Source: Armatimonadota bacterium
Lineage (GTDB): Bacteria > Armatimonadota > HRBIN16
DNA: 64,000 bases
NCBI GenBank assembly: GCA_963677485.1
Contig: OY781964.1
Span: 2,944,001 to 3,008,000 of the forward strand
Direction of reading: 5' to 3'
Shown here in pieces: positions 1-64,000 of this stretch. Numbering within the stretch: the first letter of the stretch is position 1; each line of letters begins with the position of its first letter. A program made the position numbers and the translations under genes. A model generated the notes under the pieces. The model saw only the letters and a list, made by a program, of their open reading frames with translations. It had not been told where the DNA came from and ran no database searches.

Positions 1-66
1 TAGGGGCGATTCGCGAATCGCCCTGGGTGGCGGTACCCCACGAAATCCCCTGGTCCAACGGTCACC

Positions 67-1431
67 CTACTCCACGCAGTCGATGCCGTCAAGCCCACCG
101 TCGGCGATCACTTTTTGATACCAGTATGCGCTCTTCTTCCAACTGCGTTTTTGAGTCGCGTAGTCCACTCCCAGCAAACCAAGCCTAGCTGTGAACCCAG
201 CACCCCATTCGAAGTTGTCAATCAGTGACCAAACCTGGTAACCGCGCACATCGACCCCCTCGCTCATCGCTTTATACAGCCAGCTTAAGAAGCCGGTGAG
301 GTATTCGATTCGCTCGTCGTCTTGAATCACACCGTTCTGGTCCACTGTATTCTGACCGTCTGGCGTGCCGTTCTCGGTAATGATGATGGGGATATCCAGG
401 TCGTAATCACGCTTGAGCATCATAATGGCATCGTAGATCGCCTTGGGGTAGAGCTCCGCGCCGTTGGTGAGGAAGTCATGCCCTTCGCGTTTCTTACGGT
501 CTGAGATCGCAGCATCCGGGTCGGCACTATCGAGCACGCGGTTGTATACATTCAGTCCAAAGTAGTCCATCTTTTCGCTGATGATGCGCATGTCGCCAGC
601 CTCAATATAGGGGGTGGTGCGCTGCTCTGCCATCTGCTGTTTGAGGTAGTCGGTGTAGTCACCGGTCAGAATGGGGTGAACGAACTGCCTGAAGGAGTTC
701 TCATCACCAGAGCGGGCCAGCTTGCGGTCCTCCTCGCAGTCGCGCAGGGGGTGGTGTTTCCATATATCAATCACGCAGCCGATCTCACCGCCGTCGGGAC
801 CATACTCGCGGAATGCTTGAATCGCTTTGCCGTGAGCTAATAGACAGTTGTGCACCGACTGCTTACCGGCTTTTTCGCTGCCCAGCCCGGGGGGTAAGCC
901 GGGGTGCGCGTGCCCGATGTAGATGGCAATGGGCTCGTTGAGCGGCGACCAGATATGCGCCCAGTCGCCGAGTGCTTCGTAGCAGACGCGTGCGTAGTCG
1001 GCGAACCAGTCTGCGATGTCGCGGTTCAGCCAGCCGCCGCGCGCATACAGTGCGAGGGGCAGGTCCCAGTGATACAGCGTGACGATAGGGGATATGCCCG
1101 CCTCACGAAGCTCCTGACACAGCCGCTTGTAGAAGTCGAGGCCTTTTTGATTCACCGCCCCGGTGCCATCGGGCATGACACGCGACCATGAGATAGAGAA
1201 TCGGTAGCTCTTCAGCCCCAACGCCTTCATCTGGGCGATGTCTTCCTTATATAAGTGGTAATGGTCGCAGGCCACATCACCGGTTGAACCGTCGGCTGTG
1301 CGGCCAGGTTCGTGTGAGAATGTGTCCCAGATGCTGGGCTTACGGCCGTCGACTTGTGCCGCGCCTTCTACCTGGTATGCGCTGGTGGCCACTCCCCACA
1401 GGAAGTTTTCTGGGAAAATCAGTTTGGGCAT
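67..1431 (-). CDS. GH1 beta-glucosidase
   Basis: FLWGVATSAYQVEG N-terminus, LNEP acid/base and ITENG nucleophile motifs, DNFEW. Confidence 0.95.
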   Translation of the reverse strand: MPKLIFPENFLWGVATSAYQVEGAAQVDGRKPSIWDTFSHEPGRTADGSTGDVACDHYHLYKEDIAQMKALGLKSYRFSISWSRVMPDGTGAVNQKGLDFYKRLCQELREAGISPIVTLYHWDLPLALYARGGWLNRDIADWFADYARVCYEALGDWAHIWSPLNEPIAIYIGHAHPGLPPGLGSEKAGKQSVHNCLLAHGKAIQAFREYGPDGGEIGCVIDIWKHHPLRDCEEDRKLARSGDENSFRQFVHPILTGDYTDYLKQQMAEQRTTPYIEAGDMRIISEKMDYFGLNVYNRVLDSADPDAAISDRKKREGHDFLTNGAELYPKAIYDAIMMLKRDYDLDIPIIITENGTPDGQNTVDQNGVIQDDERIEYLTGFLSWLYKAMSEGVDVRGYQVWSLIDNFEWGAGFTARLGLLGVDYATQKRSWKKSAYWYQKVIADGGLDGIDCVE

Positions 1432-1853
1432 ATCGAGTCTCCTTACGGTTTGTTTCTACTGGTTATTGTATACGCCTTCATGGTGGTTTCGCATGGGTGG
1501 CGGAGGGGAATCATAATCCACAGATTTCGCAGATTACGCAGACAAGGTAATCTTCGGCGCGGTCTGACGGATAACCTTACCCGTCGCCAAGGGGCTGCCC
1601 ACCCAGATTGCTGGTTGCCCGCCATCGTGCCGCGGGTGTAGTCACCCCGTGAACGGGGTTCCCTTACCGCGCGTCTAGATATTTGCAGCCCGCAAGCGGG
1701 CGCAGGGAGCCCTCCGCCCGCGCCCGCGGGAGCGAAGCGACGCGGGCAGCCATCTGATCAGCGACGGGTGATGGAGCCCCCTGGGGCGATGGAACCCGTC
1801 GACACGGACTGATCGCATATATCGCAGGTTGCCAGCAATCGTGCCGCGGGTTC

Positions 1854-3185
1854 CTACACCTCAAACATCATGCTGACGCCTTCGCCGGGCTGCAGTTCAA
1901 GCGCGATGCTGCGGTTCTTGACCGCGATATCCCGCGCAGTGCTGTCGCCGACAGGATACATCCGCTTTACGATGGCGTGCTTGGCGGCATGGTATTCGCG
2001 CGGCAGTTTCCAGGTGCGCTTGTCGCCTTTCTTGCTGAAGGCCATGATGGCTATCTGGTGACCATCGGCGCTGTTCATCCACGGAGCGGGCACGAACATG
2101 GTCTGACCATCCACATACAGCACACCATCGCGTTTGATGGTCAGATGGCCGTCACTGTGCTGCACGCTGCTGATGGTGCCGTTTTTCCATAGCACATCAT
2201 ACTTTTCGGCCGTCTGTTCGTGCTTCGTCGGATACGAGTTGTTCAAAAACTGCCAGGGCAGCGTTTTGAGGAAGAACTCCTCTGCGAAGAATGGAATCAT
2301 GCCCACGCCGAGATCCCGGTCCACCGAATGCCCCCAGGCGGCTTCATACAGACAACCACCTTCTGGGCGGTTGGGCTGCGGGAAAGTGGGTGCTGGGCCA
2401 AATCCATACCGGGCGTTCCACATAGAGCCGCCGCCGCAGATGGTGGTGGGTGGGTAGATAAGACGGCCGCGCTCTTCCAGATTGAAGTGATACACCATCG
2501 GCACCAAACCTGCGAGCTCTGGCTGGAAGTCCTCACAGGTGACATCTACGCCCTTGGAATTCCAATATCGGCACCAGTCGGCCATGGCTTTATACTCATC
2601 TTCGCGGGTGATACCGTGCTTGGGGTTGGGCACCGGAAGGAAGGCGTCCAGGTGTATTGTGCCGGATTCGCGGATGGGCAGGTATTTCATCAACTGGTCG
2701 ATGCGCCGCTGGGTCAAGCCGGCCTGCCACTCGCGCGGCTTGCTGATGTAGTAGCACTGTTCGCCGTCCCAGATGCCGCCCTTCAGCAGGCTGCCGTCAC
2801 TGTTCTTCACGATCAGGTCTTTATCGACATACTCCTGCCAGAGCGGGCTGTTTTCGTAGGCATCGGACATGTTGATATGGAAGCTGATCACCGTGTTGTA
2901 TTGCTTCGCCTGCTGCATCAGCCAGAGGATGCTGGCGTGTGCATCGGGGTCCTCCGCGCGTTTGAGTTTTCGGTTCGCCTCGAAGAAGGCTGGGTATTTG
3001 GAGTCATGGCCTTCATACTGCCAGCCCACGAGGTAGACGATCTGCTTGATTCCGCCGGTGATCTGCCAGAGCTGCCGGATGCTGTCCAGCGTCTGATCGA
3101 GTGTCATGTGTACCCCGCCGGATTTGGATGCGAGGAACGCCTTGTTGGTCATGCACTTATGGTATTGGTGAACAGGTTGTGGCAT
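1854..3185 (-). CDS. GH101/GH129-like endo-alpha-N-acetylgalactosaminidase-family protein
   Basis: YLVGWQYEGHDSKYP and SFHINMSDAY motifs; start moved from 3284 to ATG 3185, which has an AAGGAG RBS. Confidence 0.65.
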   Translation of the reverse strand: MPQPVHQYHKCMTNKAFLASKSGGVHMTLDQTLDSIRQLWQITGGIKQIVYLVGWQYEGHDSKYPAFFEANRKLKRAEDPDAHASILWLMQQAKQYNTVISFHINMSDAYENSPLWQEYVDKDLIVKNSDGSLLKGGIWDGEQCYYISKPREWQAGLTQRRIDQLMKYLPIRESGTIHLDAFLPVPNPKHGITREDEYKAMADWCRYWNSKGVDVTCEDFQPELAGLVPMVYHFNLEERGRLIYPPTTICGGGSMWNARYGFGPAPTFPQPNRPEGGCLYEAAWGHSVDRDLGVGMIPFFAEEFFLKTLPWQFLNNSYPTKHEQTAEKYDVLWKNGTISSVQHSDGHLTIKRDGVLYVDGQTMFVPAPWMNSADGHQIAIMAFSKKGDKRTWKLPREYHAAKHAIVKRMYPVGDSTARDIAVKNRSIALELQPGEGVSMMFEV

Positions 3186-4023
3186 CTTTCGGTCTCCTTG
3201 GGTTGAGTGTTGTTCTGAGCTTAGGTTCCGCGGGTGGGGTGGGTATTCCTGCGTATAGCCACGGAGGTTGGTGAGGTCATCCACAGATTACGCAGATTGC
3301 GCAGATGGCGGATTGATGGGGATCATTTCACGCGAAGAAGCGAAGACGCGAAGACGCGAAGGTGGGGACCGCGCTACATTCGTCCCTTCATCTAGCGGAG
3401 CTTGAAATAACAGTCGAAGAAAGGGGGCGTGACGGCCACCTCCCAGTGGGCTATGTCCGGGGCGGTCTATCGGTAAAACAGCGGATTCAGAAGGCTCAAG
3501 ACCGCGCCGGTCTGTTTCCCTGGCAGCTGTCGATTAGCACAAAGGGGATGTATATAAATCCACAGATTACGCGGATTACGCAGATGGCGCGTTTTTGGGT
3601 GCGGTCTAGCGGAGTGACAAAACCGTGGTTCAGGCAAGAAGCCGATGCAGCACGTCAACCCCGCGGCATGAATGCCACGGCTAATTGAACGAAAAGCCGG
3701 CTTGAAGCCGGCTAGGGAGGTACTTCCTTCCGGGCGTTTTTAGTGCAGGAGGCACGTCACCAAGGCAATCACCTTCTGGCCCAGGTTCGATGTCTCCACC
3801 TATTGGCCGGTCCCTAGAGATGGCCTCAAACGCCGTAAACGCAGCCTTGCTGCCGAACGCGGCCAATGACTGGTCTCGCGTGATCAAACAGCGGATGAAC
3901 GATGGCAAGTTAACTTATCAACTCATCACAACAGTCCTTGATGTGTGCCATTTGAATTTGCATTAAGCTTTCCTTTACGTTATGCTATATACTATTCATA
4001 TCCAAACCCTGCAGGTCAGTGAC

Positions 4024-5112
4024 ATGAGAAGAAAAATCATCGACATTTTGAAAGACACAATGGGTGGGCAAATTATACCGTGTAAGCCAATCAGTCTTGA
4101 TACTGATTGGAATATGGAAGTACAAGGCAGTAATGAGCGAGGTATTACCCAGGTATTTGAAGATAATGACAATATTAAGGCAAACCCTAAGAACCCTATT
4201 CAACTAGACCTCTCTAAATTATCAAGCTTCCAAAACACTTCATTTCGATATTTTCTAGATGGATCTAGAAAAACGTATCGTCTTGCTGATGTTAATTTCG
4301 AGGGGAATTACTATCCGCTTGTCGGTGGACAAATATGTGTTTCTGTAATAGAACGACTTGATGACGGCAGTTATAAACCTTGTCGCGACTATTGTTGCCG
4401 GAAGAAGCTGCTAGTCTTTCCGCATACCACAGACATCCATGACGTAAAGGTATGGCAAAAGAGCCTTTCTGACGAAAATGTGTCATTTACGGTTTTGCGA
4501 TGCACCAAACCTGTTGGTGATCAAAGACAGGATATCGTAGATAGTGCAATATCGAAAATCCATTCAGAAATGCATCAACTTGAGATCGATGCTGTATCGA
4601 ATATGACTAGAGATAATAAGTTATCTCAATTCAAGAAACTAGTGGTAGACGGTCCTTTGGAATTTACTAAAGGATTAGATAAGTTTCAGTTTCAGTTCGT
4701 TATCGGTCTTTCAAAGACATTTACAGCAAATAGCCGCATCGGACGGTCGGATGTTGGCAATATCACGGTAAATCTTGGTGAAGGTCATAGAACAGCCGTA
4801 TTCAAGGTTGATCACCCATCTGGTAAGATAGGATGCTGGTTCCTTAGAATACGTGACAAGAAGCATACTCAGATGCCACTACAGGGCGTAGTTAAAGTTG
4901 AGTGCTTTGCTGTGCAACCTGAAGATGAGGAAAATGGTATTAACTCAGGATATGTGGATACTATCTCCTACTCTTTACTACGAGAAAGAAACGTAACTCC
5001 ATATAAATCGGATGATAGATGGGCAAGTCATATATACCCCATCTATGTTGCAGAAAAATACGCAAAACTACTTTTTGAGAGCGACTTAGTGTTCCGTGCA
5101 GCATTTGCCTAG
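4024..5112 (+). CDS. NurA-like nuclease (RNase H-like fold)
   Basis: FLDGS, VVDGPL, IGLSK, WFLRIR and C-terminal H-x-YP-x3-AE motifs; directly upstream of HerA; start could be 3982 or 4024. Confidence 0.75.
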   Translation: MRRKIIDILKDTMGGQIIPCKPISLDTDWNMEVQGSNERGITQVFEDNDNIKANPKNPIQLDLSKLSSFQNTSFRYFLDGSRKTYRLADVNFEGNYYPLVGGQICVSVIERLDDGSYKPCRDYCCRKKLLVFPHTTDIHDVKVWQKSLSDENVSFTVLRCTKPVGDQRQDIVDSAISKIHSEMHQLEIDAVSNMTRDNKLSQFKKLVVDGPLEFTKGLDKFQFQFVIGLSKTFTANSRIGRSDVGNITVNLGEGHRTAVFKVDHPSGKIGCWFLRIRDKKHTQMPLQGVVKVECFAVQPEDEENGINSGYVDTISYSLLRERNVTPYKSDDRWASHIYPIYVAEKYAKLLFESDLVFRAAFA

Positions 5113-5115
5113 GAG

Positions 5116-6795
5116 ATGGATATGGAAACAATTGGAAAAATCAGTGCAACCGAACGCAATCCGACAACATGTAACGATATATCATTCTGGCTAAAACCAG
5201 GTGTGATGATCAGCCCTTTTGACATTGTTAAGGTACAGCATATGGGGAGAGCAGGTGGTACGAGTAATAGCTATGCCATCATTACGAGCCTGTCGCATAG
5301 TACAGACAGTCCCGCGCATCTTTCTAACTTCGTTTCTTCCGATTTTGGTGATGTGGATGTTATGCCCTTAAACCGACGGTTGGGAATAACCGTTGCTGAA
5401 GCCAATGTTCTATACAATGATGATGACGTTGAATTGCCAATAGAGGACGGACAACCTGTCGAGTGGGCTGACGAAGAGGGCATCCGCGAAGCATTAGGCT
5501 TGACACATATGGAACAGCCCATACCAGCCGGGTACATGTCATGTTCAGGCAGCGGAATTGATGTAAGGGTGGATGTTGATGGGCATTTCCTTCTAGGACC
5601 AGAAGGAGCCCATTTGAACATAAGTGGCATGTCCGGGCTGGCAACTAAGACATCGTATGCTATGTTTCTTTTACAATCGATCCAACAAACTACCGATGAT
5701 ACGGCCATTGTGTTGTTCAATGTGAAGGGGAGTGACCTTCTACACATTGACAAAACAAACGAAAATCTTACCGACTATGATGAGAAAAAGTGGAAGACAT
5801 GTGGGCTCAATCCATGTCCGTTTAAAAACGTAACTTACTATTTGCCATATGGCGATAACCCGAATTCTTATACACAGTCGAAAATGGATTCTAACCATTT
5901 ATCTGAGTGCGTTCAACAAAAAAGTGCTTTCAACTATATAGTTGACCCGACTAATGGACTGCAATCATTATCGATGTTATTTCACGACATAGAAGATCCT
6001 AATGCTACATTCGATAGTATCATTGCAGAATTACAGAATAATCAAAACGGGACCTTCAGTAGCTGGGACGATATATACAGCTATATAAATCAAAAGACTA
6101 GTAAAGGGTCAGGTAGTAGTGAAGCAGGTATACATATAGCTTCGTGGCGTCGGTTTCGGCGTTTAGTGACAACCCGAACATCCAACAGCATATTCACCAA
6201 TAAGCTCCAGAGTTATTCGGAGAAACGAAGGCAATTACCTATCGACGAAATAATCAATCATATACAACCGAATACTGTAACTGTGATAGATATAGAACCT
6301 CTGCCTGACTATTTACAGGCTGTAGTTGTCGGTACCATATTAAAGAAAATATACGATGCAAAAACGTGTAATACTGAGGATTATGCTGAAGATGAAACAC
6401 CTGCAAAGTTAGCTGGTGTGAAGAAAGTGGTTATCTTCGCTGACGAACTTAATAAATATGCACCGCAGCAAGGTGGTAATACGAAAACACTAACGCGAGT
6501 ACTACTTGATGTTGCTGAAAGAGGACGGTCTCTTGGGGTTGTGTTATTTGGTGCTGAACAATTCCGAAGCGGTGTTCACGAACGTGTGATTGGTAACTGT
6601 GGAACCCACGTATTTGGACGGACAAGCAGTGTAGAACTCAATAAATGCGCAGATTATAAGCATATGCCAGATGCATATAGGAATTCACTCTTACGGTTAA
6701 CTAAAGGTACATTGTTGCTACAACATGCGGTATTTAAGACGGGCGTAATTCGTATTCACTTCCCTAAACCTGCATATTATCAACCGAAAAACTAA
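5116..6795 (+). CDS. HerA/DUF87-family ATPase
   Basis: N-terminal HAS-barrel-like region, variant Walker A HLNISGMSGLATKTS, Walker B FADELNKYAP, arginine finger ERGRSLG, AEQF. Confidence 0.85.
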   Translation: MDMETIGKISATERNPTTCNDISFWLKPGVMISPFDIVKVQHMGRAGGTSNSYAIITSLSHSTDSPAHLSNFVSSDFGDVDVMPLNRRLGITVAEANVLYNDDDVELPIEDGQPVEWADEEGIREALGLTHMEQPIPAGYMSCSGSGIDVRVDVDGHFLLGPEGAHLNISGMSGLATKTSYAMFLLQSIQQTTDDTAIVLFNVKGSDLLHIDKTNENLTDYDEKKWKTCGLNPCPFKNVTYYLPYGDNPNSYTQSKMDSNHLSECVQQKSAFNYIVDPTNGLQSLSMLFHDIEDPNATFDSIIAELQNNQNGTFSSWDDIYSYINQKTSKGSGSSEAGIHIASWRRFRRLVTTRTSNSIFTNKLQSYSEKRRQLPIDEIINHIQPNTVTVIDIEPLPDYLQAVVVGTILKKIYDAKTCNTEDYAEDETPAKLAGVKKVVIFADELNKYAPQQGGNTKTLTRVLLDVAERGRSLGVVLFGAEQFRSGVHERVIGNCGTHVFGRTSSVELNKCADYKHMPDAYRNSLLRLTKGTLLLQHAVFKTGVIRIHFPKPAYYQPKN

Positions 6796-7278
6796 GGACA
6801 CGAAATTGGACAAACACCTCAATGTTGGAATCTATATCATTGAAATACTTACCCTGGGTATGTATCCTGATGAGCTAGCTGTAATCCGCGAGTACATACA
6901 AAATTCAACGGACTCGATAACTACTGCTATCGACCAAGGCATCCTTGGTGACAGCGAAGGCCGCGTAACTATCCATATGGATGATACGAAAAGATCAATA
7001 ACCATATCAGATAATGGTACGGGTATAAATCCAGAACTTGCCGTAGATATACTGACTTCTATAGGTGACTCAAATAAAGATGGGGAGAGCACTGCCGGAT
7101 TTAGAGGAATTGGACGGCTAGCGGGTATTGCCTATTGTGACCAGCTATCATTTAAGACCTCAAATCGTGGAAGCAATAAATATATCACGGTTCATTTTGA
7201 CTGTAAGACAATCCGGCATCTTATCAAGAACCATCGTATTACTAAGTCACACATTGATGATATGGTGAATTGTATTAG

Positions 7279-8934
7279 TATCTTACCAACCATATTTTGA
7301 ACACGGTGTATAGAATATTCTGATATTACGCACCACACAAAGCGTTAGGCACAACGATCTGGCGAATAGCAAGTGCTGCCATGATGATACGCTTGCCAAG
7401 TGCAGTGAGGTAGTATTTGTAGCGTTTACCGCATTTTTTAACGAGCCGGAATACTCGGCATCGCTTGATGAAGTATGATATCTGAGAGCTGGACATCTGC
7501 GGTAAGGCTTTTTGAAGCATACGGTTTGTGATCCCGCTGATGCATCCCTCTCCGCGAGCAAGTGCAATGAGACATTCCAAATCCTTCTTGAGGAAAAGGT
7601 TGAATCCTCGATACGAGCGATGATCACGGGTGGTCGAGGTCGCGATTTTGATGATCTGATGTTCACCATCGCTGTTGTCATCAAGGGCGGAAAGAAAGTC
7701 AAGATATCTGTTGTTTGCAGATAATAACAGTTCCCTCAATGGAGGAAGGCTGTAGATGGTCTTTTGCATAGGGGCGTATTTAATCTCAGTCGTCCCATCA
7801 TGATGTTCTACCTCACGGTAGTGTTTAAATTCAGAGACGTCATTCACAGTCGTCTCGATACGCAAGATTATCCCTTGCTTGTCATACATTTTGATAGAAG
7901 CCCATCCCATGTAGTGTTTGATGCGCGTGCCTTGTATGCGGCGATCGAACTTGTAGTCAGTGCCGATCTCAGCGAGTGTTCGCCCATCAAGTTTCTTACC
8001 AAGAAACATCGCGATAGACTCTGGCGTTACCGTATGTATCGCTGTTTTGACTAGATTATCGTAGATGGCTTTGAGGTCTTCGGCGCGTTTGAACACGATG
8101 TCTGTAGCATATTCCACCTGCATTAGCGACCAATGATATGAATTGTCAGCAAGCCGTATCACGGGGCAATACATTCTGGCAAATGCATCCAGCGCATGGT
8201 GCAGCTTATCAGCAGGAAAAGCGTCTGCCAGCCTCTGAGCACAGCTAAAGTCGTCGATTTTTACAAAGGCGTTGTCCAGTGGAGTGAAAACTACTCCCTC
8301 GGATTGAAGGCAATGCGCGAGATAATTGTGTCCATTACAATAGAATTGCAGACGGAAGGGCACCCAGGTCGGAACTCGTAGATAGCACAGTCCAAACTCT
8401 GCATCGATGAAATAGAAGTAGTAATGAAGACACTTGGTCTCCTTGATATTCAGCCGGGTTTTGTGGGTAATCTTGTCGTGCCACGGGGTGTATGCAGGAC
8501 ATTTTTCCAACACTGAGAATATGTGGACGAGACCGGGGTGACACCCTCGACTACTAATGATCTCTTTGATGCGGTCTTCTTTTCGAAATGAAGAGGCACG
8601 GCGTATATACTCAATTTCAATGCTGTTGGTAACGGCAAGGCGTTCCGCATTGGCTTTGATCTCATCTCGTAGAGGTTCGGCAAATTCCTTAGGAAAGTCA
8701 AATAGCCTGATGTTGCGTTGATGAAGATAGATGCCCATTCCGTCGCTATGACACCAGCCTGGGATTGTACCGGTGATAACTATGCGGTCGAAGCATGAAT
8801 ATACCCCAGCTATCTGCTTTGCATAGCGTTCTTGAAGTGATGTCATTCTGGGCAACCTCACGAAAGGGTGTTTGAATGTATATTACGTGGCGAATGCAAT
8901 CATTCCTTTTTTGGTTGCGGCTAAGCCGCCTTAG
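7279..8934 (-). mobile_element. 1,656-bp IS-like element, no TIRs, TTAG junctions, terminal hairpin
   Basis: TTAG at 7275-7278 and 8931-8934; hairpin GCGGC-TAA-GCCGC at 8917-8929; single antisense ORF fills the element; removal restores the host frame. Confidence 0.85.
7326..8846 (-). CDS. Putative transposase with Rep_trans-like motifs and C-terminal winged HTH
   Basis: QVEYATD, IKMYDK and LRIETT motifs; C-terminal wHTH-like segment (...KRYKYYLTALGKR); ATG 8846 with GAGG upstream (ORF track start 8861). Confidence 0.7.
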   Translation of the reverse strand: MTSLQERYAKQIAGVYSCFDRIVITGTIPGWCHSDGMGIYLHQRNIRLFDFPKEFAEPLRDEIKANAERLAVTNSIEIEYIRRASSFRKEDRIKEIISSRGCHPGLVHIFSVLEKCPAYTPWHDKITHKTRLNIKETKCLHYYFYFIDAEFGLCYLRVPTWVPFRLQFYCNGHNYLAHCLQSEGVVFTPLDNAFVKIDDFSCAQRLADAFPADKLHHALDAFARMYCPVIRLADNSYHWSLMQVEYATDIVFKRAEDLKAIYDNLVKTAIHTVTPESIAMFLGKKLDGRTLAEIGTDYKFDRRIQGTRIKHYMGWASIKMYDKQGIILRIETTVNDVSEFKHYREVEHHDGTTEIKYAPMQKTIYSLPPLRELLLSANNRYLDFLSALDDNSDGEHQIIKIATSTTRDHRSYRGFNLFLKKDLECLIALARGEGCISGITNRMLQKALPQMSSSQISYFIKRCRVFRLVKKCGKRYKYYLTALGKRIIMAALAIRQIVVPNALCGA

Positions 8935-9997
8935 GGTTGATGAAGGGAAAGAAGATTCTAATAACCACTATTTTGATGTGGTAATGACTGGTGTTGATAA
9001 TGAAGGCTTTTTCAATCTAGACAGCCTTATGAACTATATCGGAATTGTCGGTCCCGTACCTATGTCGGAGAAATTCGTATATTCCCAAAATTTGCATAGC
9101 GAGTTATTCAACGCATATCATATCAACGAATTCCAAATTGTTCTGAATGGAAATAGCTTTCAACGACAGATATATCGTGAATTCCGGACCGTATATGGGA
9201 TGAAAAGAGGTAAGGCACAAGGCTCCATATACGATATAGATGGTGTACTAGTAAACGTGGTAAGCATTGGTGACCATAGTAAGGTGGCCTATTGGCTTAG
9301 CGAATCCGATTTACGTGGTCAAATTTGTGATCAATATGCCGGACTACGCCTTAGGCACCACAATATCGCCATAGGTGATGTTGACACTTTAGAGACATTA
9401 TGGAAACAAATAATGTTAACTAATCCTTCCGATTCTAGATTTCTCAAGTACTTCATTGGTGATATACACATCATTAGCAATAACGTTGTTCCAAATGCTA
9501 GAAGAGATATGTTTGAAGATAATCAATGTTGGCGGGAGATAGTCGAAATAGCGATTAAACCGCTATTTGAGGACATAACTCGAAAAGTCAGGACTGCATC
9601 AAAAGAGCATGAAGACCCTGAAAAAAAAATAGAGAAGGAAGTGCGTGCGTTAATTGGGCAGGGAAGCGGGTTTTCGTCGCATAGTGCGGTGTTACCTGAC
9701 GACAAGAGGGATTATCTTAAACAAGTTGAGAAAGCAAAAGCAAAAGCAAAAGCTGTTCAAGATGAGAGAGAATTTCCAAACCCACGTATACAGATTGTGG
9801 TTGATGACCTAGACAAAGTTGCATCAACTGTTGCTGAAATAAAGGATCCCTACATCGGGCTAGATCGTAAGCTTCGTAAGGTTGTAGACAGAATTCTTAA
9901 GGCCCTGGGTGGTGTTTTGGATAGTGATAATTACGAACTGGCAAAAGGTGTTATACTTGACGAGTTGACGAACCCTAATGCAAAGGTTGATTTATAA

Positions 9998-11371
9998 TTG
10001 CCGAATATCCTCCTAGTCGAACCTAGTTATAAAACTAAGTTCCCGCCGATCGGTTTACTTCGATTATCTTCATATCATAAAGACAATGGAGATTGTGTTA
10101 GTTTTACTAGAGGCTGCTTACCAGCATATAGAGACCTGTATTGGGACCGTATTTACGTTTCCTCCTTGTTTACATATGAACTGCCGAGAACTGTAAAGAC
10201 AGTACAGTATTACCAACATGCAGTATCCAATCCCGATACCGACATAGTAGTTGGTGGCATCGCGGCAACTCTCATGCCTGACTACATTAAAGACCGGTGT
10301 AGGTGCCGCGTAGTAGTCGGCCCACTCAATCGTCAAGGTCTGATCGACCAACACATTCCCGACATATCGAACTACCGAATAGATTATAGAATCGCAGACG
10401 ATAAACAGTGGAATTATCGTCCTAACGACTGCTATTATTTACGTGCTACCACAGGTTGCATCAGGAAATGCTCGTTCTGTGCTGTCCCTGTAATCGAACC
10501 ATACTTTGGTTTATCCCGTCCGATCAAAGACCAGATTGACGAAGTAAATAACGAATTTGGTAATAAGAAGGATGCGGTATTCATGGACAACAATATACTG
10601 GCAGTCAATGAATTGCCAGATATCATAAGTCAGCTAGTCGACGCCGGATTTAGTACGAAAGCGACATATAATGGTTCACTACGGTCAGTAGACTTCAACC
10701 AAGGATTAGACGCCCGTCTTGTTACCCCACGCATAGCATCATTACTAGGCAAAATATGCTTGAGACCAGCCCGTTTTGCGTATGATAACGAATCTGTGAC
10801 AGATAAATATATCGATGCTATCAGCATGTGTGTAGACCAAGGTATAACCAACTATACGAACTATGTTATGTTCAACTTTCAGGATGATATATATTCCCTA
10901 TACAGACGGCTTGAGCGAAACATCATACTTTCTGCATCAAAAGGTATACGGGTTACCGGGTTTCCAATGAAATATGCTCCCATATATGATGTTGAACGGC
11001 ACTATATAGATGCGAAATGGCATTGGAAATATATCAGAGGTATTCAATGTATTCTAAACGCCACACATGGGATGGTTTCGCCCAATCCATCATTCTTCTA
11101 TCGGGCCTTTGGAAATACAGAAAATGCATTTGAAGAGATCGTATGCATGCCAGAAGGTTACATCATGAGCCGCGTGAAACGTACTGATGACGGTGCCATA
11201 GATGATTGGTTACAGTGTTTCCGCAAGCTATCGCGTGATGACAAAAATTTATATCTACATGCTTTGTCTGAGCTGCATGATGTTAAGGGTGATAGAAGCG
11301 TAATGCTGGATTACCCCCAGTTTGGTGAGCTATGGGTTCATTATGGAACGGATACAAACGTCACAATATAG
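9998..11371 (+). CDS. Radical SAM protein with B12-binding-like N-terminal domain
   Basis: CIRKCSFC (CxxxCxxC), N-terminal ILLVEP...PPIGLLRLSSYHK, VVGGIAATL, MDNN, VDFNQGLDAR; TTG start abuts the upstream stop. Confidence 0.9.
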   Translation: MPNILLVEPSYKTKFPPIGLLRLSSYHKDNGDCVSFTRGCLPAYRDLYWDRIYVSSLFTYELPRTVKTVQYYQHAVSNPDTDIVVGGIAATLMPDYIKDRCRCRVVVGPLNRQGLIDQHIPDISNYRIDYRIADDKQWNYRPNDCYYLRATTGCIRKCSFCAVPVIEPYFGLSRPIKDQIDEVNNEFGNKKDAVFMDNNILAVNELPDIISQLVDAGFSTKATYNGSLRSVDFNQGLDARLVTPRIASLLGKICLRPARFAYDNESVTDKYIDAISMCVDQGITNYTNYVMFNFQDDIYSLYRRLERNIILSASKGIRVTGFPMKYAPIYDVERHYIDAKWHWKYIRGIQCILNATHGMVSPNPSFFYRAFGNTENAFEEIVCMPEGYIMSRVKRTDDGAIDDWLQCFRKLSRDDKNLYLHALSELHDVKGDRSVMLDYPQFGELWVHYGTDTNVTI

Positions 11372-11623
11372 TGAAAATCCACGCCACACAACGTGGATTC
11401 AGGTTGCGGTAGCTTTCGTTTTAGCGATTGATATATTCAAAAGATACGGGTGACTACAAGAGGCACAGTATTACCCTCCCGTCATCCAATTACTCCGCGG
11501 TTCGGGAGAATCGGCGCAGGCATACCCCCCGTCCGCTTCAGCGGACCGGTATTGATCAGCGATGGGTGACGAGGCCCACTTTAGTGGGTTGATGGAACCC
11601 GTCGCTTCCTGCCCTTCCCCCCC

Positions 11624-12877
11624 CTACTCCCGCAAGTGCCCCTCCCCGATGGCTACCCACTTGGCGCAGGTGAGCTCCTCGGGACCTACCGGACCGCGGG
11701 CGTGCAGCTTGTCCGTGCTGATGCCCACCACCGCGCCCATGCCGTAGTCGCCGCCGCCGGATAGCCGCGTGCTGGCGTTGACCAGCACACTGGCGCTGTC
11801 CACCCCCAGGCAGAAGCGGTTGGCGGTGCTCATGCTGCTGGTGATAATGCCGTCGGTGTGCGAGCTGCCGTAGCTGTTGATGTGCTCCACGGCCTCCTCC
11901 AGACCATCCACCACGCGGATGCTCAGGATGGGGGCGAGGTATTCAGTGACCCAATCCTCCTCCGTGGCAGGCTTCATGGGAACAATCTGGCAACTGCGCT
12001 CGCAGCCGCGCAGCTCCACGCCGCGCTGGCGCAGGGCATCGGCCAGAACGGGCAGGGCGGTCGGCGCGATGGCGGCGTCCACCAGCAGCGTCTCCAGCGC
12101 GTTGCACACCTCCACCTTCTCCAGCTTGCTGTTCAGCACCAGCCGCACGGCCATTTCGATGTCGGCATCGGCGGCCACATACTGGTGGCAGATGCCGTCG
12201 TAGTGCTTGATGACCGGGATCAGGCTCTCCTCCGATACCCGCTTGATCAGCGACTTGCCGCCCCGCGGGATGATCACATCCACCAGCCCCTTCATGCGCA
12301 GTAACTGACCCACCGCAGCCCGGTCGGGCGTCCGCACGATCTGGATGGCGTCACGTGGCACCCCGCATCGGGCGGCGGCATCGGCCATGGTGTCGGCCAG
12401 CAGCACATTGGTGCGCAGCGCCTCGCTGCCCCCGCGCAAAATCACCGCATTCCCGCTGTACACGCACACGCTGGCGGCGTCGGTGGTCACATTGGGTCGG
12501 CTTTCATAGATGATGCCGATCACGCCCAGCGGCACGCTCACCCGGTGCACCTTCAAGCCGCTCGGGCGGGTATGACCCTTGGTGATGATGCCCAGCGGAT
12601 CGGGCAGATTGGCCAGATCGGAGAGGCGCTTCGCCATGTAGTCGAAGGCCTTGTCGTTCATCTCCAGCCGTTTGAGCATGGGGCCTTCCAGACCGGCCTC
12701 ACTCGCGGCCTGCACGTCCTGATCGTTGGCCGCTTTGATCGCCTCACGGCTGTCACTCAGCGCCTGGCCCATCGCTTTGATGGCGGCTTTGCGTACTTTC
12801 CCCGAGAGCTGCGAAAGCTCTCGGCTGGCCTTCTTGGCGCGCTCCGCCAGCGGGGTGATGTCACTATTCATATCCAT
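11624..12877 (-). CDS. proA: Gamma-glutamyl phosphate reductase
   Basis: VPLGVIGIIYESRPNVT, IIPRGG, CNALETLLV, GISTDKLHARGPVG; ATG 12877 with AGGAG RBS. Confidence 0.97.
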   Translation of the reverse strand: MDMNSDITPLAERAKKASRELSQLSGKVRKAAIKAMGQALSDSREAIKAANDQDVQAASEAGLEGPMLKRLEMNDKAFDYMAKRLSDLANLPDPLGIITKGHTRPSGLKVHRVSVPLGVIGIIYESRPNVTTDAASVCVYSGNAVILRGGSEALRTNVLLADTMADAAARCGVPRDAIQIVRTPDRAAVGQLLRMKGLVDVIIPRGGKSLIKRVSEESLIPVIKHYDGICHQYVAADADIEMAVRLVLNSKLEKVEVCNALETLLVDAAIAPTALPVLADALRQRGVELRGCERSCQIVPMKPATEEDWVTEYLAPILSIRVVDGLEEAVEHINSYGSSHTDGIITSSMSTANRFCLGVDSASVLVNASTRLSGGGDYGMGAVVGISTDKLHARGPVGPEELTCAKWVAIGEGHLRE

Positions 12878-12953
12878 GGAATTCTCCTGAAAGGTCAACG
12901 GATGACTCATCTTTTTACATGATATCGCAGCTCTTTGGTATAACGATGACAGG

Positions 12954-14882
12954 TTACGGCTCGATGTACATTGTATAGAGATCAGCCCGTCGCATCGTGA
13001 CTCGGAGGCGGTAATCGCCTTCTGGCAACGCAAAGACGGGCATTTTGATGCCGTCTCCCCGGACGTTAGCGGTGGCGAGCACTCGGCCCTTCGCATCCAG
13101 CCGCTCTATGCGTAGCAGACCGGTTGCGGCGACACGGGCGTTCACTCGGAGCACCCCGCCTCCCTGGATGGGACGGGTGACGAAGCTCCCCTGGCCGCTT
13201 CCGGCACGGACGCCGAACCAGCCGTCGGCACGGTAAGACATCACCCCCACAGCATAGTAGCCCTTACGGGTGTTCTCCGCCAGGCCTTCCCAACCACCGA
13301 TAGATTTGAAATATGGCAGGCTTTCCGCGAATCGGCGTTTCCCAAAGACCGCCTTGTAGTCGTCACTGGTGACTTCGCGCAGGGAGTTACGGCGGAACAA
13401 GGGCTCGGCGAGATAGTGCGGCAGCGACGTGCCTGATGCCATCTGATAATAACGGTCGCCTGCTTGGACAATATCCTGGCCGGTAAACAACATGCCGAAA
13501 TACCAGTCGGAAGGGTTATTTGACTTAACAAACGGTTGCGGGTCAGTGAAGTCGTAGAAGCTATAACCATCTCGGCTGTATTTAAGGTCTAGATAGACCT
13601 GCTGGCTCTGGCCGTCGTATGCGGCGATGAAAGCTAAATGGAGCCCTGCATCAGGCATGTACCGGATATCAGCGTCATATTGCTGCGTGAACGAGCTATC
13701 AATCGGACCGCATGTGGTGATGGAGTGACAATACTTCCAGTCAACGCCGTCAACGGTACTGTATATGGTCAGGATGCGACTGCTGTTTGGCAGCAAGTCG
13801 TAAGGCACATCGTATGGCGCGAAACGGCGCACAGTCTGACCGCGGGCAAGATATAGCGTTTTACCGTCATCAGACAGCCACATGTTGCCGAAATTGTCGT
13901 TGGTTGTGAAGCCGTCATCGAAGTTGTCGCCAGTGTATATCGGCACATCACGAAAGAGCGGCGTACCGCGCAGGAATACAGTCTGGCCAGATGTGGTGCG
14001 GGCAACGAGCCAGTAGGTTCGACTGCCAGCCTGAACACATCCAAAATCATGGGGCTCACTGTTTTGGATGACTCCGACGTCACGCAGAGTGTAGCTGCCA
14101 TGACGATTACGGTCGTACATCTCATACTTATCTTGGCTTGATGTCAAACCGAGTGTTCCGAAGTCTTTGTAGATATCTTTCATCGGCTGCATACGAGCGA
14201 CCGAAGTAACGAGCTTATATGGCCCCTCGGGCGATCGGCTCTGGACGGCAAAGTTTCTAGCATCACTAGAGTAAAGGTATCCTCGCCTGTACGGATGCTC
14301 CTGCCCCCTAATCACATAGTTGCCGTCAACTGTTTTGCCAACCGATATACCATACAAGTTCACCACATCGGGGCTAGTTGAGTGGTAGGCTTCGGTAAGT
14401 TTGGGCTTGGAATAGCGGATCTCGAGGTTGCGGAACGACTCAAAGAGCCAGCTATCGGGCGTGAAGAATATCTTGCGAAAACCGATAGGACCAGTGGGCT
14501 TCTGCATGGCGGGGATGCGCTCGATACGCAGCATGCGCTTCATCGAGGCTTTCCCTACCGTCACGGTGGCTATGTATCGTCCCGGAGGAATTGCGCCGAT
14601 GTTTTTAAGCACACAGGCGTTCCATCCTGGTGAAAGTTTGAAGCTCCCGTTCCAAACCTCCTTCTCTTCGGGTGAGGCAACGGAGACCGAAGCGGCGCGC
14701 AGCTCGGTCATTGCCTTGGGTATGACTACCGTGAGCTCGGCTTGCGAAGGGTTGCGGTAGATGGGCATCGTGAACTCGGCCTGCACTTCGGCGAAATCAA
14801 GCAACTCGCCGGCGGCTTGTGCGAAAGATGCACATGCGACAGCCAGTAAACATACGGCAAGACATAGTATCGTTCTTCTCAT
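12954..14882 (-). CDS. Secreted protein, possibly beta-propeller glycosidase-like
   Basis: Signal peptide; Asp-box-like STVDGVDW and YSRDG motifs; beta-rich C-terminal domain. Confidence 0.5.
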   Translation of the reverse strand: MRRTILCLAVCLLAVACASFAQAAGELLDFAEVQAEFTMPIYRNPSQAELTVVIPKAMTELRAASVSVASPEEKEVWNGSFKLSPGWNACVLKNIGAIPPGRYIATVTVGKASMKRMLRIERIPAMQKPTGPIGFRKIFFTPDSWLFESFRNLEIRYSKPKLTEAYHSTSPDVVNLYGISVGKTVDGNYVIRGQEHPYRRGYLYSSDARNFAVQSRSPEGPYKLVTSVARMQPMKDIYKDFGTLGLTSSQDKYEMYDRNRHGSYTLRDVGVIQNSEPHDFGCVQAGSRTYWLVARTTSGQTVFLRGTPLFRDVPIYTGDNFDDGFTTNDNFGNMWLSDDGKTLYLARGQTVRRFAPYDVPYDLLPNSSRILTIYSTVDGVDWKYCHSITTCGPIDSSFTQQYDADIRYMPDAGLHLAFIAAYDGQSQQVYLDLKYSRDGYSFYDFTDPQPFVKSNNPSDWYFGMLFTGQDIVQAGDRYYQMASGTSLPHYLAEPLFRRNSLREVTSDDYKAVFGKRRFAESLPYFKSIGGWEGLAENTRKGYYAVGVMSYRADGWFGVRAGSGQGSFVTRPIQGGGVLRVNARVAATGLLRIERLDAKGRVLATANVRGDGIKMPVFALPEGDYRLRVTMRRADLYTMYIEP

Positions 14883-15101
14883 GGGATAGCCTTCTTTCTG
14901 TGAGGCAGTGTCGGGGATCGCAACCAGGCGGTCTACCGAGGGGGCTTGTAGTTTGCATCCATGTCACTCAACCATGCACTAAGATTGCAATTCGCATACA
15001 TTGTACCCTGAAAGATCGCGGCGGGCATATGCTGGGCGTATAACCGGCGGGTGATATCACCGTATTCAGGTGCTGGGTTGATGGCGTTTCGCGAAACGCC
15101 C

Positions 15102-18100
15102 CTACATTTTTTTGATCAATCCCTCAATCGCGCGCGCAAGCTGACGCTTGACGGCGAACACGGCATCCGGGTCGGGCAGGATGGCGGACGAATACCTACC
15201 GCCGGTACTGGGCATACCGACCAGCTCTTCGGCGGACTTCAATGCCAGCTCCGCGGAGGCGGTATCCAAGCCCTTCGCCTTCGCTTGGGCGATCAGAGCG
15301 CGCAACAGGTGCAGGTATTCGTAATCCTCCACACCCTCACGCGCCTGAGCCATTCGGATGGAAGGGATCGGCGCATTGATGCCGACAGAGGCCCCCGGGT
15401 AGGCGATGTAGCCGTCTCCATTAGGATACCGCACGAAGTAGCTCTTGCCTGGCGTGTCGGTCTGCGGGATGTAGGAGTGCCAGCCGTATGTGTGCGGGTC
15501 ATAGGTCAGCCAGTTGGCCCCCCAGAACTCATAGCCCTCCACACCATACTTGTCGCAGTAGTGCGGCAGCAGCCGTTCAATCGCACAATATGGGGTATCC
15601 AGGCACATCTGGCCATCGGTGGTGAAACGCACCCGCGCACCGTCGGCTCGCAGCTTCTTGATGGTGGTTTCGGGCACATCGCCGTAGTGGCCGATTCCCC
15701 ATAAATTCAAGTAACCGTCCCAGCTATCCACATGCCCCCAAGTGCTGGAGTAGATGGGGATGGCGGGATCAACCTCCGCGATCATTTTGCAGAGTGCCTG
15801 CATCTGCGCGATGGTGGCCGGCTGGCTGTAGAAGGGCTCATCTGAGATGTAGTAGACCAGCTTCTTGTCCCAGCTATTTTGTTTCACATGATCCCAGTAA
15901 GCTTTTAAGCAGGCCTTCATGGCCGTTTTGAACTCTCGACGCAAGATGCGCCGGTCGACCCCATCATACGGGAACACCCCATCGTATGGCTTCTCTCCGA
16001 AGCGCACATCGGGCGGAAATCCCCAGCCAAACAGGTAGAACACATCGGGCATGTAGGAGCTGGGCAGATGCAGCACGTCCAAGTAGTATTCGGCCGCCTT
16101 GTCATACTCAGTGAAGTCCGCAACCACCTTGCCGTTCTCATAGCGGATGTCCGGGTTGGGATAGATACGGTCTGGGCACAGCCGATAATCGGCCATAAAC
16201 TTCCAGAACTGGCGGCGGCTTTGCTCGGTGCTCTGCCCGGGAATTTCCCATTCGGAACCCATCCGCACGTCATAGATCGCCACGGTATTCGACTGCTGCG
16301 GCAGCGAGAACCCCCACAAATGCACCGTGAAGGGAAGCTCCTTGACGCTCTTTCCGGCGGAGATCAGCTTGACCTTGCCCGCATAGTCACCAGGAGCTGC
16401 ATTCGTCGGCGTGCTGACGGTGATCCAAATCGGCTGGGTGCTGTTGGCCTCCAGCTTTACATGGTCACGCGGGTAGATGGGGTCTGGCCACATGCCAGCC
16501 CAACCGTCACATGCCGGTGGCGACTGCGGCACTTTTCGGAACCACACCGGGTTGGTATCCTGGTAGTAGTTGGTGGGGTAATCCACCGGCACGAAACCCA
16601 CCATACCCACATCGACACCGAGTTTTGAACCTGACTTGTTCACAGGTGCATCAACCACCACGCGGACGTCTGCCAGGGCCTTCGGGCTGCGCAGTGCCAG
16701 TTGCAGGGGCTCCTTCTCGTTACCCGCCATGGTGATCTGCACCGCGGGCTGTTTGCCGACCGGATGGTGTTCGTGAAACACCTTCTCGATGGCGTTCACC
16801 TGCCACAGCTCCAGAAGGCTGCTGCCCGGAGCCGGTCGGGTCAGCACCCCTCGCGGCATGGCGGAGCTGACTTCCATCACCACCACCCCATCGTGCCAGA
16901 GAGTGCCGGTGCCGTTTGTAGTGAGGTGCAGCTCTATCTCGCTGGAGTTGGAGGGAATGGTGAGCGAACCCGACAGCAGTGTCCAATCGGAGTCACCGCT
17001 GATCGCGGTGCCGATGTTGGCGTAGACAATCGTATCACCCTTCACATCAAGGATGTGCGCATACATCGATGTGCCCACGGAGAGCTGCTGGCTCCTCATC
17101 CATACCGCGCATAGATAACTCTGTCCTGGTTTGGCCTTGATCTTCTGACGCCAGCCCACCCAGGCCGCAGGACTACTAGCCGGCACCGCTATCTTGCCGC
17201 AGTGCTGGCCGAACAATCCGGGCGTGTCAACTGACATGCGGGTCGCCTCAGCACTGATGCCCTCAACGCCGCCTTGCCAGCCATCCGGGAATGGGCTGCC
17301 GGTCTCCAGACTTGGGTTCTTCGCGAGGTTGTTTGGGCTGTTGAGCAGTGCTTCATAGGCCTTCCGCGAGATGCCGTTTGTGGACGCCATCTTACCGGAC
17401 GCCGGGTTTTGTCGGGTGTCTTCCGTGGTTCCGGTGCTGCGCGTGCTGCTTATCTGAACCCCCACAGCCTTGCCCGCAGCTCGAGGATGTACATACAACC
17501 CCAGCGTCACCGAGTTCCGGGCAGGCAGGCTGACGCCCGAAATCAGCAGCGTGTTGCCTAGAAGGGTGCTGGGATAGCTGCGCAGCCCATCGGACACCAC
17601 GATGCTGGCGGTGTCTGCGTTGCGGCCCATGCGCGCTTTGGTGCCCGCTATGTCCACGCTAACCACGCTTGAACCGAGCGGTTGATCTGTGAAGTTGAAC
17701 AGCTTAACTGGTGCGCACCACTCCGTACCTTTCGGCCAGGTGGTGGCAAGCGTCTTTTCCGTGAGTTGCATCTTCTCAGGTGGGAACAGCTTGGTTGTGA
17801 TGGCAGCTTCAGTTCCCGTGGTCACCAGGCTGATGTCGTCAAACCAAGCGGTGCCGGTGCCGTAGAGCAAGGTGCCGAGGTCCGCCATGCTGCAGTCTTT
17901 CGGCACGGTGAACTCCGTGCTGACGCGGTGCCAGTCGTTGGTACCAGCCTGCCCAGCCGCCATGGGCGAGAGCACCATATAGTTTCCCGGGTTACCTACA
18001 TGGATGTAGATGCCCACGCTTCCGACCACATTTTCGGTGCGCACCCAAGCCGACAGGGTGTAGTGCTCACCGGCCACGAGCCGAAGGCCATCCTGGCGCG

Positions 18101-18725
18101 TTGATATCCAACTCGCGGCTGCATCCGACCGAACCTCCAGCTTCAAACAGCGCTTCCCTGAATGGGGGGTATCGGTGCTCCAACTGGCGGTGTGCTGCTC
18201 ATCGGCTGCATCGTGCTTCCAGCCGGTCGGCGTATTCGCCTGACCCTGCTCCACCCCTCCGTTTATGAGTTCACCACCGCCCTTCAGGAAGTCGGGCACG
18301 GCAAGCGCGTGCGGATTGTCAAAGTAGACGTAATACCGGCTGATGGAGGTAGGCTCGCAATCTACCGGTATCAGCAGCTTAGCGCCGTCAGGGATCGGCC
18401 CGCTGGTGATGTCCCTGCCCTGCGGACTGGTGAGCTTCCACAGCAGTTCGCGGCCTGAGGCGTCGCAGACACGCAGCCCCTTCGCATCGGTCGACACCAA
18501 CTTGATCTGCCCATCCTGCGAGCCGACGGTCAGGCTGACTGGCTCTCCTGCTAAGACTCGGCTGGAGCGGTTGGTTACCTCCACCATTTGCCTTTGCTTC
18601 CAGTAGCCGTCACCGCCCAGGTAGAGGTTGTTGTGCCAAGGCGCCGGTGCGGCTTGCATGGTACTGGTAGTTGAAAGAGCGATTATAAGAGCAAACCCAA
18701 CGAATAGTGAGCGAGATGATGACAT
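15102..18725 (-). CDS. Secreted multi-CBM, DUF4091 (GH123-like) glycoside hydrolase
   Basis: Signal peptide; two CBM_4_9-like repeats (NGGVE...WFDDISL and NPSLE...WHDGV); YISDEP; NGDGYIAYPG...SIRMAQAREGVEDYEYL. Confidence 0.8.
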   Translation of the reverse strand: MSSSRSLFVGFALIIALSTTSTMQAAPAPWHNNLYLGGDGYWKQRQMVEVTNRSSRVLAGEPVSLTVGSQDGQIKLVSTDAKGLRVCDASGRELLWKLTSPQGRDITSGPIPDGAKLLIPVDCEPTSISRYYVYFDNPHALAVPDFLKGGGELINGGVEQGQANTPTGWKHDAADEQHTASWSTDTPHSGKRCLKLEVRSDAAASWISTRQDGLRLVAGEHYTLSAWVRTENVVGSVGIYIHVGNPGNYMVLSPMAAGQAGTNDWHRVSTEFTVPKDCSMADLGTLLYGTGTAWFDDISLVTTGTEAAITTKLFPPEKMQLTEKTLATTWPKGTEWCAPVKLFNFTDQPLGSSVVSVDIAGTKARMGRNADTASIVVSDGLRSYPSTLLGNTLLISGVSLPARNSVTLGLYVHPRAAGKAVGVQISSTRSTGTTEDTRQNPASGKMASTNGISRKAYEALLNSPNNLAKNPSLETGSPFPDGWQGGVEGISAEATRMSVDTPGLFGQHCGKIAVPASSPAAWVGWRQKIKAKPGQSYLCAVWMRSQQLSVGTSMYAHILDVKGDTIVYANIGTAISGDSDWTLLSGSLTIPSNSSEIELHLTTNGTGTLWHDGVVVMEVSSAMPRGVLTRPAPGSSLLELWQVNAIEKVFHEHHPVGKQPAVQITMAGNEKEPLQLALRSPKALADVRVVVDAPVNKSGSKLGVDVGMVGFVPVDYPTNYYQDTNPVWFRKVPQSPPACDGWAGMWPDPIYPRDHVKLEANSTQPIWITVSTPTNAAPGDYAGKVKLISAGKSVKELPFTVHLWGFSLPQQSNTVAIYDVRMGSEWEIPGQSTEQSRRQFWKFMADYRLCPDRIYPNPDIRYENGKVVADFTEYDKAAEYYLDVLHLPSSYMPDVFYLFGWGFPPDVRFGEKPYDGVFPYDGVDRRILRREFKTAMKACLKAYWDHVKQNSWDKKLVYYISDEPFYSQPATIAQMQALCKMIAEVDPAIPIYSSTWGHVDSWDGYLNLWGIGHYGDVPETTIKKLRADGARVRFTTDGQMCLDTPYCAIERLLPHYCDKYGVEGYEFWGANWLTYDPHTYGWHSYIPQTDTPGKSYFVRYPNGDGYIAYPGASVGINAPIPSIRMAQAREGVEDYEYLHLLRALIAQAKAKGLDTASAELALKSAEELVGMPSTGGRYSSAILPDPDAVFAVKRQLARAIEGLIKKM

Positions 18726-18855
18726 GATAATCCTCCCAAGAGGGCAGATAAGATGCAGGCGACCAAACTAGTGACATGATACGCCATCACCTATCAGGCT
18801 GCAATCGGGTATCCACCATGGTGAATGCCGCTTGAGTGCTCAGAGCCACGTGAGC

Positions 18856-18884
18856 TTGACAGCTTCATTGGTATCTGGTACTAT
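18856..18884 (+). promoter_or_regulatory. Sigma70-type promoter of tRNA-Glu
   Basis: TTGACA-17 nt-TACTAT with TG extended -10. Confidence 0.8.
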
Positions 18885-18901
18885 ATCTTTGCACGCGATA
18901 T

Positions 18902-18978
18902 GGCCTCATCGTCTAGTGGCCTAGGACGCCTGGTTCTCAGCCAGGAGATCAGGGGTTCGAATCCCCTTGGGGCTACCA
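18902..18978 (+). tRNA. tRNA-Glu (CTC)
   Basis: Cloverleaf; anticodon arm CCTGG-TTCTCAG-CCAGG; GGTTCGAATCC; encoded CCA. Confidence 0.95.
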
Positions 18979-18983
18979 ATTTT

Positions 18984-19026
18984 CAGAGAGCGGAAAGCGA
19001 ACAGCTTTCCGCTCTCTGGCGTTTTA
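18984..19026 (+). terminator. Intrinsic terminator after tRNA-Glu
   Basis: CAGAGAGCGGAAAGC-gaaca-GCTTTCCGCTCTCTG followed by GTTTT. Confidence 0.8.
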
Positions 19027-19250
19027 GTAGGGTGATGGGATGTCTATGGCCACGTTCATACCATACAGCTTGTCTGCAGGTTGTGCAGGTGGCGTTACCG
19101 CCAGATTACGTGCTCTCATCGCTCGGATTTTGTGAGATGTAATCCGGGTGAGCACACTGCACTTGACATGATCTTAGTTATCTTCAAGGCTAGCTCAGAA
19201 TCCAGTTCACTTAATGAGCATCACATCATCATCATATGGAATACCGACAA

Positions 19251-22001
19251 TTAATGGAGTATGGTTGATATCTCATCCGTGATCTTCAACACCGATTTAT
19301 AATTGCGCGAACGATATTCCTTCAAAGCTGCAGAGAACTTGCGCTGCAGCGGTTCCAGTTGGGCATTGTCTGGCGTCTTAGTTGCCGCCAGTTGAAGGCG
19401 CGCATACATGCATGAGAGCTGGTTGCCGGCTTGCCTCTGCTGCTGGACTGCAATATGTGTGGAGGCCGGTTCCATTCGCGTGAGGGTGAGACGAATGTGG
19501 CTCTGAGAAGCCATGGTCACAGGGTTCCCCGCCGCCAGTTGCACATTTGTGTAGATCGCAGCATGGGCCTTTCCCTGCAATTCCTGGGTCTCCAACCTGT
19601 ACTTCCCTGCCGATAAATGCTTGAACATAATTTCAGTTTTGCGCTTCTCTGAGCTTGGGTTGAAAACCACAAAGTGCCTGGTTGCGCCTGATACTGCATC
19701 ATCATACCCATCTAGTGCATCTAGATTCAGAACCATGATGTTGCGGTCATCAACTTCTGCGAGTGCCTCATAAAGCCAGTAATTCCACATCGACATACCG
19801 GACATATAAGCGGCAGTGTTGCCTCGGTGCCCCCCGTTTCCTTCAAGGCTGTAGAACGGTTCAATTGGGAAATACTGTCCAATTCCAGCCTGCCTGTTGC
19901 CAAGCACTGTGTCACTGCAAGCCGCCGGATAGAAATAGAATGAGTTGATGCGATTCAGGTTAGTGAGTTTGAGCAGCAGGTTATAGATGGGGTTCGTCGT
20001 GTCGTGCTTGAGCAGGGAGGTCATGCAGAGATTTGCCTCTGTGGTCTCCCATGGTGTTGCGACGTGGGCTCCCCCATGAGGATAGAACAATCCCGCATTG
20101 CGAAGTTCGCGGCTGATGGGGTCAGTCTCGTCTTCATACCAGAATGTCACACGTAGAAGGGTGTTCGCGAAATCCCTCGAGTAGCGCAGATATCTGCTGT
20201 CCCCGGTGGCTTTATAGACATCGTATGCCGCGACTGCTCCATATGCGTTCCCGAATAACTCGGTGATAGGGAACTCAACCGGATTGGTGTATTCGCGATT
20301 ATATATTGCATTTTTGACGGTGTATCGCATGGCCGTCAAGAGATTTTTGATACTGGCGGCGGCCTCATTTCGGTACAGACTATCGCCGGAGAGCCGATAA
20401 GCCCGCATCATCACGTAGGCATAAGATCCTACCTGCCACGGTTCGCGTACCATGCCCAGCTTTGGCACGTCGTTCTGCACGAGGGGCATTAGTTTATATG
20501 GATCGAACCATTGCGGGAAAACATAGTCGACTTTGTGTGCATAGTCGATGAGATGGCGTGCTGAGATCAGGAACCGTCCGGCAACTGCGGGGTTCACATC
20601 TCCTGCCGGTGTGGCATCGATGGCGCGTGCTGTTTCTATATGGAAGAACAGGTTCTGCCAGGTCATTTCCAAATCTCCGACATGCTCAGGCTGACGCGTG
20701 CCCCACCGAATCATGCCTGCCTTGGGATCAAAGAACCGCTCCAGACCGTCCACCTTGAGCTTCAGTAGTTCCTGCTGTTTCTTGTCAGGATTGATCCGGG
20801 AATACAGTTCCCATGCAGACAGGTGGTTGTTGACCGTGGAGAAGTCCCATTCATTTTGTATTCTTGGGGCAGATGAGATATGCCCGGGATGAACTACCAT
20901 CTCAGAGGATGGTTCCACCAGGCTCAATGGCCCGTCGGTCCATGGTGCCTTGAGATGAGAGAAGGTACTACCATCCACCATCAAATCGTTAATCGTTTTG
21001 CGTGCGAACTGTGTCCAAGAAACCTGCCCTCCGTCGGCGTAGTTTCGCGGGAAAACTGATGTCGCCGGATGCAGCGGAGCGCACACGCGGACCATCGTGT
21101 CCAGTGCTTGAAGTGATGTCGGTCGCTCGGGACGGGCACCGGAGTACAAGTGGAACTTCACCACCATATCCCCGGATCGTATCCGACTGCCAGACAGCTT
21201 ATCGCTATGCATACCCAGCCCGGTTTTGCCCTCTACGGTCCGTGTGCCCACGTGTAAGTCGAAAAAACGCTGAATGCCGTCGGCGGCCATCCAGGTTGCC
21301 GGGGTCATGTCGAAAAAGACCATGGCCTCTGTGCCTTTGTGCCAGAGATACGCTGCCGGAAAGCCCAAATTGTGGGGTATCCCCAAAGAGCCATATATGC
21401 TCTCCGGTCCCTGATCGACTACTACCTCAGGTTTTGTTTCTGTCATCCATAGAGCCACTGATGGCTGGGGGTTCGGCAGGATCATATCTGCAGGCAGGTG
21501 ACAAGTGATGTTAAAGCTGATCATAGGCGTATCCGAATTGGTCTCAACCAGCATATCCCAGTTATAGTTGGGATTCGTATGAACCCCGCTCAACATGACC
21601 GCTTTGGAAACTTTCGTATTCCGCACAACCTTCGCCTCGCTGGGAATGAGGTTGAAAGAGGAGCCAGTGACTATGGGAGCCGATGTGCCGAAGAAGGGTT
21701 CCCATCGGTCCCCGTGGCGAATGCTTGTTGAGTTTATATAACGATTGCTGGCGTCGCGGGCAAATGTAACCCGCTGCGATTCATTTCCCATTGTGATTGA
21801 GTTTGGAGTAGAGTTCAGAAATAGATCGTGCTGTCCGGCCATGGTTGGTTGGGGAAACAGACCAGCAAGCATCAAGATCATGAACATCATTATAGTGAAC
21901 ATGGTCGAGGTAAAACGTCGCAAGTGCTTATAAGTTCTCTCAAGGAACATGGGTTGACATATACGATTAGTGCCGGCCTGTTTCATATTGGGAATATACA
22001 T
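19251..22001 (-). CDS. Large secreted hypothetical protein, possibly (alpha/alpha)6 glycosidase-like
   Basis: 916-aa ORF; hydrophobic signal/TM near N-terminus; helical repeats such as YRLSGDSLY and YKATGDSRYL; start uncertain. Confidence 0.55.
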   Translation of the reverse strand: MYIPNMKQAGTNRICQPMFLERTYKHLRRFTSTMFTIMMFMILMLAGLFPQPTMAGQHDLFLNSTPNSITMGNESQRVTFARDASNRYINSTSIRHGDRWEPFFGTSAPIVTGSSFNLIPSEAKVVRNTKVSKAVMLSGVHTNPNYNWDMLVETNSDTPMISFNITCHLPADMILPNPQPSVALWMTETKPEVVVDQGPESIYGSLGIPHNLGFPAAYLWHKGTEAMVFFDMTPATWMAADGIQRFFDLHVGTRTVEGKTGLGMHSDKLSGSRIRSGDMVVKFHLYSGARPERPTSLQALDTMVRVCAPLHPATSVFPRNYADGGQVSWTQFARKTINDLMVDGSTFSHLKAPWTDGPLSLVEPSSEMVVHPGHISSAPRIQNEWDFSTVNNHLSAWELYSRINPDKKQQELLKLKVDGLERFFDPKAGMIRWGTRQPEHVGDLEMTWQNLFFHIETARAIDATPAGDVNPAVAGRFLISARHLIDYAHKVDYVFPQWFDPYKLMPLVQNDVPKLGMVREPWQVGSYAYVMMRAYRLSGDSLYRNEAAASIKNLLTAMRYTVKNAIYNREYTNPVEFPITELFGNAYGAVAAYDVYKATGDSRYLRYSRDFANTLLRVTFWYEDETDPISRELRNAGLFYPHGGAHVATPWETTEANLCMTSLLKHDTTNPIYNLLLKLTNLNRINSFYFYPAACSDTVLGNRQAGIGQYFPIEPFYSLEGNGGHRGNTAAYMSGMSMWNYWLYEALAEVDDRNIMVLNLDALDGYDDAVSGATRHFVVFNPSSEKRKTEIMFKHLSAGKYRLETQELQGKAHAAIYTNVQLAAGNPVTMASQSHIRLTLTRMEPASTHIAVQQQRQAGNQLSCMYARLQLAATKTPDNAQLEPLQRKFSAALKEYRSRNYKSVLKITDEISTILH

Positions 22002-22305
22002 ATCTTCTTCTCCATCAATTCAAAAGGGGAAGCCCACGGCCTTGCTGTGGGCTTCCATAGCTTAACGCATACACGCTGGGAGTGCAAATATCATGTGGTA
22101 TATGGCCAAGTATTATCGCCATGTTCTATTCGGTCAGATCGAGATGAAAGTTGGCAAGGTGCTGGTTGGTTTAGCCCGGAACGATGCATGGCTGCTTACC
22201 GCTCTATGTCAGTCTATTACCCACAAATATAACTGAAGTACCGCCAGGCGCTAAAGCACAAGGCTATTGACCTACAAATATTGCATGGCCAGTAGGTCAC
22301 CGATT

Positions 22306-22592
22306 CCGCGACACAAATGTCTCGGCTATTGACCTACCAAGCACCCGCCCGTGCATGCCCGGCAGCCCAGGCTGTAACTGATACGGTCGTAGGGGCGTCC
22401 CTTGTGGGCGCCCTAAAACCAAAACTATCGAATCAACAACGATTAGGGCGCCCACAAGGGACGCCCCTACGACCAGCTATATAAAAGCATGCTGAAGCAG
22501 TCTGCATTTACGTTATTACCATCGGCATATGGTTCCGGCAGCCCGATTCATCGGGCTTGATGACCAATAGCCGAGACATTTATGTCGCGGAA
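22306..22592. repeat. Composite REP cluster
   Basis: Outer inverted CCGCGACA(C/T)AAATGTCTCGGCTAT units; inner GTAGGGGCGTCCCTTGTGGGCGCCC doublet at 22389-22470; CAGCCCAGGCTGTAAC module. Confidence 0.85.
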
Positions 22593-22686
22593 TCAGTGAC
22601 CGAATAGTTAGGCGATATTTATGGGCACTTAACTGTGCTCACTGGCGATGGAGGTGGATGTTTTCATGGCCATATGCAGCCCGCCC

Positions 22687-24669
22687 CTACCGGTCGCCTA
22701 AGGCCTCCTTCACCAGAGCCAGCTTCTTGGCGATCTCCGCCAGGTCCACCAGCATCAACGGACTGCTGGCCTTGGAGGGGTCGGTGAGGGTGATATAGCC
22801 CCTGGGTTGGCCATCCAGGCTGTAGCATAGTGCTCCCTGGTCATCGTTGCGGTCGATCGTCCCGGTGAATGGGTATTCGGCTGGCTGTAACGCCGTATGA
22901 CTGGTAAAAACTTGCATCATTTTGCCGTCTGCCATTGAGGCGTCCACACCATATAGCTTTTCTCCGGGTGTCACTGGCTGGCAATCCGTCAAGTCGATAG
23001 CCTTCATTGGTCTAATTGGCAGTTTCCTCAACTTGCCGATGGACAAACCGAGCCTTTCGGAGGTGAACACGGTGGCGATGGCGCCGATCTGGCCTTGGTC
23101 GTCCACAATAGCCGAATCGAATTCAGTGCTGAGGAAGTTACTGCGCATCTGTTGTGGTGAGGTATCTGCTGCAGGGTGGGTGGTTTTGTTATCATCAAAC
23201 CATCCCGTATGAGGCAGCACGAAATAGCCCGACCCATCGATGCAGACCGCTGAGCATATCACATCACCAAAAGGTTCCTTTTCTGAGTCTAGAAATCCCC
23301 AGTTACGGATATTGTGTGGTATCCTGGCGACAGCCGACGGAGATGTTTGTCTGCGCTTGTCCTTAGCCATGCTCAGCTGAATTCCCGGCATCAGGTTTTG
23401 TAGACGCTTCACCGCCGTGCTGGCTCCATTGTATGCAAAAGTGTAGGAAGCATTAACATCAGACTGCATCATCAATGCTGCCGCACGCCCATCACTGTTA
23501 AAGAGGATACCGGACGCCACCGAACCCACTACTATGCGATCGGGATAGGACGGATCGTGACCATCAACTACACCACTGTTCACGTTTGATGGCATGCAGC
23601 CATAAACAGTCTCGCCGACCTGTGGCAGTTCGTCTACCTGCCAAGTAATCGGTGTCAATGGTTTCTTCAGCGGGGCGACGGGTGACAGCACTGCCATGTT
23701 TCCGCCCTTTTCTATCTTCTTCCAACGCATCTGGCACTTGGTACCGTTGGTCAGTGTGGCTTTAGCCGGTTGGGAGCCAGGCCGTGATGCCTTCTCCAGC
23801 ATCTTTGAAGGCATTATTACCAGCACATCGCCTGATGGAGTGAGTGCGTAATAATCGGTGTTTTCGTAGCGATTCTCTTCAGACTCGTATCTGAGTGTGC
23901 CCATGCTGTTCTTGTTTGCATCATATACGCGCTGATATATGGGGTCCACCGGCTCCTTGATGTCCACAACAGGCTTCACACGAACACCGGTATTACTCGA
24001 TATGAAATTCCAAAGACGATCATCAAGTGTCCATACAGAGACGCCGCTGGAGGTCTCCTGACCGCTCCATGCTATGAACTGCCCGGTTAGCGCACTGAAT
24101 ACCAGGTGCATCGGGTTGTATATGTCGTAAGGTACCGATTTGCCAAAAACACCAGACACTGCTTTTTGGTTGACCACGTAATCCTTGGACTCCTCAGACC
24201 TTATGACTGACAACACGTGCAAACCTAGTGGTAAGTGACAGGGCTGGGAGATATCTATATAAGGCAGTGGACCGATTGGTTCGGCAGGTACCAGGATGCT
24301 TAAGTAGGCAGCAGGATCATAGGCTTTCAGCCGGTATTCGATGCTTCGGCCATCGGCCATTTGTATAAAGGGCTGACCTGTGAAGGTGGTCTTTTGGGGA
24401 TCGCTTACCTGGCTCCAAGCCAGTCTGGCATCGCATTTCCCCTGCAGCATCACCGCACCTTCAGGTGATATGATTACCCCGATGTTTTTGTATTTGTAGC
24501 TCTGGTCCTTGTTGAACTCATTCCATTTCAAGGTCATAGTGACCAGCACCACGCACTGGTCAACCTGCTTCTGAACTCGGCTGAGCACGTCGTCTGAGAC
24601 GGGATCCGCAGAGCAGGTTCGAATGCCGAGGGTCAGCAAGCAAATGGCCGCTAATAGTAGCCGCTTCAT
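22687..24669 (-). CDS. Secreted protein with degenerate trypsin-like domains (paralog 1)
   Basis: Signal peptide; repeated GVIISPEG / SGILFNSDGR / GALCYSLDGQPRG motifs; colinear with the adjacent gene. Confidence 0.55.
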   Translation of the reverse strand: MKRLLLAAICLLTLGIRTCSADPVSDDVLSRVQKQVDQCVVLVTMTLKWNEFNKDQSYKYKNIGVIISPEGAVMLQGKCDARLAWSQVSDPQKTTFTGQPFIQMADGRSIEYRLKAYDPAAYLSILVPAEPIGPLPYIDISQPCHLPLGLHVLSVIRSEESKDYVVNQKAVSGVFGKSVPYDIYNPMHLVFSALTGQFIAWSGQETSSGVSVWTLDDRLWNFISSNTGVRVKPVVDIKEPVDPIYQRVYDANKNSMGTLRYESEENRYENTDYYALTPSGDVLVIMPSKMLEKASRPGSQPAKATLTNGTKCQMRWKKIEKGGNMAVLSPVAPLKKPLTPITWQVDELPQVGETVYGCMPSNVNSGVVDGHDPSYPDRIVVGSVASGILFNSDGRAAALMMQSDVNASYTFAYNGASTAVKRLQNLMPGIQLSMAKDKRRQTSPSAVARIPHNIRNWGFLDSEKEPFGDVICSAVCIDGSGYFVLPHTGWFDDNKTTHPAADTSPQQMRSNFLSTEFDSAIVDDQGQIGAIATVFTSERLGLSIGKLRKLPIRPMKAIDLTDCQPVTPGEKLYGVDASMADGKMMQVFTSHTALQPAEYPFTGTIDRNDDQGALCYSLDGQPRGYITLTDPSKASSPLMLVDLAEIAKKLALVKEALGDR

Positions 24670-24700
24670 ATCAGTTTCCTCCGTTGATGCTCATGGTTTG

Positions 24701-24882
24701 GACACGGCACGCCGTGCATCAGGACGGGACACGGCACGCCGTGCATCAGGACGGGACACGGCACGCCGTGCATCAGGGCGGTGACACAGCACGCCGTGCA
24801 TCAGGGCGGTGACACAGCGCGCCGTGCACCAGGGCGGGGACACGGCACTCCGTGCACCAGGGCGGGGAGACCCCGCCCCTAC
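24701..24882. repeat. Tandem array of six 27-28 bp palindromic units plus terminal GTAG REP
   Basis: Units GACACGGCACGCCGTGCATCAGG start at 24701, 24728, 24755, 24783, 24811 and 24839. Confidence 0.95.
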
Positions 24883-26858
24883 CGATCGCCTAAGGCCTTC
24901 TTGACATATGCCAGACTCTTATCGATTTCCGCCATGTCAACCAAAACCGACTTCTGGTGGTTCGTTAATGATGTGACCCTGGATCCATATCCTCGCAGAG
25001 TTCCGTCTGAGCTGACCACCAGAAAGGCGGTATCAACACCGTCATCGCCTTGCCCAGGATCAACGATGCGGGCCGCCGGTTTGTATTGCTTTCGGTAGGG
25101 GATCAATCGGCCATCGTATAATGCCACATCAACATTCCATAGCTGTTCGGAGCTGGGGGCGACAAGGCAGTGGGCCAGGCTGACCGCCTTCATCGGGCGC
25201 GTGGGCGGCTTGAGCATTTTGCTGATGGAGATGCCCAGTTTGGGATTGTGGTACACAACCGCTGCTTGACCAGTCGTGCCCGATTCATCACGAATATAGT
25301 CCATATCATCACGACTGTTGAATGCCTTTACGATGTCGCCAGATCGGCTCTCAACCATGTGGTAACTCTTCATTGGCAGCACGAAGTAGCCTGAAGCATC
25401 GATGCATATGGCGGTGCTGTTCCACCCAAGGGGTATTCCTACGTTGATGTTATGGCCGGATTCCCAACCCCATATGCGGTAACCCTGGCTCAGTGCCGTC
25501 ATGACAGGGGCCACCGTGTTCTGCTGATTAACCTTGACCGTGCTAATCGTTTGGCCAGGCACCAGCGACTGCACATACTTCACACTCTCGGCGGTGCTGG
25601 TCGTCTGCCCAACATACACTCCCCACGCCATCCTGGTCAGTCCCACTGCCCGGCCCTGGCCGTCGAACAGAATGAACGGGGGCCAGTCGCGCACGACAAA
25701 ACGCTCTGGGTAGGCGCGGTCGTGTCCCACCAGCTCTTCGTTACTCACGTCACCATAGTTGCACGCGAAATACCGTCGGTCAATCTGTGGCTGACTGCCT
25801 AAGGCCCACACCACTGGCTTGAGCGGTCGCTGTAAGGGCTTCAACGGGCGCAAGATAGCCAGTTGTTGGGTCTTGTCGACTGCCATCAACTTCATCTTGA
25901 TCTTCTGTCCATCCGGCAGAATGGCGGTCGCTGGCATCTTGTTGACTCTAGGTTTTGCTTCACTCATCTCAAACGGTAGGTTCGTCAGCATATCACCTGC
26001 CAAAGTAAGAACATAGGCAGTGTAGACATCATGTTTGGGGTTATCCTCAAACTGAAATTGCACCTGGCACATGCTATTGCGCAGAGGAGCGTAGGCCCGG
26101 CTATACTGCGGATCGACAGGTCCCTCAACTGCACCGCGGTCGCTGAACTTGATACCGACATATTTTGTAATGAACTGTTTGTTTTGCTGGGACAACTGGG
26201 TGATTTTGGTGTATCCGGATCTGGTGTCGAAGTGGAAGCCGATAAACTCACCCGTACTGGCGCTGAACGCCAGGGCGAGCAGCGTGAGTGGACTGTCGGA
26301 CACTGGAACTTCTGGGTCATTGGTGACAACCGCCTTGTCGATGGTCACCGCGCTGTTATAGTTATCTGTTTGTCGGACATACACGGGCATCCCCATTGGC
26401 ACACGCCAGGTATTGGAGATGTCAAGATATGGCTGATTCTTGAGGGGCTTCACAGGCGTGATTAGGCTCCAGTGCTGATGACCTGAGCCAGCCACCTGCT
26501 TATATGCCACCCAGCGTCCATTGGCGAGCCGGACTTTTGTTGATTTCCAAAGCTCTCGGTAAGGTTTGTCATATTCGTCTGTGCCGTTGTATAACGGGTA
26601 TCCCCATCCGCCGTATATGATCGCAGTGCCGTCGGATTTGATCACAATCGCAGTATCTGCTCGTTTGTTAAACTCAGGCGTGCCATCGTGCCGAACCATA
26701 CGCGTTTCTTTCACTTGCACCAGGCAGCGGTCGAGTTGCTGCTGCACTCGGTTCCGACCATCGCCTGAAAGTGGCGGAAACGGCTTGTTGCCGCAGCCTG
26801 CGAGCGTCAGCAGGCAAAAAATCGAGATAAGCAGACGGTTCATACACATCGCCTCCAT
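24879..26858 (-). CDS. Lipoprotein with degenerate trypsin-like domains (paralog 2)
   Basis: Lipobox LAGC; shares AICIDASGYFVLP and the C-terminal ALGDR with paralog 1. Confidence 0.55.
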   Translation of the reverse strand: MEAMCMNRLLISIFCLLTLAGCGNKPFPPLSGDGRNRVQQQLDRCLVQVKETRMVRHDGTPEFNKRADTAIVIKSDGTAIIYGGWGYPLYNGTDEYDKPYRELWKSTKVRLANGRWVAYKQVAGSGHQHWSLITPVKPLKNQPYLDISNTWRVPMGMPVYVRQTDNYNSAVTIDKAVVTNDPEVPVSDSPLTLLALAFSASTGEFIGFHFDTRSGYTKITQLSQQNKQFITKYVGIKFSDRGAVEGPVDPQYSRAYAPLRNSMCQVQFQFEDNPKHDVYTAYVLTLAGDMLTNLPFEMSEAKPRVNKMPATAILPDGQKIKMKLMAVDKTQQLAILRPLKPLQRPLKPVVWALGSQPQIDRRYFACNYGDVSNEELVGHDRAYPERFVVRDWPPFILFDGQGRAVGLTRMAWGVYVGQTTSTAESVKYVQSLVPGQTISTVKVNQQNTVAPVMTALSQGYRIWGWESGHNINVGIPLGWNSTAICIDASGYFVLPMKSYHMVESRSGDIVKAFNSRDDMDYIRDESGTTGQAAVVYHNPKLGISISKMLKPPTRPMKAVSLAHCLVAPSSEQLWNVDVALYDGRLIPYRKQYKPAARIVDPGQGDDGVDTAFLVVSSDGTLRGYGSRVTSLTNHQKSVLVDMAEIDKSLAYVKKALGDR

Positions 26859-27020
26859 TGCGATTTTGGCCGAAAATAGTGGCCAAAATATGGTTTATTA
26901 CAGCTTTATTTACAATGATACCACGAATCGATTTTGGATGGTGCCACAGTTGTCGGTAAGCCAGGTCAATGAACCCGTGATAAACTCGTAGATAGAACGG
27001 TGACAAATAGAGGTGACGGC

Positions 27021-27785
27021 ATGAACGCGATAGAGGCAAAACAGCTCGCTCAGTGGATCTACGAAAGCAAGTATATGGTGGCATTGACCGGTGCCGGTAT
27101 ATCGACAGCGGCCGGACTGCCCGACTTCCGGGGCAAAGGCGGGTTATACGAACGCCCAGGTTACGATCCCGAGACGATTTTTGATATCAGGCACTTCCCA
27201 AAGAAGCCCAAACCATTCTTCGACTTCAGCCGTGAGTTGATTGGCATGGTCGGTGACCTGACCCCCACCTTCACACATAAGCTGCTGGCGCGGTGGGAGC
27301 GGGAGGGCAAATTGCATGCACTGCTGACGCAGAACATAGACCCGCTGCATCAGATGGCAGGCAGCACGAACGTGATCAGCCTGCACGGCAACTACTGGAA
27401 CAGTCATTGCTTGAGCTGCAAACAAACCTATACCTACGATCTGCTGGTCAAAATGCTGCTCGAGCAGGATGTGCCTCGCTGCCAATGCGGCGGGTTGATT
27501 AAGCCGGATGTGGTGTTTTTCGGGGAGCAGGTGAGTGAGTTTGAGCCGGCTCTGGCCAAAGTCAAGGCCTGCGATCTTCTTCTAGTGCTGGGCAGCAGCC
27601 TGGTGGTCTACCCGGTGGCCTTGCTGCCCGCCTATGCCAAAGGCAGGGTGGTGGTGGTGAACCTTGGCGATGTGGATATGGCACCAGGTAAGAAGACGAT
27701 GGTGGTGAACGCCGATCTGGACAGCTTCTTCAAGCTTGTGGATGTTGAATTAACCGCGTTGATGGTTCAACAAGCTATGTCATAA
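27021..27785 (+). CDS. cobB: Sir2-family NAD-dependent protein deacylase
   Basis: TGAGISTAAGLPDFRG, TQNID, LHG, Zn-binding Cys pairs, KPDVVFFGE, GSSL; ATG 27021 with GAGG RBS. Confidence 0.92.
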   Translation: MNAIEAKQLAQWIYESKYMVALTGAGISTAAGLPDFRGKGGLYERPGYDPETIFDIRHFPKKPKPFFDFSRELIGMVGDLTPTFTHKLLARWEREGKLHALLTQNIDPLHQMAGSTNVISLHGNYWNSHCLSCKQTYTYDLLVKMLLEQDVPRCQCGGLIKPDVVFFGEQVSEFEPALAKVKACDLLLVLGSSLVVYPVALLPAYAKGRVVVVNLGDVDMAPGKKTMVVNADLDSFFKLVDVELTALMVQQAMS

Positions 27786-27827
27786 GCGCACAGGAGTTTT
27801 GGTATGGATAAGGGGCAGGGTAATCTT

Positions 27828-28280
27828 ATGAAAATCGCGACATATGTCGTCGGTATCTTGCTGGTGGTCGTGGTCATTTGGCAGATATCGGCATCCCTGC
27901 ACCAACGATCGGCCATCAGTGACATGAAGCGTTCCACAGCCACGGTGTATCCGCTGCCGCCGCCAGACGATTCGGTTGACGCCGTCTACTACGTCAACAC
28001 CAAATCGGATAAATACCACACGCGGAAATGCCCGATAGCGATAACGGCTGCCGATGCTTACATCAAGCCCGAAGAGGCCGTCCATCAGAGCCAGTATCGT
28101 AAGTGCCCCTATTATTTAGGGGGACGTTCTGTTGGTTCCTCCCAGCAGCAGTCGGATGATGCCGAGTTTAGTGTCGCGAAGACACGGCTGATGATGAGTG
28201 GTGATCAGGATAACCAGCAGGTGATCACAGATATGACCAAGCAGCAGGAAGGCGCCGTCAAACACGGAACCGGCAGGTAG
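27828..28280 (+). CDS. Membrane-anchored hypothetical protein with small metal-binding motif
   Basis: N-terminal TM; YYVNTKSDKYHTRKC...YRKCPY resembles Ada-like/ComEC-tail motifs. Confidence 0.55.
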   Translation: MKIATYVVGILLVVVVIWQISASLHQRSAISDMKRSTATVYPLPPPDDSVDAVYYVNTKSDKYHTRKCPIAITAADAYIKPEEAVHQSQYRKCPYYLGGRSVGSSQQQSDDAEFSVAKTRLMMSGDQDNQQVITDMTKQQEGAVKHGTGR

Positions 28281-28301
28281 GGTCAGTTTTCTGGTGGGGT
28301 G

Positions 28302-28374
28302 TGGCGTGCCGTGTCTTGGGCGGGGAGACCGCATTTCGCAGCGTGCCGTGTCTTGGGCGGGGTCTCCCCGCCCA
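28302..28374. repeat. REP-like units related to the 24.7-kb array
   Basis: Two GCGTGCCGTGTCTTGGGCGGGG units and hairpin GGGCGGGGTCTCCCCGCCC between convergent genes. Confidence 0.75.
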
Positions 28375-28401
28375 CATACGCCCCGCCACCAACGGTTCCT
28401 T

Positions 28402-30240
28402 CTACGGCACGATGGGCGGGCGAAGAAGCTCCGCGAAGCCGTTCTCCACACCGCTGTAGCAGCCCGGACCGGTGAGGTTCCAGGTCCAGAACAGCCCTCC
28501 AGAATACCCCAGTTCCTTGATCTGCCGCCGGATGGTCAGCACCTGCTGTTTGGCCTGCTCCAGCGGGATATGTGTGAAGGCTCCGTATTCCCCCACAAAC
28601 ACCGGTTTGCCATTTCGGCAGAGCGCCTCCCATTCGTGCCCCTCTTTGTTGATAAGCGGACTGTCACCCCAGGGGTAGATGTGGATATCCAGGCAGTCCA
28701 GCTTACAGGATGGGCTGCTGAGCACGCTAGGTCTGGGGCAGTAGCGCTGGTCAGCCGTCACACCTTCTGACAGGTTGACACCGCCATCGGGTGCGCGTCG
28801 GAAGGCGTCGGCCGTCCACATGCCGGCAGTGGTCAATGCCTTGGGGTCGATCTTCTTGACCACATCCGACAGGCGGTTAGCCCAGTAGACCACGCCGTCA
28901 TCATAGCAGGCCTGCCTTTGTTCTTTGCTATCCATACGGTAGCTTCGGCCATTGGCGGTGGCGACAACCCCTTTTGATCTGCTGAACGGAGCATCCATCC
29001 CGTTCACGAAAAGCTCATTTGAGAATGACCAGGCCAGCACGCAGTTCAACAAGCCCTGATCAGCATTCTTCACGGCCGTGACGAACTGCTTGATAGCCTC
29101 CGCTTTAGCCTCAATCAACCCTTTGGTCAGGTATTGCCGGTTGTAGCCAGATACCCCGGGTATAGGCGTCGATCTGTCATATTTATCCGTGATGTAGTTG
29201 AAATAGTAATTCCGTGGTGTTTCGTCAAACACAGGGATCACATAGATGCGATGAGCCGTGCACCGGCGCAGGAAATCCACGAAGTTTTCAAGGTAGGCCG
29301 GGTTAAGTCCGCGACTGTCAGGTAGACCGCACCAGCCGTCGGGTTTCACCACCTCGCCCCATGCCCATACGCGGATGGCGTTCGCTCCAGCCGCTTGAAG
29401 TGCGGCCAGCATAGATTCGATACGCGCCGAATCATATGTCTTGGTGTTGAACATGCTGTGCCAGTGGGTGTCGGAGCTGAGTTCGGTGTAATTATATCCT
29501 TGCGGCGAATAGACAGCACCGGTATCGAGCCACACGAACTGCCCTGGCAACCCCTTGCGCGTACGGACGCCAATCCGCGGCAGCGGTTTGACTGGGGGCT
29601 GTTTTCGGACAACCGGCTGTATGCCCGCAATAGGAACAAGCGGTACCAGAGGCGCTTCGATCCCCTGTACGCTGAGGTTGGAGTAATTGGCCCCGTTGAA
29701 GTAGTTGACCAGCAGCACCTCACCCTCCCTATATGCGGAAGACTGGTCCCTACCTGGGCTTGATTGGGCGATGAGAGGTGGTTGGTCATCTACCCAGGCG
29801 GATATCTTGCCACCTTCGACTATCGCTCGCAGGTGCACAGTTTGCTTACGCAGATCAAGCCCTGTTTCGCGTTTGGCCAGTTCCGCCACACCTTGATCAC
29901 TGATGCAAAGCTGACCAGAGCTGCGGATCATGATCAGGATGCCTTCCTGGAAGACGGACAGTGCCAGCGGATTGCGGTTGTGAATCTGTATGCCCGCCCA
30001 GTTCTGGCCGACATCACCATATTCGGCGGTGATTTTGAGATCGACATTCACCTCTACATCGCGAAAGCGGTGACCGGTCCAACTGAGCGTGCCTGCTTGC
30101 CGGCTACGGTCGTCATGCTGGATAGATCGGCCGTTGAACGTCCATTCGCCCCCTGACGCGGCCCAGTTTTGCATATCGTCGGCGTTAAATGTAACGAGGG
30201 GGCCCGGTTTCCCGGACCCCTTAGTGTTTGCTTGTGGCAT
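28402..30240 (-). CDS. DUF1080-like domain plus GH5-like (clan A) glycoside hydrolase
   Basis: GANAIRVW, WSFSNE, DIHIYP, PVFVGEYG, GGLFWTW; ATG 30240 coupled to the SPFH stop. Confidence 0.8.
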   Translation of the reverse strand: MPQANTKGSGKPGPLVTFNADDMQNWAASGGEWTFNGRSIQHDDRSRQAGTLSWTGHRFRDVEVNVDLKITAEYGDVGQNWAGIQIHNRNPLALSVFQEGILIMIRSSGQLCISDQGVAELAKRETGLDLRKQTVHLRAIVEGGKISAWVDDQPPLIAQSSPGRDQSSAYREGEVLLVNYFNGANYSNLSVQGIEAPLVPLVPIAGIQPVVRKQPPVKPLPRIGVRTRKGLPGQFVWLDTGAVYSPQGYNYTELSSDTHWHSMFNTKTYDSARIESMLAALQAAGANAIRVWAWGEVVKPDGWCGLPDSRGLNPAYLENFVDFLRRCTAHRIYVIPVFDETPRNYYFNYITDKYDRSTPIPGVSGYNRQYLTKGLIEAKAEAIKQFVTAVKNADQGLLNCVLAWSFSNELFVNGMDAPFSRSKGVVATANGRSYRMDSKEQRQACYDDGVVYWANRLSDVVKKIDPKALTTAGMWTADAFRRAPDGGVNLSEGVTADQRYCPRPSVLSSPSCKLDCLDIHIYPWGDSPLINKEGHEWEALCRNGKPVFVGEYGAFTHIPLEQAKQQVLTIRRQIKELGYSGGLFWTWNLTGPGCYSGVENGFAELLRPPIVP

Positions 30241-30241
30241 A

Positions 30242-31246
30242 CTACCCTGCCTGGACGTTCTTCGGAGCCGGTTTATCCAGTTTTGAGAAGATCTCCTTGA
30301 TGCCGCCCAAGGCACCCAGCACACCAGTTGCTTCGTATGGAATGTAGATGGTCTTGTTGTCTTTTCCGCTGACCATGTTCTGCAGTGTTTCGATGTATTT
30401 CACCGCGATCAAATAGCTGGCAGGATCGCCGCCTGAGCTGGAAATCGCAGCGGTGACCAGGTTAATCGCTTCACCTTCAGCTTGAGCCACTTTCACTCGG
30501 GCGAGTGCCTCACCCTCCGCTCGAAGGATCATAGACTGTTTGATACCCTCTGCCTTGTTGATTTCTGACTGTTTCATACCCTCGGCGGTGAGGATGGCCG
30601 CTTGCTTCTGACCTTCAGCCTCCAGGATGATGGCGCGGCGGTCTCGCTCGGCGCGCATCTGTTTTTCCATGGCGGCTTTGATGTCGGCTGGGGGAATGAT
30701 ATCCTGCAGTTCGACTCGGGTGACCTTAACGCCCCACTTGTCGCTGGCTTCATCAAGCACGATGCGCAGCTTGCCGTTGATCGTCTCGCGTGAGGTCAAG
30801 GTGTGGTCAAACTCCATCTCGCCGATGATGTTACGCAGTGTAGTCTGTGTCAGCTTCTCGATGGCATCTGGCAGGTTGGCTATTTCATAAACCACGCGTT
30901 TAGGATCGACAATCTGGAAATAGATCATCGCATTGATTTCAATCGCTACGTTGTCGCGGGTGATGACATTCTGCTTCGGGAAGTCATATACTGTCTCGCG
31001 CAGGTCCACACGGGTGATCTGCTCACGGCGGACAAATGTGCGGCCTGAGGGGTCAGTTCGGTTATATCTCCAGTCCACAACTCTCGGTTTATCGATGATC
31101 GGCCAGATGATATGCAGGCCCGAGGTCAGCGTTTTGTGGTATGTGCCCAGCCGTTCTATCACGATGGACTCGGCCTGTGCCACCACTTTAACACCACTTA
31201 AGATGAACAGCACCACGAACAGGAGCAAGATCAAGATTACTTGCAT
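30242..31246 (-). CDS. SPFH/band 7 (QmcA/stomatin-like) protein
   Basis: IVIERLG, QNVITRDN, TTLRNIIG, WGVKVTRVE, MEKQMRAERDRRA. Confidence 0.95.
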   Translation of the reverse strand: MQVILILLLFVVLFILSGVKVVAQAESIVIERLGTYHKTLTSGLHIIWPIIDKPRVVDWRYNRTDPSGRTFVRREQITRVDLRETVYDFPKQNVITRDNVAIEINAMIYFQIVDPKRVVYEIANLPDAIEKLTQTTLRNIIGEMEFDHTLTSRETINGKLRIVLDEASDKWGVKVTRVELQDIIPPADIKAAMEKQMRAERDRRAIILEAEGQKQAAILTAEGMKQSEINKAEGIKQSMILRAEGEALARVKVAQAEGEAINLVTAAISSSGGDPASYLIAVKYIETLQNMVSGKDNKTIYIPYEATGVLGALGGIKEIFSKLDKPAPKNVQAG

Positions 31247-31247
31247 T

Positions 31248-31703
31248 TTAGCCCTCCTGGCTACTTAAGGTCACAGTGAGTGTGCACCCCTCAATGGAGA
31301 TGACCACCACTTCACTTCCAACTGGTATTGGTTCTTTTTCGGTTGTTCTCGCGCGCCAGTCGTCGCCTCCACACTTTACGCGTCCCTGCGAACCATCGAG
31401 CTCAATCTGTTGCGTGACACGCCCCGTCTTGCCTATCAGCGAAAGCGCGTTGGTCTGCTCCCCCTTTTTGTTGTATGCCGGCATGAACTTTAACATCAAA
31501 GGGCGGATGAACACAAACAGAACGGCAGCCGCGATGATATACACCAGGAGCTGCACGGTAGTGGCTGTTTTTGGTGCGATGAGTGTGACCAGCGCCGGCA
31601 CGATGGCGGCGATGCCCAAGACACCGGCTACAAACCCAGGCGTGAATATCTCTAAAATCAGCAGGACGATCAGCACGATCATCCAAGAATGCCAGACTTC
31701 CAT
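31248..31703 (-). CDS. Short NfeD-family membrane protein
   Basis: TM helices, LIGKTGRV...GRVKCGGDDWRA OB-fold; upstream of SPFH. Confidence 0.92.
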   Translation of the reverse strand: MEVWHSWMIVLIVLLILEIFTPGFVAGVLGIAAIVPALVTLIAPKTATTVQLLVYIIAAAVLFVFIRPLMLKFMPAYNKKGEQTNALSLIGKTGRVTQQIELDGSQGRVKCGGDDWRARTTEKEPIPVGSEVVVISIEGCTLTVTLSSQEG

Positions 31704-31906
31704 GAGGGGGTTCCTCCCAGTATCACCATATGAGGTGATTTACGGTTATATCATACCCGAAAATCGCGTTGAAAGGATGTTGATGTAGATGAATAATGAG
31801 TGCGGAGTATGGAGATAGAAACGTGGAACGGTGAAGTTCCTAAAATGCAGACTAACGAGTGAAAATGCAGTCATCGAGTCGCCGGAGGTTGCTTGTAAAA
31901 ACTTGG

Positions 31907-32074
31907 TTGGCTATGTCCGGGGCGGTCTGTCAGTACGCCTGCGGTGGCCACAGTCTATAGACCGCGCCGGTCTTGTTCGTGGAACGTATCTTTCAGGGCT
32001 ATCCGCCAGACCGGCGCGGTCTTGAGCCTTCTGCATCCGCTAGCCTGCGCACAGACCGCCCCGGACATAGGCAA
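31907..32074. mobile_element. 168-bp MITE/REPIN-like element
   Basis: 23-bp TIR TTGGCTATGTCCGGGGCGGTCTG / CAGACCGCCCCGGACATAGGCAA; inner inverted AGACCGCGCCGGTCT pair. Confidence 0.85.
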
Positions 32075-32338
32075 CGCTTGGCTGTAAAAAAAGAGGCGAA
32101 CAACGATTAGGACGCCCACAAGGGACGCCCCTACGACCGTATCCGTTACAGCCTGGGCTGCCGGGTAGGCACGCGCCGGACTTGTTCGTGGAACATATCT
32201 TTCAGGGCTATCCGCCAGACCGGCGCGGTCTTGAGCTTTCTGCATCCGCTAGCCTACGCACAGACCGCCCCGGACTTAGGCAAACAATGGGAACGCACCA
32301 GTTACAGCCTGGGCTGCCGTGCAAGCAGGGGCGGATGC

Positions 32339-33538
32339 TTACTCGTTTGTTTGCAGTGTTTTGGTGCTTTTGAGCAGTTCGGCGATGCGGCTGGTAATAT
32401 CATGCAGGCGGAATGGCTTCATGACATGGCCTCGGCAGCCGGGTAAATCTTCCTCAAATCCTTGGTAGCTGCCACTGCAGATCAAGGCATTTACGTTGTT
32501 ATCAAGTTTGTATAACTCACTCAGGCAGTCAAATCCGCCCATGCCACCGGGAACCAGTGCATCCAAAAGCACCAGATCGAAAGGAGCCTTTTCCTGCATG
32601 GCCAACCTGTATTTACTGATGGCTTCGACGCCATGGCTGGCCGTTTCGGTATGATAACCCATTTGACGCAAGACTGTCGATAGCACTTCAGATATCGCGG
32701 CGTCATCATCCATGATTAATATCCGACCACTGCCTCCCACCAGGATCGAAGGCTGCTTTTGTTCAATGCAGACCTGATTTTCCACGGCGGGTACCAATAT
32801 GGTGAACGTGGTTCCGACATTGACGGCGGATTCTACGCCTATCCATCCGCCGAACCGCTCGATAAGCGCTTGCACCGTGGCTAGACCCAGCCCGCTGCCT
32901 GAGCTTTTAGTGGTGTAAAATGGCTCGAATATACACGGCATCACATGTGGAGGTATCCCTGCACCGTTGTCTTGCACCAGCAGCCTTACATAATTACCAG
33001 GCTTAAGTGGTACCGGACTGCTGGAGCCCAGCTCAATGTTGTTGGCTGAGCAGGTGATGATGCCACCATGTGGCATGGCTTGTTCTGCATTGATGATAAG
33101 GTTCTGAATGATCTGGCTGAGCATGCCGTCATCAACACCCACCATATGTAAATCGCGGGCTATTTCAAAGCGGCATTTTACGTTCATGCCGGTGGTCGCA
33201 AACTGTACTGTTTCGCGCAGCACCTTGTCCAGCGAGGAGTGGTTGGTTAGCACCATATTCCCTTTGGTTAGCCCCAGTAACTGAGCCACTAATCCGCGGG
33301 CCCGTTCGCAGGCTGCTTCAGCGGTTTCAAGATGATGGAATTCCTTGGCGTCATGATCCATGCTAAGTTTCGCCAGACCGATATTGCCCATAATCGAGGT
33401 GAGAATATTGTTGAAGTCGTGGGCTACACCGCCCGCAAGCACATGAAGAGATTCAAGCTTGCTAGCAGCAACGAGCTCGGTTTCTTTGGGGAGGCTTTGG
33501 TCCAAATTGCGATCCAAGAAGAACCCCTTTCGTCTCAA
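32339..33538 (-). CDS. Hybrid histidine kinase/response regulator (CckA-like) without sensor domain
   Basis: GGVAHDFNNIL, QNLIINA, DNGAGI, IFEPFYTTK, GSGLGL, C-terminal REC domain. Confidence 0.92.
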   Translation of the reverse strand: MRRKGFFLDRNLDQSLPKETELVAASKLESLHVLAGGVAHDFNNILTSIMGNIGLAKLSMDHDAKEFHHLETAEAACERARGLVAQLLGLTKGNMVLTNHSSLDKVLRETVQFATTGMNVKCRFEIARDLHMVGVDDGMLSQIIQNLIINAEQAMPHGGIITCSANNIELGSSSPVPLKPGNYVRLLVQDNGAGIPPHVMPCIFEPFYTTKSSGSGLGLATVQALIERFGGWIGVESAVNVGTTFTILVPAVENQVCIEQKQPSILVGGSGRILIMDDDAAISEVLSTVLRQMGYHTETASHGVEAISKYRLAMQEKAPFDLVLLDALVPGGMGGFDCLSELYKLDNNVNALICSGSYQGFEEDLPGCRGHVMKPFRLHDITSRIAELLKSTKTLQTNE

Positions 33539-33754
33539 GTGACCTGCACATCGAAAACAGCACCATACATAATCATACTGTACCTTTCTGTATCATGGGC
33601 GTGATATGGTAAATTAAGGCTGATGATGAGCTCAAACTGCGATCTTTTGAGAGGCATCTGGCACAAAAACGTAGATGCAGATGATGTGTCAGATTGTGTG
33701 CTCAGTCAGCTTACATCATGCTGCACGAGATGGCACAGAACAGGGGAATGAGCA

Positions 33755-34567
33755 ATGAAACGGTCAGGTATTTCGCGACTTGCCCATCTGTGGAACGACA
33801 AGAGCTGGGCACAGATCGTACCTCAAGCATCCGCTGCTGCAGATGAAGGGCACCCGCTATCATTTGATTACCTGCCACACCCGATATGCTCTGTCCCGAT
33901 GCTTGATCAGCGTGTATCCGAGGTAGAGCCCGTCATCATGGAAGCCTCTCGACGGTATGCGGGCTGCCAGTGGTCTATGAAACCGGCGATATGGGGGCTG
34001 CAAACTGGTCTTGATCTTTTTGAGCAATCCTTAGTCCGCTTGAACCTGATATGCCGTGCTAATAACATATCACTACGGATGGACACCCCACCGGCACCAT
34101 TTCAGAAGGCATGTCTTGAGTTGGCTTTAGGCTTACCCTGTGTCCAACCCGTATTGGCCGTGAGTGAACCAGGTTTTGATGAACACTTGCGCTTATGTAT
34201 AGACTCCAGACGCAACATCCGGTTGGTAAAGGGATATTCGGAAGCATATGTTTCTGAGTATACTGTGAGTGATCGAATGGTTGACGCGGTGCAGGCACTG
34301 TGGCAGGCGGAGATGCCCGCTGCGATCGCTACACACGACCCTGAGGTGCTGCAGGTCGCCATGAACCTACCCTCATATCAACCTGGTATGTTTGAAGTTG
34401 AAGTGGTCGCGCACCTTGTCACAAGCCGTCAATTGCGGGCAATTTCTGCTCATATGCTCCGGCTTTACTATCCATACGGTGTCAACGCAGGCAAATTCTT
34501 CGCAAAACGTGTATTAGGGTCTCCCGTGAACCGTCACGCGTTTCTGAGGGCTACCCACGATAGATAA
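33755..34567 (+). CDS. Divergent proline dehydrogenase-like protein
   Basis: IRLVKGY, AIATHD, LRLYYPYG...RV motifs. Confidence 0.6.
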   Translation: MKRSGISRLAHLWNDKSWAQIVPQASAAADEGHPLSFDYLPHPICSVPMLDQRVSEVEPVIMEASRRYAGCQWSMKPAIWGLQTGLDLFEQSLVRLNLICRANNISLRMDTPPAPFQKACLELALGLPCVQPVLAVSEPGFDEHLRLCIDSRRNIRLVKGYSEAYVSEYTVSDRMVDAVQALWQAEMPAAIATHDPEVLQVAMNLPSYQPGMFEVEVVAHLVTSRQLRAISAHMLRLYYPYGVNAGKFFAKRVLGSPVNRHAFLRATHDR

Positions 34568-34601
34568 AACCCAATCGTAATATTGCATCTGGAGGTATCT
34601 C

Positions 34602-37124
34602 ATGGCTTCTACCCCTAAATGGATATGGTCTAATTTAGCAGATCCGACCCCCGTTAATCGGTACACCTATTTCATGAAGAGTTTCACTCTGGATGATTTT
34701 CCGGAAGACACTGTGCTGCGTATCGCGGCCGACAGTAACGCCATGGTTATGCTCAACGGAACCATCATACGGCGCAGAGTGACCCGGTACGACGAGACCA
34801 ACATCACCTGTGAAGTGATTTCAGTGCGGCGGTATTTGTTGATGGGCACTAATGAACTGGTCATCATGCATCACAACTGGGGCGACATTACCACCTTCCA
34901 ACGAAACGGACAGAAGCATGCAGGGCTGTGGGTGAAGAGCAGCTTTGTATCTAGCGATGAGACATGGAAGTGCTGCACTGTCCCTCATTTTGTGCCTCAC
35001 ACCGAGCAGATATCTGGTATCGCCGGCGATGCCAAGCGAATCCGGTTCCCTGTCATATTTGACACGCGCGCCCTAAGCCTGTTGTCGAAGCGCGACTGGC
35101 AGCCTGTTCAAGTGGTGACTGAGGGCCCATGGAACACGCCTGAGGATGTGGAGACCGGCAACCAGAGAGACTACCTGCAACACCCCCATGCGGTGGTGAA
35201 CGCGGGTAACCTGGTGGTGCCCTCCATACCCGACTTCAGCCCAATCAAAATCGCTCAACGTATCAGGCAGAGCCAGTGTCTGCCGGTTGCTGATATGAAG
35301 CATAAAGCTGAGGGTCTGTGCCAGTTGCAGCAGGTGCCCTGGCGTATTGAGGCTAAAGCCGGACGCTCACTCTATGTCACTTTTGATCTGTGGAAGCCTG
35401 TGCATGGCTATCCATACCTGGTGGTCGACTGCAGCAGTGACCTGGTTGAGGTTGATCTGGGGTATGGTGAGGTGGCTGCACCCATCTATAGCGGTTTGCC
35501 TGCCGTGACTGAGGACGGCTGGGTTAACACTGAGGCCGTGGTGGGGCAGGGGTATGCCGATCAGGCGATCCTGTGTCCTGGACGTCACCGCCTTGAGTTC
35601 CCAGATGAACGTACCGCTCGTTGGATCACACTGCACTTCCACTTCAAGGCTGACGGCGCGGTGACACTGCGCGATGTGGGTATCGACCACAATCAGTACG
35701 CCATCCGTCCCAGGGGCAGCTTCCATACCGGTAACCCGTTGATTGATCAGATTGTGAATCTATGCTTGACCCACGCCGAAATCACCATGAGCGACGTGTA
35801 TGTAGATACCCCTGGCCGTGAAGATGGTCAGTGGATTGAAGATAACCGGCCGCGGGCGAATCTGGCCAGCGCCTGGTTTGGTGACAATGCATTACGACGC
35901 ACCATGATACGCACACTGGCACAGGGGCAGGGCGAAGATGGCAACCTGCATCCCTTCTATCCCAGCAACTTCCCGGCGTTTCCAGCCGGATGGGACTGGA
36001 GCATGCAGTGGACCGCGATGTTGTACGACGACTATATGTGGACAGGTGACCTGACATACACTCGCCGTTTTTGGCCCCACCTGGTCAAATACTGGAAGTC
36101 GCTGTGTAAGGACATCGATAAGGACGGTCTGTGGAAAACCACGTTGTTGATGGCGGATATCCGGGCATCGGCAGAGTGGAAGAAGCCGTTCACCAGCAGC
36201 GGCACGATCACGCCCTGGGTGATTCAACGCCTGGAGTACAGCGCCGTATTGGCCGACGCAGTCGGTGAACATGCGACCGCGATTGAGTGGCGTGAAACCG
36301 CCCGCAAGCTGGCAGACGCCTTCCGTAAATACCACATCGTGCCTCCGCATCGGGATGTGCCCGCTCATGTGGCTGATATCATGGGGCCTGGGTTAAGCAT
36401 AGATGATCGCGGCTACAGCCAAGCCTCTCAGACCATTGCCATCAGCCTGGGTTTACTCGATCCTACCGAGGCACTGGAGGACATCGACTACGCATTTTCG
36501 GAGCCGGTCGGTGCGCCATCGCCTGGCGTGACACGCTGGAATAACCCCACCTACCTCCGCAGAGCTCTCAACGCCATGGTGGCCGTGGGACGTACGGAAC
36601 GGGCGGTCAGGCATCTCATAGAGAGGTATGAGCCGTATCTCGCGGGGCATGTTCGTAACACCACCCCGGCGGCATTACAGGGTGCCTTTGGCGGCCCGCT
36701 TCCCGAATACTGGATTGGCCGCGAGGATCTGGGTTTGAAACCTGGTGAGATCAACCCGCATCAACCGGAGGACGACACCGGCTCACATGGCTGGAACGCA
36801 TTGGCCCTGCTGTGGTTCCACGAATCACTGTTGGGTGTGACCATCGCCAAGCCCGGTGGTGTGGAGTTAAACATCACCCCCCGTTTTGGAGGATTCCCAT
36901 ACATATCTGGCAGCACATGCAGCCCGAAGGGCATGGTTCATCTTTTTGCCGATAAGCAGGAGATGTGCCTTGAGATAGAGCTGCCGGCTGGTGTGATGGG
37001 GCATATCATGCTGCCCGATGAGTTCGGCAGCCATGCTGTGGCGGTTGAGGGCAACGTGCAGCAGCTTGAGGGCGCGCGGTGGCTGGCACCAGAGGGCGGC
37101 AAGCTCAGCTTCCGGGTGTTGTAG
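34602..37124 (+). CDS. GH78 alpha-L-rhamnosidase-like protein
   Basis: IAADS, G.F...NPLIDQI, YVDTPGREDGQWIED, SHGW, LLGV...PG. Confidence 0.85.
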   Translation: MASTPKWIWSNLADPTPVNRYTYFMKSFTLDDFPEDTVLRIAADSNAMVMLNGTIIRRRVTRYDETNITCEVISVRRYLLMGTNELVIMHHNWGDITTFQRNGQKHAGLWVKSSFVSSDETWKCCTVPHFVPHTEQISGIAGDAKRIRFPVIFDTRALSLLSKRDWQPVQVVTEGPWNTPEDVETGNQRDYLQHPHAVVNAGNLVVPSIPDFSPIKIAQRIRQSQCLPVADMKHKAEGLCQLQQVPWRIEAKAGRSLYVTFDLWKPVHGYPYLVVDCSSDLVEVDLGYGEVAAPIYSGLPAVTEDGWVNTEAVVGQGYADQAILCPGRHRLEFPDERTARWITLHFHFKADGAVTLRDVGIDHNQYAIRPRGSFHTGNPLIDQIVNLCLTHAEITMSDVYVDTPGREDGQWIEDNRPRANLASAWFGDNALRRTMIRTLAQGQGEDGNLHPFYPSNFPAFPAGWDWSMQWTAMLYDDYMWTGDLTYTRRFWPHLVKYWKSLCKDIDKDGLWKTTLLMADIRASAEWKKPFTSSGTITPWVIQRLEYSAVLADAVGEHATAIEWRETARKLADAFRKYHIVPPHRDVPAHVADIMGPGLSIDDRGYSQASQTIAISLGLLDPTEALEDIDYAFSEPVGAPSPGVTRWNNPTYLRRALNAMVAVGRTERAVRHLIERYEPYLAGHVRNTTPAALQGAFGGPLPEYWIGREDLGLKPGEINPHQPEDDTGSHGWNALALLWFHESLLGVTIAKPGGVELNITPRFGGFPYISGSTCSPKGMVHLFADKQEMCLEIELPAGVMGHIMLPDEFGSHAVAVEGNVQQLEGARWLAPEGGKLSFRVL

Positions 37125-37523
37125 AGGCGGAGTGTGGGCTGGGTGACAATATCCGTGGTGACCGTTCTTTGAATGTACTCTGGGGCAACCCCCCGTGGTT
37201 GCCTACCACCCAATCCGTCCTATCAGTCCCATCCGTCCGATTCCCGGATTGTCTGAACCACGGATTACACGGATGACGTGGATAGGGACGGATGGGAAGG
37301 TAAATACCAATCGGGAGTCTTGAGTTCCCAGGGACGGAACAAAACCGCGTTGCTTCCTGGAAAACTGGCGCGCAGGTTCCGTATATTGTGGAGTTTCGAC
37401 ATATCGCTCAGGACAGTATGGTGGTCTCGTATTACCACGCTCGCCATATAAACCATGAGAATGATATGGTTATTTCAGATACTATAGGGTATGATATATT
37501 CACTATCTGAGCAGAGTTTATGC

Positions 37524-37680
37524 ATGGATGAGCCAAAGGGCGAAATCGTCATCTATGAAACATCAGACCGCATATCCCGTGTTGATGTTCGATTAGTTCA
37601 AGAGACTGTATGGTTAACTCAGCTACGTAGGGATTCAGTTGTCGCAAAATACGCAACAACTGCCTGGATGGCCAAACACA
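37524..37680 (+). pseudogene. Internally deleted RhuM-family N-terminal fragment
   Basis: GEIVIYETSD...VDVRLVQETVWLTQ joined almost directly to SVVAKYATTA, then a frameshift. Confidence 0.65.
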
Positions 37681-37694
37681 TGAGGATGTGGTGA

Positions 37695-38777
37695 TTGATG
37701 AAGATCGTGGTTAGGGACATGAAGGGTACACTGATCATCGCAGGTGAATATCGCGACTTAGGCACCGCTTTATCACTTCATAAGTCAAACATGGCTTGCG
37801 CTCAACTGCATCATGCTGACCTGCGCCATGCTGATCTACAAGGTATAGACCTTAGCAGAGCCAACCTGCCAGAATCGAACCTGGCTGGAGCAAATCTCAC
37901 CAACGCCAATCTTCAAGGGGCGATCTTGAGCGGTGCTGATCTATCTGGAGCCGATTTACGGAAAGCCAACCTCGATCGTGCCCATATGAAACAAGCTGTT
38001 GTCCGTCAAGCCAATCTTGAAGGAGCTAGTCTCCGCAATGCGAATCTGCGTAGCGCAATGATGTCAGGTGCTCAGATGCATGGGGCTAACTTGTCGTATG
38101 CCAAGTTGATGGGGGCCGACTTATCTTATACCGATATGACGTACGTATACCTTAAAAAAGCCATCATGAATAACGCAGACTTACGATGCGCCAACCTAAG
38201 CCATTCCCATGTTTCTTACGCTTATTTTGATGCCGTTAATCTCGTAGGAGCTAACCTTCGTCATGTGATAAGTAAAGACGCCAAGATGCGCGATGCAAAC
38301 TTGAAATATGTTGATCTCCAGAATGCAGATATGGAGGGCACGTATATGGCGCGGGCGAATCTGGATGGAGCTATGTTAAATAACGCCTATCTGCGGGTTA
38401 TTAGTATCGTCGGAGCAAGTCTTAACGAAACGGTCTTTACAGGAGCAGTGCTCACGGGAGTCAACTTTAATAGTGTTGATCTGTCAGGTAAGGACTTAAG
38501 TCGCTGTGACTTTAGCCATGACGATATGACCGGTGCTAATTTGTCTGGAGCCAACCTGACCGATGCCAACATGATGTGGGCTAAGATGAACGATACTGTT
38601 TTTGACGGAGCTTGTTTAGCCAATACTAATCTAAAACACGCGAATCTTGTTGGTGCTAACCTGTCTCAAGCTAACTTCCAAGGAGCTAATGCTACAAAAG
38701 CAAAGATAAGCCGTTCAGATTACGAGTTTCTATGTACACAAAGTGTAGAACTAGATTTCGTAAGTTGGGTGGATTGA
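37695..38777 (+). CDS. Pentapeptide repeat protein
   Basis: Continuous A(D/N)Lxx repeats over about 300 aa. Confidence 0.95.
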   Translation: MMKIVVRDMKGTLIIAGEYRDLGTALSLHKSNMACAQLHHADLRHADLQGIDLSRANLPESNLAGANLTNANLQGAILSGADLSGADLRKANLDRAHMKQAVVRQANLEGASLRNANLRSAMMSGAQMHGANLSYAKLMGADLSYTDMTYVYLKKAIMNNADLRCANLSHSHVSYAYFDAVNLVGANLRHVISKDAKMRDANLKYVDLQNADMEGTYMARANLDGAMLNNAYLRVISIVGASLNETVFTGAVLTGVNFNSVDLSGKDLSRCDFSHDDMTGANLSGANLTDANMMWAKMNDTVFDGACLANTNLKHANLVGANLSQANFQGANATKAKISRSDYEFLCTQSVELDFVSWVD

Positions 38778-38789
38778 AGGAACAATCCT

Positions 38790-39235
38790 TGTGGTCAATC
38801 CCGCAGGAACACGCAAGTAATTGGTGCGCATCACGGCGTGCTTGTTGGTCATCATGATGCATGTGCTGTAAAATGTAAACAGTGCCTATCAAGGTGTAGC
38901 TACCGTTCGTAAATCTGCACCCCGCTCGTGCGTCAGTGATTTGCTGCAGCCGAGAGTGGCCAACCTGCGCTAGAGGATCCGATGACTCCAACACATTACA
39001 GCTTTCATATATGCGGCACTGACACGACAGCCGCCATGAAGCTCATCACTTTTTCTGCCCCACAGATACCGCTCATGCCCGAATCCGGATGGTGCGGATA
39101 TCATTCAGCTCAGGTGTCGCATCGCCTGCCGTGAGATTGTCCTGTCAGGGTGACGCGACCCAGCGGAATATGATGGAACACCGAGCCTGACAGTTCTCAC
39201 TTGTCGAATGCTGCACCGAGCATAAACAAGTCTGC
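38790..39235 (-). pseudogene. Possible decayed tyrosine recombinase (XerC/D-like) remnant
   Basis: Frameshifted fragments LVYA..SIR, RLSCQ, TL..S...THERGADLRTV. Confidence 0.3.
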
Positions 39236-39357
39236 ACATCCTTACCCACCAGACCCTATGCCTGCACGTCAGCCGTACGTGCTCGTGGTTGCTTGAACCG
39301 TGACCTGTGGGTTCTTAATAAATGTAAACCAATTTGCCTTACCAAGAGGATATATCC

Positions 39358-40956
39358 ATGGAAGATGTCATGACCAAGAAGATCACTGCGGAAGCGAAGC
39401 GAAGGCGGACATTCGCTATCATCTCTCACCCCGATGCCGGGAAAACCACGCTGACCGAGAAGCTGCTGCTCTACACCGGGGCGATTGATCTGGCGGGCTC
39501 CGTCAGGGCCAAGAAAGACCAGCGGCAAACCACATCGGACTGGATGGAGCTGGAACGGCAGAGAGGGATATCTGTCAGCTCCACGGTGCTGCCGTTTGAG
39601 TATGAAGGTTTTGTGATGAACCTGCTGGACACACCTGGTCACCAGGACTTCAGTGAGGACACCTACCGCACGCTGATGGCGGCAGACAACGCGGTGATGC
39701 TGATTGATGCGGCCAAGGGGATTGAACCGCAAACCCGGAAGCTGTTTGATGTCTGCCGTATGAGAGGCATCCCTGTGTTTACGTTCATTAACAAGATGGA
39801 CAGGCCCAGCAAAGACCCTCTGGAGCTGCTGGACGAGATAGAGTCCGTGTTCGGCATCGACACCTTCGCCATGAACTGGCCTCTGGGCAGTGGCACATCA
39901 TTTAAGGGTGTGTATGACCGACGGGACCGGCAAATGCACCTCTACGAGAGGACGCAGCACGGTGCGACACAAGCGCCCGTGATCATGACCTCCCCCGATA
40001 GCCCAGAGTGCGCCAAGCTGACCAGTCCAACCACCCATAAGCAATTTTTAGATGAAATGGAGCTGCTGGACGCCGCCGGGAATGACTTTAATATGGAGAA
40101 GCTTCAGAAGGGCAAATTGACGCCGGTCTACTTTGGCAGTGCGATGAATAACTTCGGAGTTAAGCTGTTTCTTGATTCTTTTGTCAAACTCGGTGACTCG
40201 CCAAAGCCGCGTCGGACCAAGGATGGTTATGTGGATCCGGGGAGCTCCTGCTTTTCGGGGTTTGTATTCAAGATTCAAGCGAATATGGATCCCAGGCACA
40301 GGGATAGTGTGGCCTTTTTCAGGGTCTGCTCTGGCCGGTTTGAAAAAGACATGCTGGTCCACCACTCCAGGCTGGAAAAGCAGCTCCGCCTATCCAGGCC
40401 GCACAGGTTGTTTGCGCGTGACCGCGACACGGTGGAAGAGGCCTATCCAGGCGATATCCTTGGGCTGGTGAACCCCGGCGCGTTTTCGATTGGCGACACC
40501 ATGAGTTCCGGAGATCCTGTGGAGTTTGATGCTGTGCCTCGGTTTGCGCCTGAGCATTTCGCCCTGCTGCGCTGTAAGGACGCCTCTGGACGTAAAAAGT
40601 TTACCAAAGGACTTGACCAACTTCTTCAGGAACGCGTGGCTCAGGTGTTCTATCCCACGGATGCCATCGCCGCGCGAGACACGATCCTTGGCGTTGTGGG
40701 CAAGCTCCAGTTTGAGGTCATCCAGTTTCGACTGCAAACTGAGTTTTCGGTGGAAACAGTGATCGAGTCCGTGAGACAGACCGTCGTACGCTGGATCATC
40801 GGTGGCGAGGAACATCTGGCCGCCGTGAAACTGATGTACAGCGGCACGCCGGTGGTGGATTACGACGGAAACACCGCGCTGTTGTTTGACAGCGACTGGA
40901 ACCTGAAGTGCTTCCAGGAGAGCAACCCGAAAATCATTTTGTCCACCACAGCATAA
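39358..40956 (+). CDS. prfC: Peptide chain release factor 3
   Basis: RRRTFAIISHPDAGKTTLTEKLLL, SDWMELERQRGISV, DTPGHQDFSEDTYRTL, FKIQANMDPRHRD. Confidence 0.98.
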   Translation: MEDVMTKKITAEAKRRRTFAIISHPDAGKTTLTEKLLLYTGAIDLAGSVRAKKDQRQTTSDWMELERQRGISVSSTVLPFEYEGFVMNLLDTPGHQDFSEDTYRTLMAADNAVMLIDAAKGIEPQTRKLFDVCRMRGIPVFTFINKMDRPSKDPLELLDEIESVFGIDTFAMNWPLGSGTSFKGVYDRRDRQMHLYERTQHGATQAPVIMTSPDSPECAKLTSPTTHKQFLDEMELLDAAGNDFNMEKLQKGKLTPVYFGSAMNNFGVKLFLDSFVKLGDSPKPRRTKDGYVDPGSSCFSGFVFKIQANMDPRHRDSVAFFRVCSGRFEKDMLVHHSRLEKQLRLSRPHRLFARDRDTVEEAYPGDILGLVNPGAFSIGDTMSSGDPVEFDAVPRFAPEHFALLRCKDASGRKKFTKGLDQLLQERVAQVFYPTDAIAARDTILGVVGKLQFEVIQFRLQTEFSVETVIESVRQTVVRWIIGGEEHLAAVKLMYSGTPVVDYDGNTALLFDSDWNLKCFQESNPKIILSTTA

Positions 40957-40967
40957 TCATGGATGCG

Positions 40968-41311
40968 GTAGGGGCAGCCCCCCGTGGCTGCCCCACCATG
41001 CGATCGGTCTCATCCGTCTGATCCGTCCGATGCCCGGATTGTCTGAACCACGGATTACGCGGATGACGCGGGCAGGTTCGGGTGGGAAGGGAAATGCCAA
41101 TCAGCGACAGGCGTTCCCAGGGGCCCGATGTAGGGACACGGCGTGCCGTGTCCATGGGCCAATAGTGGGGCCATCTCCCGTGGCTGCCCGGCCGACCAAC
41201 CGATCCGGTCTTGTTTTCGAATACAATCTACATGGCTATCCGCCAGACCGGCGCGGTCATGAGCCTTCTGCAACCGCCAGCATACTGTCAGACCGCCCCG
41301 GACATAGGCAA
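40968..41311. repeat. REP mosaic
   Basis: GTAGGGGCAGCCCCCGTGGCTGCCCC, AACCACGGATTACGCGGAT, GTAGGGACACGGCGTGCCGTGTCC and a right-half MITE at 41206-41311; 40970-41105 resembles 37180-37335. Confidence 0.8.
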
Positions 41312-41606
41312 TCCAGATGCGGCGGCAGGGAGGGCCCGATCGCATTCAAGGCGCGGAATCTGCGGTTGCTAAATGATGGCTTGCTGGGCCTTTCGCACTC
41401 CATCAGCCATCCTCCGAAAATGACCTCTACTTGGCAAACTTCGCCAAATAGTATACCAATCCTTGGTAATAACAGCACAATTTCATTTATTTACCCATCA
41501 GCTTTACGCTTCGTGCTCATCTCCCCTAAGACTATGAAGGAGTTTGCGCGCACAATGGCATATGGTAAGCTATAAAGTCACCCAAGTGGTGATAGGAGGG
41601 ACATCC

Positions 41607-42701
41607 ATGGCACTCAGAGTCGCAGTGGTAGGAATGAGCGGAATTGGCAATAATCATGCCAACTGCCATACCAATGATGAATTATCCGACCTCATCGCAG
41701 TGTGCGATGTAGTCAAAGAACGAGCCGACGAGGCAGCCGAGCGTTTAGGCGTGAAGGCATACTACTGTCTTAAGGATCTACTAGCCAACGAAGAGCTAGA
41801 CGTCATCGACGTCACCACCGGTGGATACGAGAACGGTAGCTGGCACTACGAGCCAACAATCGAAGCTCTACAGGCAGGCAAGATCGTTCTGTGCGAGAAA
41901 CCGCTGTCCAACGACATCCACGAAGCACGCGAGATGGTAAAATACGCCCAGGATCACAAACAATATCTTGGCTGTAACCTGAACCACTACTTCACCCCCA
42001 CGGCAGACCGCGCCGACAAATACATCGCCGACGGTATGATTGGCGAAATGCTGTCCATCCTGTTCAAGGTTGGCTTCAACGGTGGCGAGGAGACCTACGG
42101 TTTCAACCCATCCCCACGCTTTAATCAGCCATATGCACACATGAAGGCTTTCTTGACCCACCCCTTCAGCGTGATGCGACACTTCTGCGGTGATATTACA
42201 CACATCCAGTCCTTCAGTAACCGCCCAGGTTTCCGCAAGAACAAGGGTGACTTATTGCTGAGCGTGAATAGTGTACACTGCAAGTTCGCAAATGATACAG
42301 TTGGTTACCTGTTGAGCCAGCGTGGCGACGCCATGTGGGGCCAGGGCGGCTGGTGGAGTTGCGAACTCGCCGGAAGCAAGGGCACCTTCAACATCGAGAA
42401 CTGCATCGAAAAGCTGACCTACTGGGGTGCTGCCAAGCCCGGTGAAGCCGCTCCTGCACCAGAAGTGCTGGATACCGGCATCACAAGCTTTGACGCTACT
42501 TTCCCGAACCGCATCCATGCCTTCATGGAAGACGTAACGAATGGCGTGCCGTTCGAGCACCTGCGTTCATCTGGGCGTGATGCACTGGCAACCATGGAAT
42601 ACATCTTTGCTGTCATCGACAGTTATGAGAACGGTGGAGCACTGGTGCGACCGCATCCGCTGCCCGCGATCCATGGTGACCCTAAAGTAGAGCGCATCTA
42701 G
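41607..42701 (+). CDS. Gfo/Idh/MocA oxidoreductase
   Basis: VAVVGMSGIG, VLCEKPL; GGAGG RBS. Confidence 0.92.
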   Translation: MALRVAVVGMSGIGNNHANCHTNDELSDLIAVCDVVKERADEAAERLGVKAYYCLKDLLANEELDVIDVTTGGYENGSWHYEPTIEALQAGKIVLCEKPLSNDIHEAREMVKYAQDHKQYLGCNLNHYFTPTADRADKYIADGMIGEMLSILFKVGFNGGEETYGFNPSPRFNQPYAHMKAFLTHPFSVMRHFCGDITHIQSFSNRPGFRKNKGDLLLSVNSVHCKFANDTVGYLLSQRGDAMWGQGGWWSCELAGSKGTFNIENCIEKLTYWGAAKPGEAAPAPEVLDTGITSFDATFPNRIHAFMEDVTNGVPFEHLRSSGRDALATMEYIFAVIDSYENGGALVRPHPLPAIHGDPKVERI

Positions 42702-42716
42702 GAGGCTATCACAGTA

Positions 42717-43517
42717 ATGATTCAACTAGGAGTTAACTCCGTTCTATTCGGTGCCTTTGATTTCGACACAGCGTGTCGAATGGTCAAAGCCAGCGGATAC
42801 GATGGCATCGAAGTCAGTGCAATCCAGGGCATGTGCGAGCATTACGTGCTTGAGGACTGGAAGAACCAGGCCGAAGCCGTGAAGGCGACCATGGCCAAAT
42901 ACGAACTCAAGCCACTCAGTATGGAAGTGGCCGCCAATGATGAGGCTCGTTTAGAGCTCGCTTTCTCCGCAGCTGCAGCTGCTGGTATCCCCGTGGTGAA
43001 CGTGGGCCCAGGTGGAGCGTCCGGTGCCGAAGGTGCCATAGAGGCTTCCATCGAAAACCTGAAGGCACGCGCGGCTCAGGCCGAATCCCATGGTGTGACC
43101 CTCTGCTGCAAAGCGCACGTGGGCGCAGCCATCTGGAACACCCCTACCACCCTTCAGGCGATGGCTGCCATTGACAGCCCTGCTTTTGGCGTGGACATGG
43201 ACCCCAGTCACATCTGGCGCGGTAACGAAGACCCAGCCGAAGCACTGAAGCAGGTTGTGTCCCGCGTAAAGCACGTACATATTCGCGACTGTAAAGGCCG
43301 TCAGCAGAACCCGGGCATTGCCCCGCTTCAAGCTTGCGGACGTGGCGACATCGACCTTCTGTCTTACCTGAAGGTGATGGTCGAAGCCAAATACGATGGA
43401 CCTGTCTGCCTTGAGGTGATCGGTGCTGGTACCCTTCCACTGGAAGAAGTGACCGTCATCGCTGCCGAGAGTTATGGCTACCTGAACGCCCTGCTGAAAA
43501 GCCTCGGCGCTCGATAA
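42717..43517 (+). CDS. Sugar phosphate isomerase/epimerase (TIM barrel)
   Basis: GYDGIEV, DMDPSH, HVHIRD, YDGPVCLE. Confidence 0.9.
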   Translation: MIQLGVNSVLFGAFDFDTACRMVKASGYDGIEVSAIQGMCEHYVLEDWKNQAEAVKATMAKYELKPLSMEVAANDEARLELAFSAAAAAGIPVVNVGPGGASGAEGAIEASIENLKARAAQAESHGVTLCCKAHVGAAIWNTPTTLQAMAAIDSPAFGVDMDPSHIWRGNEDPAEALKQVVSRVKHVHIRDCKGRQQNPGIAPLQACGRGDIDLLSYLKVMVEAKYDGPVCLEVIGAGTLPLEEVTVIAAESYGYLNALLKSLGAR

Positions 43518-43541
43518 CTAGAACACGGAGGACAAAACCAA

Positions 43542-44945
43542 GTGTCACAAAAACTACCGAATATTCTTTTCTTTGGTATTGACTCACTTCGATCTGATCG
43601 AATGAGCCTGTACGGCTACGAGCGTCTGACGACTCCTCATATGGACGAGTATCTGCAGAGCGGCGTAGTGTTCACCAGACATTATTCACCATCCATCCCG
43701 ACCACCTCGGGATACGCTGCTATGCTGACCGGACAGGACTGCTTCGGAACCAACGTGGTGGCTCTGCGCCACGAAGGCGACCTGGCTCCTGGTGTGAAGA
43801 CTCTCGCCGAGGTTCTAGGCGAAGCGGGATATAACACCTCCTGCATCGGCTTCGGCGGCAACCCTTCCGCACGTGGCTTCCAGACCTACAGGGAACCATC
43901 TGTGTCATGGGGTGGCTGGGAAAGCCGACCGCTTCGCAAGGCTGAGGCACTGAATGATGTGGCCATTTCTGAGCTGGACCGATTAGCGGCAGACGAGAAG
44001 CCGTTCTTCCTGTTCATGCGCCATATGGACCCGCACTCACCATACCTCCCGCCAGCACCATACGATCGTATGTTCTACGGCGGCGATGAGTTCAAGGATG
44101 ACAACCATTCACTGGATGCCATGTATGACTTCGGTCCATTTGCAGACTATCTGGCAAGCTGGATTCCCCCGGGGTGTACTGATGCAGATTACGTAGACGC
44201 CCAGTATGATGGCGAAATTGCCTACATGGACGCCTGCATCAACGTGGTGCTGAAGAAGCTGGAAGCCATGGGACTGGAAGAGGAGACGCTGGTCGTCTTC
44301 ACCAGTGACCACGGCGAGACCTTGAACGAACACGACTGCTATTACGACCACCACGGTCTGTATGACTGCACTCTGAACGTTCCGCTGGCCTTCCGCATGC
44401 CCGGCACCCTTCCTGAGGGTCTGTATATCGAAGACTACTCCGCGCATAAGGACATCGTTCCGACCGTTCTTGACATCGTCGGTGTGGACTATGCTGATGG
44501 CCTGTTCTACGGCCGCAGCCTGGCACCATTGATCGATGGCGAAGAGCGCGTGCAGGAGAGCGAGTTCTACATTACGGAAGCCACCTGGATGCGCAAGAAC
44601 GGCTGGCGCACCCCGCAATGGAAACTGATCCATGCACTGGAGCCTGACTTCCACTTTAAACCTGAAGTTGAGCTGTATGACTTGCTGAACGACCCTCAGG
44701 AAAACAACAACGTCGCGGAGCAGAATCCCGATGTGGTGGCATTCCTTGAAGCCCGTATGCAGGCCCATATCGCGAAGCGCGAAGCCGAGGCTGGCCGCAC
44801 CAACCCGATGTACACCAACCTGAACTGGCATGGCCAGGGCTGTGGAGCTTTCACCAGCTCGAAGCAGGCTTACGAAACCATGCACATCGGTAACGCAGGA
44901 GAGGCCAAGCGCCTTCAGGCGTCCAGGTCCGAAAAGAAGGAGTAA
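43542..44945 (+). CDS. Sulfatase-like alkaline phosphatase superfamily protein
   Basis: PNILFFGIDSLRSD, DPHSPY, TSDHGE, ELYDLLNDPQE; no C/S-x-P-x-R motif. Confidence 0.85.
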   Translation: MSQKLPNILFFGIDSLRSDRMSLYGYERLTTPHMDEYLQSGVVFTRHYSPSIPTTSGYAAMLTGQDCFGTNVVALRHEGDLAPGVKTLAEVLGEAGYNTSCIGFGGNPSARGFQTYREPSVSWGGWESRPLRKAEALNDVAISELDRLAADEKPFFLFMRHMDPHSPYLPPAPYDRMFYGGDEFKDDNHSLDAMYDFGPFADYLASWIPPGCTDADYVDAQYDGEIAYMDACINVVLKKLEAMGLEEETLVVFTSDHGETLNEHDCYYDHHGLYDCTLNVPLAFRMPGTLPEGLYIEDYSAHKDIVPTVLDIVGVDYADGLFYGRSLAPLIDGEERVQESEFYITEATWMRKNGWRTPQWKLIHALEPDFHFKPEVELYDLLNDPQENNNVAEQNPDVVAFLEARMQAHIAKREAEAGRTNPMYTNLNWHGQGCGAFTSSKQAYETMHIGNAGEAKRLQASRSEKKE

Positions 44946-44956
44946 CACCGGTAGTT

Positions 44957-45964
44957 ATGAAGTTACGAGTCGCTGTCATCGGGTTAGGGCATATCGGCAT
45001 CCTGCACAGCCGGATTTATAAACAAAATCCGTCGGTGGAACTGGTTGGCGTATGTGACCGAAATCCCGAGCGAGCAGAAGCGGGAGCACAGCTTTACGGG
45101 GTGCCCTCGTTTCTGAATGCCGAACAGATGCTAAGCGAGCTAAAGCCCGATTTAGTGAGCGTGGCCACTGGCGGATTTGAATACAGCAGCGACCACTACG
45201 AACCCACCATGCAGGCACTGCAGCACGGGTGCCACGTGTTGTGCGAAAAGCCCATTAGTAATGAGCTGAACACCGCACGCGAAATGGTGGCCGAGGCCAA
45301 ACGTCTAGGGCGATGCTTCGCCCTGGACTTTAATCACCGCTTCACCCCCGCAGCACTGGCCGCCCACAAATGGCTGGAACAGGGTCTGCTGGGTGAGTTG
45401 CTATTCTGTAACATGGCGTTGTGGATTGGTCGGTTTGAACAGCTTGAGACGGAGGATTACCATCTCAAAGCGTTGAACCCGCACTCTGTGAATATCATGG
45501 AGTGGTTCTGTGGCCCGATACAAACAGTGCAGTGCTTCGCGAAAAAGTCCGCCGGACGTAACATCTGGAGCACCGCCTCATGGAATATGCGCTTTGCCAA
45601 CGGCGTGGTAGGGCACCTGACCAGCAGCTACGACATCGCCCGTGGTCACCCCATGGAGCGCTGTGAGGTGGCCGGTATCGGTGCTCGACTGGTGATAGAG
45701 GATATGTGGCGTGAGTCAACCCTCTACCCTGCAGGCAATGAGGAGAAACGCGTGGTGGCGAACCCCGTGTTCGGCGGCTACCGTGACTTTGATGACACCT
45801 TCCGGGCGCGCATCAACAGCTACGTGGCGCAGATAGTGCAGGGCGTGTCGCCAGAGGACGTGGACGGCTCCGGTGCGGACGGTCTGCGTGCGCAGACCGT
45901 GATCCACGCCGGTATCCGCTCATTGAACGAGGGCAACCGCCCTGTGGACGTGAGCGAGCTTTAG
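44957..45964 (+). CDS. Gfo/Idh/MocA oxidoreductase (paralog)
   Basis: VAVIGLGHIG, HVLCEKPIS, FNHRFTP. Confidence 0.92.
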   Translation: MKLRVAVIGLGHIGILHSRIYKQNPSVELVGVCDRNPERAEAGAQLYGVPSFLNAEQMLSELKPDLVSVATGGFEYSSDHYEPTMQALQHGCHVLCEKPISNELNTAREMVAEAKRLGRCFALDFNHRFTPAALAAHKWLEQGLLGELLFCNMALWIGRFEQLETEDYHLKALNPHSVNIMEWFCGPIQTVQCFAKKSAGRNIWSTASWNMRFANGVVGHLTSSYDIARGHPMERCEVAGIGARLVIEDMWRESTLYPAGNEEKRVVANPVFGGYRDFDDTFRARINSYVAQIVQGVSPEDVDGSGADGLRAQTVIHAGIRSLNEGNRPVDVSEL

Positions 45965-45981
45965 CTCGCGGCTCTTTCCTT

Positions 45982-46014
45982 GACCGGCACGGCTCCCGCC
46001 GTGCCGGTTTTTTT
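45982..46014 (+). terminator. Intrinsic terminator
   Basis: ACCGGCACGG-ctcccg-CCGTGCCGGT followed by a T-tract. Confidence 0.9.
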
Positions 46015-46051
46015 GCGTTTGGGGGGAGGATATATAATGCCAGACGATCAT

Positions 46052-46123
46052 CATGGTTGAGCGTTGCTCATCGGTTGATATGAGGCATTCGCGGTGGTAT
46101 ACCGATGCATAATATCGAGCCAT
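46052..46123 (-). pseudogene. Remnant of a second IS200-like tnpA
   Basis: MARYYASVYH--RECLISTDEQRSTM aligns with MARNYVAAYYH...REHMINTDEQRINM of 48031-48447. Confidence 0.65.
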
Positions 46124-46436
46124 GTAGCAGCATCCGTGAATGCCGCTGTGATTGAACTACTGGTTTTCTCGTTCATATCAGATCTCAGGTCGTATCGCCA
46201 TTAATGATGCTAAACCGGTAACATGCAGTCTGCTTCAGCAGTCTTACTGTTTATAACCGAGTCGTGTACGTCTCGGTGGATCAGTGGGCTGGTGCAGACA
46301 TGAGATGGAATCGTGCTGTGGATTGTAGCATGGGCATACAGATGCCAACATCCCGGTCGTTTGCACTAAGCAGTTCAGATAGTAGTATGATGTTAGTAAT
46401 AACGATCGACCATCGTTCACAGAGGAGTGTGTCAAA

Positions 46437-47600
46437 ATGAAGTATCTCGTCGCCATCGCATTGGCTGTCGTCTGTTTACCCGCCATCTGCCTCGCAACGC
46501 CTGAAGAGGATGCTCTAACCAAAGCGCGGGAGCGGTATCCGTGGCTTCCTCAAGAGGTCAAGATCACCAAGACCAGGGTCTATATTGGTGAGAAGGAGCT
46601 CTACAGTCTGTCTAGTAAAGATCAGTACTTCCAGATAGACCCTTCTGGCTTGATAGTATCTGCGAACTGGAACTCAAGCGGTGACCCTAAATTGTTTCCT
46701 GAGCGTGATGAGGAGTTCGTCTGGAGCTTGCGTCCAGATATGCCTCGCCAAAAGATGGTTAAAAGTGGGCGTTCATTTTACTATCTGAAACGAAATGACC
46801 AAATACATGACACCCGGTTATCTATGTCGATGAATACACACAATGGGGTCGTCTGCGGATTCTACGCACGAAACGACATTGATAACCGGCCCATACCTGT
46901 GATCAACATCACAAAACAGCAAGCGATCAAAATCGCCGAAAATCAAGTGCGAGGCTTTGTTGACCAGTCACGGGCCAATGAGCAGTGCTATTGGCCGTGC
47001 TACTTTAAAGACAACGCGTATCTGGATAGCATCAGCATTGGCACTGAATTCCAGGGGAGCCTGTTCGCAGAATACCAACTGTATTACCGGTTTAGTTTAG
47101 AAACTGTTGCTAATCCGGGTTTGCTGTCCGAAAGGCAACTGGATAAATACCCGGTCATTGGCGTCAGGATCAATGCCACCACCGGTGATATCATCGATCG
47201 ACCTTTCGATGTCCTCAAGACCGGTGGAACTGTGGCTGGATTATTGACAGACAAGCCGGCTTCAGCTCCTGCATCGGTGCAGCTACAGATTGACGGCAAG
47301 CCAAGATTCAATGCATACCCGTGCATTTTTATTGATGGCTCAATGTACGTCTCAATCACGACCCTGCAACCATTGGCGAAACCACACACAGTCGCTGCAC
47401 GCGCAGGTGATGTGAGCTTCAAGCTAGACAGTGTTAAGGTTGGGTTGCAGGGTAAGGTGATAGACCACAAGGGCATACCATACCTCCCGTGGCAGTCGAT
47501 CAACAGCCTGCCAGGGTGCAATGCTGAGTTCGATGCCGAGGGTTACAAGCTGAAGATCACCACGCCTGCCGCTAAGGACACTGCACCGACCACCAAGTAG
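46437..47600 (+). CDS. Secreted protein with PepSY-like motif and C-terminal stalk (Cu amine oxidase N-like) domain
   Basis: Signal peptide; ITKQQAIKIA...VRINATTGDII; IDGSMYVSI / HKGIPYLPW. Confidence 0.6.
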   Translation: MKYLVAIALAVVCLPAICLATPEEDALTKARERYPWLPQEVKITKTRVYIGEKELYSLSSKDQYFQIDPSGLIVSANWNSSGDPKLFPERDEEFVWSLRPDMPRQKMVKSGRSFYYLKRNDQIHDTRLSMSMNTHNGVVCGFYARNDIDNRPIPVINITKQQAIKIAENQVRGFVDQSRANEQCYWPCYFKDNAYLDSISIGTEFQGSLFAEYQLYYRFSLETVANPGLLSERQLDKYPVIGVRINATTGDIIDRPFDVLKTGGTVAGLLTDKPASAPASVQLQIDGKPRFNAYPCIFIDGSMYVSITTLQPLAKPHTVAARAGDVSFKLDSVKVGLQGKVIDHKGIPYLPWQSINSLPGCNAEFDAEGYKLKITTPAAKDTAPTTK

Positions 47601-47642
47601 GTGCCGCATACAGGGCGATGGGCACATCGCCCTGCACATAAA

Positions 47643-47947
47643 GTGGTGTTTTGGTTGTGAGAGGTGTTTGGTTGATATATATATCGGCGCCGTTTGCTGC
47701 CGCGACATAAATGTCTCGGCTACTGATCAACAAGCCTGCTGAAGCAGTCTGCGACGCGTTGCGCCGTATGGTAATGCCGTCAAATACCGTTAGTATTCTA
47801 AATGTAGAGCTGTATCGCGTGGTGTTTTGGTTGTGAGGGAGTTTGGTTGATATATATATCGGCGCCGTTTGCTGCCGCGACATAAATGTCTCGGCTACTG
47901 ATCAACAAGCCTGCTGAAGCAGTCTGAGGCGCGTTGCACCGTATGGC
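47643..47947. repeat. Two tandem REP modules (about 125 bp) left of tnpA
   Basis: Both contain CCGCGACATAAATGTCTCGGCTAC and CCTGCTGAAGCAGTC. Confidence 0.9.
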
Positions 47948-48030
47948 GTTATCGTTGTTGACATTTGGTAAACTCGTTTGATAAAATTCGTGTAAACAAA
48001 CAGCTTCAATCCAAATTGCGGAGGCGCTAT

Positions 48031-48447
48031 ATGGCCCGAAACTATGTTGCAGCATACTACCATATCGTGTGGTCAACGAAGAACCGGGAGCACATGATTA
48101 ACACAGACGAACAGCGGATCAACATGAAGAACCATCTGGCTATGCAGTTCTCAAAAAACCGATGTATGGTTTACGAAATTGGTGTGATGGCCGATCATAT
48201 ACATTCGGTTGTGACCATACCTCCTTCTGAGAGAATTAGCGAAGTGATAGGGCATGTCAAAGGGGAAACGGCCTTTGTGTTTAGCAGAGACGTAACCCTC
48301 GTAAAATGGCAGGAAGGGTATGGCGTCACTACATTCGCGAAAACAGAGTTGCAAAAAGTCTGCGAATACGCAGCACACCAGCAACAACATCATGGCGACA
48401 ATCGGGTTTGGCCGTCCCTTGAGAAGGTAGCCGACGATACCGAATGA
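48031..48447 (+). CDS. tnpA: IS200/IS605-family Y1 HUH transposase, REP-flanked
   Basis: YHIVWSTKNR, DHIH (HUH), VKG, WQEGY, catalytic YxxxQ; GGAGG RBS. Confidence 0.92.
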   Translation: MARNYVAAYYHIVWSTKNREHMINTDEQRINMKNHLAMQFSKNRCMVYEIGVMADHIHSVVTIPPSERISEVIGHVKGETAFVFSRDVTLVKWQEGYGVTTFAKTELQKVCEYAAHQQQHHGDNRVWPSLEKVADDTE

Positions 48448-48516
48448 GCGGTAACCGGCATCTGATGTCGGATTTATGAGGCACAACAGGCATACCATCA
48501 TGGCTACCGACTGGTC

Positions 48517-48672
48517 CGCAGACTGCTTCAGCAGGCTTGTTGACCAATAGCCGAGACATTTATGTCGCGGCAGCTCAGTATGCTGGTTGCGGTCATGGCG
48601 TGTCGGCTGGTCCGTAGACTGCTTCCGCAGACCTGTTGATCAGTAGCCGAGACATTTATGTCGCGGAATCAG
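48517..48672. repeat. Two REP modules right of tnpA, inverted relative to the left ones
   Basis: GACTGCTTC(A/C)GCAG...(A/G)TAGCCGAGACATTTATGTCGCGG twice. Confidence 0.9.
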
Positions 48673-48730
48673 TGCCACACGACTTCTTATACTAAAGTGA
48701 AAGCATTTGCCAAGCACAAAGCCAGTGAGC

Positions 48731-49843
48731 TTACAGCCCGTGCTGCTGCCGGTAGAGAACACGCAGCGCATCCAGGCTGACCCGCCTGCCGTCGCGAACC
48801 ACAAACCAGAGGGGGAACCCGTTCAGGCGCGGTGCTGATGTTTGGTTGACGTATGCCGCCGCTTTGTGGATATCCAATACCATATCGCCGAAATCTAGTG
48901 TGGCTTGGTGCGTCAGTGTGGCCCGGAGATCGCGATCTTCAAAGAAAACACCTTCACCTTCGACCAGCAGTCCCGAAACCAATAACTTCTGCATACTCAC
49001 GGGAACCGGCTTGATGTCGTAGGTCGCTTTAGCGACATCATCGAGCTGCTCCACCACCGCATCGACACGCCGCTGACCATATTCGCAGTAGAGCGGGCTG
49101 CTGTCTATCGCGATATACCGCCGACACAACCGTTTGGCCACCGCCGCGGTGGTCATGGTGCCGCCGAACGGGTCCAGCACAAGATCGCCAATTCGGCTAG
49201 AAATGGCGATGACGCGGGTGAGCAGATCCTCGGGTTTCTGGGTGGTGTGCAGCTTATGCCCTTGAGTATCCTTCAGGCGTTCCGTGTTTCGGCACACCGG
49301 AATGCGCCAGACCGAACCCATCTGCTTTCGGATACCGCGCCCATGCTCATCTGAGGTCACGGTGTCGGTGTTGAGGTGTTTTCCAGTGTGGTAGTTGAAG
49401 GTGACTTTCGACTTCTCGCTCTTACCTGCCCAGATCAAGGTTTCGTGGCTGTTGGTCAGCCTTGAGCCGAGGAAGTTCGGGGTGGGATTCGTCTTTTGCC
49501 AGACGACATCGTTGATGATCCAAAACCCCAGCCGCTGCATGATGGCGCCGATGGAGTATATGCACTGCATACCGCCGATTACCCAGAGGGACCCATCTGG
49601 ATGCAGTATCCGCCGGCACTCCGTGAGCCATGCCTCGGTGAATCGCTCGTAATCGGCCAGGTCGGTAAATTGGTTGTCCCAGGCATCGTCGCAACCGTCA
49701 AACGCGCCACCTTTGACGCGGTGCAGGGTGCCCTCAACGCGCATCCAGTACGGCGGATCGGCGAAGATCAAGGCCACGCTGTTGTCCTCTATGGCCTTCA
49801 TCGCCGTGAGGGTGTCCTGGCAGATGATCTGGTTGACTAGCAA
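48731..49843 (-). CDS. Beta-class N6-adenine DNA methyltransferase, CcrM/M.HinfI-like
   Basis: IFADPPY, NDVVWQKTNPTPNFLGSRLTNSHETLIWA, HTTQKPE, VLDPFGG, C-terminal NGFPLWFV. Confidence 0.9.
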   Translation of the reverse strand: MLVNQIICQDTLTAMKAIEDNSVALIFADPPYWMRVEGTLHRVKGGAFDGCDDAWDNQFTDLADYERFTEAWLTECRRILHPDGSLWVIGGMQCIYSIGAIMQRLGFWIINDVVWQKTNPTPNFLGSRLTNSHETLIWAGKSEKSKVTFNYHTGKHLNTDTVTSDEHGRGIRKQMGSVWRIPVCRNTERLKDTQGHKLHTTQKPEDLLTRVIAISSRIGDLVLDPFGGTMTTAAVAKRLCRRYIAIDSSPLYCEYGQRRVDAVVEQLDDVAKATYDIKPVPVSMQKLLVSGLLVEGEGVFFEDRDLRATLTHQATLDFGDMVLDIHKAAAYVNQTSAPRLNGFPLWFVVRDGRRVSLDALRVLYRQQHGL

Positions 49844-49861
49844 AGAGGCTGTATCCTCACG

Positions 49862-50623
49862 CTATTTTGCCGCACTAAACTTGCGGGCTGCTTCGGGGTC
49901 GATGTCGCCTGTGATTGTCATCTGAGCTTTGCCGCAGACGATGCTCGCGATGCTGATAGGGGCGCCCATCTGCTTTAAGTCCAGCAGTGGCCGGTTGAGG
50001 AACTGACCCATGATGGCATTCTTCACCGATTCAGGCAGGTTGAAGCCCAGGGCGTGGACCTCTGCTGCCCGGATCCAGACGGTGCCATCGGGACGGAGAT
50101 CGGGCACACCGATCACTTTGGCACTCAGCCGGGTGATTGGCGTCACGGCTACCAGCGATATGGTGACCCCGTCTGGTGCAACGGTAAGGTTGATATCCTC
50201 CAGCCGTTTGACCACCCTGTTCCACGGGCTGCCGATTTCGGGCAGGTGCTTCAGAACATAGGCTTCAATGTTCTCCTGGCTGATATTCGCGGTGTAGGTT
50301 CCCTTGGCGAACAGGATGCCTTCCGGGGTCTGTGAGACGTCCTGCACGGTGGCGTCCAGCCAGTCCACAATGAGCCCGGGGCGAATCTCTACTGCTTCAC
50401 CTTGAATATGTGCCGATTGTGCCTTCATCTTTAACACTCCCATGTCTAGTCCCAAACGGACGCGGTAGCTCTTGGCTGGTGCCAGCATCACTTGAAGTCT
50501 TTGTTCGGCTTTGTTCTCGATTTTTCGCACTGGGTTGCAACCGGCCAGGCTGACGCAGACCGCCGTGATGGCAACCGACAATGCCGAAAACTTAAAATTG
50601 TGGAGGATATGCTTAGGTTTCAT
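49862..50623 (-). CDS. DUF2993/LmeA-like lipoprotein
   Basis: Lipobox LAGC; beta-rich body ending NRPLLDL...MTITG. Confidence 0.6.
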   Translation of the reverse strand: MKPKHILHNFKFSALSVAITAVCVSLAGCNPVRKIENKAEQRLQVMLAPAKSYRVRLGLDMGVLKMKAQSAHIQGEAVEIRPGLIVDWLDATVQDVSQTPEGILFAKGTYTANISQENIEAYVLKHLPEIGSPWNRVVKRLEDINLTVAPDGVTISLVAVTPITRLSAKVIGVPDLRPDGTVWIRAAEVHALGFNLPESVKNAIMGQFLNRPLLDLKQMGAPISIASIVCGKAQMTITGDIDPEAARKFSAAK

Positions 50624-50738
50624 ACTATATATATTATGACATTACTTTGCCGTGTGCTTCATTTTCCAAGCTGAAAGCGTAAGGTCGCCATGGTCTCGCA
50701 AACTCGGTATAATCACGATATGTCTGTAGATAACTTGC

Positions 50739-50906
50739 TTGGCTATGTCCGGGGCGGTCTGGCGGTACGCTTGAAATGACCGCTGTCTATAGACCGCGCC
50801 GGTCTTGTTCCCGACACCCATCTTTCGTGGCTATCCGCCAGACCGGCGCGGTCTCGAGCCTTCTGCAGCCGCTAGCCTACGCACAGACCGCCCCGGACAT
50901 AGGCAA
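50739..50906. mobile_element. Second full 168-bp MITE/REPIN-like element
   Basis: Same TIRs, inner inverted repeats and length as 31907-32074. Confidence 0.85.
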
Positions 50907-50989
50907 TAGAAGGGTACGGATCAGTTACAGCATGAGCTGCCGTGCCAGCACGGGCGAGTTTTTGTGTCTAGCCGTATAGGAGGCCTTCT

Positions 50990-51559
50990 TTGCTCGATAA
51001 ATCTGTTCCGTATTACCGCGTGATTCTACGCCGTGATCCCGGCACACCTCTTCCCGAAGTGGAGGTGCCTGAGGGTTACACCATTGTGGGCTATCAACCT
51101 GGTGACGAGGTTGCCTGGGGGGAGATCGAAAGCTCAGTGCTGGAATTCGAAACTCCGCAAGCCGCGACGGAGTATTTCCTGCGTGACTATGTGCCGTATG
51201 ATACCGAGGTCAAACGGCGTACATTGTTTGCGCAAGATGCATCCGGCAGGAAGGTGGGCACCTTCACCGCATGGTGGAACTACACCGGCTCAAGGCGGGT
51301 GCCGTTCATGCACTGGGTGGCTGTGATGCCAGAACACCAGGGGAGGGGCGTTGGCAAGGCTCTGGTGGCCGCTGGTGTTCGGTTGATGGTGGAGATCGAA
51401 GGAGACTGTGAGATGTTTTTGCACACGCAGACCTGGAGTCACAAGGCGATACGCATCTACCGCTGGGCTGGTTTTGAACTGGACACACAGAATGAAGCAC
51501 CCGGTGGATACCGCAATGAGACCCAGCAGGCCTTGCCGATACTTGAGGGATTGATATAA
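50990..51559 (+). CDS. GNAT N-acetyltransferase
   Basis: HWVAVMPEHQGRGVGKAL, LHTQ...AIRIYRWAGF. Confidence 0.92.
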   Translation: MLDKSVPYYRVILRRDPGTPLPEVEVPEGYTIVGYQPGDEVAWGEIESSVLEFETPQAATEYFLRDYVPYDTEVKRRTLFAQDASGRKVGTFTAWWNYTGSRRVPFMHWVAVMPEHQGRGVGKALVAAGVRLMVEIEGDCEMFLHTQTWSHKAIRIYRWAGFELDTQNEAPGGYRNETQQALPILEGLI

Positions 51560-51563
51560 CGCA

Positions 51564-51603
51564 TAAAAAAGGCCCGGCATCACAGGGAGGTTGATGCCGG
51601 GCT
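51564..51603. terminator. Terminator between convergent genes
   Basis: A-tract plus CCCGGCATC...GATGCCGGG hairpin (U-tract on the minus strand). Confidence 0.75.
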
Positions 51604-51614
51604 AGTGGGAGAGG

Positions 51615-52742
51615 TCAGTTGCTTCCTTGGGCTCCAAACGCGGTGTCAATCTGCACATAATCAAACAGATTGACGTACCCATCCATGTTGATATCGCAAA
51701 GCGGGTCAGTGTTACCGAAGTGTTTGTCCAGCTCCACGAAGTCGAACAGGTTGATCTGATTATCCCCATTGGTATCTCCGCGAATCAGGGAGATGTTCAC
51801 GGAGCTACTTGCTGTTGGGTTGATCGTCATTTTGGCGGTCAGGCAGCCCGGGGCTTGCACCAGCATCTCTACGGGTGCTGAGATGGGGGTGCTGAAGGAG
51901 AAGTCGCCCTGGTCATCAATAGTGACCGGTATTGTCTGCAGAGCTGTGTGGCTGACAGGGTCGCGCAGCACCGCCTGCATGTTCCTGACGCCAGCTCCAT
52001 AGGGCTTCTGAATGGCTGATATGGATATCTGCCCGCTATAGTTCACGTCGGCATCGTGAACGATGCTGATAGCGTCGACCTCAGGCGAATAACCCGCGAC
52101 GTTCAACGCCGGGGTAATGCGCACAAAGTCCACGTGATCAAGAACGACCGGCTGGCCGTTGGAGTCAACTGCCCAGTCGAGGTTGATGGCATCTCCACCA
52201 GCGGAACCGGGAGTGATTCCGTTGGTAAAGGGGTCACTTGGAATCCGAGGGTTGCCAGTGCCATCGGTCGGGGTGCAGTCGGCGTATCCCCAGATCGGAT
52301 TCTTCGTTCGGTCGATGGCTCCATAACTGTAAGTCGGATTCGAAGAACCTTTAATGCGATAGAACAGATCGCTGGCATCATATCCGTTACCATTCACATC
52401 AACTCCGACTTCAATAGTGCCAGGCTCCTGAAAGACATAGTTTACACTGCCGCCTTGATACATCGCATTTCCGAACACGATCAAGTCATACCCAGTGCCG
52501 TTTGGTATCTTTCTGTCAAAGCCCAGCGTCAACTGCCCACCGATTCCGATACTCACAACATCCGTGATTTCAGGCACCGATGGAGTGGCAACTATGGATG
52601 GAGCACCCAACGCCGTGGCAGAAATGATCCGTGCCGGGCTAGCCCCCTGTGTATAGGAGATGACGCGGGTGGCAAAGTCGGAACTCCAGCAATAACAACT
52701 GGTTCCCAAGAGAAGCATTATTACCGCTGTTGTGAGTTTCAT
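51615..52742 (-). CDS. Secreted BtuH-like domain protein with C-terminal dockerin-like EF-hand pair
   Basis: VSIGIGGQLTLGFD, GYDLIVFGNA, EPG, DVNGNG, GYAD, GDAINLDWAVDSNGQPV...VDFVRI; GDTNGDNQINLFDF and DINMDGYVNLFDY. Confidence 0.7.
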   Translation of the reverse strand: MKLTTAVIMLLLGTSCYCWSSDFATRVISYTQGASPARIISATALGAPSIVATPSVPEITDVVSIGIGGQLTLGFDRKIPNGTGYDLIVFGNAMYQGGSVNYVFQEPGTIEVGVDVNGNGYDASDLFYRIKGSSNPTYSYGAIDRTKNPIWGYADCTPTDGTGNPRIPSDPFTNGITPGSAGGDAINLDWAVDSNGQPVVLDHVDFVRITPALNVAGYSPEVDAISIVHDADVNYSGQISISAIQKPYGAGVRNMQAVLRDPVSHTALQTIPVTIDDQGDFSFSTPISAPVEMLVQAPGCLTAKMTINPTASSSVNISLIRGDTNGDNQINLFDFVELDKHFGNTDPLCDINMDGYVNLFDYVQIDTAFGAQGSN

Positions 52743-52754
52743 TATCTTCGTTCC

Positions 52755-53738
52755 TTATATTCGGCTTTTGCGTTTTCGCGCAATCAAGCCGGTCATCCCC
52801 ATGGCAAGAAGAACCAGGGAGGCAGGTTCTGGCACGGGGCTGGCTTGCACGATGCTGCCGGCTGAGGTGTAGGTGCCGTTGATGAGGATTGATCCATCTC
52901 GCGCGTCCGTCAGGCCGTAACCATAGTCATAAGAAGCATCAAATAGACCCCATCGCGTAACGGAACCATTCGCGTACCGGGATACGGTGCTTCCTGTCGT
53001 GGCCAGAAGACTGCCGTCTGATAACCATAGGATACTGGAACAACCCGAACCTTCTCCATTGAGCAACGAAATGGTGTCCACCAAGGAGCCCGTATTGCTC
53101 AGCTTTAAGATATTGCCTGCATTACCGGCGAAGTTGGGGTCGTTGGTATCTCCAACGAAGATGTTTCCTAGATTATCGAGTGCGATTCCGCCAAGATACC
53201 CTGTGCCAAGACCGGTGGCTATTGCCGTGACGTTGCCGTTGTTCACCAGGCTTACCCCACCTGCACCAGGTGCGGAGGCATCGACCACATAGTATGATCC
53301 ATTCCCTGCATAGGCGATCTGTGCAGGTGAGGCCAATGCGTTCATGCTGGTGAGCGCGTTCAGTGTACTGGTGTTAAGTGAGTAGCTCCAAGCCGCGTTG
53401 GTATCGGAGTTTTCGGTGAAAGCCAGTGTGTTATCGTCGGCCCAGGTCAGTCCACCGAATGTACCAAAAGTCTGTCCCGACGGCGCGGCGATACGGGCAA
53501 CCTCAGTTCGTCCGCTGCCTACTTTGTCGTAAATGACTATAGTGCCGCCACCAGCGTAACTATCCTGTGCAAGGGCAAAAAGACCGCTTTGACTAACGGC
53601 CATTTCGGCACCCGTGATCCCAAGGTTGTTGATGGACCATCCTGGTGCGTTAAATCCCGCGGAAGATTGCGAGGGGAGTGATAGGGTAGACAGGGTCACC
53701 ATAGCCAGTATGGCCATGCCCAGTTTGCGGATCATCAT
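52755..53738 (-). CDS. PEP-CTERM protein, probable beta-propeller
   Basis: Signal peptide; blade-like repeats (GGIALDNLGNIFVGD); VPEPASLVLLAMGMTGLIARKRK tail. Confidence 0.9.
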   Translation of the reverse strand: MMIRKLGMAILAMVTLSTLSLPSQSSAGFNAPGWSINNLGITGAEMAVSQSGLFALAQDSYAGGGTIVIYDKVGSGRTEVARIAAPSGQTFGTFGGLTWADDNTLAFTENSDTNAAWSYSLNTSTLNALTSMNALASPAQIAYAGNGSYYVVDASAPGAGGVSLVNNGNVTAIATGLGTGYLGGIALDNLGNIFVGDTNDPNFAGNAGNILKLSNTGSLVDTISLLNGEGSGCSSILWLSDGSLLATTGSTVSRYANGSVTRWGLFDASYDYGYGLTDARDGSILINGTYTSAGSIVQASPVPEPASLVLLAMGMTGLIARKRKSRI

Positions 53739-53812
53739 TCTGAAAGCTCTCCTAATAAGTGAGTAGATTTATACTTCGCTATCAGGCAGAGGGAGTGAAG
53801 GTGCCATAAAAC

Positions 53813-53843
53813 AAAAAATCCTGTCCTTTATTTGGACAGGGTG
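53813..53843 (-). terminator. Leader terminator (riboswitch expression platform)
   Basis: Minus strand CCTGTCC-aaatataa-GGACAGG-ATTTTTTG between aptamer and start codon. Confidence 0.75.
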
Positions 53844-53896
53844 TGTATGGTGATACCTATAACCACACCCCTTTGCGCGAAGGGTTGATACTTGCT

Positions 53897-54013
53897 AACC
53901 TTAGGCTGGCGTTCGGACTTATCCGCACTAAGCGGCTTACCGTAGCGGCACTGCACCGGAATCTCACCGGATTTCCCCTACTGTCTCGTATGATAGAGAC
54001 AGACCTAAGGCTA
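53897..54013 (-). ncRNA. Cobalamin riboswitch
   Basis: Minus strand CCTTAGGT...AGGGGAAATCCGGTGAGATTCCGGTGCAGTGCCGCTACGGTAA...AAGTCCGAACGCCAGCCTAAGG (P1 closure, T-loop, B12 box). Confidence 0.9.
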
Positions 54014-54223
54014 TTCATATTCAGTTGTCAATTAAGTTTATCCAAGCTGTGAGCTGATGTCAAACCAATATGGCCATATTTCATGGTAGTCTCGTGTGGT
54101 ATATCCGTAGCGCCAAACGGGGTATTTGCCCTCTATCATGCCTGTTTTGGTTAAGGAAACGAAGGACGAGAGGCTGTGTCTGATGAATTTCGCCCAATTT
54201 CCAAAATTCGCATAAAGTGGGGC

Positions 54224-54252
54224 TTGACACGGGCATTTCTACATGGTATGAT
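54224..54252 (+). promoter_or_regulatory. rrn promoter
   Basis: TTGACA-17 nt-TATGAT with TG extension; boxA-like CCTTGAAAACT at about 54300. Confidence 0.85.
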
Positions 54253-54425
54253 TATCTTTGCCGGAGCGAAACGGGGTAAGCCCCTCGAGCCGGTTGGGAC
54301 CTTGAAAACTAGGTGAAGCAGCGAACCAAACGTCAGTTGAAAGACTGACAAGAATGGTAATTCGGTTTTGAAGCTAATCGATCCACTAAAGTTGGAACTT
54401 AGCCCTGTAAAGGGATTAAGGATAT

Positions 54426-55977
<1,552 letters not shown>

Positions 55978-56085
55978 GGAAGCGCCCCACTCTTCGGAGT
56001 GGTGAGCATCTCTCAGGTCGTCCGAGTTATTATTCTTTAGTTTTGGTTTAACAAGTTTCACCTAGTCTCCGCGGTCTCGCGGCGT

Positions 56086-56162
<77 letters not shown>

Positions 56163-56171
56163 CCCAAGTTT

Positions 56172-56247
56172 GGGGGATTAGCTCAGTTGGGAGAGCACCT
56201 GCTTTGCAAGCAGGGGGTCAGCGGTTCGAGCCCGCTATCCTCCACCA
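56172..56247 (+). tRNA. tRNA-Ala (TGC)
   Basis: CCTGC-TTTGCAA-GCAGG; G3:U70; CCA end. Confidence 0.97.
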
Positions 56248-56547
56248 AGATTTAGGTTTTGGTAGGTGGGTGGCAGGTAAGAAGAAATGCCGGGTTGCAA
56301 TCCGGCAAAGTTGTCACGAAAGTGGCGAGACGCACATTGAAAATCGCATAGGGTAGACATGGCATCTTTAAGTTAAGAAGCTATGGTTTAGGATGAATAA
56401 TCCAAAAATCAAAGCTAATTACTTGAAGCTACACATTTCACAAAACAAACAAGACAGTCACAGAAGGAAACTTCTGTAATGAATTCTATAGATGGTGGCA
56501 CATTGCAGTAATGTAGTGTGTTGCGCCTCTAAGGTATCGAAGCTCAT

Positions 56548-59478
<2,931 letters not shown>

Positions 59479-59573
59479 ATGAGCCCGATACTTTAAGGGC
59501 GCACACCGCCTATAGATAAGTTGTGTGAAATGCGGCCATGTCTACCCGATGCGATCTAATCGCGTCAAGGCTC

Positions 59574-59691
59574 TCCTGGTGATCACGGCGGAGGGGATAC
59601 ACTCGTTCCCATACCGAACACGACCGTTAAGCCCTCCAGCGCCGAAAGTACTTGGGGCGCAAGCCTCCGGGAGGATAGGACATCGCCAGGG
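59574..59691 (+). rRNA. rrf: 5S rRNA
   Basis: CCTGGTGAT...CCCATACCGAAC...ATCGCCAGG. Confidence 0.97.
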
Positions 59692-59701
59692 GTTTTCTTA
59701 C

Positions 59702-59742
59702 ACACCCCCCGCAGCATCCGCTGCGGGGGGTGTTTGCTTTTT
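59702..59742 (+). terminator. rrn terminator
   Basis: ACACCCCCCGCAGC-atcc-GCTGCGGGGGGTGT followed by a T-rich tail. Confidence 0.9.
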
Positions 59743-59855
59743 AGAGGAGACAGGAGGCAGGAGGAGAGGAGACAGGAGTCGGGAGGGGACGGAACCTCCG
59801 CGCCGGTTTTCCCTAACCGGGGCGGTGTCGTTCCGTGATCTTCAATTCAGAATGC

Positions 59856-59967
59856 GGGATGACCCTTGTGGTCATCCGCAAGCCTGCGATCGCTACAGAT
59901 ATGCATCGCAGGCGGGGTTACCGGCTGATGCCCACCAAGGTGTTCGGATGACCACAAGGGTCATCCA
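59856..59967. repeat. Inverted REP doublet
   Basis: GGATGACCCTTGTGGTCATCC ... GGATGACCACAAGGGTCATCC; same CCTTGTGG core as 22389-22470. Confidence 0.8.
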
Positions 59968-60027
59968 CTAATCCGGTGTCATATGATTAAATCGACACGG
60001 GTGCCTGCATCCTACACTGGCCTTCCT

Positions 60028-62154
60028 CTACCCTTCCTCGGCTTCCATGATAATGAACTCGCCATGGGTAAACATAGGCGCACCCAGCTCCAGCGAGTCG
60101 GAGTCAGGCTGGGAGCCGCCGACGAACACATCAATGGTATCGGCCTCAAGGAACCGCTCGCCGGTTTCATCCACCAGGGTCAGGCCCATGATAGGTGCAA
60201 ACAGCTTCACCTTCTCCTTTTCGCCTGGTTTGAGGTGAACACGGCCCATAGCCACAAGCTGCCTTCGGGGGCAGTCGACTGAGCTGAAGCGGTGCATGAT
60301 ATACATCTGCACCACTTCATCACCTGGGAGGTCACCAGTGTTAGTCACCGTGACAGTAGCGGACAAGCCAGCCTCGCTCTCCTCGAGAACCAGATCACTG
60401 TAGCTGAAGCTGGTGTAGCTCAAACCAAATCCGAACGGCCACTGGGGCGTACCGCGGAAATAGCGATAGGTGCGGTTCGCCATTGAGTAGTCCGAAAAGT
60501 CCGGCAGTTGCCCGGTGCTGGCGTAGAAGGTGACAGGTAGCCGACCGCTGGGGTTGGCCTTGCCGAAAATCACTTCTGCAATTGCCCGCCCGCCCATAGC
60601 ACCAGGATAGAAGCATTGCAAAACAGCTGATGCATCGGGGATACACTCAGGAAGCGCGACGGCACTTCCGCTGATGTTGACCACGACCACCGTTTTACCG
60701 ATTTCTACCAATTGCTTGAGCAGCTCCGATTGGCATGACGGCAGCTCGATGCACTCACGGTCGCCATTCGCGTCCGATCCGGCGGCATCACCCTCTTCGC
60801 CCTCCATGCTAGGGTTCAAACCGCAGGCGAATATGATGACATCGGAAGCTTTCGCAGTCTCCAGTGCGGCCTGCATCATTGCTGCGTCAGCCTCACCTGC
60901 ATGGGCGCATCCCGATGAGTGAAGCACCTTACTACTTTCAGCGAGCTGCATGATGCCTTCCAGAAGATTGACTGTCAGTGACGGCGTGCCATTGTAATTG
61001 CCCAGCAGAACCGTGTTGTCAGTGGCATTTGGCCCGATCACCGCGATGGTTTGCGGGCCGCTCTGTAGTGGAAGGGCGTGGTCGGTGTTCTTCAAAAGAA
61101 CAATGCTCTGTCGGGCCGCCTGGAGGTTCAACTGAGTGTGTTCTTCACACTCCACCACATCTATGCTGATCTTGGTGTAGGGGTGTGTTTGAGGTTCATC
61201 AAACAGACCCAGCTTCAGACGGGTCGTCAACAGCCGCATCAAGGCTTTGTCAATGTCAGCTTCGGAGATCAAGCCCATGATCACCGCATCCTGCACAGTG
61301 CAGAACTGCTCACCGCAGCAAAGATCGCAGCCCGCTATGATGGACATCGCACTTGCTGTTGGGGCATCTGGAGCCAGCCCGTGGTCATGGAAAATGTCGT
61401 TGATCGCCCAGCAGTCGGAGACCACATGCCCCTCAAAACCCCACAGCTCCCTCAGGGTCTGCTGCAGCAACGTGGGGCTGGCGCAGCAGGCTTCGCCGTT
61501 CACTCGATTGTAGGCACCCATCACTGCTTCCACTTTGGCCTCTTGAACCAGTGCACGGAAAGCAGGCAGATAGGTCTCCTCAAGTTGCTTTGGGCTGACC
61601 TCGGCATTGAACCCATGCCTCAGCGACTCTGGTCCGCTGTGAACCGCGAAGTGCTTTGCACAGGCTGCCGCTTTCAGCATCTTGGGGTCGTCGCCCTGAA
61701 GCCCTTTCACGAAGGCGACCCCCAACAGCGCGGTGAGGGTGGGGCATTCGCCGTAGGTCTCCTGACCTCGGCCCCAGCGAGGGTCGCGGAAGATATTGAT
61801 GTTAGGGGTCCAGAAGGTGAGCCCTTTGTAGATGGAGCGGTCGTTCATCGCAGCGGCCGCATGATGTTTCGCGCGGCCTTCATCCGAAATAGCGGTCGCC
61901 ACCCTCTGCAGCAGCTCAGGATTGAACGTAGCTGCGAGTCCGATGGCCTGCGGGAAGACGGTGGCATATCCGGCGCGTGCCACGCCATGCAGGCACTCGT
62001 TCCACCAGTTGTAGGCGGGGACGCTAAGCCGCTCTATGGCGGGAGACTCGTGGCATAGCTGCGAGACCTTCTCCGCGCGTTGCATCTCATCGAGCAGTGC
62101 CTGCGCGCGCTGTGGAATGGGAAGCGTGGTATCGAGCCATGGGTGCAGTGCCAT
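60028..62154 (-). CDS. GH3 beta-xylosidase/beta-glucosidase
   Basis: WWNECLHGVARAG, RDPRWGRGQETYGE, KHFAVH, VVSDCWAI, Fn3-like tail. Confidence 0.96.
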   Translation of the reverse strand: MALHPWLDTTLPIPQRAQALLDEMQRAEKVSQLCHESPAIERLSVPAYNWWNECLHGVARAGYATVFPQAIGLAATFNPELLQRVATAISDEGRAKHHAAAAMNDRSIYKGLTFWTPNINIFRDPRWGRGQETYGECPTLTALLGVAFVKGLQGDDPKMLKAAACAKHFAVHSGPESLRHGFNAEVSPKQLEETYLPAFRALVQEAKVEAVMGAYNRVNGEACCASPTLLQQTLRELWGFEGHVVSDCWAINDIFHDHGLAPDAPTASAMSIIAGCDLCCGEQFCTVQDAVIMGLISEADIDKALMRLLTTRLKLGLFDEPQTHPYTKISIDVVECEEHTQLNLQAARQSIVLLKNTDHALPLQSGPQTIAVIGPNATDNTVLLGNYNGTPSLTVNLLEGIMQLAESSKVLHSSGCAHAGEADAAMMQAALETAKASDVIIFACGLNPSMEGEEGDAAGSDANGDRECIELPSCQSELLKQLVEIGKTVVVVNISGSAVALPECIPDASAVLQCFYPGAMGGRAIAEVIFGKANPSGRLPVTFYASTGQLPDFSDYSMANRTYRYFRGTPQWPFGFGLSYTSFSYSDLVLEESEAGLSATVTVTNTGDLPGDEVVQMYIMHRFSSVDCPRRQLVAMGRVHLKPGEKEKVKLFAPIMGLTLVDETGERFLEADTIDVFVGGSQPDSDSLELGAPMFTHGEFIIMEAEEG

Positions 62155-62601
62155 TTTGTGCCTCGCGAAGTTAGTTTACTATTGGTATTATACGAAACGG
62201 AGATCGCTTGGTATAGTTCGGCAGATATCCACTGATTTCGCAGAATGATAGCCGTTACGGGTTTTGTAATACGAGCATGTCTGGACGATGCACGTTGGTC
62301 ATACCTGTTGACAGATTTCGACGATCACCATTTAGTGACGACACACAACCAGTCTGTGCAGATCTGCGAAATCTGTGGATTAATGGTAAAGTGGTTTTGA
62401 TACAATAGGTGGCTAAAGTGCTAGCTTGTCGTCACTGTGTCAACACCTGTTTTGAGGATATACATGCGTCATTCGATTGCACTACAAGTCGCCGTAGTCA
62501 TCGCTGCCTTCTTCGGATGGATATACATCTGCGGCCACAGCTGTATGGCGGATGTATCGTCAAGTTCAGAGCAATCAATCGCAGATGGGGGTAAGCGCGT
62601 C

Positions 62602-64000
62602 ATGGCTGATCAGAATACCAATGTGAGCTTTACCACAAACCTAGATGGCTGGCATGGCCTGAATGGCACTTGGAGCGTTGATGGTGGCGGCTATCGCGGC
62701 TCTGGCGGCGGTGACAACTGGGCGATCTGCGACAAGAAGCTTAGCGGTTACATTGCCTTTGTCTACGAGGCGGACGTGCAGATAGCGAAAGATCAGTTCG
62801 CCGCCGGTGTGATATTCGGCGTGCAAGACCCGACCAACGCGTCTGGCCGTCCTGCCAGATGGTATTGCATGAACGTGGTGCCCAAGTCGAATGTCACCAA
62901 TGTATTTACCCAGCTCCACGGCGCTACGGAATGGAATGAGAGCCGGGCGCTGACCGAAACGGAGCGACAGACTGACCGCTATCATTTCCGCATCGAGCAC
63001 CTGGGCAACAGACAAGCTAATTTCTACCTGAACGGGACACTGGTGGTCAGCCGAGAGCTGCCGAACTACGCCGGTGGGTATTTCGGCTTAATGATATATG
63101 AAGCCAGCGCGAGCTTTACCAATGTAAATGCCATGGTGGTCACCCCGCCTAAACTGAACGGGCTGGAGCTGATCGGCGCGGAACTCGACAAGCCGTTTGA
63201 TCCCGCAGTTCATACCTATTGGGTCCATCTTCCCAACAAAGTGAAATCTGTGAAGCTCAAGGGTGTTGCGGTAGACGCATTTACACTGCAGGTTGATAAG
63301 CAGGATGTGCAGTGTGGACAACCCGCTGTGGTAGAGCTGGTAGATGGCCATAATCCGATAAGCGTGAAGGTTGGCGAACCGAAATCGGGGCTGTCTGATA
63401 CCTATACTATAAATATTGTGCGTGAACCAGATCCAAAAAAAGTGTATCGCGAAGCCAGCCGGCCACAGTTGCATTTCACCCCCTATATGTTTCAGATGAA
63501 TGACCCCAACGGGCTGGTCTACAATGAAGCGACCAAAGAGTATCACCTATACTTCCAGTGCAACCGGCCGTTTGACACCGGTCTATCGGGGCTGCCCGGA
63601 TCCGGCACCACGAGCTGGGGCCATGCGGTATCGAAAGACCTGATGAACTGGCAGGAGTGGCCGCTCGCGCTGACGCCAGATAAGTTGGGCACGATCTGGA
63701 GCGGTTCCTGCGTGGTGGACCGCGAAAACAGCTCGGGCTTTTTCGATGCCAGCACCCCTCCAGGGGCGCGGCTGGTGGCCTTTTATACCAATGCTGGCGG
63801 TGACATGGCATACGGATTTGGCAAGGAGAGCATGGCCTACTCGAAGGACGGCGGGTACACATGGACCAAATACCCAGGAAATCCTGTGGTGCGAAACCCG
63901 GGGGATATCTACGGCGGTGGTCTGCGCGATCCAAAGGTGATCTGGTATGCTGACCCGTCGATGCCCGGAGGCGGCATCTGGGTGATGGTGACCGCGATCG
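62602..64000 (+). CDS. GH32 levanase/fructosidase with N-terminal beta-sandwich domains (runs off the window; absent from the ORF track)
   Basis: My translation from ATG 62602 gives RPQLHFTP, QMNDPNGLVY, WGHAVSKDL, IWSGS and LRDPKV in one frame. Confidence 0.9.
   Translation, partial: MADQNTNVSFTTNLDGWHGLNGTWSVDGGGYRGSGGGDNWAICDKKLSGYIAFVYEADVQIAKDQFAAGVIFGVQDPTNASGRPARWYCMNVVPKSNVTNVFTQLHGATEWNESRALTETERQTDRYHFRIEHLGNRQANFYLNGTLVVSRELPNYAGGYFGLMIYEASASFTNVNAMVVTPPKLNGLELIGAELDKPFDPAVHTYWVHLPNKVKSVKLKGVAVDAFTLQVDKQDVQCGQPAVVELVDGHNPISVKVGEPKSGLSDTYTINIVREPDPKKVYREASRPQLHFTPYMFQMNDPNGLVYNEATKEYHLYFQCNRPFDTGLSGLPGSGTTSWGHAVSKDLMNWQEWPLALTPDKLGTIWSGSCVVDRENSSGFFDASTPPGARLVAFYTNAGGDMAYGFGKESMAYSKDGGYTWTKYPGNPVVRNPGDIYGGGLRDPKVIWYADPSMPGGGIWVMVTAI

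Follow-up and report, generated by a model that had tools for sequence, protein, structure and literature searches.

Among the HUH enzymes are replication initiators, relaxases and transposases, and to our knowledge single-strand or rolling-circle transposition in prokaryotes is known only for enzymes of this kind, in the IS200/IS605 and IS91/ISCR elements. For the Rep_trans fold, the available text of PMC13107129 and of a 2017 review describes only replication-initiator and relaxase roles. The conserved nic site of MOBT/Rep_trans enzymes is given, in the available part of PMC9371924, as CT'AA beside or inside a GC-rich hairpin. A TBP-fold nuclease joined to a MarR-like winged helix-turn-helix (wHTH) has been demonstrated experimentally to be a rolling-circle initiator in the case of archaeal Rep-Arvir, whose authors, in the available portion of their paper, state that the nuclease-wHTH fusion is not seen in bacterial Rep_trans (PMC13107129).

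The locus described here lies in the 5.22-Mb genome of an Armatimonadota bacterium, in a window (the whole stretch of DNA that was analysed, 64,000 nucleotides in length) within which an insertion sequence has split a host gene. Its features, in window coordinates, are as follows.

6806..7278, plus strand: 5' part of the interrupted host gene, a GHKL-type ATPase (HATPase_c_3; Pfam PF13589, E 3.5e-12)
7275..7278, plus strand: TTAG of the left flank, the target tetranucleotide, which is host DNA outside the element
7279..8934, gene on the minus strand: insertion sequence of 1,656 bp, delimited by copies, flank divergence and contig breaks
7279..7286, plus strand: hairpin-less end TATCTTAC, the reverse complement of the family terminal motif GTAAG-N-G/T-A
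7326..8846, minus strand: single ORF from the ORF list, putative transposase of 506 aa, stop codon at 7326-7328
7329..7676, minus strand: residues 391-506, MarR/HxlR-like wHTH
7677..8846, minus strand: residues 1-390, predicted catalytic domain with a TBP-like double β-sheet; D20, Y143, Y145, E245, K319, Y321, R329 and E331 are invariant
8911..8916, plus strand: conserved box TTGGTT (AACCAA on the ORF strand), just inside the hairpin
8917..8929, no strand assigned: subterminal GC-rich hairpin GCGGC-TAA-GCCGC, from folding and covariation
8931..8934, plus strand: element-borne terminal TTAG (CTAA on the ORF strand), invariant
8935, plus strand: G next to the element (C on the ORF strand), which belongs to the target and is G in 22 of the 22 copies in this genome
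8935..9997, plus strand: 3' part of the host gene, aligning to residues 224-557 of an ORF in genome G075 (E 3e-25)

The original prediction had fixed the boundaries of a 1,656-bp element at 7279 and 8934 from the interrupted gene, and both the gene and the copies of the element agree with this placement. The 157-aa N-terminal part (6806-7276) and the 353-aa C-terminal part (8936-9994) of the split gene map in order onto, and are collinear with, one uninterrupted 562-aa ORF in G075, at identities of 50% and 25%, respectively, with a junction that fits within one residue. Because the frame of the interrupted gene continues only with G8935 in the flank, this base is host DNA. The genome holds 22 full-length copies, each matching the query at 1-1656 exactly in a DNA search (20 at 100% identity, one with a single mismatch and one at 99%); all are chromosomal, and their flanks diverge precisely at 7279 and 8934. 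Contigs from public runs break at 7279 and ~8935, and in run X3 the element has a depth of 264 vs 9-15 in the flanks. The element is mobile and has been active recently. Its distribution is patchy, with matches in 13 of the 301 genomes sampled from the phylum, in 0 of 17 from the same family and in 0 of 2 from the same genus, and an Alphaproteobacteria MAG (G302) carries at least 11 copies at 99.7-100% identity. Beyond the 22 copies there were no solo ends, MITE-like forms or ORF-less derivatives in the genome itself. A DNA search of 30 relatives with the element and its flanks gave no match outside this genome, so that no empty site can be read at the DNA level; nor did the Logan contigs of public runs contain a circle junction, a joint contig or an empty site, and in runs X6-X8 the element was present without its flanks. 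The orientation of copies relative to flanking ORFs carries no signal (18 same, 20 opposite, with four flanks ambiguous and two too short).

The two ends are asymmetric, one consisting of CTAA (on the ORF strand), a hairpin with compensatory changes and the AACCAA box, and the other of GTAAGNGA with a CTAA flank. Shared ends among homologs, on which the original prediction had staked its reading, are found at both sides of the element in relatives from more than ten bacterial phyla, conserved ends being present in Chloroflexota, Nitrospirota, Acidobacteriota, Planctomycetota, Desulfobacterota, Pseudomonadota, Bacillota, Armatimonadota and Gemmatimonadota. The right end always reads ...GCCGCCTTAG at 8931-8934 (22 of the 22 copies in this genome), and all of the 38 distinct ends compared from other genomes carry the terminal CTAA; in these ends, A22, A23, C24, C25 and A26 of the AACCAA box are invariant and A27 is at least 90% conserved. 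The GCGGC-TAA-GCCGC hairpin claimed just inside one junction lies at 8917-8929, and its pairing is kept across the 38 ends. Alone, the hairpin of this copy does not stand out from shuffled sequences (z of -0.56 and -1.41); across the 38 distinct ends, 93.7% of cells pair, two of the five pairs show a compensatory change (CG to GC or UA), and six cells are changed on both sides vs 0.5 expected, a level reached in 0 of 500 shuffles. The element boundary falls 5 nt beyond the hairpin stem rather than within the loop, and CTAA lies 1 nt outside the stem. At the hairpin-less end, an alignment of 32 sequences shows TAAG and the last A without variation, and RNAalifold predicted no conserved structure in them (0 pairs). 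As had been claimed, no terminal inverted repeats (TIRs) were found, the longest inverted pairs being internal and imperfect.

The left flank of the copies in this genome is TTAG in 17 of 22 cases, ATAG in four and TTAA in one, and the base following the element is G in every copy, with C on the ORF strand in at least 90% of the 38 distinct ends. As TTAGG occurs only 3,684 times on both strands of the 5.22-Mb genome, TTAG at 17 of 22 sites is far beyond chance. The left TTAG varies and the right TTAG is invariant; therefore the left is the target, the right belongs to the element, and there is no duplication. The original observation of TTAG at both junctions holds in this sense, with only the right-hand one being part of the element. 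The proposal that relatives share a tetranucleotide target also stands: in ORF orientation the flank is CTAA at 50 of 59 distinct sites in other genomes, plus one placed one base off, and the remaining flanks are CTAT (three), CTAC (two), CTAG (one), CTGC (one) and TTGC (one, locus L013).

Insertion 3' of a specific tetra- or pentanucleotide, with neither TIRs nor target duplication, marks IS200/IS605 elements and is seen here too. The likeness to that group (IS608 and ISDra2; 'peel and paste') further extends to insertion 3' of a tetra- or pentanucleotide that abuts one end and matches a cleavage tetranucleotide at the other, to a subterminal hairpin and to a tyrosine nuclease, presumed in the present case. 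However, the IS200/IS605 enzyme is a 130-150-aa HUH Y1 protein (PF01797), to which the ORF has no match, and these elements have hairpins at both ends, whereas a hairpin backed by covariation is found here at one end only. Elements of the IS91/ISCR type, as described in the available sources, likewise have asymmetric origin- and terminator-like ends, a tetranucleotide target abutting one end, no duplication, no TIRs and a transposase related to rolling-circle Rep proteins, as would be the Rep-like enzyme of this element; the IS91 enzyme, unlike the present ORF, is an HUH Y2 protein related to the pUB110 Rep family, and the ORF differs in fold and lacks the HUH motif.

The single ORF occupies 92% of the element, and each complete locus examined, across many phyla, pairs it with these ends. 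Its start at the ATG at 8846 gives 506 aa and an alternative GTG at 8861 gives 511 aa; homologs begin at the same Met as the 506-aa form. The non-coding stretches at the element ends measure only 47 and 88 nt, which makes an IS110-type bridge RNA unlikely, and there was no Rfam match in 7100-9100 at E<=1. A promoter scan of the region returned six sites vs 3.3 expected, none of them well placed, and no sigma-70-like promoter between the hairpin and the start codon.

The AlphaFold models of the protein are confident (pLDDT 92.3 and 95.7) and combine a TBP-like crescent double-β-sheet domain with a C-terminal, MarR-like winged helix, the latter formed by residues 391-506 in agreement with the C-terminal wHTH originally claimed. 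In a Foldseek search of the PDB with the catalytic domain, ranks 1-6 were all Rep_trans initiators. The original prediction of a Rep_trans-like protein that is neither HUH nor DDE is supported by this TBP-like model and its six best PDB matches; it had named an RNase H/DDE fold as the outcome that would speak against it, and the model is TBP-like instead. An RNase H-like DDE/DEDD (IS110) transposase was rejected on the confident TBP-like model, the absence of an RNase H-fold among the matches listed and the absence of a Pfam match; an HUH enzyme (Y1 or Y2) was rejected on the absence of an HUH motif and of a Pfam match and on a fold that is TBP-like, not HUH/RRM. MarR/ArsR regulators are small (about 100-150 aa) dimeric wHTH proteins, and this assignment was also set aside, since the wHTH comprises only residues 391-506 and the other 390 residues form a separate conserved domain. 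The BFVD search gave 17 matches at E<=0.001, among them A0A345MNV4, which the available text of PMC13107129 describes as an inovirus Rep_trans protein. The best VIA match of the model is TBP.

Sequence-model searches were largely silent. Pfam returned 0 families at E<=1 for the 506-aa protein, and so no match to PF02486, PF25227 or PF01797; NCBIfam gave no real match, PHROGs nothing real, and ESM Atlas no usable match among named clusters. Sequence searches of the PDB detected the wHTH alone (MarR 3bj6, E 0.012). A PF02486 search of this genome yielded 0 candidates, while true members were found in genome G033 and in the B. subtilis control; the corresponding PF04986 search gave 0 matches but is uninformative, its controls being equally silent.

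The QVEYATD, IKMYDK and LRIETT motifs noted in the original prediction of a ~506-aa protein are located at 243-249, 318-323 and 328-333. Among 67 diverse homologs the residues listed above are invariant, D249 and K323 are at least 90% conserved and A247 is the consensus residue. Equivalent Rep_trans residues were assigned by the order of the motifs, their position on strands and the points at which alignments start. On this basis, Q-x-E245-x-A247-x-D249 parallels RepDE R140-x-D142-x-A144-x-D146, K319-x-Y321-x-K323 parallels R189-x-Y191-x-K193, and R329-x-E331 parallels R212-x-E214. K319-M-Y321-D-K323 lies on β-strand 316-323 of the model, and invariant D20, E245, Y321, K319/K323 and R329-E331 follow the same order as the Rep_trans catalytic motifs. 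If the first strand is ungapped, D20 would align with RepDE D46 and RepSTK1 D9, both of which are metal ligands. The order and strand placement of D20/E245/E331 fit RepDE D46/D142/E214, although Q and E replace the R and D of the Rep_trans motif I, and motif III (YxKxxE) lacks its E. An hhalign comparison with a 34-sequence Rep_trans alignment was statistically weak (probability 2.2%, E 0.022, 35 columns), and the sole aligned stretch was that of the catalytic Tyr and R-x-E, G..S.IKMYDK..LRIE vs G..S.IRIYDK..IRVE. A homodimer prediction for the catalytic domain scored 0.02 and has no bearing either way.

The protein compares with two described groups. With Rep_trans (PF02486)/MOBT enzymes (RepD/RepC of pT181, RepSTK1, NicK of ICEBs1 and RelSt3 of ICESt3) it has in common the TBP-like crescent β-sheet, here by model, a putative catalytic Tyr (Y321) whose β-strand carries the basic-x-Y-x-K pattern, R-x-E and a putative acidic triad in the same order, and an HTH-type DNA-binding domain fused to the nuclease; the nic tetranucleotide CTAA of these enzymes is also the end and target of the element. 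In contrast, no significant sequence-model match connects the protein to them, its catalytic domain is ~390 aa vs ~200-240, motif I is Q-x-E vs R-x-D, known Rep_trans enzymes nick inside the hairpin loop whereas the boundary here is outside the stem, and its biological role would be to transpose a 1.66-kb element present in multiple chromosomal copies, as opposed to plasmid or phage replication and conjugation. Rep-Arvir (DUF7845, PF25227; archaeal pleolipoviruses and plasmids, RepSNJ2), in its available description, has the same architecture of a ~300-400-aa TBP-fold nuclease and a MarR-like wHTH, and acts on a conserved hairpin, of which the element also has one. The distance from motif I to the Tyr is 76 residues in both (207 to 283 in Rep-Arvir, 245 to 321 here). 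Rep-Arvir is, however, archaeal and replicates viruses and plasmids, PF25227 has no match to the protein, and the two are likened by description only.

Taken together, the element is probably a single-strand tyrosine-nuclease transposon, a one-gene IS of a very large unannotated family that combines a non-HUH Rep_trans-like enzyme with a MarR-like wHTH. These results support the original interpretation, within which we infer the catalysis, the cleaved strand and the exact cut. In the proposed mechanism, Y321, flanked on its β-strand by K319 and K323, would attack one DNA strand to form a 5'-phosphotyrosine link, with a metal ion held by D20, E245 and E331, and the same tetranucleotide would be cut at both junctions of one strand. 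The preferred active strand, by a weak preference, would be 5'-NTAG|TATCTTAC...TTGGTT-hairpin-C-TTAG|G-3'; this strand lies on the lagging-strand template, as judged by GC skew, in 15 of 22 copies (one-sided binomial ~0.07, not significant). The process would start at the hairpin-less end, which the winged helix may recognise in duplex form, and would terminate at the hairpin end, recognised when single-stranded, where joining would also take place. The product released would be a single-stranded circle (junction ...TTAG-TATC...), which would then be pasted 3' of NTAG|G in single-stranded target DNA, with the donor strand either copied out by a rolling circle, like IS91, or, like IS608, only excised. 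A cut at CT|AA, as suggested by the MOBT nic site, is disfavoured, as the TTAA flank of a young copy and the TTGC flank of the relative at L013 point to a cut at the tetranucleotide edge.

A possible alternative retains the same enzyme but regards the element as a tiny rolling-circle replicon (a mini-plasmid or satellite), with chromosomal copies integrated at CTAA-like sites by its Rep and a free circle replicating from the CTAA-hairpin origin. The size of 1.6-1.7 kb, with a Rep-like gene and one CTAA-adjacent hairpin, matches minimal rolling-circle plasmids; a CT'AA nic motif beside a GC-rich hairpin is, in the available literature, the Rep_trans/MOBT origin signature, and in contig L033 one 3' end abuts one 5' end through a single CTAA. 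However, the L033 junction joins two different variants and so represents a tandem insertion, not a one-element circle. Further, every copy in this genome is chromosomal, the depth ratio in X3 is about that expected from 22 chromosomal copies, leaving no free-circle excess, the public-run contigs contained no joint contig, and most short contigs stop at the element ends, like collapsed repeats. An origin as a replicon is accordingly considered improbable.

The second alternative concerns novelty rather than mechanism, namely that the finding is correct but the family is already on record, be it in ISfinder, e.g. among the ISNCY orphans, or in literature beyond that searched. At least 7,998 matches to the 506-aa protein were found, and the family comprises at least 6,547 representatives of 50% clusters at E<=0.001, an abundance at which curators may well have met it. 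Against this, NCBIfam carries the models that PGAP uses for naming IS transposases and holds no real match to the protein. The database names of relatives are 'MarR family transcriptional regulator', 'ArsR family transcriptional regulator' or 'hypothetical protein' and never 'transposase', which is the mislabelling as a MarR regulator that had been predicted, and RefSeq and GenBank plasmid records name relatives as ArsR regulators or hypothetical proteins. A search of full-text literature, with most subscription journals outside it, found no description of this IS family or of a Rep_trans-type transposase. The Rep_trans hosts listed in the available text of the 2017 review and of the 2026 Rep-Arvir paper (PMC13107129) are only plasmids, phages and conjugative elements. 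Prior cataloguing is therefore improbable, and as far as Pfam, NCBIfam and the searched literature reach, with ISfinder outside the comparison, the family appears to be undescribed.

Least probable is a passenger or regulatory role for the ORF, as a DNA-binding protein of TBP-like fold with a wHTH, in which case the element ends are mobilised in trans, e.g. by an IS200/IS605 Y1 transposase: such enzymes likewise act beside tetranucleotides and hairpins, three Y1_Tnp genes occur in this genome (one of them within the 64-kb window) and others in four of five other host genomes tested, and TBP, the best VIA match, is itself a non-catalytic DNA binder, but the ORF fills nearly all of the element and keeps the same ends wherever a complete locus was examined, this genome has neither an ORF-less derivative nor a solo end, the hairpin is at one end whereas IS200/IS605 have both, a mere binder would not be expected to keep Tyr, Asp/Glu/Glu, Lys and Arg invariant in a Rep_trans-like order, and G302 holds its at least 11 near-identical copies without a Y1_Tnp match, so that no helper is needed.

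For the family as a whole, it seems fairly likely that the TBP-fold Rep_trans superfamily also acts as a transposase, which would be a new class beside the DDE, DEDD, HUH, serine, tyrosine-recombinase and Cas1 enzymes, and that it drives an IS family which, with members in more than ten phyla and at least 6,500 clusters at 50% identity, would rank among the largest in bacteria to lack annotation. The bacterial nuclease and MarR-wHTH architecture mirrors that of archaeal Rep-Arvir, which hints at an ancient common stock. If this reading is true, the missing third role of the Rep_trans fold would be filled and one more transposase class added, with a compact single-protein, sequence-specific enzyme for cutting and joining single-stranded DNA whose short defined target (NTAG|G plus a 5-bp hairpin) would make its biochemistry directly accessible. 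Thousands of genes now labelled 'MarR/ArsR regulator' or hypothetical would be mobile elements, and their relabelling would matter for genome annotation, for breaks in metagenome assemblies and for estimates of IS load.

The insertion at window positions 7279-8934 is a discrete element of 1,656 bp that splits a gene for a GHKL-type ATPase (HATPase_c_3, E 3.5e-12). The two parts of this ATPase, 157 aa at the N terminus and 353 aa at the C terminus, map in order onto a single uninterrupted ORF of 562 aa in another genome of the same phylum (G075), with 50% identity between N-part residues 7-140 and ORF residues 63-196 and 25% identity between C-part residues 9-341 and ORF residues 224-557. The boundaries given in the original prediction are confirmed, as the junction of the two parts fits the uninterrupted ORF within one residue and the reading frame runs on only if G8935 is host DNA. 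The surrounding gene cluster (5116-11371) resembles a defence or DNA-processing island, and a DNA search of 30 relatives found neither the element nor this cluster.

Features around the insertion (window coordinates)
5116-6795, ORF of 559 aa, no Pfam match
6806-7278 and 8935-9997, interrupted GHKL ATPase (HATPase_c_3)
7279-8934, insertion element
7326-8846, minus strand, ORF of the element (506 aa)
9998-11371, ORF of 457 aa, weak radical-SAM and B12-binding matches below Pfam cut-offs

A DNA search of the single-contig host genome (G000, 5.22 Mb) found 22 places whose matches span exactly query positions 1-1656, 20 of them at 100% identity, one with a single mismatch and one at 99%. When the flanks of these copies were compared in like orientation, similarity ended at the same two nucleotides every time, and the right end was constant (...TTGGTT-GCGGC-TAA-GCCGC-C-TTAG); no terminal inverted repeats were found in the element. 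In the public sequencing run X3, contig depth was 264 for the element versus 9-15 for its flanks, and contigs break at window positions 7279 and about 8935. A one-base deletion at window position 8907, in the T-run beside the TTGGTT box, is carried by three X3 contigs and by metagenome contigs of runs X6 and X7, and is a length polymorphism between copies or strains. Elsewhere in the genome, two copies in the same orientation (G000:3219952-3226302) are separated by 3,039 bp and could carry the DNA between them along as a composite unit.

The tetranucleotide before the left end is TTAG in 17 of the 22 copies, ATAG in four and TTAA in one, and the base directly after the element is G in all 22. 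Copies that do not otherwise differ have different left tetranucleotides, which must therefore be target DNA, and the right-hand TTAG belongs to the element; insertion therefore occurs without target duplication. TTAGG is present 3,684 times on the two strands of G000, and the choice of site is therefore not due to chance.

Word-based searching returned at least 7,998 matches to the protein, most of them on contigs of 1.6-2.4 kb resembling collapsed repeats, and exhaustive searching at E<=0.001 returned 6,547 representatives of 50% clusters (659 of them at E<=1e-30). Relatives are encoded by 255 stretches in reference genomes, with hosts in the Chloroflexota, Nitrospirota, Acidobacteriota, Planctomycetota, Desulfobacterota, Bacillota, Armatimonadota, Gemmatimonadota, the Alpha-, Beta- and Gammaproteobacteria, and others. 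Distribution within the phylum is patchy, with matches in 13 of 301 sampled genomes (G000 included) and in none of the 17 from the same family or the two from the same genus.

Multi-copy sets in a Nitrospirota MAG (six copies), an Alphaproteobacteria MAG (at least 11) and a Gammaproteobacteria MAG (two) allowed the ends to be defined independently of G000. Read in gene orientation, in which the TTAG of the window becomes CTAA and TTGGTT becomes AACCAA, all multi-copy relatives start with x-C|CTAA-(C/G/T)-CCGGC-NNN-GCCGG-AACCAA... and finish with ...GTAAG-N-G-A|CTAA. As the original prediction anticipated, ends and target are common to the homologs. Across 38 distinct hairpin ends (locus L037, whose motif is 1 kb away from the ORF, was excluded), there is no variation in CTAA or AACCA, and the preceding C is kept at >=90%. 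The 5-bp stem is paired in 93.7% of cells, with compensatory changes in two stem pairs, one from C:G to G:C in this window and to U:A in locus L013, the other, at four loci, from C:G to U:A; both sides are altered in six stem cells versus 0.5 expected, a number reached in none of 500 shuffles. The hairpin-less end carries an invariant TAAG..A and no conserved structure (RNAalifold, 0 pairs in 32 sequences). Using a position weight matrix, 59 distinct sites outside G000 scoring >=12 were retained for this end and 13 weaker rows dropped; the flank is CTAA at 50 sites, with one more displaced by a single base, and otherwise CTAT (three), CTAC (two), CTAG, CTGC or TTGC (one each).

Several of these loci show unusual arrangements. 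At L033:120-200, the only site with A as the base before CTAA, a second element of slightly different sequence meets, with its 3' end (...CACTGGTAAGGGA), the 5' end (CTAACCCGG...) of a complete element via a single CTAA, forming a head-to-tail tandem, as though one had landed precisely on the other's end junction. In the relative at L019, the 8-mer CTAAGTAC is repeated in tandem about ten times downstream of the gene (L019:2748-2825), each repeat including the target tetranucleotide and resembling the end motif TAAG..A|CTAA, possibly a microsatellite serving as target or the product of repeated end processing. Two copies on one gammaproteobacterial chromosome (L059 and L060) are 99.3% identical over 2,817 bp, a stretch that takes in 34 nt upstream and at least 1.1 kb beyond the element's 3' end, where the flank is CTAG; this could indicate a larger duplicated unit or read-through beyond the end.

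The 506-aa protein has no Pfam match at E<=1, no real NCBIfam match and no PHROG match. An alignment of 67 full-length homologs (28-77% identity) showed D20, R21, G105, Y143, Y145, G152, P163, N171, N192, E245, F252, K319, Y321, R329 and E331 to be invariant and R157, W239, D249 and K323 to be kept at >=90%. AlphaFold2 modelled the whole protein with pLDDT 92.3 and pTM 0.80, and residues 1-390 alone, which form two β-sheet/helix repeats, with pLDDT 95.7 and pTM 0.92. For these residues, ranks 1 to 6 of a Foldseek search of the PDB were all chains of Rep_trans (PF02486) rolling-circle initiators (E 5.8e-4 to 5.4e-3, probability 0.93-0.99), with low TM-scores (0.23/0.33). Predicted viral structures matching at E<=0.001 numbered 17, giant-virus TBPs mixed with inovirus proteins including A0A345MNV4, a Rep_trans replication initiator (PMC13107129); the Rep_trans fold is itself TBP-like (Carr et al. 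2016, PMC4797284). In RepDE the nucleophile Y191 lies on a β-strand between R189 and K193, metal is bound by D46, D142 and E214, and R140-x-D142-x-A144-x-D146 and R212-x-E214 are conserved (PMC4797284), while a 2017 review lists motifs N' (D), I (RxD), II (T/SxY/ExG), III (YxKxxE) and IV (W/LxRxE) (PMC5714925). The element's protein presents the same order on β-strands: D20, Q-x-E245-x-A247-x-D249, G306-x-R-x-K-H..G314, K319-x-Y321-x-K323 and R329-x-E331. Two VIA structural alignments start at model residue 13 with RepDE 39 and at model residue 12 with RepSTK1 1, which, provided the first strand is ungapped, would place D20 opposite the N' metal ligands D46 (RepDE) and D9 (RepSTK1). A profile-profile comparison with a 34-sequence alignment grown from a true PF02486 member was statistically weak (probability 2.2%, E 0.022), and the single stretch aligned, G..S.IKMYDK..LRIE against G..S.IRIYDK..IRVE, corresponds to motifs II-IV. 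Fold, motif order and local motif similarity thus agree on a predicted Rep_trans likeness, with no sequence model significant. Within the first TBP repeat, a β-strand carries Y143 and Y145 (H-Y-Y-x-Y-F); neither has an equivalent among the motifs listed for Rep_trans (PMC5714925), and one of the two may act as an additional nucleophile.

The data show that the element is mobile, that it has a specific target and conserved ends that differ from each other, and that its protein combines the modelled fold with conserved residues. A Rep-like, metal-dependent tyrosine transesterase would cut the same tetranucleotide at each junction, on one strand only, the two ends would be joined into a single-stranded circle with the donor resealed or copied, and the circle would then undergo strand exchange at an NTAG|G site of a single-stranded target; such cut-join-exchange logic is known for the HUH elements IS608 and IS91. 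The favoured active strand would be 5'-NTAG|TATCTTAC...hairpin-C-TTAG|G-3', because it places the hairpin 5' to the cut, an arrangement shared with relaxase nic sites and the IS608 right end, because this geometry permits hairpin-dependent termination on displaced single strands, and because it is on the lagging-strand template in 15 of 22 copies, a bias that is not significant (one-sided binomial about 0.07; origin near 2.14 Mb and terminus near 4.74 Mb from cumulative GC skew). The cut probably falls at the tetranucleotide edge, since a cut at CT|AA would require changed element-derived bases in the otherwise identical G000 copy flanked by TTAA and in L013, flanked by TTGC; CT|AA is accordingly disfavoured as the exact position. 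The 22 near-identical copies are compatible with copy-out of the donor strand, of which they are no proof.

It is unlikely that the ORF is a passenger whose ends are mobilised in trans by a Y1 transposase: G000 does have three Y1_Tnp genes, but ORF and ends are always found together, G000 has neither solo ends nor ORF-less derivatives, and the Alphaproteobacteria MAG, perhaps incomplete, combines at least 11 near-identical copies with the lack of any Y1_Tnp match. One of the three genes, an ORF of about 161 aa of IS200/IS605-type or REP-associated tyrosine transposase, lies in the window at about 48049-48381 (G000:2992049-2992381). An integrating rolling-circle mini-plasmid is improbable, neither excess depth nor a circle having been seen in public-run contigs, and there is only a slim chance that the family is already catalogued in ISfinder.

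The preferred reading, a Rep_trans-like transposase, has parallels in known systems. MOBT relaxases and Rep_trans origins have a conserved nic site, CT'AA, accompanied by a GC-rich hairpin (PMC9371924), and the element shares CTAA beside a GC-rich hairpin at its invariant end, with CTAA also its target. Archaeal Rep-Arvir initiators combine a TBP-fold nuclease with a MarR-like wHTH, act on a hairpin and require the Tyr, acidic residues and wHTH in mutagenesis; the element's protein has the same architecture, a fusion that the Rep-Arvir authors describe as not seen before in bacterial Rep_trans proteins (PMC13107129). For the Rep_trans fold, the 2017 review and the 2026 Rep-Arvir paper name no hosts beyond plasmids, phages and conjugative elements (PMC5714925, PMC13107129). 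A full-text literature search found no account of this family or of any Rep_trans-type transposase. Single-strand tyrosine-nuclease insertion sequences are already known; what would be new here is such an element with a different, non-HUH enzyme superfamily, and the claim of a non-HUH single-strand transposase is of high interest because it is open to direct bench test.
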